From an uncultured archaeon (lineage in GTDB: Archaea > Iainarchaeota > Iainarchaeia > Iainarchaeales > VGJJ01), in the NCBI GenBank assembly GCA_964357115.1, contig CAYHJZ010000001.1:1-27988 (forward strand): a stretch of 27,988 nucleotides of DNA, in the 5' to 3' direction. Shown here one piece after another: positions 1-27,988 of this stretch (position 1 is the stretch's first letter; every line of letters begins with the position of its first letter). The notes under the pieces were generated by a model that saw nothing but the letters and a program-made list of their open reading frames with translations, made no database searches and was not told the DNA's origin. The translations under genes were made by a program, and so were the position numbers.

Positions 1-1638
1 AAAGACATTAACACGGCCTCAGGGGCACGAGACTTGAATCAAACCGCTTTTTGGAACGCGCGATGGGATGGAAACGCGGTCGCCACTACGGATCAACTCG
101 GAAACACCGTCAATAGCGGCCTGGGTGTGCAGCTCGTGAATGTGGATAACAACGCCTACGCGAACGATTTATTGCTCACCGCGTCCCTCGCTAATTATGG
201 TGCGCGCGCGGATGCCGGGATTATTTATTTGATCAAGGACATTCATTCCGTTTCAGGAATTCGGGCTTTCACTACCGTGGGGACCTATCATGCCGCGTGG
301 GTGGGTGGAAATTCGTGGGCGCTGGGACAAACCAATGGATCCGGGTTGGGAGTACAACTCTTCGATGTGAATGGGGACGGGTACACGAACGACTTGTTCA
401 TTACGGCGTACAACGCGGACGTGAACAATCGTGCGGACAGCGGAATGGTAGTCTACGTGGCGGACATTAACTCTATTATCGGAATGCAAGACCTCAACAC
501 GGCCGACACTTCGGTATATCACACGCGTTGGAATGGGGGAGCGAACACGGATCGTGCGGGATCGACTAACACTACTAATACTATTGGGGGAACTTTTTCT
601 CCTAGAGTGCAAGTCGTTAATCTTGATGGAAACCTGGGAAGGAATGATGTGTTCATTCCCGTGGCACTCGCCGACTTCAACGCGGGTGCCAACCGGGGAG
701 CGTTGTACGTGATTAAAGACGTCAACACGATTCGTGGAACGTTCGACTTGAACGCGCCCGCGAGCTACTCGATCGCCTGGTACGGGGGTGCCGCCAACGA
801 TGACTTGACGCAGAACAATCATCAAGATCCCTCCGTGCAGCTGGTGAATATCGACAACAATGCCCTTCCCAACGATATTTTGATTTCGGCCGTTCTGGCG
901 GATGTAAATGGAAAAACCAACTCCGGAGCCGTGTACCTCATCAAGGATGTGAGTCACCTCGCGAATGGACGATATTACTTGGGACACAACTCTCATTATT
1001 CAGTGCGATGGAACGGCGGAGCGGGAGAACAGTTGGGAGACACCAACAACAGTCGCCAAGGAGTTCAGCTCGTGAATTTGGATAATAATGCGTGGGCGAA
1101 TGATTTGTTGATTACTGCGTCCTCAGCGGATGCCAACGGGAGAATAGATAACGGGGCCATTTACTTCCTTCGTGATGTTCACGCGAGAAGCGGGCCGATT
1201 GACTTGAACAGTGTTGCGGCTGGATTGTATAATGCCAAACTCAATGGCACGGTCACGCGTGGATTTTTGGGAGATACCAACCGTTCCGGCTTGGGTGTTC
1301 AGCTGGTGAATGTGGATAATAATGCGTGGGCCAACGATTTGCTCATCGTTCAGCCCAAGCTCGACTCAAACATCTCCCGAAGCGGGAGCGTATTTTTGCT
1401 GCGAGACATTCACGACTATTCTCGGGGTAATGATCTAAACTCAGACATTCTTTCTCCCAGCATCTGGAAAGGCGCCACTCTCGCGGATGCGATTGGAGAC
1501 TCGAATAGTTCAGGAATAAGCGTTCAACTCATTGATGTCGACAGCAACGCGTACACGAACGATATCTCCATCGTGGGTGTGTCGGTGGACGCGAACGGAA
1601 TCACGAACAACGGAGCGGTGTATCTTCTCAAGGATATT
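1..1638 (+). repeat. Intragenic coding repeats (7 FG-GAP-like units visible)
   Basis: Recurring GVQLVN(V/L/I)DNNA(Y/W)ANDLL; near-identical DNA such as gttcagct(c/g)gtgaat(t/g)tggataataatgcgtgggc at ~1063 and ~1298. Confidence 0.85.
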
Positions 1639-2136
1639 GCGGCGGAAGAAAGTATCGGAGTTGATGATTACTCCTTCACGCTACTCTTCCCTTTGTCCGG
1701 TTGCACTGTTGGAAAAGGAAATCTTAGCGGTGGAAATAATTGTCAACGAATATACTTCGAAGCCACCGAACTCTCTGGGGCAACCGATCAAAACAAAGTC
1801 AATCCCGAAGGACAAAGTGAGGGCGTGCCCTTTCTCCTGTACGATAACCAAAGCACCAGCAGTTCCGATATTAACATTTTACTCGACTTGAACGAATCCC
1901 TCCCTGCGACGCACGTGGTCAAAGTATCGGTTTCCTACTCCGGGTGGTACGGAACGTGTAGCGGAAACACCGATGGAAATTGTCTCACCCTTGGAACTAC
2001 GGCTGCTAATGCGGGAAAAGCTTTCTACTCTGCGGGAACGCAGGATTTGAATTTATTCATCTGGACGGACTTCGTTAATGGATCCATTAGTGAAATCGAT
2101 CGAAATTTAGACAGCAACAGCATCTCATCCACGTGA
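1..2136 (+). CDS. FG-GAP/integrin-alpha-like beta-propeller repeat surface protein with C-terminal Cys-containing domain (5'-truncated by window edge)
   Basis: Frame is open from base 1 (KDINTASGARDLNQ... continues the repeat), so the TTG at 34 is not the true start. Seven ~75-85 aa repeats with consensus LG..N.SGxGVQLVNxDNNAxxNDLLIxAxxADxNG..xxGAVYLxKDI. Confidence 0.8.
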   Translation, partial: KDINTASGARDLNQTAFWNARWDGNAVATTDQLGNTVNSGLGVQLVNVDNNAYANDLLLTASLANYGARADAGIIYLIKDIHSVSGIRAFTTVGTYHAAWVGGNSWALGQTNGSGLGVQLFDVNGDGYTNDLFITAYNADVNNRADSGMVVYVADINSIIGMQDLNTADTSVYHTRWNGGANTDRAGSTNTTNTIGGTFSPRVQVVNLDGNLGRNDVFIPVALADFNAGANRGALYVIKDVNTIRGTFDLNAPASYSIAWYGGAANDDLTQNNHQDPSVQLVNIDNNALPNDILISAVLADVNGKTNSGAVYLIKDVSHLANGRYYLGHNSHYSVRWNGGAGEQLGDTNNSRQGVQLVNLDNNAWANDLLITASSADANGRIDNGAIYFLRDVHARSGPIDLNSVAAGLYNAKLNGTVTRGFLGDTNRSGLGVQLVNVDNNAWANDLLIVQPKLDSNISRSGSVFLLRDIHDYSRGNDLNSDILSPSIWKGATLADAIGDSNSSGISVQLIDVDSNAYTNDISIVGVSVDANGITNNGAVYLLKDIAAEESIGVDDYSFTLLFPLSGCTVGKGNLSGGNNCQRIYFEATELSGATDQNKVNPEGQSEGVPFLLYDNQSTSSSDINILLDLNESLPATHVVKVSVSYSGWYGTCSGNTDGNCLTLGTTAANAGKAFYSAGTQDLNLFIWTDFVNGSISEIDRNLDSNSISST

Positions 2137-2145
2137 GGAAAAAAA

Positions 2146-2943
2146 ATGCGCTCCCGTTCAACCCAAAAACCTTTCAAAAATCCGACACGAATGGCTCTTC
2201 TTCCTATGGCTGTCGTTATCGCCATAGTCGCGATTGTCGGAATTTTTATTCACTATTACTCCGACGAGTCCGATTCCCTCCGCGGGTGCGTTTCGCTGTC
2301 GAGAGAATCCTACACGTTTCCTCTTTCCGTTTTCTCAACATTGCCTGAACCTCCTCCCTGTTTCCAAACGGTAGTAGAGCAATATCATTCCGGTCAATTT
2401 CACGACGCGTATTTTTTTTCTGAAGAATTTTTCCTCCAACCGGAGTTCTATCCCGGATTTCGTGAAAGCGGAATGGCGCACTGGGCTACTCCCCTCGACA
2501 CGCACTATGGGGCTATTGGATACGGAGCATATCCTCATTCTCAAACCAAAATAGTCACGCCAGGAATGGAAGAAAAAATACGATTATTTTTTCACTCTGG
2601 ATTTGGCGTACGCACGACTCAAGGGGCTGCCCTGCGGTGGGTATTCGAAAACCCCGCGGATGAAGCATTCGTGAATATCACGTTAGACTCCGAAAGCTAT
2701 GGGGGATTCTGGATAGGACCCACGTACCCCGTTTTTGACGCGAGGTGGGTGAAGCCCGTGGACATTCGAGTTTCTCTCTCCCCCGATGCACCGTCACGGG
2801 ACATCACGTTTGAAATCGTCGTGGTCGCTCCACCGAACGAACTCCGAGAAGAATGGATCAATGCCTGGGGAAGCGCTTACTATGACGCCACCACGTACGT
2901 TGGAGAAAAAAAAATCGCACGCGTCACCCTCACTCCCGAATAA
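2146..2943 (+). CDS. Membrane-anchored uncharacterised protein (family B, paralog of 3768..4745)
   Basis: N-terminal TM helix (ALLPMAVVIAIVAIVGIFIHYY). QPEFYPGF, GYGxYP and SGFGVxTxQG motifs are shared with 3768..4745. Confidence 0.85.
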   Translation: MRSRSTQKPFKNPTRMALLPMAVVIAIVAIVGIFIHYYSDESDSLRGCVSLSRESYTFPLSVFSTLPEPPPCFQTVVEQYHSGQFHDAYFFSEEFFLQPEFYPGFRESGMAHWATPLDTHYGAIGYGAYPHSQTKIVTPGMEEKIRLFFHSGFGVRTTQGAALRWVFENPADEAFVNITLDSESYGGFWIGPTYPVFDARWVKPVDIRVSLSPDAPSRDITFEIVVVAPPNELREEWINAWGSAYYDATTYVGEKKIARVTLTPE

Positions 2944-3020
2944 ATTCTTTGTTGACGTGCACTTGTTTTCGTTTCATTTCTACCCAGTTGATTTGTCTTC
3001 CCGCAAGCGAAAGAAGCAGA

Positions 3021-3028
3021 TTTATATA
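3021..3028 (+). promoter_or_regulatory. Archaeal TATA box (TTTATATA) with purine-rich BRE upstream
   Basis: gaaagaagcagaTTTATATAgt about 30 nt upstream of the ATG at 3059. Confidence 0.6.
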
Positions 3029-3058
3029 GTGGGATTTGGTTTGCCTTGAAGGAAGTGG

Positions 3059-3706
3059 ATGATGATGCGTAGTTTTGATCGATGCTTTTTTGCACTTGTT
3101 TTGGTTTTTATGATTCTTTTACCCGCGTACGTTGCGGCCGCGACAACAAATGCGACGACGATGACGTGGATTATTCCCGCCAACAAGAGCCACACCATTT
3201 CCTACGGGGGAGCGTGCTCCTCCTCTGCGTTCTATTTTGTTGAGACCAACGGAGAAGACGCGGACGGGGACGGGAATTCCGCTCGAATTCTACCGTACGA
3301 CGCCTCGACTGCTGGATCGGCATGCCAAGCTGCGGGAGTTGCGGGAATGACCGTGACTAACAATGGAAACACGAGTTTCAACCTCGATGCGAATTTCCAA
3401 ACCGGACTATCGGGAAATGATCAAAACGTCGGGATCAAAATTTGGATGGGTACAGGCGCCGGTTGCGGAACATCGGGTCTGGGCGGATGGCAATTAAACT
3501 GCGGAATCCAATCGACGTCCACTCCGGTCACTTCCTCTTCATGTAGGGATTTTAACGTGACTAACTTTACTACTCCAGCACGACTCGTCAGCAGTCTCGG
3601 GGTCAATGATACCAACCAATTGTGCTTTTCGGGAGAAATAAACGGAAAGGACACTCGTGTGGGAGCGGGGACCATTGCGCGGAGCTTTGACACGAACTCT
3701 TCCTAG
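3059..3706 (+). CDS. Secreted Cys-containing beta-rich protein (family A; putative fimbrial-type subunit)
   Basis: Sec signal peptide (FFALVLVFMILLPAYVAA|ATT), several Cys, Gly/Ser/Thr/Asn-rich. Resembles the C-terminal domain of 1..2136. Confidence 0.8.
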   Translation: MMMRSFDRCFFALVLVFMILLPAYVAAATTNATTMTWIIPANKSHTISYGGACSSSAFYFVETNGEDADGDGNSARILPYDASTAGSACQAAGVAGMTVTNNGNTSFNLDANFQTGLSGNDQNVGIKIWMGTGAGCGTSGLGGWQLNCGIQSTSTPVTSSSCRDFNVTNFTTPARLVSSLGVNDTNQLCFSGEINGKDTRVGAGTIARSFDTNSS

Positions 3707-3729
3707 TTTCTTAGCGGAATGAGGAAGCG

Positions 3730-3737
3730 TTTTATAT
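3730..3737 (+). promoter_or_regulatory. Archaeal TATA box (TTTTATAT)
   Basis: gaggaagcgTTTTATATcg about 30 nt upstream of the ATG at 3768. Confidence 0.55.
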
Positions 3738-3767
3738 CGCGATGAGATATTATCTCAAGGTTCAATT

Positions 3768-4745
3768 ATGAAAAAACAACTCCCTAGCAAAAAAACCAAC
3801 TTTGCTTCCACCGCTCGATCGTGGATTATTCCTGTAGCCGGATTACTGGTTCTCGTGGTCGCGCTCGGTGTCGTTTTTCAAAACGGAATAAACCCCACGG
3901 GTTTGGTCATCGCGAGTCGCGCGGATAACGCTTCTCTATCCAATGAGAGTATTCCTCCCGGCGGAAGCGCAGCGGATGGAAAAGTCACTCCTTCCCAATT
4001 CTTGAGTCGACAACAATACTTTGAAGAAGCCTTCCGAATCGACCGAGAATCGTACGCCATTTTTGAAAAAGCAGCAGACTTCAGTGGACGACTCCTGGAT
4101 CAAATGCCTGCGTATTTTTCTTTGGGAGATGAGGAACAAATATGGAGTCAACTCCCTCCTGTTCCCAATGACTTTAGTGAAATCGCATTCTTGTTGGCAA
4201 CCGGAAAATTCTTTGCTATTCAAGATTTAGATGAACGATACATGAAGCAACCCGAGTTCTATCCTGGGTTCAAAGACACGGGACTGCGATTCTGGACTCA
4301 ACCGGATGCAACGTCATGGGCATCCAATGGATACGGAACCTATCCCTCTGAACAATGGGCAGATCTTACATTGGGAGAAACCGATACGTTTGAAGCCACC
4401 GTGTTCATTTACTCGGGCTTCGGAGTTCAAACTTATCAAGGACTCTCGCTCTTCGTCGACGCCGCCTCTCAATCATTTTTTGATGTAAGTGTGTCCCCCG
4501 ACACGTTTGTCTTAGAACCCACTTTTCCTCAATTTCATCCCGAGTGGGCCAAAAAAATTTTGGTTACTGGAAAAATTAAACCTGAAACGCCTGCGGGAGA
4601 GTACACTATTACCGTTAACGTGGGCATTCCTCCCGAAAGTAAACGCCAAGAGTGGGGCACGGAGTATCGAAACCTATACGCGGATGCCGCCTCGGGTGTT
4701 CGACCGAGTGGGAATCCCATCACCCTTCATGTTACCGTGAAATAG
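3768..4745 (+). CDS. Membrane-anchored uncharacterised protein (family B, paralog of 2146..2943)
   Basis: N-terminal TM (IIPVAGLLVLVVALGVVF). KQPEFYPGF, NGYGTYP, YSGFGVQTYQG motifs; C-terminal Ig-like PAGEYTITVNV segment. Confidence 0.85.
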   Translation: MKKQLPSKKTNFASTARSWIIPVAGLLVLVVALGVVFQNGINPTGLVIASRADNASLSNESIPPGGSAADGKVTPSQFLSRQQYFEEAFRIDRESYAIFEKAADFSGRLLDQMPAYFSLGDEEQIWSQLPPVPNDFSEIAFLLATGKFFAIQDLDERYMKQPEFYPGFKDTGLRFWTQPDATSWASNGYGTYPSEQWADLTLGETDTFEATVFIYSGFGVQTYQGLSLFVDAASQSFFDVSVSPDTFVLEPTFPQFHPEWAKKILVTGKIKPETPAGEYTITVNVGIPPESKRQEWGTEYRNLYADAASGVRPSGNPITLHVTVK

Positions 4746-4807
4746 GTTTCCGCCTTCGTGGAGCATGGTGCTAAAGCCTATAAAAAGGCGAACTTTTTCT
4801 TTTGGCA

Positions 4808-6853
4808 ATGCGGCTCGCCCTATTTTTTGGATTTTCCATTCTTCTTTTAGCCGGGCTTTCTCCTCTTGTCGTTGGAGCCACCACGAGCGCATTTACGTGG
4901 GGAGTGGTGGGCGATTATTATCTCGATGCTCAACTCTACGCGGAACGTTGTCCTGCTGCTCTAGGAATGTACGATTTGAATGCGGTTGTTTACCAACGAC
5001 CCTCGAACACGCCCAGTACTACTTCCACGGTGACCGGAACTATCTATCGTCCCCTCGGCGGAACGGATGCGGTTACGTTTACGAATAATGGAGATGGAAA
5101 TTACGTGAAAGTCTACGACTTCAATCAGTCGGGAACCTACAAGATTGTCTTGAATGCCTCGGATGTAAATTTTGCTTCGGCGGATGTGAATGAGTATGTC
5201 TACATTGGAGATGTTGATTTTCAAATATCATTCCTGAACAACTCCTTTGAGGTGGCCGCAGGAAATACGGGGACGATACAAAATCTCGTGAAAAATAGTG
5301 ACAACAATGCTATTACAGGAATCACGGGAAGTATTGACATCAATTATCCCAGCGGAACCGTTTTTACCAATGATGGAAACATTTCCGAAACGGGGAATGG
5401 ACAATACTATTACACCTTCACTGCTCCCTCGGTTGCCGGAGTGTACACGGCGGCGAGTTCTTTTACGTGTGGAACCAACACCGACGTGAACATGGGGGGA
5501 CGATTCACCGTCACGGTTACATCGAGTGGGGGAGGAACCTCGGAGGATGATTCGGTTAGTGAAAATGTAGGATTCAGCGGTGGCGGGGGCGGTGGGGGCG
5601 CTGCGGCGACCAAACCGTATGCCTCCATTGTGCAAGAGTGGGGGTTCTCCGATCCCATTGAAGTAGGAACCTCCAATCGTATTTTTGCAGTCATCAAAAA
5701 TACGGGGACACTCGGAACACGCTTCTTGGTCAAAGCCACGATCTCCAGTGCACAAAAAAATGAGTACTTTGACACCTTTCTCACCGATTTCATTCCGTCC
5801 AAAGGGAGTACCTCCATCACGTTTGACGAGCCTTACACCACGTACACTTCGGGGAACCACTTGATCAACATTCAACTCTTCAAGCCGGACGGGAGTGAGA
5901 AAATAGGGGAATTCGCCCAATCATTTGACGTGGGGGGAATTTTGCGCTACGATGTGGTGGCCACATGCTTGGAGCCTAACACTATTCCGGGAAAAGATGT
6001 TTCGGCTCTCATTAATCTGATTAATCTCGGAGACTACTTTCAAGACATGCAATTTGAGTGGTGGGTCGAAGGAAAGAATGGGGAAAAAGTGGGTGCCGGG
6101 ACCTTCCCTATCGCGCTATACAATCAAGAATCTCGTTCCCTGGTTCGAAGCGTGCATATTCCTGAAGGCTTTCCTGCAGGAGAGTACCAGTTTCGCGCCC
6201 AACTATCTTACGAAACAACACTCATTGAGGGAGCGTGCTCCTTTAATGTGAAAATAACCAAAGAGTATTACGAAGATGAGTTATCTTATTTTCAAACCGT
6301 TCTCAAGGAACTTGAAAAAATAGCCGAAACCAAGAGGGCTAAACTATCTCCTGAAACATTTGAAAGAATATCCGAAATTAAAATACTTCAAGGGCTGCTC
6401 GAGAATGCCATTCGTAATGAAAATTATCCCGAAGCGGAAAGAACACTCTCGAGCATTCGAGAAATTACCAACGAACTCACGCGAAAAATCATTAAAGAAG
6501 AATCCCCTGGGCTGCTGGATAGTATTGAATGGAGCCAAGCCGTCGTCTCGGTGGCTTCTATGAGTCTTGTCGCCCTCGCGTTTATCCTGGCTCGACCTGC
6601 GGGTGCTGTTGTTGTGGCAGCCGGGTCTCCGGTGGAGTACGATCACTTCCTCCCCGACGAACCTATTATTTCCAAAACAATTCCTCCTGGAAAAGTATCT
6701 CTTGCGAAAGGAAAAATTACCAAGGTGACAGCGCCCCAACAAAAACAAAACGAACCGCGACATTTAATAGGAAAAAAAACGCCCATGATGCAAACCTATC
6801 CTCACGAATCCTTGATGAATCGGTTTTTAGGACTCAAAGGAAGGAAGGAATGA
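4808..6853 (+). CDS. Large surface protein: signal peptide, Ig-like/CARDB-like domains, Gly linker, helical stalk, C-terminal TM
   Basis: ATG at 4808 (MRLALFFGFSILLLAGLSPLVVG|ATT). Ig-like motifs (GNGQYYYTFTAP..AGVY; NTGTLG; INLINLGD; PAGEYQFRAQLSY), SG7 linker, Glu/Lys-rich helix, TM near aa 580-605. Confidence 0.85.
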   Translation: MRLALFFGFSILLLAGLSPLVVGATTSAFTWGVVGDYYLDAQLYAERCPAALGMYDLNAVVYQRPSNTPSTTSTVTGTIYRPLGGTDAVTFTNNGDGNYVKVYDFNQSGTYKIVLNASDVNFASADVNEYVYIGDVDFQISFLNNSFEVAAGNTGTIQNLVKNSDNNAITGITGSIDINYPSGTVFTNDGNISETGNGQYYYTFTAPSVAGVYTAASSFTCGTNTDVNMGGRFTVTVTSSGGGTSEDDSVSENVGFSGGGGGGGAAATKPYASIVQEWGFSDPIEVGTSNRIFAVIKNTGTLGTRFLVKATISSAQKNEYFDTFLTDFIPSKGSTSITFDEPYTTYTSGNHLINIQLFKPDGSEKIGEFAQSFDVGGILRYDVVATCLEPNTIPGKDVSALINLINLGDYFQDMQFEWWVEGKNGEKVGAGTFPIALYNQESRSLVRSVHIPEGFPAGEYQFRAQLSYETTLIEGACSFNVKITKEYYEDELSYFQTVLKELEKIAETKRAKLSPETFERISEIKILQGLLENAIRNENYPEAERTLSSIREITNELTRKIIKEESPGLLDSIEWSQAVVSVASMSLVALAFILARPAGAVVVAAGSPVEYDHFLPDEPIISKTIPPGKVSLAKGKITKVTAPQQKQNEPRHLIGKKTPMMQTYPHESLMNRFLGLKGRKE

Positions 6854-6857
6854 ACGT

Positions 6858-7574
6858 ATGGAAACTCCCAAAAAAATAATATTTGTTCGATGTGTAAGTG
6901 CACTCGCTATTGTCGTAGGTACCTTAGTCATGGCTGCCTGGGTGTTCCAAGTGCCCTTCTTGAAATCCTTTATTTTTGACGTCATTACTATGAAATTTAG
7001 CACTGCGTTGTGTTTTTTGTTCAGCGGAATTATCCTCTACACCATGACTGCTCGAATGGACGGCAGAAAAAACCTCAAAAAGTATCTTTTGCTCATATTC
7101 TCTGCCCTCATTCTCCTCATCATGATTCCATCGTTCATCGCTATCAGCACCGGATCCTACTTTGATGCGTTTAGGCCCATTCTCCTGCTCAGCAGTGATT
7201 ATTCTATTGAAGAAACTTACCTCGAAATGCCTTCCATTGGGACTATTATTGCATTCATCTTCATTGGACTATCTAGCACGTTCGTGTACGCCTTTCCCGC
7301 GTATTCTCGATTTTTTTTACTGTATGCAGGGAGTATTGTTCACTTCCTCGCAACCATTGCAATTATCGGATTCCTCATACGATCTCCCCTGCTGTACTAT
7401 GAAATACAGCACATTAGCGCCGGAATGTCCCTTCACGCAGCAATACTTTTCCTCTTACTCGGAATCGGATTTTTGCTACTTGGAGAAACCAAAAACAAAG
7501 TTTGCCCTCACTTCAAAGGAATGGTCAATGAAGAAACACTCATGTGCACGTACGATTGGAAAAAACACAAATAA
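6858..7574 (+). CDS. Multi-pass membrane protein resembling the N-terminal membrane domain of bacterial sensor kinases/diguanylate cyclases, with no output domain
   Basis: AAW..PFLKS....MKFSTALCFLFSG and GMSLHAAILFLLLG patterns typical of that sensor membrane module; about 5-6 TM helices. Confidence 0.6.
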   Translation: METPKKIIFVRCVSALAIVVGTLVMAAWVFQVPFLKSFIFDVITMKFSTALCFLFSGIILYTMTARMDGRKNLKKYLLLIFSALILLIMIPSFIAISTGSYFDAFRPILLLSSDYSIEETYLEMPSIGTIIAFIFIGLSSTFVYAFPAYSRFFLLYAGSIVHFLATIAIIGFLIRSPLLYYEIQHISAGMSLHAAILFLLLGIGFLLLGETKNKVCPHFKGMVNEETLMCTYDWKKHK

Positions 7575-7602
7575 TCGAATCCGGGATCGATTTTTGATCG
7601 TC

Positions 7603-7917
7603 TCACTTATCCTCTAGAAGATCGCTTATTTTTTGAGTAAAAAGAGAACGAGGCATCGCGTGAATTCCTGCATGTTTTGCCATCTCGAACGCGCCTGCAT
7701 TTTTGTGGGAAGCAAAACCTACCATTTGTACAAGAGGATTATTTTTTAGGATGAGAGAAAGATCCTCTGGGCGGGCAAATTCCAAATCCACTAAAACCAG
7801 CGTGGCATTGCGAATGGCAGATGCACCGGAAGTAAAATGAACTTCTTTATTTTGCACACGAGCAGTAGCTTCTATTTTGGAACGAAAAAATAAATCATTC
7901 ACGAGGGCGTAGATCAT
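7603..7917 (-). CDS. Stand-alone atypical CheY-like receiver domain protein
   Basis: beta1 IYALVND, putative phospho-acceptor LVLVDLE, beta4 VGFASH, AMPRS in place of the KP motif; 104 aa. Confidence 0.6.
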   Translation of the reverse strand: MIYALVNDLFFRSKIEATARVQNKEVHFTSGASAIRNATLVLVDLEFARPEDLSLILKNNPLVQMVGFASHKNAGAFEMAKHAGIHAMPRSLFTQKISDLLEDK

Positions 7918-7929
7918 TTCTATTTTTCC

Positions 7930-8328
7930 TTACTCGTGAATTTTTGCCACCACGATGCCGGCGAGTACGTGCGTGATGAAACTAAAACCAAACTCGCTCG
8001 CGGAAATAGCCGTTGGAGCGCTGCCTAAAATCATGAAGGCGAAACTTATTCCGCCGAGGAGATAGGCAATGATTCCAAAGTTGATTCCTTTCCGAATGCC
8101 TTTTCCCGGGATTCCCATACGCAGTAGATCATACAAAAAACCCATGACGAAACCGGTGATGAGAATGGACACGAAAACAAACAGGGCGCCGTCTCCACTC
8201 ATCATGCTTGGAAATTCCTGCGCAAACCACGTCATGCGTTCCGGGTAGAGCGTTTCAAGGCCTAGCCCGCCTAAAACAAACACGAGATTGGCCCCTATTC
8301 CCGCGAGGAGGGATTTTCGAATGTTCAT
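7930..8328 (-). CDS. Small 4-TM membrane protein (DUF1761-like)
   Basis: Four hydrophobic helices with a GKGIRKGINFGII motif; TTTTATAC TATA box (minus strand) at ~8352-8359. Confidence 0.7.
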   Translation of the reverse strand: MNIRKSLLAGIGANLVFVLGGLGLETLYPERMTWFAQEFPSMMSGDGALFVFVSILITGFVMGFLYDLLRMGIPGKGIRKGINFGIIAYLLGGISFAFMILGSAPTAISASEFGFSFITHVLAGIVVAKIHE

Positions 8329-8418
8329 ACTATTGGAAACAGCCGAGGAGGTATAAAAACAATTCTTGTGGGTTCCTAGAAAAGGTTGCGAATTTTAATA
8401 CTGCTTTTGCGTTTGAAA

Positions 8419-8757
8419 ATGATGGTTGAACCCCGTAATACTCCTCCAGAAATACTCCGTCGCGGGGTCTTTGATCATGAAATGGCTATCGCTCGCGACG
8501 AGGTAGCGGTGTTTATTCTCACTTCCTGGTATCGTGAAGTTCTAAAGTGTGAGCGTAACGGGGATCTCGTTTCATCACGTGTAAATGCTATATTTCATGA
8601 TTACTTACGATATCAGAAGGAAGTGCTGTCAGTTGAACGAATCAAACTTTGGCGGAAAAAAATGTTGCAACATCAACAAGTGAGTGTCACTATAAAAAAA
8701 CCGAGAAAAAAGCCAACTATTATTTCGCGTCGGCCGGCGAAATTTAGAAAAAAGTAG
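8419..8757 (+). CDS. Hypothetical basic protein (ORFan)
   Basis: Fills the intergenic gap; start chosen at ATG 8419 (the track start at 8386 is TTG/GTG-type); Lys/Arg-rich C-tail. Confidence 0.55.
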   Translation: MMVEPRNTPPEILRRGVFDHEMAIARDEVAVFILTSWYREVLKCERNGDLVSSRVNAIFHDYLRYQKEVLSVERIKLWRKKMLQHQQVSVTIKKPRKKPTIISRRPAKFRKK

Positions 8758-8766
8758 GCGCGCGGG

Positions 8767-8934
8767 TTACGCGGCCTTTATTTTCTCTTCTAAATCCTTA
8801 ATGCGTTCTCCCACGCCTTTCGACTCATTGTCGAGCTGGTTCTTGTAGTCTTTCAACCACTCGATGCGCTCTTGGTGGGTCAAGAAGTTTCGCGCGGGGT
8901 GAACATCATTGGTATTGCAGCAGTATCCATTCAT
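8767..8934 (-). CDS. Small CC-motif coiled-coil protein (DUF5320-like C-terminal helix)
   Basis: 55 aa MNGYCCNTNDVHPARNFLTHQERIEWLKDYKNQLDNESKGVGERIKDLEEKIKAA. The longer track start overlaps padR and is unlikely. Confidence 0.7.
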   Translation of the reverse strand: MNGYCCNTNDVHPARNFLTHQERIEWLKDYKNQLDNESKGVGERIKDLEEKIKAA

Positions 8935-8949
8935 AGAAAAAACCTCCGA

Positions 8950-9005
8950 ATATCGGGTATACGATATATGATTGGGGATATATTTAAATCCATCGGACAC
9001 CCGAT
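8950..9005. promoter_or_regulatory. Divergent promoter with two ATCG-N6-CGAT palindromes flanking a TTTAAA box
   Basis: ATATCG-GGTATA-CGATAT (8950-8967), TTTAAA (8983-8988), ATCG-GACACC-CGAT (8992-9005). Confidence 0.6.
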
Positions 9006-9011
9006 AGGTGT

Positions 9012-9314
9012 ATGGGTAAAGGGAAGGGTGGCGACTGCTGCGACATGCGAGGATTTCTCTCCTTCCTGATTCTATTTCTACTCTCCAAAAAATCAATGCA
9101 CGGGCAAGAAATTGCCGACGAAATGGAGAAACGAAAAGGGGAGCGGCCTAGTCCGGGAACCATCTATCCTGCGTTAAAGTCTCTCAAGGAAGACGGACTC
9201 ATTACGGAAGAAAAAATAGGAAAAACCATTGTGTACTCCCTCACCGACGATGGGAAGAAATCGTTCAAAGTATCCAAGCAACGCTTCGTTCGAACATTTC
9301 TTGACGTGTTCTAA
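9012..9314 (+). CDS. PadR-family winged-helix transcriptional regulator with N-terminal CC motif
   Basis: LILFLLSKKSMHGQEIADE...PSPGTIYPALKSLKEDGLI...KTIVYSLTDDG is the canonical PadR pattern. Confidence 0.92.
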   Translation: MGKGKGGDCCDMRGFLSFLILFLLSKKSMHGQEIADEMEKRKGERPSPGTIYPALKSLKEDGLITEEKIGKTIVYSLTDDGKKSFKVSKQRFVRTFLDVF

Positions 9315-9460
9315 CGGCTTTTTTCCAAAAACCCGGGAAAAAGGAAATCGGGTCCCTTGCAGGAACCCCATACTCAAATTCAAAACAACTTTTTCAAAAA
9401 GCCAAGAAAAACATTTTTATCAAAAATTGCTTTAAATAATGCTCCGCCCCTGCTTCTGGA

Positions 9461-10093
9461 ATGAATACCCAAAATCCCTCTCCCCCTCTTCTCCTCCTTG
9501 GAATGTTTACACTTTTTTTACTAACCTTGGGGTGCGTGCAAAGCGGCGAGGAAATAACCATCGGAATTCCTCAAGTGGACTCTTCCGAGGCGGCAATGAA
9601 AGACGACTCCATGATGAAAGTGGATGAAACCACCCTGGTGAAAGACGAAGAAGTCGAGATGGATGAAGAAGACATAACTGTGCACGCCGATGTTAATGGT
9701 GTAGTAATAACGGATGGAAACACTGTTGTAGTTGAAACTGACACGAATGTCGTCCTAGTAGTCCCGGTAGAAACCCCTGAAATTATCGTCGACACCGAAA
9801 CCGACACCGAAACCTCGACTGAGCTCGAAGGCGAATTCCCTATTGAATACTGGTGCATTCCCGGGCAGACGGCGAGCATTTCCTCCGGAGACGGGTCGAC
9901 CCACACGGTGATTGAGGGAGTTTTTTCCTATGAGGGAAAGACCCTTTGTAAAGGAGTTTCGGTAACCGAAACGCCGAACTTCAGCGTGACGACCACGTAT
10001 TATTTTTCGTACAAGAACGAGGAAATGTATATTCTCACCAACGCGGGTGGACAAAACACGGTAGTGCACCTCGTGAATGGAGAAATCGTATAA
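9461..10093 (+). CDS. Acidic putative lipoprotein
   Basis: Hydrophobic stretch plus LGC lipobox; Glu/Asp/Thr-rich linker; C-terminal WC...C domain. Confidence 0.75.
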   Translation: MNTQNPSPPLLLLGMFTLFLLTLGCVQSGEEITIGIPQVDSSEAAMKDDSMMKVDETTLVKDEEVEMDEEDITVHADVNGVVITDGNTVVVETDTNVVLVVPVETPEIIVDTETDTETSTELEGEFPIEYWCIPGQTASISSGDGSTHTVIEGVFSYEGKTLCKGVSVTETPNFSVTTTYYFSYKNEEMYILTNAGGQNTVVHLVNGEIV

Positions 10094-10100
10094 CGCGAAA

Positions 10101-10880
10101 ATGGTTATGAAACTCGAGACGCGTGCCTCGGCACGCACTTCTCTTTTTCCTCGTTACGAAACACTCGACCTGCTCCGCGGCCTTAGCGTAGTGGGAATGA
10201 TTATTTTCCACTTTGTTTTTGACTTGCGCTTTTTTCTGAATTATCCTATCGATATACATTCGGGTTTCTGGTTCGTCTTCGCACGCGTCACGGCATTTAG
10301 CTTCGTCTTCCTGGCGGGAATATCCATTCCTCTTTCCATTCGTCGAAAAAAAGACACGCCGGTTCATGCGTTGTTGGTGAGAAAGGGAGCGCTTCTCCTT
10401 GGAGTAGGATTCCTGATCACGCTCGCCACACTCCTCGTATTTCCTCAATATCCCATTTGGTTTGGCGTGCTCCACCTTCTCGGCGTAGGAACGCTTTTCG
10501 GAACTCTATTCTGGAATCGCCCGCGCGCGAGTATTGCAATTGGATTGCTGATTCTCGGAATGGGGCTTGCATTCTCGCTGTGGAATGGGGTATTTTCCCT
10601 TCCTGAATGGGTGGGGATTTTTCCATTTGCGTTGGCGACGTTGGATTACTTTCCCCTCTTTCCGTGGTTAGGGGTCATGCTCGTAGGAATGGGGGCGGGT
10701 AATTGGCTAGAGACCCATTCTAACTTTTCTCAACGGTACATGCACTTTCGCGTGCGCGGGATTTCTCCTCTTCTTGAAGGAATGGGAAAACACTCCCTGC
10801 TCATTTACCTTATTCACCAACCTATTTTGGTTGGAATGATTGGAGTGGTTGAAAAAATAGTTAGTGCACTTCTCTTGTGA
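10101..10880 (+). CDS. DUF1624/heparan-alpha-glucosaminide N-acetyltransferase-like membrane protein
   Basis: RYETLDLLRGLSVVGMIIFH, FGVLHLLG, DYFPLFPWLG and GKHSLLIYLIHQP motifs. Confidence 0.88.
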   Translation: MVMKLETRASARTSLFPRYETLDLLRGLSVVGMIIFHFVFDLRFFLNYPIDIHSGFWFVFARVTAFSFVFLAGISIPLSIRRKKDTPVHALLVRKGALLLGVGFLITLATLLVFPQYPIWFGVLHLLGVGTLFGTLFWNRPRASIAIGLLILGMGLAFSLWNGVFSLPEWVGIFPFALATLDYFPLFPWLGVMLVGMGAGNWLETHSNFSQRYMHFRVRGISPLLEGMGKHSLLIYLIHQPILVGMIGVVEKIVSALLL

Positions 10881-10928
10881 TTAGAAGTTTGGCGCGCTAT
10901 TTTTTTGTGCTATACTCTACTACTCTCC

Positions 10929-11432
10929 CTAACACGTGGCGCCCGCGCTAGGAGTAGTGCTCTCTACTTGGGAAACAAAGCACGTTTCGTTTTTGCACGC
11001 GAGGAGGCGATAATGATACGTGGTTCCGTTGACTACTCCTCCAGATGCCACTTGGGTTTCAAAGAATGGAAGCGGGAAGAAAACTATTTGAGGATCCATA
11101 CTGGTGGCAAAGGCATCGGAATCCTGGAGTGCTGTCACTGAACTTATGCTTTCGGATTGAGCTAAGGTTATACTGCTTGCTCCCGGAGCCGAGTACTGAA
11201 TAATCACTTGCCCCTCGCCGCCACAGACGATCAATGAAATCGTTGTGAGTGGAGTGGATTCTACCTCCACGATTTTATCGCCAATCGTGACGTTATCCAC
11301 TATCGCATTATCCAGAATTCCCTGCCCTTGTTGCGTGGTGGTGAGGGCTATCACAAGGATGGTGATCGCTACTAACACGCCGGCGCCGATGAGGAGAATA
11401 TACTCCATGCTCCCTTGTCCTGGACTATCCAT
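10929..11432 (-). CDS. Class III signal peptide (pilin-like) protein with C-terminal FnIII-like segment
   Basis: GQ|GSMEYILLIGAGVLVAITILVIAL N-terminus; NGTTYHYRLLAC near the C-terminus. Confidence 0.75.
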   Translation of the reverse strand: MDSPGQGSMEYILLIGAGVLVAITILVIALTTTQQGQGILDNAIVDNVTIGDKIVEVESTPLTTISLIVCGGEGQVIIQYSAPGASSITLAQSESISSVTALQDSDAFATSMDPQIVFFPLPFFETQVASGGVVNGTTYHYRLLACKNETCFVSQVESTTPSAGATC

Positions 11433-11527
11433 GCGTGAAAAAACAATTCTTTCTTTTTAAGGGGCGTCGCACGCTTGCTTTGAACTATTGGGAGAATTCT
11501 TTTAATGGTGAAAAAAGGCTTTTCTAT

Positions 11528-12568
11528 ATGGAACTCAACAACCCCCTCGTCCTCATCGGAGTCGTCGCCGGACTCGCTATCCTTCTCGGCGGAATCAACG
11601 CACTGATCGGGGGACCTGCCTCAGTGCCGGCGTCTCTCGTCATCGATAAAACGGGTTTTGCCCTTGCTCCTGAACTCAAGGGAATTAGCGGCTACATTAA
11701 TGCGGAAGACGACTTTACGCTCGCCTCGCTAAAAGGAAAGGTCGTAATCGTGGACTTTTGGACGTACTCCTGCATTAACTGCATCCGCACGCAACCCTAC
11801 CTTAATGCGTGGCATGAAAAGTACGCCGACCAAGGGCTGGTAATCGTGGGCGTGCACACCCCCGAGTTTTCATTTGAAAAAGAATACGAGAACGTACTCC
11901 TCGCCACGCAGGATGCCGGAATCCAATACCCTGTGGTGCTCGACAACGATTACGCCACGTGGCGTGCGTATGCGAATCGATACTGGCCGAGAAAATACCT
12001 CATTGACGCGGAAGGGTACATTCGCTACGACCACATTGGGGAAGGGGGATACGACGAGACGGAGGAATGGATTCAGAAACTCCTCAGCGAGAAAGATGCT
12101 TTACTTGCGTTTGATGACTCCCTATCGGCGGATGAGGTGAACGCCGCCGCCGTGGACTTTTCTAAAATTGGAACACCGGAAATTTATCTCGGCTACTCGT
12201 TCGCGCGCGCTCCCTTAGGAAGCCCGGAAGGATTCCAACCCGAGCAGACGGTGGAATATTCGATTCCTGAAACGGTTTCCCCCAACCTCGCCGCGCTTTC
12301 GGGAACGTGGATTAACACGCCTGACTACATGGAATTATCCTCCGAAGAAGGGGAAGTGCGCTTAGAATACACGGCTAAAAATGTGAACATCGTGGCGGCG
12401 AACGCGGCGACGCTGGACGTTTACCTCGATGGAGAAAAAATCTCCACCATCGAAACTAATGCGGAACAATTATACTCGCTCATCACGACTCCTAACTATG
12501 AGACGCACGTGCTCACATTCAAGGTGAAGGGAAAAGGATTCCAACTCTACACATTCACGTTTGGCTAA
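11528..12568 (+). CDS. DipZ-like membrane-anchored thioredoxin/redoxin with C-terminal DipZ domain
   Basis: GKVVIVDFWTYSCINCIRT (CxxC), VGVHTPEFSFEK, NRYWPRKYLID, HIGEGGY, TPEIYLGY, YTFTFG end. ATG 11528 precedes the TM helix. Confidence 0.9.
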   Translation: MELNNPLVLIGVVAGLAILLGGINALIGGPASVPASLVIDKTGFALAPELKGISGYINAEDDFTLASLKGKVVIVDFWTYSCINCIRTQPYLNAWHEKYADQGLVIVGVHTPEFSFEKEYENVLLATQDAGIQYPVVLDNDYATWRAYANRYWPRKYLIDAEGYIRYDHIGEGGYDETEEWIQKLLSEKDALLAFDDSLSADEVNAAAVDFSKIGTPEIYLGYSFARAPLGSPEGFQPEQTVEYSIPETVSPNLAALSGTWINTPDYMELSSEEGEVRLEYTAKNVNIVAANAATLDVYLDGEKISTIETNAEQLYSLITTPNYETHVLTFKVKGKGFQLYTFTFG

Positions 12569-13203
12569 GCTTTAACCGGCTTGGTCTCTTCTGAATTCTT
12601 TCCGAGAATCATCCACTTGGTGTAGATCATAATACGAAGCGTCAATTCGAGGAGAGACAAATATATCACGAAGGGAAGGAGGCTGGCTCCCAACTCCGGG
12701 AGAAATTCCACACGCTCGAGCAAACTTTTCACGTTAAAAAATTCCGGCTCGGCCAGCGCGGTTGCTAAAATGGCGATTGGAATGGCCTTGGCTAATTCTT
12801 GCGCGGTATCTTGATTATAGTACGCTAAAATTCGCACGCCGGAAATTACTGCAATGGAAATCAACACGATTTGGGAAACGGGTTGGTTCTGCGCGATGAA
12901 AAAGAGCAATAATACAAAACCCGCAAACCAAAAAAAGGAAATAATAGGGAAAAAAATTCCATACTTAACGAGTCGAAGCAAGGCTAAAATAAAATCCTCC
13001 AAAAAACCCACGACTCCCGGGTGTTTGAACGAAAGCGTGTGCGCAAAAATATCCCTCCGTGCGACGGAACGATAAAAAAACCAAATAATGGTCACGTACA
13101 CGGCTAATACGATCGCGTACGAGAGCCAGAGACCAATACTCGTCCACGCGAATGAACTCGTGCCGCTTGCGGAAAAAATACTCTCGAGAAAAGATTCTAC
13201 CAT
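12565..13203 (-). CDS. Hypothetical multi-pass membrane protein
   Basis: About 5 TM helices; converges on the DipZ-like gene with overlapping stops. Confidence 0.75.
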   Translation of the reverse strand: MVESFLESIFSASGTSSFAWTSIGLWLSYAIVLAVYVTIIWFFYRSVARRDIFAHTLSFKHPGVVGFLEDFILALLRLVKYGIFFPIISFFWFAGFVLLLFFIAQNQPVSQIVLISIAVISGVRILAYYNQDTAQELAKAIPIAILATALAEPEFFNVKSLLERVEFLPELGASLLPFVIYLSLLELTLRIMIYTKWMILGKNSEETKPVKA

Positions 13204-13232
13204 TCCCAGGGAAACAAAATGGAGTATAAAAA

Positions 13233-14567
13233 CTAGTATCGAAACGTGTCCACGCGACTCGAGGGAGCCATGTCGCCCGAAATAGGAGTCAGCATTCTCC
13301 GGCGAACCTCATTCAAGTCCCTCGTTTGGGCGAGCACCCAACCCAACTTCACATACGCTGTTTCAGAGGGCATGTCTTCTAACCCCACGGCTCCCGCCTC
13401 TTGCATGAGACGACCATTCGAATACACGTTCAAATTCACTCGACCATAGACGGTCTGACTTGTAATAAAGACCGGAACCCCTCGCTGAGTGAGCGAATGA
13501 ATCACGGGAATCCAATCCGAGTGCACGTGACCTAGCCCCGTGCCCTCAATCACTAGCCCCTCTATTCCTTTCTCGACGTAACACGTAATCATCTCTTTCG
13601 CCATGCCGGGGAAGGTTTTAATCAACGCAACGTTGGGATTAAACACGGCATTCAATACCGGCTTGCGCGACGCGTCGCGTTTCTGGTACTCGGATAAGAA
13701 ATCAATCTTCCCATCCGTCGTGACGGTAGCAATAGGCACGTCATTAATGGGGCGAAACGCATCCCGACGTGAGGTGTGGAGCTTTCGTACTTTAGTTCCA
13801 CGTAAGAAAAAACAATCCGTGTCGGAGGTAGTGGCGTGCATGCAGATTCCAACTTCCGCGACGGAAGAAAGCGCCATGTGGGCGGCGCAAATCAAATTAT
13901 GATTGGCGTCACTACTTCCCCTGTCCGAGGAGCGCTGCGAACCCACCAAAACAATAGGCTTGTTGAGATCCTGAATCATATACGAGAGTGCGGCCGAGGT
14001 GTAATGCAACGTGTCCGTCCCATGCGTGAGCAAAATGCCCGAAACCGAATCCTTCTGGAGCTCCTTAAAACACGCTTTCGCTAAAACAATCCAATCCTCG
14101 TGAGAAATATTTTCGCTCAACTTCGAAAAGGGCGACGTAATCGAATCAAAATGTGCAAACGAACCAATCTCAGGAATGAGAGCGAGCATCTCATTCGGCG
14201 TCATCAACGGACTCACACCCGCTGTAGCGTAATCCACCTTGCTCCCAATGGTTCCCCCCGCGCGAATCAATGAAATGCCAGGTTTATCCAGTGCTTTCAC
14301 GTGCGATCCGTGCGCGTCCTCGGCGCTATTCAAGCGAAATGCTTCGTGCTGTCCCTCGAGTTTTTTTATTTCCGAAACATGCTGGAGGGCCAAACCCACA
14401 TTATACCCGGAAGATAATTTGAGTGACAAAAAAGGAGAGGCTTCGGGATTGGGCTGGGGCAACATAATACCCTTCATCTCGAGGCCCTTCCACACGACGT
14501 GAACGTGGTCGCCCACGGAGAGTTTCTTCTCAATCATCAACGACGCGAGCGTGGGAGGGGAAGTCAT
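13233..14567 (-). CDS. gatD: Glutamyl-tRNA(Gln) amidotransferase subunit D
   Basis: N-terminal LKLSSGYNVG domain plus asparaginase fold: GGTIGSKVDY, HGTDTLHYT, VGSQRSSDRGSSD, KLHTSRRDAF, GTGLGHV. Confidence 0.96.
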   Translation of the reverse strand: MTSPPTLASLMIEKKLSVGDHVHVVWKGLEMKGIMLPQPNPEASPFLSLKLSSGYNVGLALQHVSEIKKLEGQHEAFRLNSAEDAHGSHVKALDKPGISLIRAGGTIGSKVDYATAGVSPLMTPNEMLALIPEIGSFAHFDSITSPFSKLSENISHEDWIVLAKACFKELQKDSVSGILLTHGTDTLHYTSAALSYMIQDLNKPIVLVGSQRSSDRGSSDANHNLICAAHMALSSVAEVGICMHATTSDTDCFFLRGTKVRKLHTSRRDAFRPINDVPIATVTTDGKIDFLSEYQKRDASRKPVLNAVFNPNVALIKTFPGMAKEMITCYVEKGIEGLVIEGTGLGHVHSDWIPVIHSLTQRGVPVFITSQTVYGRVNLNVYSNGRLMQEAGAVGLEDMPSETAYVKLGWVLAQTRDLNEVRRRMLTPISGDMAPSSRVDTFRY

Positions 14568-14643
14568 ACCCGATACAATCCCGCGGAGCTTAAAAAAAGG
14601 GGTGGAAGAGCGGGTTAAAATATCCTAAAGACTTTTCCATGGG

Positions 14644-15336
14644 ATGACTCCTCGAAGGCAAGGGCTTCGTGTCACTGTGCACACGAGAAAGGTTTTGCCT
14701 GCCAAAAAAGCTCTTTCGAGAAAAAGACCCTCTTTTGTTCCCGAGAAGAGTGCGTACGCCAATTACAAAGGAGTCAATCTAGAAGAAGTGGTGATCGGAA
14801 TTGAAAAAAACATTGCCAGTGTTGCGGGGCGTTTTTCATTTAACATGCATGACCTGGAATCCAAAGACGATCTCCAACAGTATCTTACCATTGAAGCTCT
14901 TACTATGGGACGACAACTCGTGGATCGAGGTATCTCTGGAGAAATCGATCTGCGGAAAATTATTACTTCAAAATTGAAACAGCGATGCGTGGATTACTAT
15001 CGAAGTCACGGAATACGAAAATCGCGTGCGAAAAGAACGAAAGGACAATACCGTGATCGAATTCGGACGTTTGGGGAAATGGGTCTAGAAGAACATCGCC
15101 TGCTCGATTCAAGTTGGGATAATGCGTCACGTGAGATGGACGCACGTGATCAAGTGGATCACTTACTTCGAAAACTTAGTGAAAGGTTCTCCCAACGAGA
15201 CATTGCAATTACGATGCACTACCTTGCTAACCGACACTCGGCTGAACGAATAGGCAAGAAGTTCAAACTATCTCCCACTCGAGTACTACAAATCGTTGAA
15301 TCCGTTCGATCGTTTTTCCCAAAACTTAAAGAATAA
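14644..15336 (+). CDS. Sigma-70-like protein (region 2 plus region 4 HTH; FliA/ECF-like)
   Basis: Region 2-like IASVAGRF...KDDLQQ...KLKQRCVDYYRS; region 4-like LSERFSQRDIAITMHY...SAERIGKKFKLSPTRVLQI. Confidence 0.65.
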   Translation: MTPRRQGLRVTVHTRKVLPAKKALSRKRPSFVPEKSAYANYKGVNLEEVVIGIEKNIASVAGRFSFNMHDLESKDDLQQYLTIEALTMGRQLVDRGISGEIDLRKIITSKLKQRCVDYYRSHGIRKSRAKRTKGQYRDRIRTFGEMGLEEHRLLDSSWDNASREMDARDQVDHLLRKLSERFSQRDIAITMHYLANRHSAERIGKKFKLSPTRVLQIVESVRSFFPKLKE

Positions 15337-15362
15337 CCTTTGCACGAAATAAAAGAGGTCGC

Positions 15363-15932
15363 ATGAAACTCTACTTCGGCATTCGTTTTTCGAAACACGT
15401 GGTGTGGGAAATTAATCACGCGATTCGAAAACCCTTGCTGGGTCTTCCACATTCTCTCCGTGTTCCAAAACCTTCATACTGGCATCTCACGACGCACTTC
15501 ATCGGAGAAGTGACTCCGCGCAGCGCGAATGAAATCATTCGACGTATGAAATCGGCTCGCGCGCCGTTTGTAGGAACCATTCGCCTCGGGGGCGTGCCTC
15601 CGGTGGGAACGTTTGGAAAAAACATCTTGTTTGTTCGTGTGGAAGACGAGAGCGGCGTGTTGCATTCGTTGAATGAATGGGGAAAAGAACTCGCTCCCGT
15701 GCGAAGTCACGCGCGCTTCGAACCCCACATTACGGTGGCACGAAACCCCAAAGACGAAGAGTGGAATTCTATTGTCGAACACCTTTCCGCGCAAAAACTA
15801 TCCCTTTCGATTCCCGTGAGGGAGGTTTTACTCCTTCAATCCAAGGAAGTCCGGGGAATGAAACATCATCGTGTACTTGCGAAAAAAGCGCTTCTTCCTA
15901 TTGGTTTTCGCTCTCCTAAGAGCGAGCATTAA
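15363..15932 (+). CDS. thpR: RNA 2',3'-cyclic phosphodiesterase / 2'-5' RNA ligase (2H phosphoesterase)
   Basis: Two HxT motifs (WHLTTHFIG; PHITVAR) and LLQS near the C-terminus. Confidence 0.88.
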   Translation: MKLYFGIRFSKHVVWEINHAIRKPLLGLPHSLRVPKPSYWHLTTHFIGEVTPRSANEIIRRMKSARAPFVGTIRLGGVPPVGTFGKNILFVRVEDESGVLHSLNEWGKELAPVRSHARFEPHITVARNPKDEEWNSIVEHLSAQKLSLSIPVREVLLLQSKEVRGMKHHRVLAKKALLPIGFRSPKSEH

Positions 15933-15998
15933 AAAGGCTGTTGGATTCTCCTCCCGTATACATGTTTGCGCCGACTGCGCAAGGGAGTATGAGGAATT

Positions 15999-16157
15999 AT
16001 GCCAGCGAAAAAACCTGCTTTTGGTGGATACAGCATTAACTTCAAAGGACGAACGGACACCATTGAAGAAATCATGGGAAACAAACCCATTGCGCCCAGC
16101 GAAATGACCAAGAGAATTTGGGCATTCGTGAAGAAGCACAGCTTGTCCAATAAATAA
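15999..16157 (+). CDS. 52-aa SWIB/MDM2-like mini-protein (not in the ORF track)
   Basis: My translation: MPAKKPAFGGYSINFKGRTDTIEEIMGNKPIAPSEMTKRIWAFVKKHSLSNK*. GAGGA RBS upstream, hairpin plus T-tract downstream. Confidence 0.75.
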   Translation: MPAKKPAFGGYSINFKGRTDTIEEIMGNKPIAPSEMTKRIWAFVKKHSLSNK

Positions 16158-16174
16158 TTCGAAACACTTTTCTC

Positions 16175-16217
16175 GAAGGGGCGAGGGATCAACCCTCCCT
16201 CTTCTCACTCTTTTTCT
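16175..16217 (+). terminator. Hairpin plus T-tract putative terminator
   Basis: GAAGGGG-C-GAGGG atcaa CCCTC-CCTCTTC followed by tcactctttttt. Confidence 0.45.
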
Positions 16218-16292
16218 CTCTATTTTTTGCCTTTTGTATAGGGGCATTAAAAACAAAACGCGATGCAAGATATAGAGTAGGAGGATCTTTCC

Positions 16293-16685
16293 ATGGATTC
16301 ATGCAACACAACCGGAAACGCACAGGTGGGTGGCACACAGACTGCACACCACGCGCACGCAAGTATTATTTCGCTCAGCGAGAAGGCCGCGGAGAAAGTA
16401 AAAGAATTTATGGTTAAAGACGGAAAACACGGATACGGATTGCGCGTCCAAGTATTGCCTGGCGGATGCTCGGGATACACGTACTCGCTCACGTTTCAAA
16501 AAAGCGGATTGGATAGCGACATCAAAATCGAATCACACGGCGTGGTCGTGTATGTGGACAAGATGTCCGAAGAACTCATTCAAGGAAGCACGATTGATTA
16601 CGCAGAATCGTTGAACGGAGCCGGATTCACGGTGAACAACCCTCAAGTGAACTCGAGCTGCGGTTGCGGAAAAAGCTGGTCGTAA
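16293..16685 (+). CDS. A-type iron-sulfur cluster carrier (HesB/IscA/ErpA family)
   Basis: ISLSEKAAEKV, GLRVQVLPGGCSGYTY, GSTIDYAESLNGAGFTVNNP, SSCGCGKS. Confidence 0.95.
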   Translation: MDSCNTTGNAQVGGTQTAHHAHASIISLSEKAAEKVKEFMVKDGKHGYGLRVQVLPGGCSGYTYSLTFQKSGLDSDIKIESHGVVVYVDKMSEELIQGSTIDYAESLNGAGFTVNNPQVNSSCGCGKSWS

Positions 16686-16760
16686 AAAAACCAGCCAATT
16701 TTTTATTTTTGTTTTATTTTTAATTTTTAACTTTCCAAAAAGAGTTACTCGAAAAGGAGA

Positions 16761-17225
16761 ATGTTTTTCATGACGCTCACCGAAGGAAAAAAAGCACCCA
16801 ATTTTTCTCTCTACGACACGGAAGGAAAAACCGTGACCCTGTCGCAACTCAAAGGAAAGAAAGTCGTTTTGTATTTTTACCCTCGCGATGATACGCCCGG
16901 GTGTACGGCGGAAGCGTGCGAGTTCCGAGACAACCTCGCTCGCGTCAAAAGGAAAGATGCGCTCGTGTTTGGCGTGAGCAAGGACACGATGGAGAGTCAT
17001 CAAAAGTTCTCCAAAAAATACGAGCTAAACTTTCCCCTCCTTTCCGATCCGGAAGGAAAAATGATCGAAGCCTATGGTGCGTGGGGGGAAAAGTCTCTCT
17101 ATGGAAAAAAATTCATGGGAATCATTCGAAGCACGGTCATCATCGACGAAGACGGGAACATTCTCAAGCACTTTCCCAAAGTCACTCCTAAAGGACACGC
17201 GGAAGAAGTGCTGGCTGCGCTATGA
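16761..17225 (+). CDS. bcp: Peroxiredoxin, BCP/PrxQ family
   Basis: [47 protein letters not shown]. Alternative start at 16770. Confidence 0.95.
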
Positions 17226-17756
17226 CATCCTGATGTCCGTCAGAACATCGATAAGGGAACTCGCGTTTTTGAGAATGGAAGCAAGGTGTTGCTCTATTAT
17301 TTCGTGTTGCGATTCAGCCCATTCTTTCCTGTCGGGATATTTTTTAGCAATGTCTTTTGATATTGTGCGGGTTTGCGTTCCCAATGAATAGATTTTATCC
17401 ATAGTGGACAAGATTTCGCGTTTAATGAAATAAATCTCTCGCTCTCTTTTTTCTAAAGGAATCGATTGAAAGTGCTGAAGCAATTTTTTTCGAGAACGGG
17501 GAGCCGAGTCATCCATCCAGCGGTTCATGGTTCGAGCGACCTCTGAATTGTTTAACAATGAGAGAATCGCTTCCCGTGTTTTGCGTTCTCGAACTCGAGG
17601 AGAGGGGATGCGACTCAATAAATCCACTTGGCCGAAAAAATGAAGACCATCGGCGGGCTTCGAGCCGAGGGGCTGTTTTTTCCTCCATCGTACAAGATGA
17701 AGCCGGTTGACTCGCTTCTGAATCCACCGACGAAAAGAGAAACGCATGAGGTTCAC
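17220..17756 (-). CDS. Hypothetical basic helical protein (ORFan)
   Basis: GTG start overlaps the TGA of the upstream YdeI-like gene (GTGA coupling); Arg-rich N-terminus. Confidence 0.55.
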
Positions 17757-18361
17757 TCCTTCTCTAGCATCCCGTAACGTTTATTCTTTTTCGTCATCTT
17801 GATGAAATACGCGAGGCGCTGCTTCATAATAGGTGGCTTTTCTCGCGCTCCCTCAATCCATGCCATGCGAATACGCTGATAGGCTTTGGGAAATTTTTGG
17901 TAGTGCTTCCATACTTCCGGGTCTTCCTTGAGGGCGGATTCTACGTCCTTGCTTAATTGGGGAGAGGCTTCTTTTTTTCGATGCGCGTGCAACACGCGAT
18001 CCTTATCCTCGCCTAACGCCTCTAATCCTTCCTTTTTCATGTGCCCCTCGCGAAACAACTTTTCTGCGTGCACGAGGTTTAACTCCGAAACTTTCGAACC
18101 TTTTTTTCGAGGTGAAAAACGCTGGCAATAGGATTCCTCGTCCCGGGGCTTGACGACGCTGTCAATCCACCCAAAACATAGGGCTTCGCGGACGGCATCC
18201 ATGTATTCCACGCGCGGCTTTCCCGAGCCCTTCTTGTAAAAGATGAGAAAAATCTCCTTCTTTTTGGAGTGGTTCTTCTCCAGCCACTCCCGCCACGACG
18301 CCCGATCCGGGGCATAAAAGGTCTCTCCGACGGTCACCATGTCCTTCCTAGGGAGGCGCAT
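17753..18361 (-). CDS. YdeI/OmpD-associated family protein
   Basis: RASWREWLEKNH...IFYKK...AVREALCFGWIDS...RFSPRKKGS and the C-terminal WI..A...RL helix pair. Confidence 0.9.
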   Translation of the reverse strand: MRLPRKDMVTVGETFYAPDRASWREWLEKNHSKKKEIFLIFYKKGSGKPRVEYMDAVREALCFGWIDSVVKPRDEESYCQRFSPRKKGSKVSELNLVHAEKLFREGHMKKEGLEALGEDKDRVLHAHRKKEASPQLSKDVESALKEDPEVWKHYQKFPKAYQRIRMAWIEGAREKPPIMKQRLAYFIKMTKKNKRYGMLEKE

Positions 18362-18403
18362 TTAAAATGCTTTTTTCACCATTTTGAATTAGAGACGCTA
18401 GTT

Positions 18404-18475
18404 GCCCGCTTAGTCTATCGGTTAGGATTCCACCCTGTCACGGTGGAGGGGCGGGTTCGACTCCCGCAGCGGGCG
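18404..18475 (+). tRNA. tRNA-Asp (GTC), no intron, CCA not encoded
   Basis: Acceptor GCCCGCT/AGCGGGC, anticodon arm CCACC-CTGTCAC-GGTGG, T arm GCGGG-TTCGACT-CCCGC, discriminator G. Confidence 0.96.
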
Positions 18476-18484
18476 TTTTCGCCT

Positions 18485-19036
18485 CTAATTTTCAATTAGT
18501 CTAGTGGGGGACATCGTCCGATTATAGAATGCAATAACTCTTGCAACTCTCTCTATTTTTCGTTGAAGATCAGTAGCAAGAGTGAAAAATCCTCTCTGTA
18601 AGGCCGCTCGCCGGACCAGGCGAAGAGATTCATACTCAATTTGTTTTATTTTGAGCTCAATTTCAAGCACTTCCCTGCGACGATAACCCGGGCGCCCGGG
18701 AATTTCGTATGGATACATATTAGCGTGCTGATAGTCTAACTCGACGAGCCTTGCCGCATTCGAAAAAGGAAAACCTAAACGGAGATAACGTAAAAATAGA
18801 ATTTTTCCACTTTTTTTTTGGAGTGCAAATTTGAGTTCTTCCGATTTACTTTTTTCTATTCGCACTAAAATCTCGCGCTCAATTTTGGAAACCTGGGTTT
18901 TTTCTTTTGCAACGATGGATGAAAGATACTGTGCCCGCTGTCGTCCAAAACGGTTTGCGAGGGGTGCTAATCTTTTCCGCGCACTGAAAAGCTCTTTTTT
19001 CAAAACGGTCCTTTGCGGTCCAGTAATTGCAGACAT
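18485..19036 (-). CDS. Hypothetical basic protein (ORFan) abutting the tRNA 3' end
   Basis: 183-aa ORF, visibly AT-richer than neighbours; TTTTTATAG TATA-like motif upstream on the minus strand (~19083-19091). Confidence 0.6.
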   Translation of the reverse strand: MSAITGPQRTVLKKELFSARKRLAPLANRFGRQRAQYLSSIVAKEKTQVSKIEREILVRIEKSKSEELKFALQKKSGKILFLRYLRLGFPFSNAARLVELDYQHANMYPYEIPGRPGYRRREVLEIELKIKQIEYESLRLVRRAALQRGFFTLATDLQRKIERVARVIAFYNRTMSPTRLIEN

Positions 19037-19256
19037 GTTTAGTCTTTAGATTGGTGATTGTTATAGTTAACTATTCGTGCCACTATAAAAAGAACCGAAT
19101 AACCCAGTAGATAGATTCTCGTCCTATTTTTCGGCAACATCTTTATTTCAAAGCGCCCCGCAGCCATTGTTAACAGCATTCAGTCTGTGGTAACTGGTTT
19201 ATCGCGTGATCTAATTCCAATCACCCTTTTTAACAGGAATTAGGCTCTTTGAGTAA

Positions 19257-19718
19257 ATGAATCGCCTATCCTTCGTTTTGAGGAAAAAAGAATACACTGC
19301 CTTTGCCCTCGTGAGCGGATTTGTCTTTCTACTCCTTTACATTTACACGCAAGTCTTGGGGATTGTGGAAAACATTCCCGTCTGGGTGGCAACGGTTCCT
19401 TCTTTGCATGCGCTTCTCTTGCTCGTTTTTGCAGCAGTGTTTGGTGTCACGATGGCGTACCAATTATTTTTGTGGCGCTCTCCCAAAATTTGTTCGATTG
19501 AAACGCAAGCGAAAGGCAGCACGGCGGGTGGAGCGGGAACACTCGGAATTTTTCTCATCGCTCAATGTCCCGCGTGCGCAAGTTTAGGCGCGCTGTTTCT
19601 CCCCTTAAGCGTATTATCTTTTTTGTCCGAATACGCAGTCGTGCTCAATCTCGTGAGCATGGGATTGTTGCTCTACACACTGCACTACTTGGGTGCGTTT
19701 GAAAAACAAAAACGATGA
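19257..19718 (+). CDS. Membrane protein with CxxC (CPAC) motif
   Basis: Four TM helices; KICS and QCPACASLG motifs. Confidence 0.8.
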   Translation: MNRLSFVLRKKEYTAFALVSGFVFLLLYIYTQVLGIVENIPVWVATVPSLHALLLLVFAAVFGVTMAYQLFLWRSPKICSIETQAKGSTAGGAGTLGIFLIAQCPACASLGALFLPLSVLSFLSEYAVVLNLVSMGLLLYTLHYLGAFEKQKR

Positions 19719-19818
19719 ATAAAAAACACACTTTTTTTCTTGCAGAGGGTTTGAATTATAAACCCCAAGCGATTGCCTTGGAGTCATAACCCCCAGGTTG
19801 AAAGGAGGAGAAATCAGC

Positions 19819-20091
19819 ATGGCGAGAAAGAAAGAAAGTTCAAAAGGAATGGAAATGGATTACGATTGGGAAATGGGCGGCGGAGGAATGGACTGGATGT
19901 CAGCCATTATTTCGATTGTCTTACAGGCCCTCGGACTCTGGTTTGTGATTGGGGGATTCGTCACCCAATTCAACGTGACGGGACGAACCTTCGATTGGAT
20001 GGTCGCGTTATGGTACGTGGTCGGAGTCGCCTTGATCTGGTACGGAAAGAAATGGTCGTGCCACTCGTGCGGCGGAAGCTGCATGATGTAA
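19819..20091 (+). CDS. Small 2-TM protein with Met-rich N-terminus and CHSCGGSCMM C-terminus
   Basis: GGAGGAG RBS before ATG 19819; TTATAAA box at ~19757; terminator-like structure downstream. Confidence 0.75.
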   Translation: MARKKESSKGMEMDYDWEMGGGGMDWMSAIISIVLQALGLWFVIGGFVTQFNVTGRTFDWMVALWYVVGVALIWYGKKWSCHSCGGSCMM

Positions 20092-20102
20092 ATTCTCTAG
20101 AG

Positions 20103-20142
20103 ACGAGGGGGAAGTATTCCCCTCGTTTCTCACTTTTTTTTT
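20103..20142 (+). terminator. Hairpin plus T-tract putative terminator
   Basis: ACGAGGGG-gaagtatt-CCCCTCGT followed by ttctcac and a T run, then a long T-rich stretch. Confidence 0.55.
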
Positions 20143-20272
20143 GATTATTGGTTTTCTGGTTTTTTTCTGTATTTTTTTTAAATTTCATTTTTGGTTCATC
20201 GATCTTTTATTCTCCAAAAAAAACAACTTCTGAGTGAAAAAACATTCTTCCTTCCACCGTCATCGTCCCTTC

Positions 20273-21259
20273 ATGGAAGGACTATTTTTGTTTGCCGTCA
20301 TATTCCTCGTGATTGCTGTGGGGTGGCATTGGGGGGTGGGTCTTTCCACGTATGCGGAGACCACGCTTCATTATTCTGATGCAAGCCCGGCCCATAACGC
20401 GGTGATTCAGGAAGATGAAACGATTGCATTCTCCATCCGCGCTACTGGGACTACAGGGACGGCAGAATTCATTCTGATGATTGCTCCTGAGGGAGGAGAC
20501 TTCACTCAGGCCGCGCGCACGCTTTCTTCTATTGGAGAATTGGTCGTAACTCCCAAGAAACTCTCTCCCGGAAATTATCAATGGTTTTTTTTCGTTAAAA
20601 ATGACACGATTGGGCAGCAACGATCCCGCGCGTACAAACTTACTGTAATGGGAAGTGAAGAGCCTCACATTGAGGAAAACAATCTCGCCGAAAACAATAC
20701 TTCTTCGGGAAATGAAACGAGTTCCTCTTGTGTAAATGGGGTTGGGGGATTTACTTCTGATTCTCTCGGGGAAAAAACATTCTTCTCGTGGAAACTATTG
20801 CCCGGAGAAGCCGTTCCTCTTTCGTTTAACAAGAGTGCGATTCATTCCATTAAAAAAATAACGATTACGGCCATCGATGAACTCTCTCCTGCCGCGCTGG
20901 TTATTTCTCAACGCATTGCCACGAACACGTTTCCCACTGTGCTCCATCCCTACCGCTCTCTTATACTCACTCCTATTCCTGCGTGGAAGAATCTTTCCTA
21001 CCTAGCGGAAATCCAGTTTATCATTCCTGTTTCATGGATAAACGAGCGTGAACTTCTACCCGAAAACGTGGGGGCGTTTGCTTACTACAATGACACGTGG
21101 AACTTGCACGCGACCTCGTACGCGGGAGAGTCGGGAGAAAACTATCACTATATTTCTCAAATTCAAAGTAACCCTGATGGAACGCTCCCTCCCGTGGTTC
21201 TCGCGGGATGCCCGTTTATTCACTACGGGGGAAAAGCATCGGAAGTTTTCCCGAAGTAA
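20273..21259 (+). CDS. Surface protein with PGF-pre-PGF-like domain
   Basis: N-terminal hydrophobic anchor, Ig-like segment (PGNYQWFFFV), then IQFIIPVSWINE...ENVGAFAYYNDTW...ESGENYHY. ATG 20273 preferred over GTG 20234. Confidence 0.65.
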   Translation: MEGLFLFAVIFLVIAVGWHWGVGLSTYAETTLHYSDASPAHNAVIQEDETIAFSIRATGTTGTAEFILMIAPEGGDFTQAARTLSSIGELVVTPKKLSPGNYQWFFFVKNDTIGQQRSRAYKLTVMGSEEPHIEENNLAENNTSSGNETSSSCVNGVGGFTSDSLGEKTFFSWKLLPGEAVPLSFNKSAIHSIKKITITAIDELSPAALVISQRIATNTFPTVLHPYRSLILTPIPAWKNLSYLAEIQFIIPVSWINERELLPENVGAFAYYNDTWNLHATSYAGESGENYHYISQIQSNPDGTLPPVVLAGCPFIHYGGKASEVFPK

Positions 21260-21276
21260 TCGAGAAAAAGAATCAA

Positions 21277-22311
21277 TCACAGGACGAATTGCCCGTCTTC
21301 AAAGATGAGCGTGTCGTTGAGCCAAATGCGCTTGGCGTGCGGATAAAGATCCACGTGATACCGTTGGTTGATTTCTTTCTGCTTCAAGAACTTTTTCTGG
21401 TACGCGCCGTGTTTCATTCCTAGAGAAAGATGAATCCCCGCGATGCGTTCGAACGCGGTGGCTTCGGTGAGACGCTTTTGGGGAGTAATCGCATTGTTTA
21501 ACCCTAAACCAAATTCTCTCACGGGAATGTTTCCACTCGTGTTTTCGAGTCGCATCATCGCAATTAGGGGTTGAAACTCGGCAGGAAAATCACCCTCTTG
21601 CACGAGACCATTCTTGAAATGAACTCGGAAGGGGGTCTCGGCGAAGCGCATCTTGTGATCTTCCCCCGGGTATGCGTACACTTCGACTTCCCCATTCACT
21701 TTGGAAATATCCACCGGCTCGGAGAAGATTTCCCCAATCGGATACCCGCCTCCATGATTAGGAGTCTTGGAATAATCCCCATCATTCACGACAGGCTTTT
21801 CCATGCGAGAGTCCCACTTCAAGACGCTCCCGCCGTGACACTCGAGTTTGATGTGCGTGGTCTCGGTGAGGAGCTGTCTCAATTTCTCGGCAAGGGGTTG
21901 CACGCGCGCGGAATCGTCCTTCAGACTCTGCGCATACGTCTCGAACTCGTTCTCCTTCATGTAGGATAAGCGCATGTGCTCCAGCACCTTGAGTTTTCGA
22001 TCGTAGAGCTCCAAGCGCCACCGATACACGGAGACGCGAAAGGCGGTGGATTGAACCAAAATCACGAGACTTTTAGGAGGGAGGACCGCGTCAATGGTCT
22101 CAATAATCTTCTCGGGGGGTTGCGCATCGTAGTCAATCCAGTGGGCGGAAGGGTGGTCCTTCAGAATAACACGATACGCCTGCGTCACAAGGAGGGAGAG
22201 CGGGGACTGGGTGTCGTAAATCACCATGATGGGTTGCTGATTCGAGTGGCCGAATTGATTCGTGATCACATCATGGAGATTCGTTTCTAGAATAGACAAA
22301 ACACGGGACAT
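21277..22311 (-). CDS. Thermophilic metalloprotease (M29)/leucyl aminopeptidase-like protein
   Basis: PIGEIFSEP, REFGLGLN, ERIAGIHLSLG and YHVD motifs. Start chosen at MSRVL (22311). Confidence 0.75.
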   Translation of the reverse strand: MSRVLSILETNLHDVITNQFGHSNQQPIMVIYDTQSPLSLLVTQAYRVILKDHPSAHWIDYDAQPPEKIIETIDAVLPPKSLVILVQSTAFRVSVYRWRLELYDRKLKVLEHMRLSYMKENEFETYAQSLKDDSARVQPLAEKLRQLLTETTHIKLECHGGSVLKWDSRMEKPVVNDGDYSKTPNHGGGYPIGEIFSEPVDISKVNGEVEVYAYPGEDHKMRFAETPFRVHFKNGLVQEGDFPAEFQPLIAMMRLENTSGNIPVREFGLGLNNAITPQKRLTEATAFERIAGIHLSLGMKHGAYQKKFLKQKEINQRYHVDLYPHAKRIWLNDTLIFEDGQFVL

Positions 22312-22393
22312 ACTCTCCACATGGATACATAATCCTATTAAACCTACAATTTTTCTCCCTAAATTCTTAATGCTTTCACCCACCCTTTCGAGG

Positions 22394-22630
22394 GTGAGTC
22401 TTTCCTTTACCTTGCATGCCCGGCGTCGAATGGCAGAATACTCTATTCAGGAGCAGGATGTTCAGGACGCACTAGAAGACCCCTTCGCTATTGCTTTATC
22501 CCACTCGGGAAGAAAAATATACCAACGAAAACTCGGCGAGTATGTCCTGCGTGTCATTGTTGAAGAAGAGGCGGGGATAAAAAGGATCATTACCGCGTAT
22601 AAAGCAAGGAGCTCACGTTATGAACTATGA
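22394..22630 (+). CDS. DUF4258-family putative toxin
   Basis: FTLHARRRM...DVQDAL...LRVIVEE...IITAY; stop overlaps the downstream DUF2283 gene. Start uncertain (GTG 22394 or an in-frame codon slightly upstream). Confidence 0.8.
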   Translation: MSLSFTLHARRRMAEYSIQEQDVQDALEDPFAIALSHSGRKIYQRKLGEYVLRVIVEEEAGIKRIITAYKARSSRYEL

Positions 22631-22829
22631 GTATGACCCTAAACTCGACATTCTTCTCATGAAGATCGGAAAAGAAAAACCCGATTATGGTGAGCAGAAA
22701 GGGAATGTGATTACGCACTACTCTAAAGCCGGAAAAGTAGTTGAAATCGAAATCCTGGACGCGAGCAAAGAAGCCACGCACATGATGAAAACTATTCTAC
22801 GTGCAAAAGCGCTGGCCGATTCGGACTAA
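22620..22829 (+). CDS. DUF2283-family putative antitoxin
   Basis: MNYEYDPKLDILLMKI...GKVVEIEILDASK is the classic DUF2283 pattern. Confidence 0.88.
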   Translation: MNYEYDPKLDILLMKIGKEKPDYGEQKGNVITHYSKAGKVVEIEILDASKEATHMMKTILRAKALADSD

Positions 22830-22993
22830 TTCGTTCCCACAATCGGGGTTTTCGCCCCTAAGGATTGGGATTGTCGGAACATGGGCTTGACGACTGTGAT
22901 GAGTAAGAGCGCCGCGATGATGAGCACGAGAATCATGTAAAGAGAGCTGAATTCTCCTTGCGCGCGGGTTTCAGTAAGGGGACTGGACATCAT
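22826..22993 (-). CDS. 55-aa class III signal peptide mini-pilin (not in the ORF track)
   Basis: My translation: MMSSPLTETRAQ|GEFSSLYMILVLIIAALLLITVVKPMFRQSQSLGAKTPIVGTN*. AGAGGA RBS upstream. Confidence 0.75.
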   Translation of the reverse strand: MMSSPLTETRAQGEFSSLYMILVLIIAALLLITVVKPMFRQSQSLGAKTPIVGTN

Positions 22994-23060
22994 ATCCTCT
23001 TGGTCAAAAACGACTTAATAATGGTTAGGGGAAAAAGAAGAAAAAAAGAGGGAATTGCTC

Positions 23061-23567
23061 CTACGCGTAACGTAGGGCAATCACACACGCGGTTTGGGAA
23101 TCGGGAACGTCACACTCGCCCACCCATGAGGAGTCGACGCCGTTGTCTTCCAAATCTTCCGCTAATTCAATTCCGGTGTCGCACAGCACGGAGATTCTCA
23201 CACGAAGATTAGAAGATCCGTTGTAGCGAATAATGTTATCACTAATTTTCGAGAAGTCGTTTCCGCCATCGTCGAAGTCACCTAAGGATAGGCATACTTG
23301 TCCGCGCGTAATCACTTGAGAAGCGGACGCAATGGCTTCGGCGTTCAAGGAGTCTTCTCGCGCAAACGTCACCGTGTTACTCGTGCGGAGCTCGCTGGGT
23401 GCGCTTACTTGGCTTCCGACCAAATCGGAGGCGACTTTGTTGGGTTTCTGCCCGCCCAAATTGGGGAGGCTGCCAATAATGTTAAGCAACAACACTAAGA
23501 TTGCCAACGCCACAACGGCCGCAATCAATAATTGAAACGTGGAAAATGCTTGTCCATTGAAATTCAT
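23061..23567 (-). CDS. Class III signal peptide pilin-like protein
   Basis: MNFNGQ|AFSTFQLLIAAVVALAILVLLL; four Cys in the globular part. Confidence 0.85.
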   Translation of the reverse strand: MNFNGQAFSTFQLLIAAVVALAILVLLLNIIGSLPNLGGQKPNKVASDLVGSQVSAPSELRTSNTVTFAREDSLNAEAIASASQVITRGQVCLSLGDFDDGGNDFSKISDNIIRYNGSSNLRVRISVLCDTGIELAEDLEDNGVDSSWVGECDVPDSQTACVIALRYA

Positions 23568-23618
23568 ATTTCACACCACCTGCTTAACCCATTCTTCTCG
23601 TCTATAAAAAGGTTGAGT

Positions 23619-24623
23619 CTACATGCGCCTCCGTTGCGCCTTGCGATGGATACGATGGCTACGAATGACCTTTTGCCGGGTGGCCTCTGCGGCGAATTCT
23701 AAAGGAATCGGCACGCCTGCCGTTCGCTCCCGGGCGGCTAATTGTGCCACTCGTCGCTCCGGGAGAGGAGGTTGTGCCACGATGGAGAATCCTTGGTACT
23801 TTTTGAGTAAGTCTCTCTCTACCATTAATTCCAAGAGCGTGGCAATGCCTTTTCTCAAATGATCGGGACTAAAAACGGGTTTCACTCGCGTGGTAATAAG
23901 CATTTTCTCTCCCGGTTTCACTGTTAATTCAATCTGCCCGAATAAATCCTCCGAACTGAGTCTCTCATTCATTATTGCTTTTTTTATTTCGGGAGAGGTG
24001 ACAAATGGAATTCCTTTTTCGTGATTGCCGACTACAAACCGGTACTTGATTGTGTTTTCCACACGATCTCGACTCAGAACCAATCTCAACCCGACACTAT
24101 TTTCTCTCCGCTTCAACCGACGAATCTCATTTTGATTCTTTTTTGCATTCTCAATCACATACGCCCGTGTGTTCTTGACCGCTTCCTCAATTGGAATGTT
24201 TTTTCCCAGTGTGCGTTCGCGTTTCAACAATTGTTCTCTTTTCGCGTCCATTACATCGGGGTCGAACTGGATGGTGTATCCCTTGAACTCCTTCTCAAAG
24301 ACTTTCTCGACTTGAAGTTCCACGAGATTGGCTAAACCCATTCCTGCGAATCGTTTTTCTTGAATCGGATAATATCTCTCGGTGATAATTTCCTTTCTCC
24401 GGTGGTCCACCATAAATACCATTCGACCAACGCGAGAGTCTTCCATGGAGAGATTAATCTTGCTTCGGATCGCAGGAGTGGTCACGTGTAATTCTCCGGG
24501 GTGACGCGTACCTACTATCAAGTCAACCGTGATAATGCTCATGGTTTCATACGGGTCATCTCGTCCCATGATAAGTCGGATACCATTAGGTCGTTCCTTG
24601 GTATCGCGCAAACGTAGGCTCAT
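23619..24623 (-). CDS. Two-domain divergent GNAT-like protein (tandem family member)
   Basis: Two internal copies of GxR...VG...VT(T/S)P.I...(FAGMGLA / LRKGIA)..E...R..QL..RER..G..IP. Confidence 0.7.
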   Translation of the reverse strand: MSLRLRDTKERPNGIRLIMGRDDPYETMSIITVDLIVGTRHPGELHVTTPAIRSKINLSMEDSRVGRMVFMVDHRRKEIITERYYPIQEKRFAGMGLANLVELQVEKVFEKEFKGYTIQFDPDVMDAKREQLLKRERTLGKNIPIEEAVKNTRAYVIENAKKNQNEIRRLKRRENSVGLRLVLSRDRVENTIKYRFVVGNHEKGIPFVTSPEIKKAIMNERLSSEDLFGQIELTVKPGEKMLITTRVKPVFSPDHLRKGIATLLELMVERDLLKKYQGFSIVAQPPLPERRVAQLAARERTAGVPIPLEFAAEATRQKVIRSHRIHRKAQRRRM

Positions 24624-24663
24624 TCCCTATTCTCCCGTTTCGACTATTTAATGGAATGGAGAA

Positions 24664-25233
24664 TCAGCGCCAGCGACGGCGCATGTGCCTAAATTCTTGG
24701 ATTATGCGCGAAAAAATTCTCCAAGAATTACTTTTTGAATGACGGAGATGATTCCGAATCACTTGCTTTCGAGTGAGTTCTTTGGCAAGCGCGAGCGGAA
24801 TTGACTTGTGGGGGTTTCTTCCCCTGCGACGTAACTGTCGTCCACGCTGGAAAGTAAATTTTCCTGAAGTTTGAATGGAATACTCTGGAAAACGTCTAAA
24901 CAAATCCTTTTCGATGAGCAGTTCAATCAGATTTCCTATTCCTTTCCGACGAAGGTGAATACTTTCTGTTTCGAGAGGAAAACCAAAAGGATAGAATCGA
25001 AGCACCTTAATCACTTTTTCCGAATGAAAAACCTCCACTCCCGCTTCGCCTATCTGTCTTCCAATCATTCCCTGGTCTATCTCTTCACGAATTGTGGGGG
25101 TCGTGACGAAAGGCTCGTTTTTTTGTCGAAAACCAACAATGAAGTAATAGTACACGCTGCTTCTTTCTTTGAAATCAAACAGCTTTTCGCTGATTCGAAT
25201 TCCAAGCAAGGGCGGCTTAGTAGGAGATGGCAT
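24664..25233 (-). CDS. Divergent GNAT-like protein (tandem family member)
   Basis: FVTTP, RFYP, RRKGIGNLIE (GNAT motif A R/QxxGxG), IPL..A; Arg-rich tail. Confidence 0.7.
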   Translation of the reverse strand: MPSPTKPPLLGIRISEKLFDFKERSSVYYYFIVGFRQKNEPFVTTPTIREEIDQGMIGRQIGEAGVEVFHSEKVIKVLRFYPFGFPLETESIHLRRKGIGNLIELLIEKDLFRRFPEYSIQTSGKFTFQRGRQLRRRGRNPHKSIPLALAKELTRKQVIRNHLRHSKSNSWRIFSRIIQEFRHMRRRWR

Positions 25234-25278
25234 TCATCAATCACTGTTTTTTTCTTTTTTAATCCGAGACTTTGCGCG

Positions 25279-25845
25279 TTATTTTATCCTTCTCGCGGGT
25301 CGAGGCCTTCTATTTTTTTGAAAATTGCGAATAATGTGTTGCTTAGATAGTCTCAATGCCTCTCGGAGTGGGATCGGTTCTCCCAATTTTCTCCCCCGTG
25401 ATTCTATTTGTTTTGTGCGTGAAGGGGATACCGTTCCGCTTGTAGTGATGTGAAAATCCGGGAAATGTCTAAAAAGAAACTTTTCTACTCTACGTTCAAT
25501 AATAGTTCCAGTGCCCTGATTTTCTAATGCCCATTGAAAAGCGGTTTCTTCAGCACTAAAAGGAAAGAAGGCGTATGTGCTAACTTCCCTGCGTGAAAAA
25601 TCTACATACACTTTAACAGATCCTGTTTTGATTGGTCGACTTCGAATGTCGAGTAGTTGTTCTAATCTTTTTCTCAGGACTGGGGTGGTCACAAATAATG
25701 CACCAGGAATTTTGTAACCCGCGAAGCAATCAAACTTAAGTGATCTTGATCGTGGGACTGTAATGAGTTCCACTGCCCCATTTTGAATTACATTATCTAA
25801 AACCAAATTAATTCCCAACAGGGGTTTTCGCGCGGGAGTGGACAT
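25279..25845 (-). CDS. Divergent GNAT-like protein (tandem family member)
   Basis: Start MSTPARKPLLG after a GGAGGAG RBS; FVTTP, FFP, ENQGTGTIIE, PIPLREA; Arg-rich tail. Confidence 0.7.
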   Translation of the reverse strand: MSTPARKPLLGINLVLDNVIQNGAVELITVPRSRSLKFDCFAGYKIPGALFVTTPVLRKRLEQLLDIRSRPIKTGSVKVYVDFSRREVSTYAFFPFSAEETAFQWALENQGTGTIIERRVEKFLFRHFPDFHITTSGTVSPSRTKQIESRGRKLGEPIPLREALRLSKQHIIRNFQKNRRPRPARRIK

Positions 25846-25858
25846 AGGCACTCCTCCC

Positions 25859-26362
25859 CTAAATCGTCCCCGCGACGAGTTTTCCAAAGGAGATTAGACA
25901 ATACTCCGAACACGTGTCGGGGGCATTCGTGGAAAGAAAATTCGTGGTTTGGCACTGCATGTACACGTTTCCCACCGTCGTGGAGGTGACGATCACGAAT
26001 GGATTATCGGGGTCGTCGTCATTCAGAGTAAACCCTGCCGAGGTTTCCGCATCCAGGGAAATGCACGCCTCATCTAACCCTGCGCGTTGAGCGAATTGGC
26101 GCTGGCCGAAGCGCGAGTCTTTTGTAAAATACAACTCTTTCGCCAACACGACTCTCCCATTCGGCGCGTCGGCGGCGCTCTTCCACGAAGAGTAAATCGT
26201 GTCTAAACTCACTTTTTCACGCAGTTTGTCAAAGTACGAAATAGCCGAGACGATAATCACGAGAATGGCAAGGGAGATTACCATTGCGATGAGGACGCGG
26301 TAGGCTTCGAACGCTTGGCCTTTTTGATTCATTCGGGGAAATTTTCTCATCATCTTCACCAT
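25859..26362 (-). CDS. Class III signal peptide pilin-like protein
   Basis: QKGQ|AFEAYRVLIAMVISLAILVIIV; four Cys; resembles 23061..23567. Exact start uncertain. Confidence 0.85.
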   Translation of the reverse strand: MVKMMRKFPRMNQKGQAFEAYRVLIAMVISLAILVIIVSAISYFDKLREKVSLDTIYSSWKSAADAPNGRVVLAKELYFTKDSRFGQRQFAQRAGLDEACISLDAETSAGFTLNDDDPDNPFVIVTSTTVGNVYMQCQTTNFLSTNAPDTCSEYCLISFGKLVAGTI

Positions 26363-26438
26363 TCCATACTGTTCTTTTTCTTTGCTTTTTTTTCAATTTC
26401 TTTCTTCTTCATTTTCTAGTTTTGCTTTCTTTCTTTCT

Positions 26439-27988
26439 TCACCCAAAGTTTCCTGCAATGAGCGAATTGGAAATAATCACGGTAGCGACGAATAAAATAA
26501 TGGCAATCGGCAAACTCTTCGCGGCATTCTGCTTCGCCGTAATCGTGTTGTTCTCCTCAATCAGCGTAACGAAGTAGTTCATGACAATGACGAGTTCAAT
26601 TACGTAAATGGCTACAATCAACAAGAATTCTCCCGGCGTGGCGAGCGTGCTAATCACATCGGCTTTGATGAACGAACCCACATCCCCGCCCCCAAAGCTT
26701 CCTACGCCCGGCAAACTACCCAAATTAGGGTCAGCAGTCTGGTTTCCCGCACTCGAAGAGCTGACGCTGACCAGCGTGACGATGACAATGCGCTGCAAGC
26801 TCGTCGTAATGCCTAAAACAATCGGTGCAATGTACACGGAAACCGTCTTCATGGTGCCGGTGATTTCCTTAATCAGGATCGTGAGCATCTTACTCACGCG
26901 CTCGGCGTTTCCAATTTGTCTCGACAACGAAATGAGCGTGCGCGCCGCAACCCCGACACCTAACTTTACGGAATCGATGACAATTTTCATGGAGCTGTTA
27001 ATAATTTGCGAAGGATTGTTGCGCAAGCTCCCGTACGCAGGATCAAACACCGCGGTTTCGAGTGGCATGCCGAGCACGGAAATATTATCCACCGTCTTGC
27101 CAAACACTTCCTGCGAAACAATGTTGTTGGGTAAAAATTCTTGGACGTGACGCAGGGCATCTTCAATCGGCTTGTTCTCTCCTAAACGAGAGGCGAGCAC
27201 GTACAAGCTGTCCTTGAATTCAGATTCCATCTGCATGTATTTCTGCTGAATCTTTCGCTTCTCCTTGTAGGATAAATCAATAAACGTCGAAAACGCAAGA
27301 CTCAAAGAAATGAGCATGCCAAAAACAAAATTGTAGGGAGTGACATCGTTGTCGGCTTGGGCAAAAAACTGGGTGCGCTCATTGGCTACGAGCACCGTCG
27401 CCTCTTCGAGCGACAACCCTTGAGAAATCAGCTGGGTCTCCCGCGTCCCATTGGGTTCAAACCAATCTAAGGGCTTGCGATCCGCTTCCAATACACCCTC
27501 GAGCGTCTTGTCGGGGGCAATCAAATAAAACGATCCCGGCGCATCCGGCTCGCCTAAACCTAATCCTGCGAAGTGCAAATAGGTACTCGCGAGTCCTCCC
27601 ACAATCACAATTCCCGCCACCACGACCCAAATACTCATGTAGCCCTTGCCGGAACGCATCATATTCTTGGGAGGTAATCCCGGAAAACCATCCGGAATGT
27701 CAGGAGGCGTGTACGTGGGCGGGCGTGACTGAACGAGTTTTCGCCCAAACCAAATCACCATGAGGGGGAGCAGGATATCATACACGAGGAACAACACCCA
27801 CGTCTGCGCGAGAGGGGAGCCGGAGAACGCGCTCCCGACGGGGAGAATAATAATGAGAATCAGGGGGAGCAGCACTCCCACGTAGAAGAGCGTGTGGCTC
27901 GGTTGCGAGAGGTCGCGCGCGTAGTGTGCCATCTTTCCCTGAACGGACTCTAAAACTTCATCCATCGTCTTGTCGAGGAGCTGGTAGC
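26439..27988 (-). CDS. TadC/type II secretion F-like pilus platform membrane protein (5'-truncated by window edge)
   Basis: Frame is open to the window end (YQLLDKTMDEVL...). Multi-TM with MESEFKDSLYVLASRLGENKPIEDAL and ...IAPIVLGI T2SSF-like helices; lies upstream of pilins. Confidence 0.8.
   Translation of the reverse strand, partial: YQLLDKTMDEVLESVQGKMAHYARDLSQPSHTLFYVGVLLPLILIIILPVGSAFSGSPLAQTWVLFLVYDILLPLMVIWFGRKLVQSRPPTYTPPDIPDGFPGLPPKNMMRSGKGYMSIWVVVAGIVIVGGLASTYLHFAGLGLGEPDAPGSFYLIAPDKTLEGVLEADRKPLDWFEPNGTRETQLISQGLSLEEATVLVANERTQFFAQADNDVTPYNFVFGMLISLSLAFSTFIDLSYKEKRKIQQKYMQMESEFKDSLYVLASRLGENKPIEDALRHVQEFLPNNIVSQEVFGKTVDNISVLGMPLETAVFDPAYGSLRNNPSQIINSSMKIVIDSVKLGVGVAARTLISLSRQIGNAERVSKMLTILIKEITGTMKTVSVYIAPIVLGITTSLQRIVIVTLVSVSSSSAGNQTADPNLGSLPGVGSFGGGDVGSFIKADVISTLATPGEFLLIVAIYVIELVIVMNYFVTLIEENNTITAKQNAAKSLPIAIILFVATVIISNSLIAGNFG

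Follow-up and report, generated by a model that had tools for sequence, protein, structure and literature searches.

The window analysed here, a 27,988-nucleotide stretch of DNA, belongs to a tiny groundwater archaeon of the DPANN group; GatD and other archaeal genes, with homologues named as DPANN archaea, place it among the Archaea, and the sequencing runs that hold the locus are DNA runs only. At its start lie five surface genes, all on the + strand and separated by intergenic gaps of 9, 115, 61 and 56 bp. They encode, in order, a candidate tip adhesin made of a propeller and an A2d domain (nucleotides 1–2136; open at the 5' end of the contig and therefore truncated), the protein B-short (2146–2943), the candidate shaft subunit A (3059–3706), B-long (3768–4745) and protein C, a candidate membrane anchor or terminator (4802/4808–6853). 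The arrangement of co-oriented surface genes in the original prediction is confirmed by the open reading frames, their common strand and their recurrence elsewhere: units of the same kind are present in four copies in this genome and also in about 40 related genomes. The cluster had also been predicted to be separate from a type IV pilus, and this holds, as class III signal peptides, the kind borne by type IV pilins, are confined to separate genes towards the opposite end of the window (23061–23567 and 25859–26362, − strand). The signal peptides of A and C are class I, not class III (the prepilin peptidase type), which excludes these proteins from the archaeal type IV pili.

The propeller of the tip protein contains at least seven FG-GAP-like repeats of about 75 residues each (residues 1 to ~550). 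Searched against Pfam alone it stays below threshold (FG-GAP_2, E = 0.05), and the nearest named ESM-Atlas clusters listed for it are all FG-GAP. Its C-terminus is formed by A2d, a candidate acceptor-type domain (residues 555–711, nucleotides 1663–2133), which is 46–66% identical to the C-termini of open frames of 600–2783 amino acids in 40 of the 215 phylum genomes scanned. In the tips of relatives, other payloads take the place of the FG-GAP propeller. The superfamily alignment and N-terminal comparisons show tip proteins to lack the donor-strand motif described below at their N-termini; some have beta-like residues at the would-be strand position in the alignment, so a strand provided in cis is possible in these.

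Subunit A starts with a class I signal peptide (residues 1–27), followed by a conserved strand at the N-terminus of the mature protein (residues ~28–41) and a beta-rich, cysteine-rich core of about 175–190 residues. In the alignment, the core has six invariant cysteines and an invariant DxDxDGN loop, and the protein carries many N-glycosylation sequons. The family is tiny, with 76 clusters among 1.84 billion proteins. Homology between A and A2d goes undetected by BLASTP (E = 0.21); profile–profile alignment is collinear over the full length (hhalign E = 1.5e-3), 11 distant family members match the HMMs of both and so bridge them, and the superfamily alignment also supports the relationship. 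Judged by these comparisons A and A2d are homologous, in line with the original proposal of a domain common to the first and third genes. The AlphaFold2 model of the A monomer has a pLDDT of 82.8, with residues 26–44 in no strand and at a pLDDT of ~64–71. Its Foldseek matches are weak and mostly to donor-strand pilins (best E = 0.027, TM-scores 0.33–0.44): AbpA (7ueg_A, E = 0.027, probability 0.82), the cannulae (9h8b, E = 0.064) and the thread (7pnb, E = 0.11), with other weak matches to SafA, CFA/I CfaB, CsuA/B, FimA/F/G and CupE. A profile search of PDB sequences gave no match of A to the AbpA, cannula or thread entries. None of 28 A-family members matches the WxL domain (PF13731) at E ≤ 10, and the sole link to WxL, an Atlas feature score of 0.81, is at chance level.

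The two B proteins share 32% identity over 193 residues (E = 3e-32) and are, by sequence, paralogues. Both have an N-terminal signal-anchor helix. In B-short, a type II membrane-anchored protein with an extracellular, conserved B domain and no match in Pfam or NCBIfam, the transmembrane segment spans residues ~19–39; in B-long it spans residues 20–38 and leads into a disordered linker (40–69). The AlphaFold2 model of B-long (pLDDT 84) continues with a helical subdomain (residues ~81–177) and a beta-sandwich of the PapD/MSP type (~189–324). Foldseek relates the fold to chaperone–usher chaperones and MSP domains at E ~ 1e-5 and probability 1.0, with Caf1M at E = 1e-5 and the matches to Caf1M, FaeE and DraB spanning 1e-5 to 4e-4, and 31 of the top 50 matches are Caf1M, FaeE, DraB, MSP/VAP or HYDIN/CEP192 domains; Ig-like folds match promiscuously, and Ig domains of subtilases, sialidases and GH123 enzymes are also among the matches. 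None of 34 B-family members matches anything in Pfam, even at E ≤ 10 and including PapD_N and PapD_C, and at the same threshold all 34 lack DUF916 (PF06030) and DUF3324 (PF11797). The absence of any matching enzyme family, together with the PapD/MSP fold of the sandwich, agrees with the original prediction, which a match of B to a known enzyme family would have counted against. As for the chaperone role first considered for B, the sandwich is PapD-like, but in the model it is a single such domain joined to a helical one, not the two-lobed PapD boomerang. We propose that B-long is a membrane-tethered chaperone of A, and that B-short is a tip-specific chaperone or adaptor.

Protein C consists of a signal peptide, an A-like N-terminal strand, Ig-like domains (with weak Pfam matches), a glycine-rich linker, a coiled coil, a transmembrane helix (residues ~579–600, nucleotides ~6536–6601) and a cytoplasmic tail. 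It belongs to a conserved family whose members follow B-long at 20 loci or more. The proposed donor strand of A (3140–3181, + strand) has the motif TT-x-T-W-x-[VI]-P, in which Thr33, Trp37 and Pro40 are invariant or nearly so; the monomer model nevertheless leaves this segment unpaired and at low confidence, a point in favour of a donor role. The C proteins, too, begin with this motif, and the proposed donor strand of C at this locus (4880–4915, + strand), with the sequence ..TSAFTWGVV.., ranks sixth by PSSM score among 988 control open reading frames of this genome; the median score of C strands lies at the 99th percentile of these controls. Within 19 Micrarchaeota-type loci the similarity between the strands of A and C is 21.2, against 11.8 ± 1.5 for shuffled pairs, and none of 20,000 shuffles reached the observed value. 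The key aromatic residue changes in both proteins together, being Trp in Iainarchaeota and Phe in Micrarchaeota. Stand-alone subunits thus have a strand and a core, tips only a core and C only a strand, which matches the division of labour in donor-strand pili. The superfamily alignment, the N-terminal comparisons, the motif enrichment and the co-variation all agree with what is expected of a donor-strand-exchange fibre, and they bear out the prediction of an anchor sharing the N-terminal strand of the shaft and a tip having an acceptor-type domain without that strand.

The DxDxDGN loop, the six cysteines and the many sequons of A would also suit an abundant envelope or matrix protein, S-layer-like or of a biofilm and possibly calcium-dependent, which B attaches to the membrane or exports, with the large A2d proteins as adhesins embedded in the envelope and with no exchange of strands. 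No S-layer gene was identified within the window, and calcium-dependent archaeal matrix proteins exist, as described in one report (10.64898/2026.01.04.697558). We consider this improbable: Micrarchaeota-type subunits are missing the loop and keep the gene order, and it leaves unexplained both the strandless tips and the presence on C of a co-varying A strand, sometimes on a flexible tether, as in the relative L049, where the strand of C runs straight into poly-glycine.

A scan of the 215 phylum genomes found B in 43, A in 41 and A2d in 40, the three sets being essentially the same. B genes were found in DPANN archaea only, and the gene immediately before them is almost always of the A type; DPANN-wide, an A or A2d detectable by HMM lies directly upstream of 43 of 62 B genes, and inspection adds about 10 more. 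The co-occurrence and adjacency of A and B, both anticipated, are thus seen at phylum and DPANN level. Two units, [payload+A2d]-[B-short] and [A]-[B-long]-[C], are conserved in some 20 mapped loci; in every complete locus the gene with A2d is followed by a short B, and B-long is always found between A and C. Order and adjacency are kept across three DPANN phyla, the Iainarchaeota, Micrarchaeota and Aenigmarchaeota. A/A2d, B and C are three unannotated protein families in a conserved order. Given that every family is unannotated and that the individual fold scores of A are non-significant, one might suppose independent surface proteins that are merely clustered, their similarities in motif and fold arising by chance or composition. 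The near-perfect co-occurrence, the order and adjacency in three phyla and the co-variation of strands within loci already strongly disfavour this, and we give it hardly any credence.

The original interpretation is supported in part; the predictions that could be checked all came out in its favour. We propose, with a probability of roughly 0.6, that the locus encodes an usher-less, chaperone-assisted fibre, anchored in the cell's single membrane and assembled by putative sharing of donor strands. All parts would be exported by Sec. The A-type domain would be an acceptor whose open groove is bound and capped by its cognate B, which would be held at the membrane by its N-terminal helix; B-short would serve the tip protein and B-long subunit A. 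The fibre would start with the tip adhesin, with its variable payload, A2d and no donor strand. Growth would continue from the base, where the N-terminal strand (TT-x-T-W/F-x-V/I-P) of each new A subunit would enter the groove of the subunit before it and displace B. Protein C, with a strand and no acceptor domain, would halt growth, its Ig/coiled-coil stalk and transmembrane helix tying the fibre to the cell; that C has no B of its own is expected if B caps grooves. The FG-GAP propeller, or the payloads of relatives, may contact a partner cell or surface.

In classical chaperone–usher systems one chaperone serves all subunits. The single B per A-type gene is unlike this, and a stable partner would fit it equally well. 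B might then be a permanent membrane receptor that keeps secreted A-domain cargo at the surface of the cell in a stoichiometric display complex and not a polymer, a pairing comparable to cohesin and dockerin, with the shared N-terminal strand linking one tip, one A and one C by beta-augmentation into a short spike anchored in the membrane. The strict one-to-one pairing, in which the B-short and B-long classes track the type of partner, is in keeping with such a complex, as are tip proteins with no anchor of their own and the long linker of the B model, which suits a standing tether; polymerisation, moreover, is only inferred. Yet A combines a strand with an acceptor-type core and could in principle polymerise with itself, the relatives L058, L059 and L102 have tandem arrays of three to four A paralogues per single B, the fold matches of B favour chaperones, and C already anchors in the membrane, which would make a second permanent anchor redundant. 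A display complex therefore seems unlikely to us, if the least so of the alternatives.

To our knowledge, little has been established about how DPANN archaea take hold of their hosts, and we know of no archaeal donor-strand filament linked to a chaperone. If the chaperone-assisted fibre is real, no earlier strand-exchange pilus of Archaea would have depended on a chaperone, and the fibre would be a candidate organ for attachment to hosts, with a parts list comprising a tip with exchangeable payload, a shaft subunit, candidate partner-specific tethered chaperones and a strand-bearing membrane anchor. The wider proposition, that DPANN archaea (Iainarchaeota, Micrarchaeota and Aenigmarchaeota) make adhesive fibres at their single membrane by chaperone-guided strand exchange, from three families without detectable sequence relationship to bacterial pilus components, and hold on to hosts via swappable tip payloads, has in our estimation about even odds.

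The proposed fibre shares with classical chaperone–usher pili (chaperones PapD, FimC and Caf1M, ushers FimD and PapC, two-domain tip adhesins FimH and PapG) the tip-first, base-last logic, the two-part tip adhesin and, at fold level only, a B sandwich resembling Caf1M, FaeE and DraB. It differs in having no outer membrane and a membrane-anchored B with a single Ig domain; no usher-like gene is present in the window or the mapped loci, and neither the A nor the B family has a PapD_N or fimbrial Pfam match. Without a two-domain PapD chaperone or an usher, the locus does not belong to that class. The archaeal donor-strand filaments, namely the Sulfolobus threads (Saci_0406), the bundling pili or Tafi (AbpA, TafA/E) and the Pyrodictium cannulae (CanA), have beta-sandwich subunits exported by Sec or Tat and linked by an N-terminal donor strand (fold, export and strand being proposals for A here), and like A they have glycosylation sequons and possible calcium sites. 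They are reported to be chaperone-free, whereas here a chaperone-like gene follows every acceptor-domain gene and the distribution is limited to DPANN lineages.

Closer parallels are found in bacteria. The Elr/WxL pili, a system that the study describing them found only in Bacillota (10.64898/2026.10.17.759780), have the WxL pilins ElrD and ElrC, the tip ElrA with a C-terminal WxL module, the base ElrB and the DUF916/DUF3324 chaperone ElrE. ElrA also joins a variable payload to an invariant C-terminal acceptor module and has no donor strand, the pilins have an N-terminal amphipathic strand of about 15 residues with a bulky aromatic at its end, ElrB has a strand without an acceptor domain, and the membrane-tethered chaperone has Foldseek matches to Caf1M-type chaperones. 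However, the transmembrane helix is C-terminal in ElrE and N-terminal in B, there is one ElrE per operon and here one B per acceptor-gene type, and the anchor here is a transmembrane stalk protein, with no sortase or LPxTG. With these differences, and with no match of A to WxL or of B to DUF916 and DUF3324 at E ≤ 10, the locus is not an Elr/WxL pilus.

The Pam pili of CPR bacteria, whose filaments were solved by cryo-EM, consist of the pilins PamA/B/E, the tip PamT, the PapD-like membrane chaperones PamC and PamD and the anchor PamR (10.64898/2026.03.03.709456, PMC13278184). Compared by their published architecture (PMC13278184), they too have no usher, two membrane-anchored chaperone-like proteins per operon, pilins made of a donor strand and a truncated Ig-like acceptor (here proposed), a terminator (here a candidate) that combines an N-terminal strand with a transmembrane helix, and an ultra-small, single-membrane episymbiont as host. 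Pam is bacterial and the present system archaeal and known from genes alone; the Pam chaperone has a C-terminal helix anchor and two Ig domains, while B has an N-terminal signal-anchor and one Ig plus a helical domain. The word undescribed in the original prediction stands as regards archaea and the protein families found here, but the architectural logic was published in 2026 for monoderm bacteria. If the proposed fibre is real, it would join Pam and Elr as a third, independent version that works without an usher. Confirmation would add three new protein families for annotation and would make usher-less, chaperone-guided strand exchange a general single-membrane solution in both domains, notably in CPR and DPANN, both of them radiations of ultra-small symbionts. 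Elsewhere in this genome, on contig C72, a paralogue has the order payload, strand, acceptor, which is Pam-like.

Nucleotides 1–6853 of the window translate into five tightly spaced open reading frames in one orientation, in agreement with the original observation of a co-oriented set of surface genes. Gene 1 (1–2136, + strand, as are the other four), the tip-adhesin candidate, is open at the contig edge and encodes seven FG-GAP-like repeats of about 75 amino acids, followed by a cysteine-containing domain of about 157 residues, here called A2d. Among the matches listed, the nearest named ESM Atlas clusters of the repeat region are all FG-GAP. Gene 3 (3059–3706) encodes the shaft-subunit candidate A, 215 residues long, which combines a class I signal peptide with a domain in which six cysteines and a DxDxDGN loop are invariant. 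Genes 2 (2146–2943) and 4 (3768–4745) encode the paralogues B-short and B-long (265 and 325 residues; 32% identity, E = 3e-32), each with an N-terminal signal-anchor helix. The membrane-anchor candidate C, encoded by gene 5 (4802 or 4808 to 6853), has 683 residues and contains a signal peptide, an Ig-like region, a glycine-rich linker, a coiled-coil, a transmembrane helix and a tail. A polytopic membrane protein of 238 residues (P0006, 6858–7574) starts 4 bp after C; it was rejected as a sixth component, since its conservation extends to the nearest relative (56% identity) but not to the other loci. None of these six proteins could be assigned to a family by Pfam or NCBIfam scans, in which all matches were spurious or sub-threshold, such as Tir_receptor_M on the repeat region. 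Profile and single-sequence searches of PDB sequences returned nothing meaningful, and a tandem-repeat scan of the DNA nothing relevant.

A domain common to genes 1 and 3 had been proposed, and this claim held up at the level of profiles. BLASTP of the gene 1 C-terminus against A is not significant (E = 0.21), but a profile of 28 A proteins and a profile of 33 A2d domains align collinearly over their full length (hhalign E = 1.5e-3). Eleven distant A-family representatives match both hidden Markov models, one of them with E-values of 7e-27 for A and 7e-9 for A2d, and in a joint alignment both have the same landmarks, beginning with the first core strand and ending with the C-terminal one. These comparisons show that A and A2d are homologous. 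The subunit that stands alone upstream of B in Micrarchaeota belongs to the A2d type itself (locus L011). With 76 clusters in a set of 1.84 billion representatives, the A family is tiny, and in the ESM Atlas A matches unnamed clusters only.

The AlphaFold2 model of B-long (pLDDT 84) has a transmembrane helix (residues 20–38), a disordered linker (40–69), a helical subdomain (81–177) and a beta-sandwich (189–324). Foldseek gave 65 matches in the PDB at E ≤ 1e-3. The PapD-like group makes up 31 of the best 50, with 15 pilus chaperones of the Caf1M/FaeE/DraB kind, 12 MSP/VAP domains and four ASH-type domains of HYDIN/CEP192; the remainder are other Ig-like domains. B is thus predicted, from its modelled fold, to carry a PapD/MSP-type domain; in the ESM Atlas it matches generic Ig-like families with chance-level scores. 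A sortase-like or other enzymatic role for B was considered and rejected: B-long contains no cysteine, no catalytic-type invariant set stands out in the alignment and, as had been anticipated, there is no enzyme match in Pfam or NCBIfam. The model of A (pLDDT 82.8) has only weak Foldseek matches (best E = 0.027), most of them to donor-strand pilins, among them those of the AbpA bundling pilus, ETEC type I, SafA, CfaB, Csu, the cannulae, FimF/A/G, CupE and the Sulfolobus thread. A sequence-profile search of the PDB found none of the proteins matched by fold to A or B.

Mature A starts with a segment of about 14 residues, TT-x-T-W-x-[VI]-P, in which Thr33, Trp37 and Pro40 are invariant or nearly so. 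In the model of A, residues 26–44 are part of no strand and have the lowest confidence of the core. The same kind of motif is present directly behind the signal peptide of the C proteins of 21 loci; on a position-specific matrix derived from A, the median score of these C proteins equals the 99th percentile of 988 control open reading frames of the window genome, against which the window's own C ranks sixth. At locus L049 of one relative, a poly-glycine tether follows the C motif at once, which leaves no adjacent domain there to which the motif could belong as a cis strand. The key aromatic residue co-varies: it is Trp in both A and C of Iainarchaeota and Phe in both in Micrarchaeota and Aenigmarchaeota, where the mature N-terminal prefixes of A and C are often identical. 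For 19 Micrarchaeota-type loci, the A–C pairs score 21.2 against 11.8 ± 1.5 for shuffled pairs (mean BLOSUM62 over 11 residues, from 11-mers transcribed by hand at related, non-independent loci), and none of 20,000 shuffles reaches the observed value. A and C thus have in common a short, co-varying N-terminal segment, the putative donor strand. Alignment of the tip proteins with A begins no earlier than the first core strand, and direct comparison showed the motif to be absent from their own mature N-termini; it is therefore not a general export signal, and a general role as a secretion or processing signal was rejected. Judged from these sequence patterns, the tip would be an acceptor only, A a strand plus acceptor, and C a strand only with a membrane anchor, a three-way division typical of donor-strand fibres. 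The genome's third-best match to the A-strand matrix is "STARSWIIP" at residues 14–22 of B-long (3807–3833), cytoplasmic and close to the transmembrane helix; B homologues do not conserve it, so it is probably a coincidence.

The window, contig C1 of a 0.9 Mb genome (123 contigs, 92.7% complete), contains archaeal genes, including GatD. Homologues of the five genes occur in metagenome-assembled genomes named Candidatus Diapherotrites/Iainarchaeum, Micrarchaeota and Aenigmarchaeota. Locus DNA was found in four groundwater metagenome runs only, all of DNA, and in no RNA run. The expected co-occurrence of A and B was borne out: among 215 genomes of the phylum, 43 have B, 41 have A and 40 have A2d, and these are essentially one set of genomes. 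About 40 have all three, including 17 of 17 from the window's family, and around 170 have none. When 185,579 species genomes were scanned by pattern, B was confined to DPANN metagenome-assembled genomes, save for two oddly labelled contigs, and an A or A2d gene lies directly upstream of 43 of 62 B genes by hidden Markov model and of about ten more by eye. The two odd contigs, labelled "Chloroflexi bacterium" (JAFCCG010000026.1) and "Thaumarchaeota archaeon" (JAGVNS010000141.1), both carry the DPANN cassette; the genome collection places the former in the same order as the window, and it matches G068:C82. Mis-binning or mislabelling is probable for both, rather than transfer. Gene content and order are those of two units in maps of about 23 regions, [payload+A2d]-[B-short] and [A]-[B-long]-[C], the payload being the variable N-terminal part; the units are either divergent or, as in the window, in one direction.

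The most economical reading, to which we assign a probability of about 0.6, is an archaeal version of the usher-less, chaperone-assisted donor-strand pilus logic. The B proteins, outside the membrane on their tethers, would cap the acceptor domains, B-short that of the tip protein and B-long that of A. The fibre would begin with the tip, A subunits would join via strand insertion, and C would end growth and tie the fibre to the membrane. C has no B of its own, which fits a groove-capping role for B. We infer an open groove, strand exchange, polymerisation, chaperone action and adhesion. The main alternative is a non-polymeric display complex, with B as a permanent receptor for A-domain cargo; we consider it rather unlikely.

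For a chaperone-assisted donor-strand fibre, the closest descriptions are bacterial. Archaeal threads, Tafi/bundling pili and cannulae assemble by strand donation and are described as having no chaperone (PMC9715654, PMC12337348), and literature searches linking DPANN to donor strands or to chaperone-usher systems gave no description of an archaeal counterpart. For monoderm bacteria, two preprints from 2026 report donor-strand pili that lack an usher and have chaperones anchored in the membrane (PMC13278184; 10.64898/2026.10.17.759780). In the Pam pili of CPR bacteria, two chaperones accompany a tip pilin and an anchor that carries an N-terminal strand and a transmembrane helix (PMC13278184). 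In the Elr/WxL pili, reported to be confined to Bacillota, the tip joins a payload to an acceptor module at its C-terminus, the base subunit has the strand only, and ElrE is the chaperone (10.64898/2026.10.17.759780). By sequence, the DPANN locus has none of the features that define chaperone-usher and WxL pili; at E ≤ 10 in Pfam, no member of the A and B alignments matches WxL, DUF916, DUF3324, PapD, fimbrial or TasA families. By analogy, the locus would work like the chaperone-usher, WxL and Pam systems without being a member of any, the comparison with Pam being one of architecture, from its published description.

In the window genome, B genes and A-superfamily genes number five each and are always paired: two pairs lie in the window, one in an A-B-C set on contig C33, one on C72 and one on C116. 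The C72 pair comprises a 606–637-residue paralogue (1858–3768) with a different N-terminal payload, a donor-strand-like motif and a full A domain, a Pam-like order, with its own B downstream. On C116 (502–1330), the B following a second FG-GAP+A2d tip gene is broken by a TAG stop or frame change, reflecting either a pseudogene or an assembly error. The paralogous C gene of C33 (3330–5600) has a short run of unknown bases (X) inside its poly-glycine linker, an assembly gap in low-complexity sequence. One relative has two tandem B-long genes between A and C (G179:C12:39594–41505). Three loci in relatives of the same genus (L058, G180:C1:158900–163600; L059; and L102, G191:C8) have tandem arrays of three to four A paralogues of about 410–420 residues, with a domain of about 200 residues inserted after core residue ~80 and a single B ending each array; these paralogues may be variable adhesive shaft subunits.

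At the other end of the window, two small proteins on the − strand (23061–23567 and 25859–26362) carry class III signal peptides resembling those of type IV pilins, with "..GQAF" followed by a hydrophobic stretch. They are adjoined by a large polytopic membrane protein (26439–27986, − strand), and by sequence these genes fit the type IV pilus locus mentioned earlier as separate.
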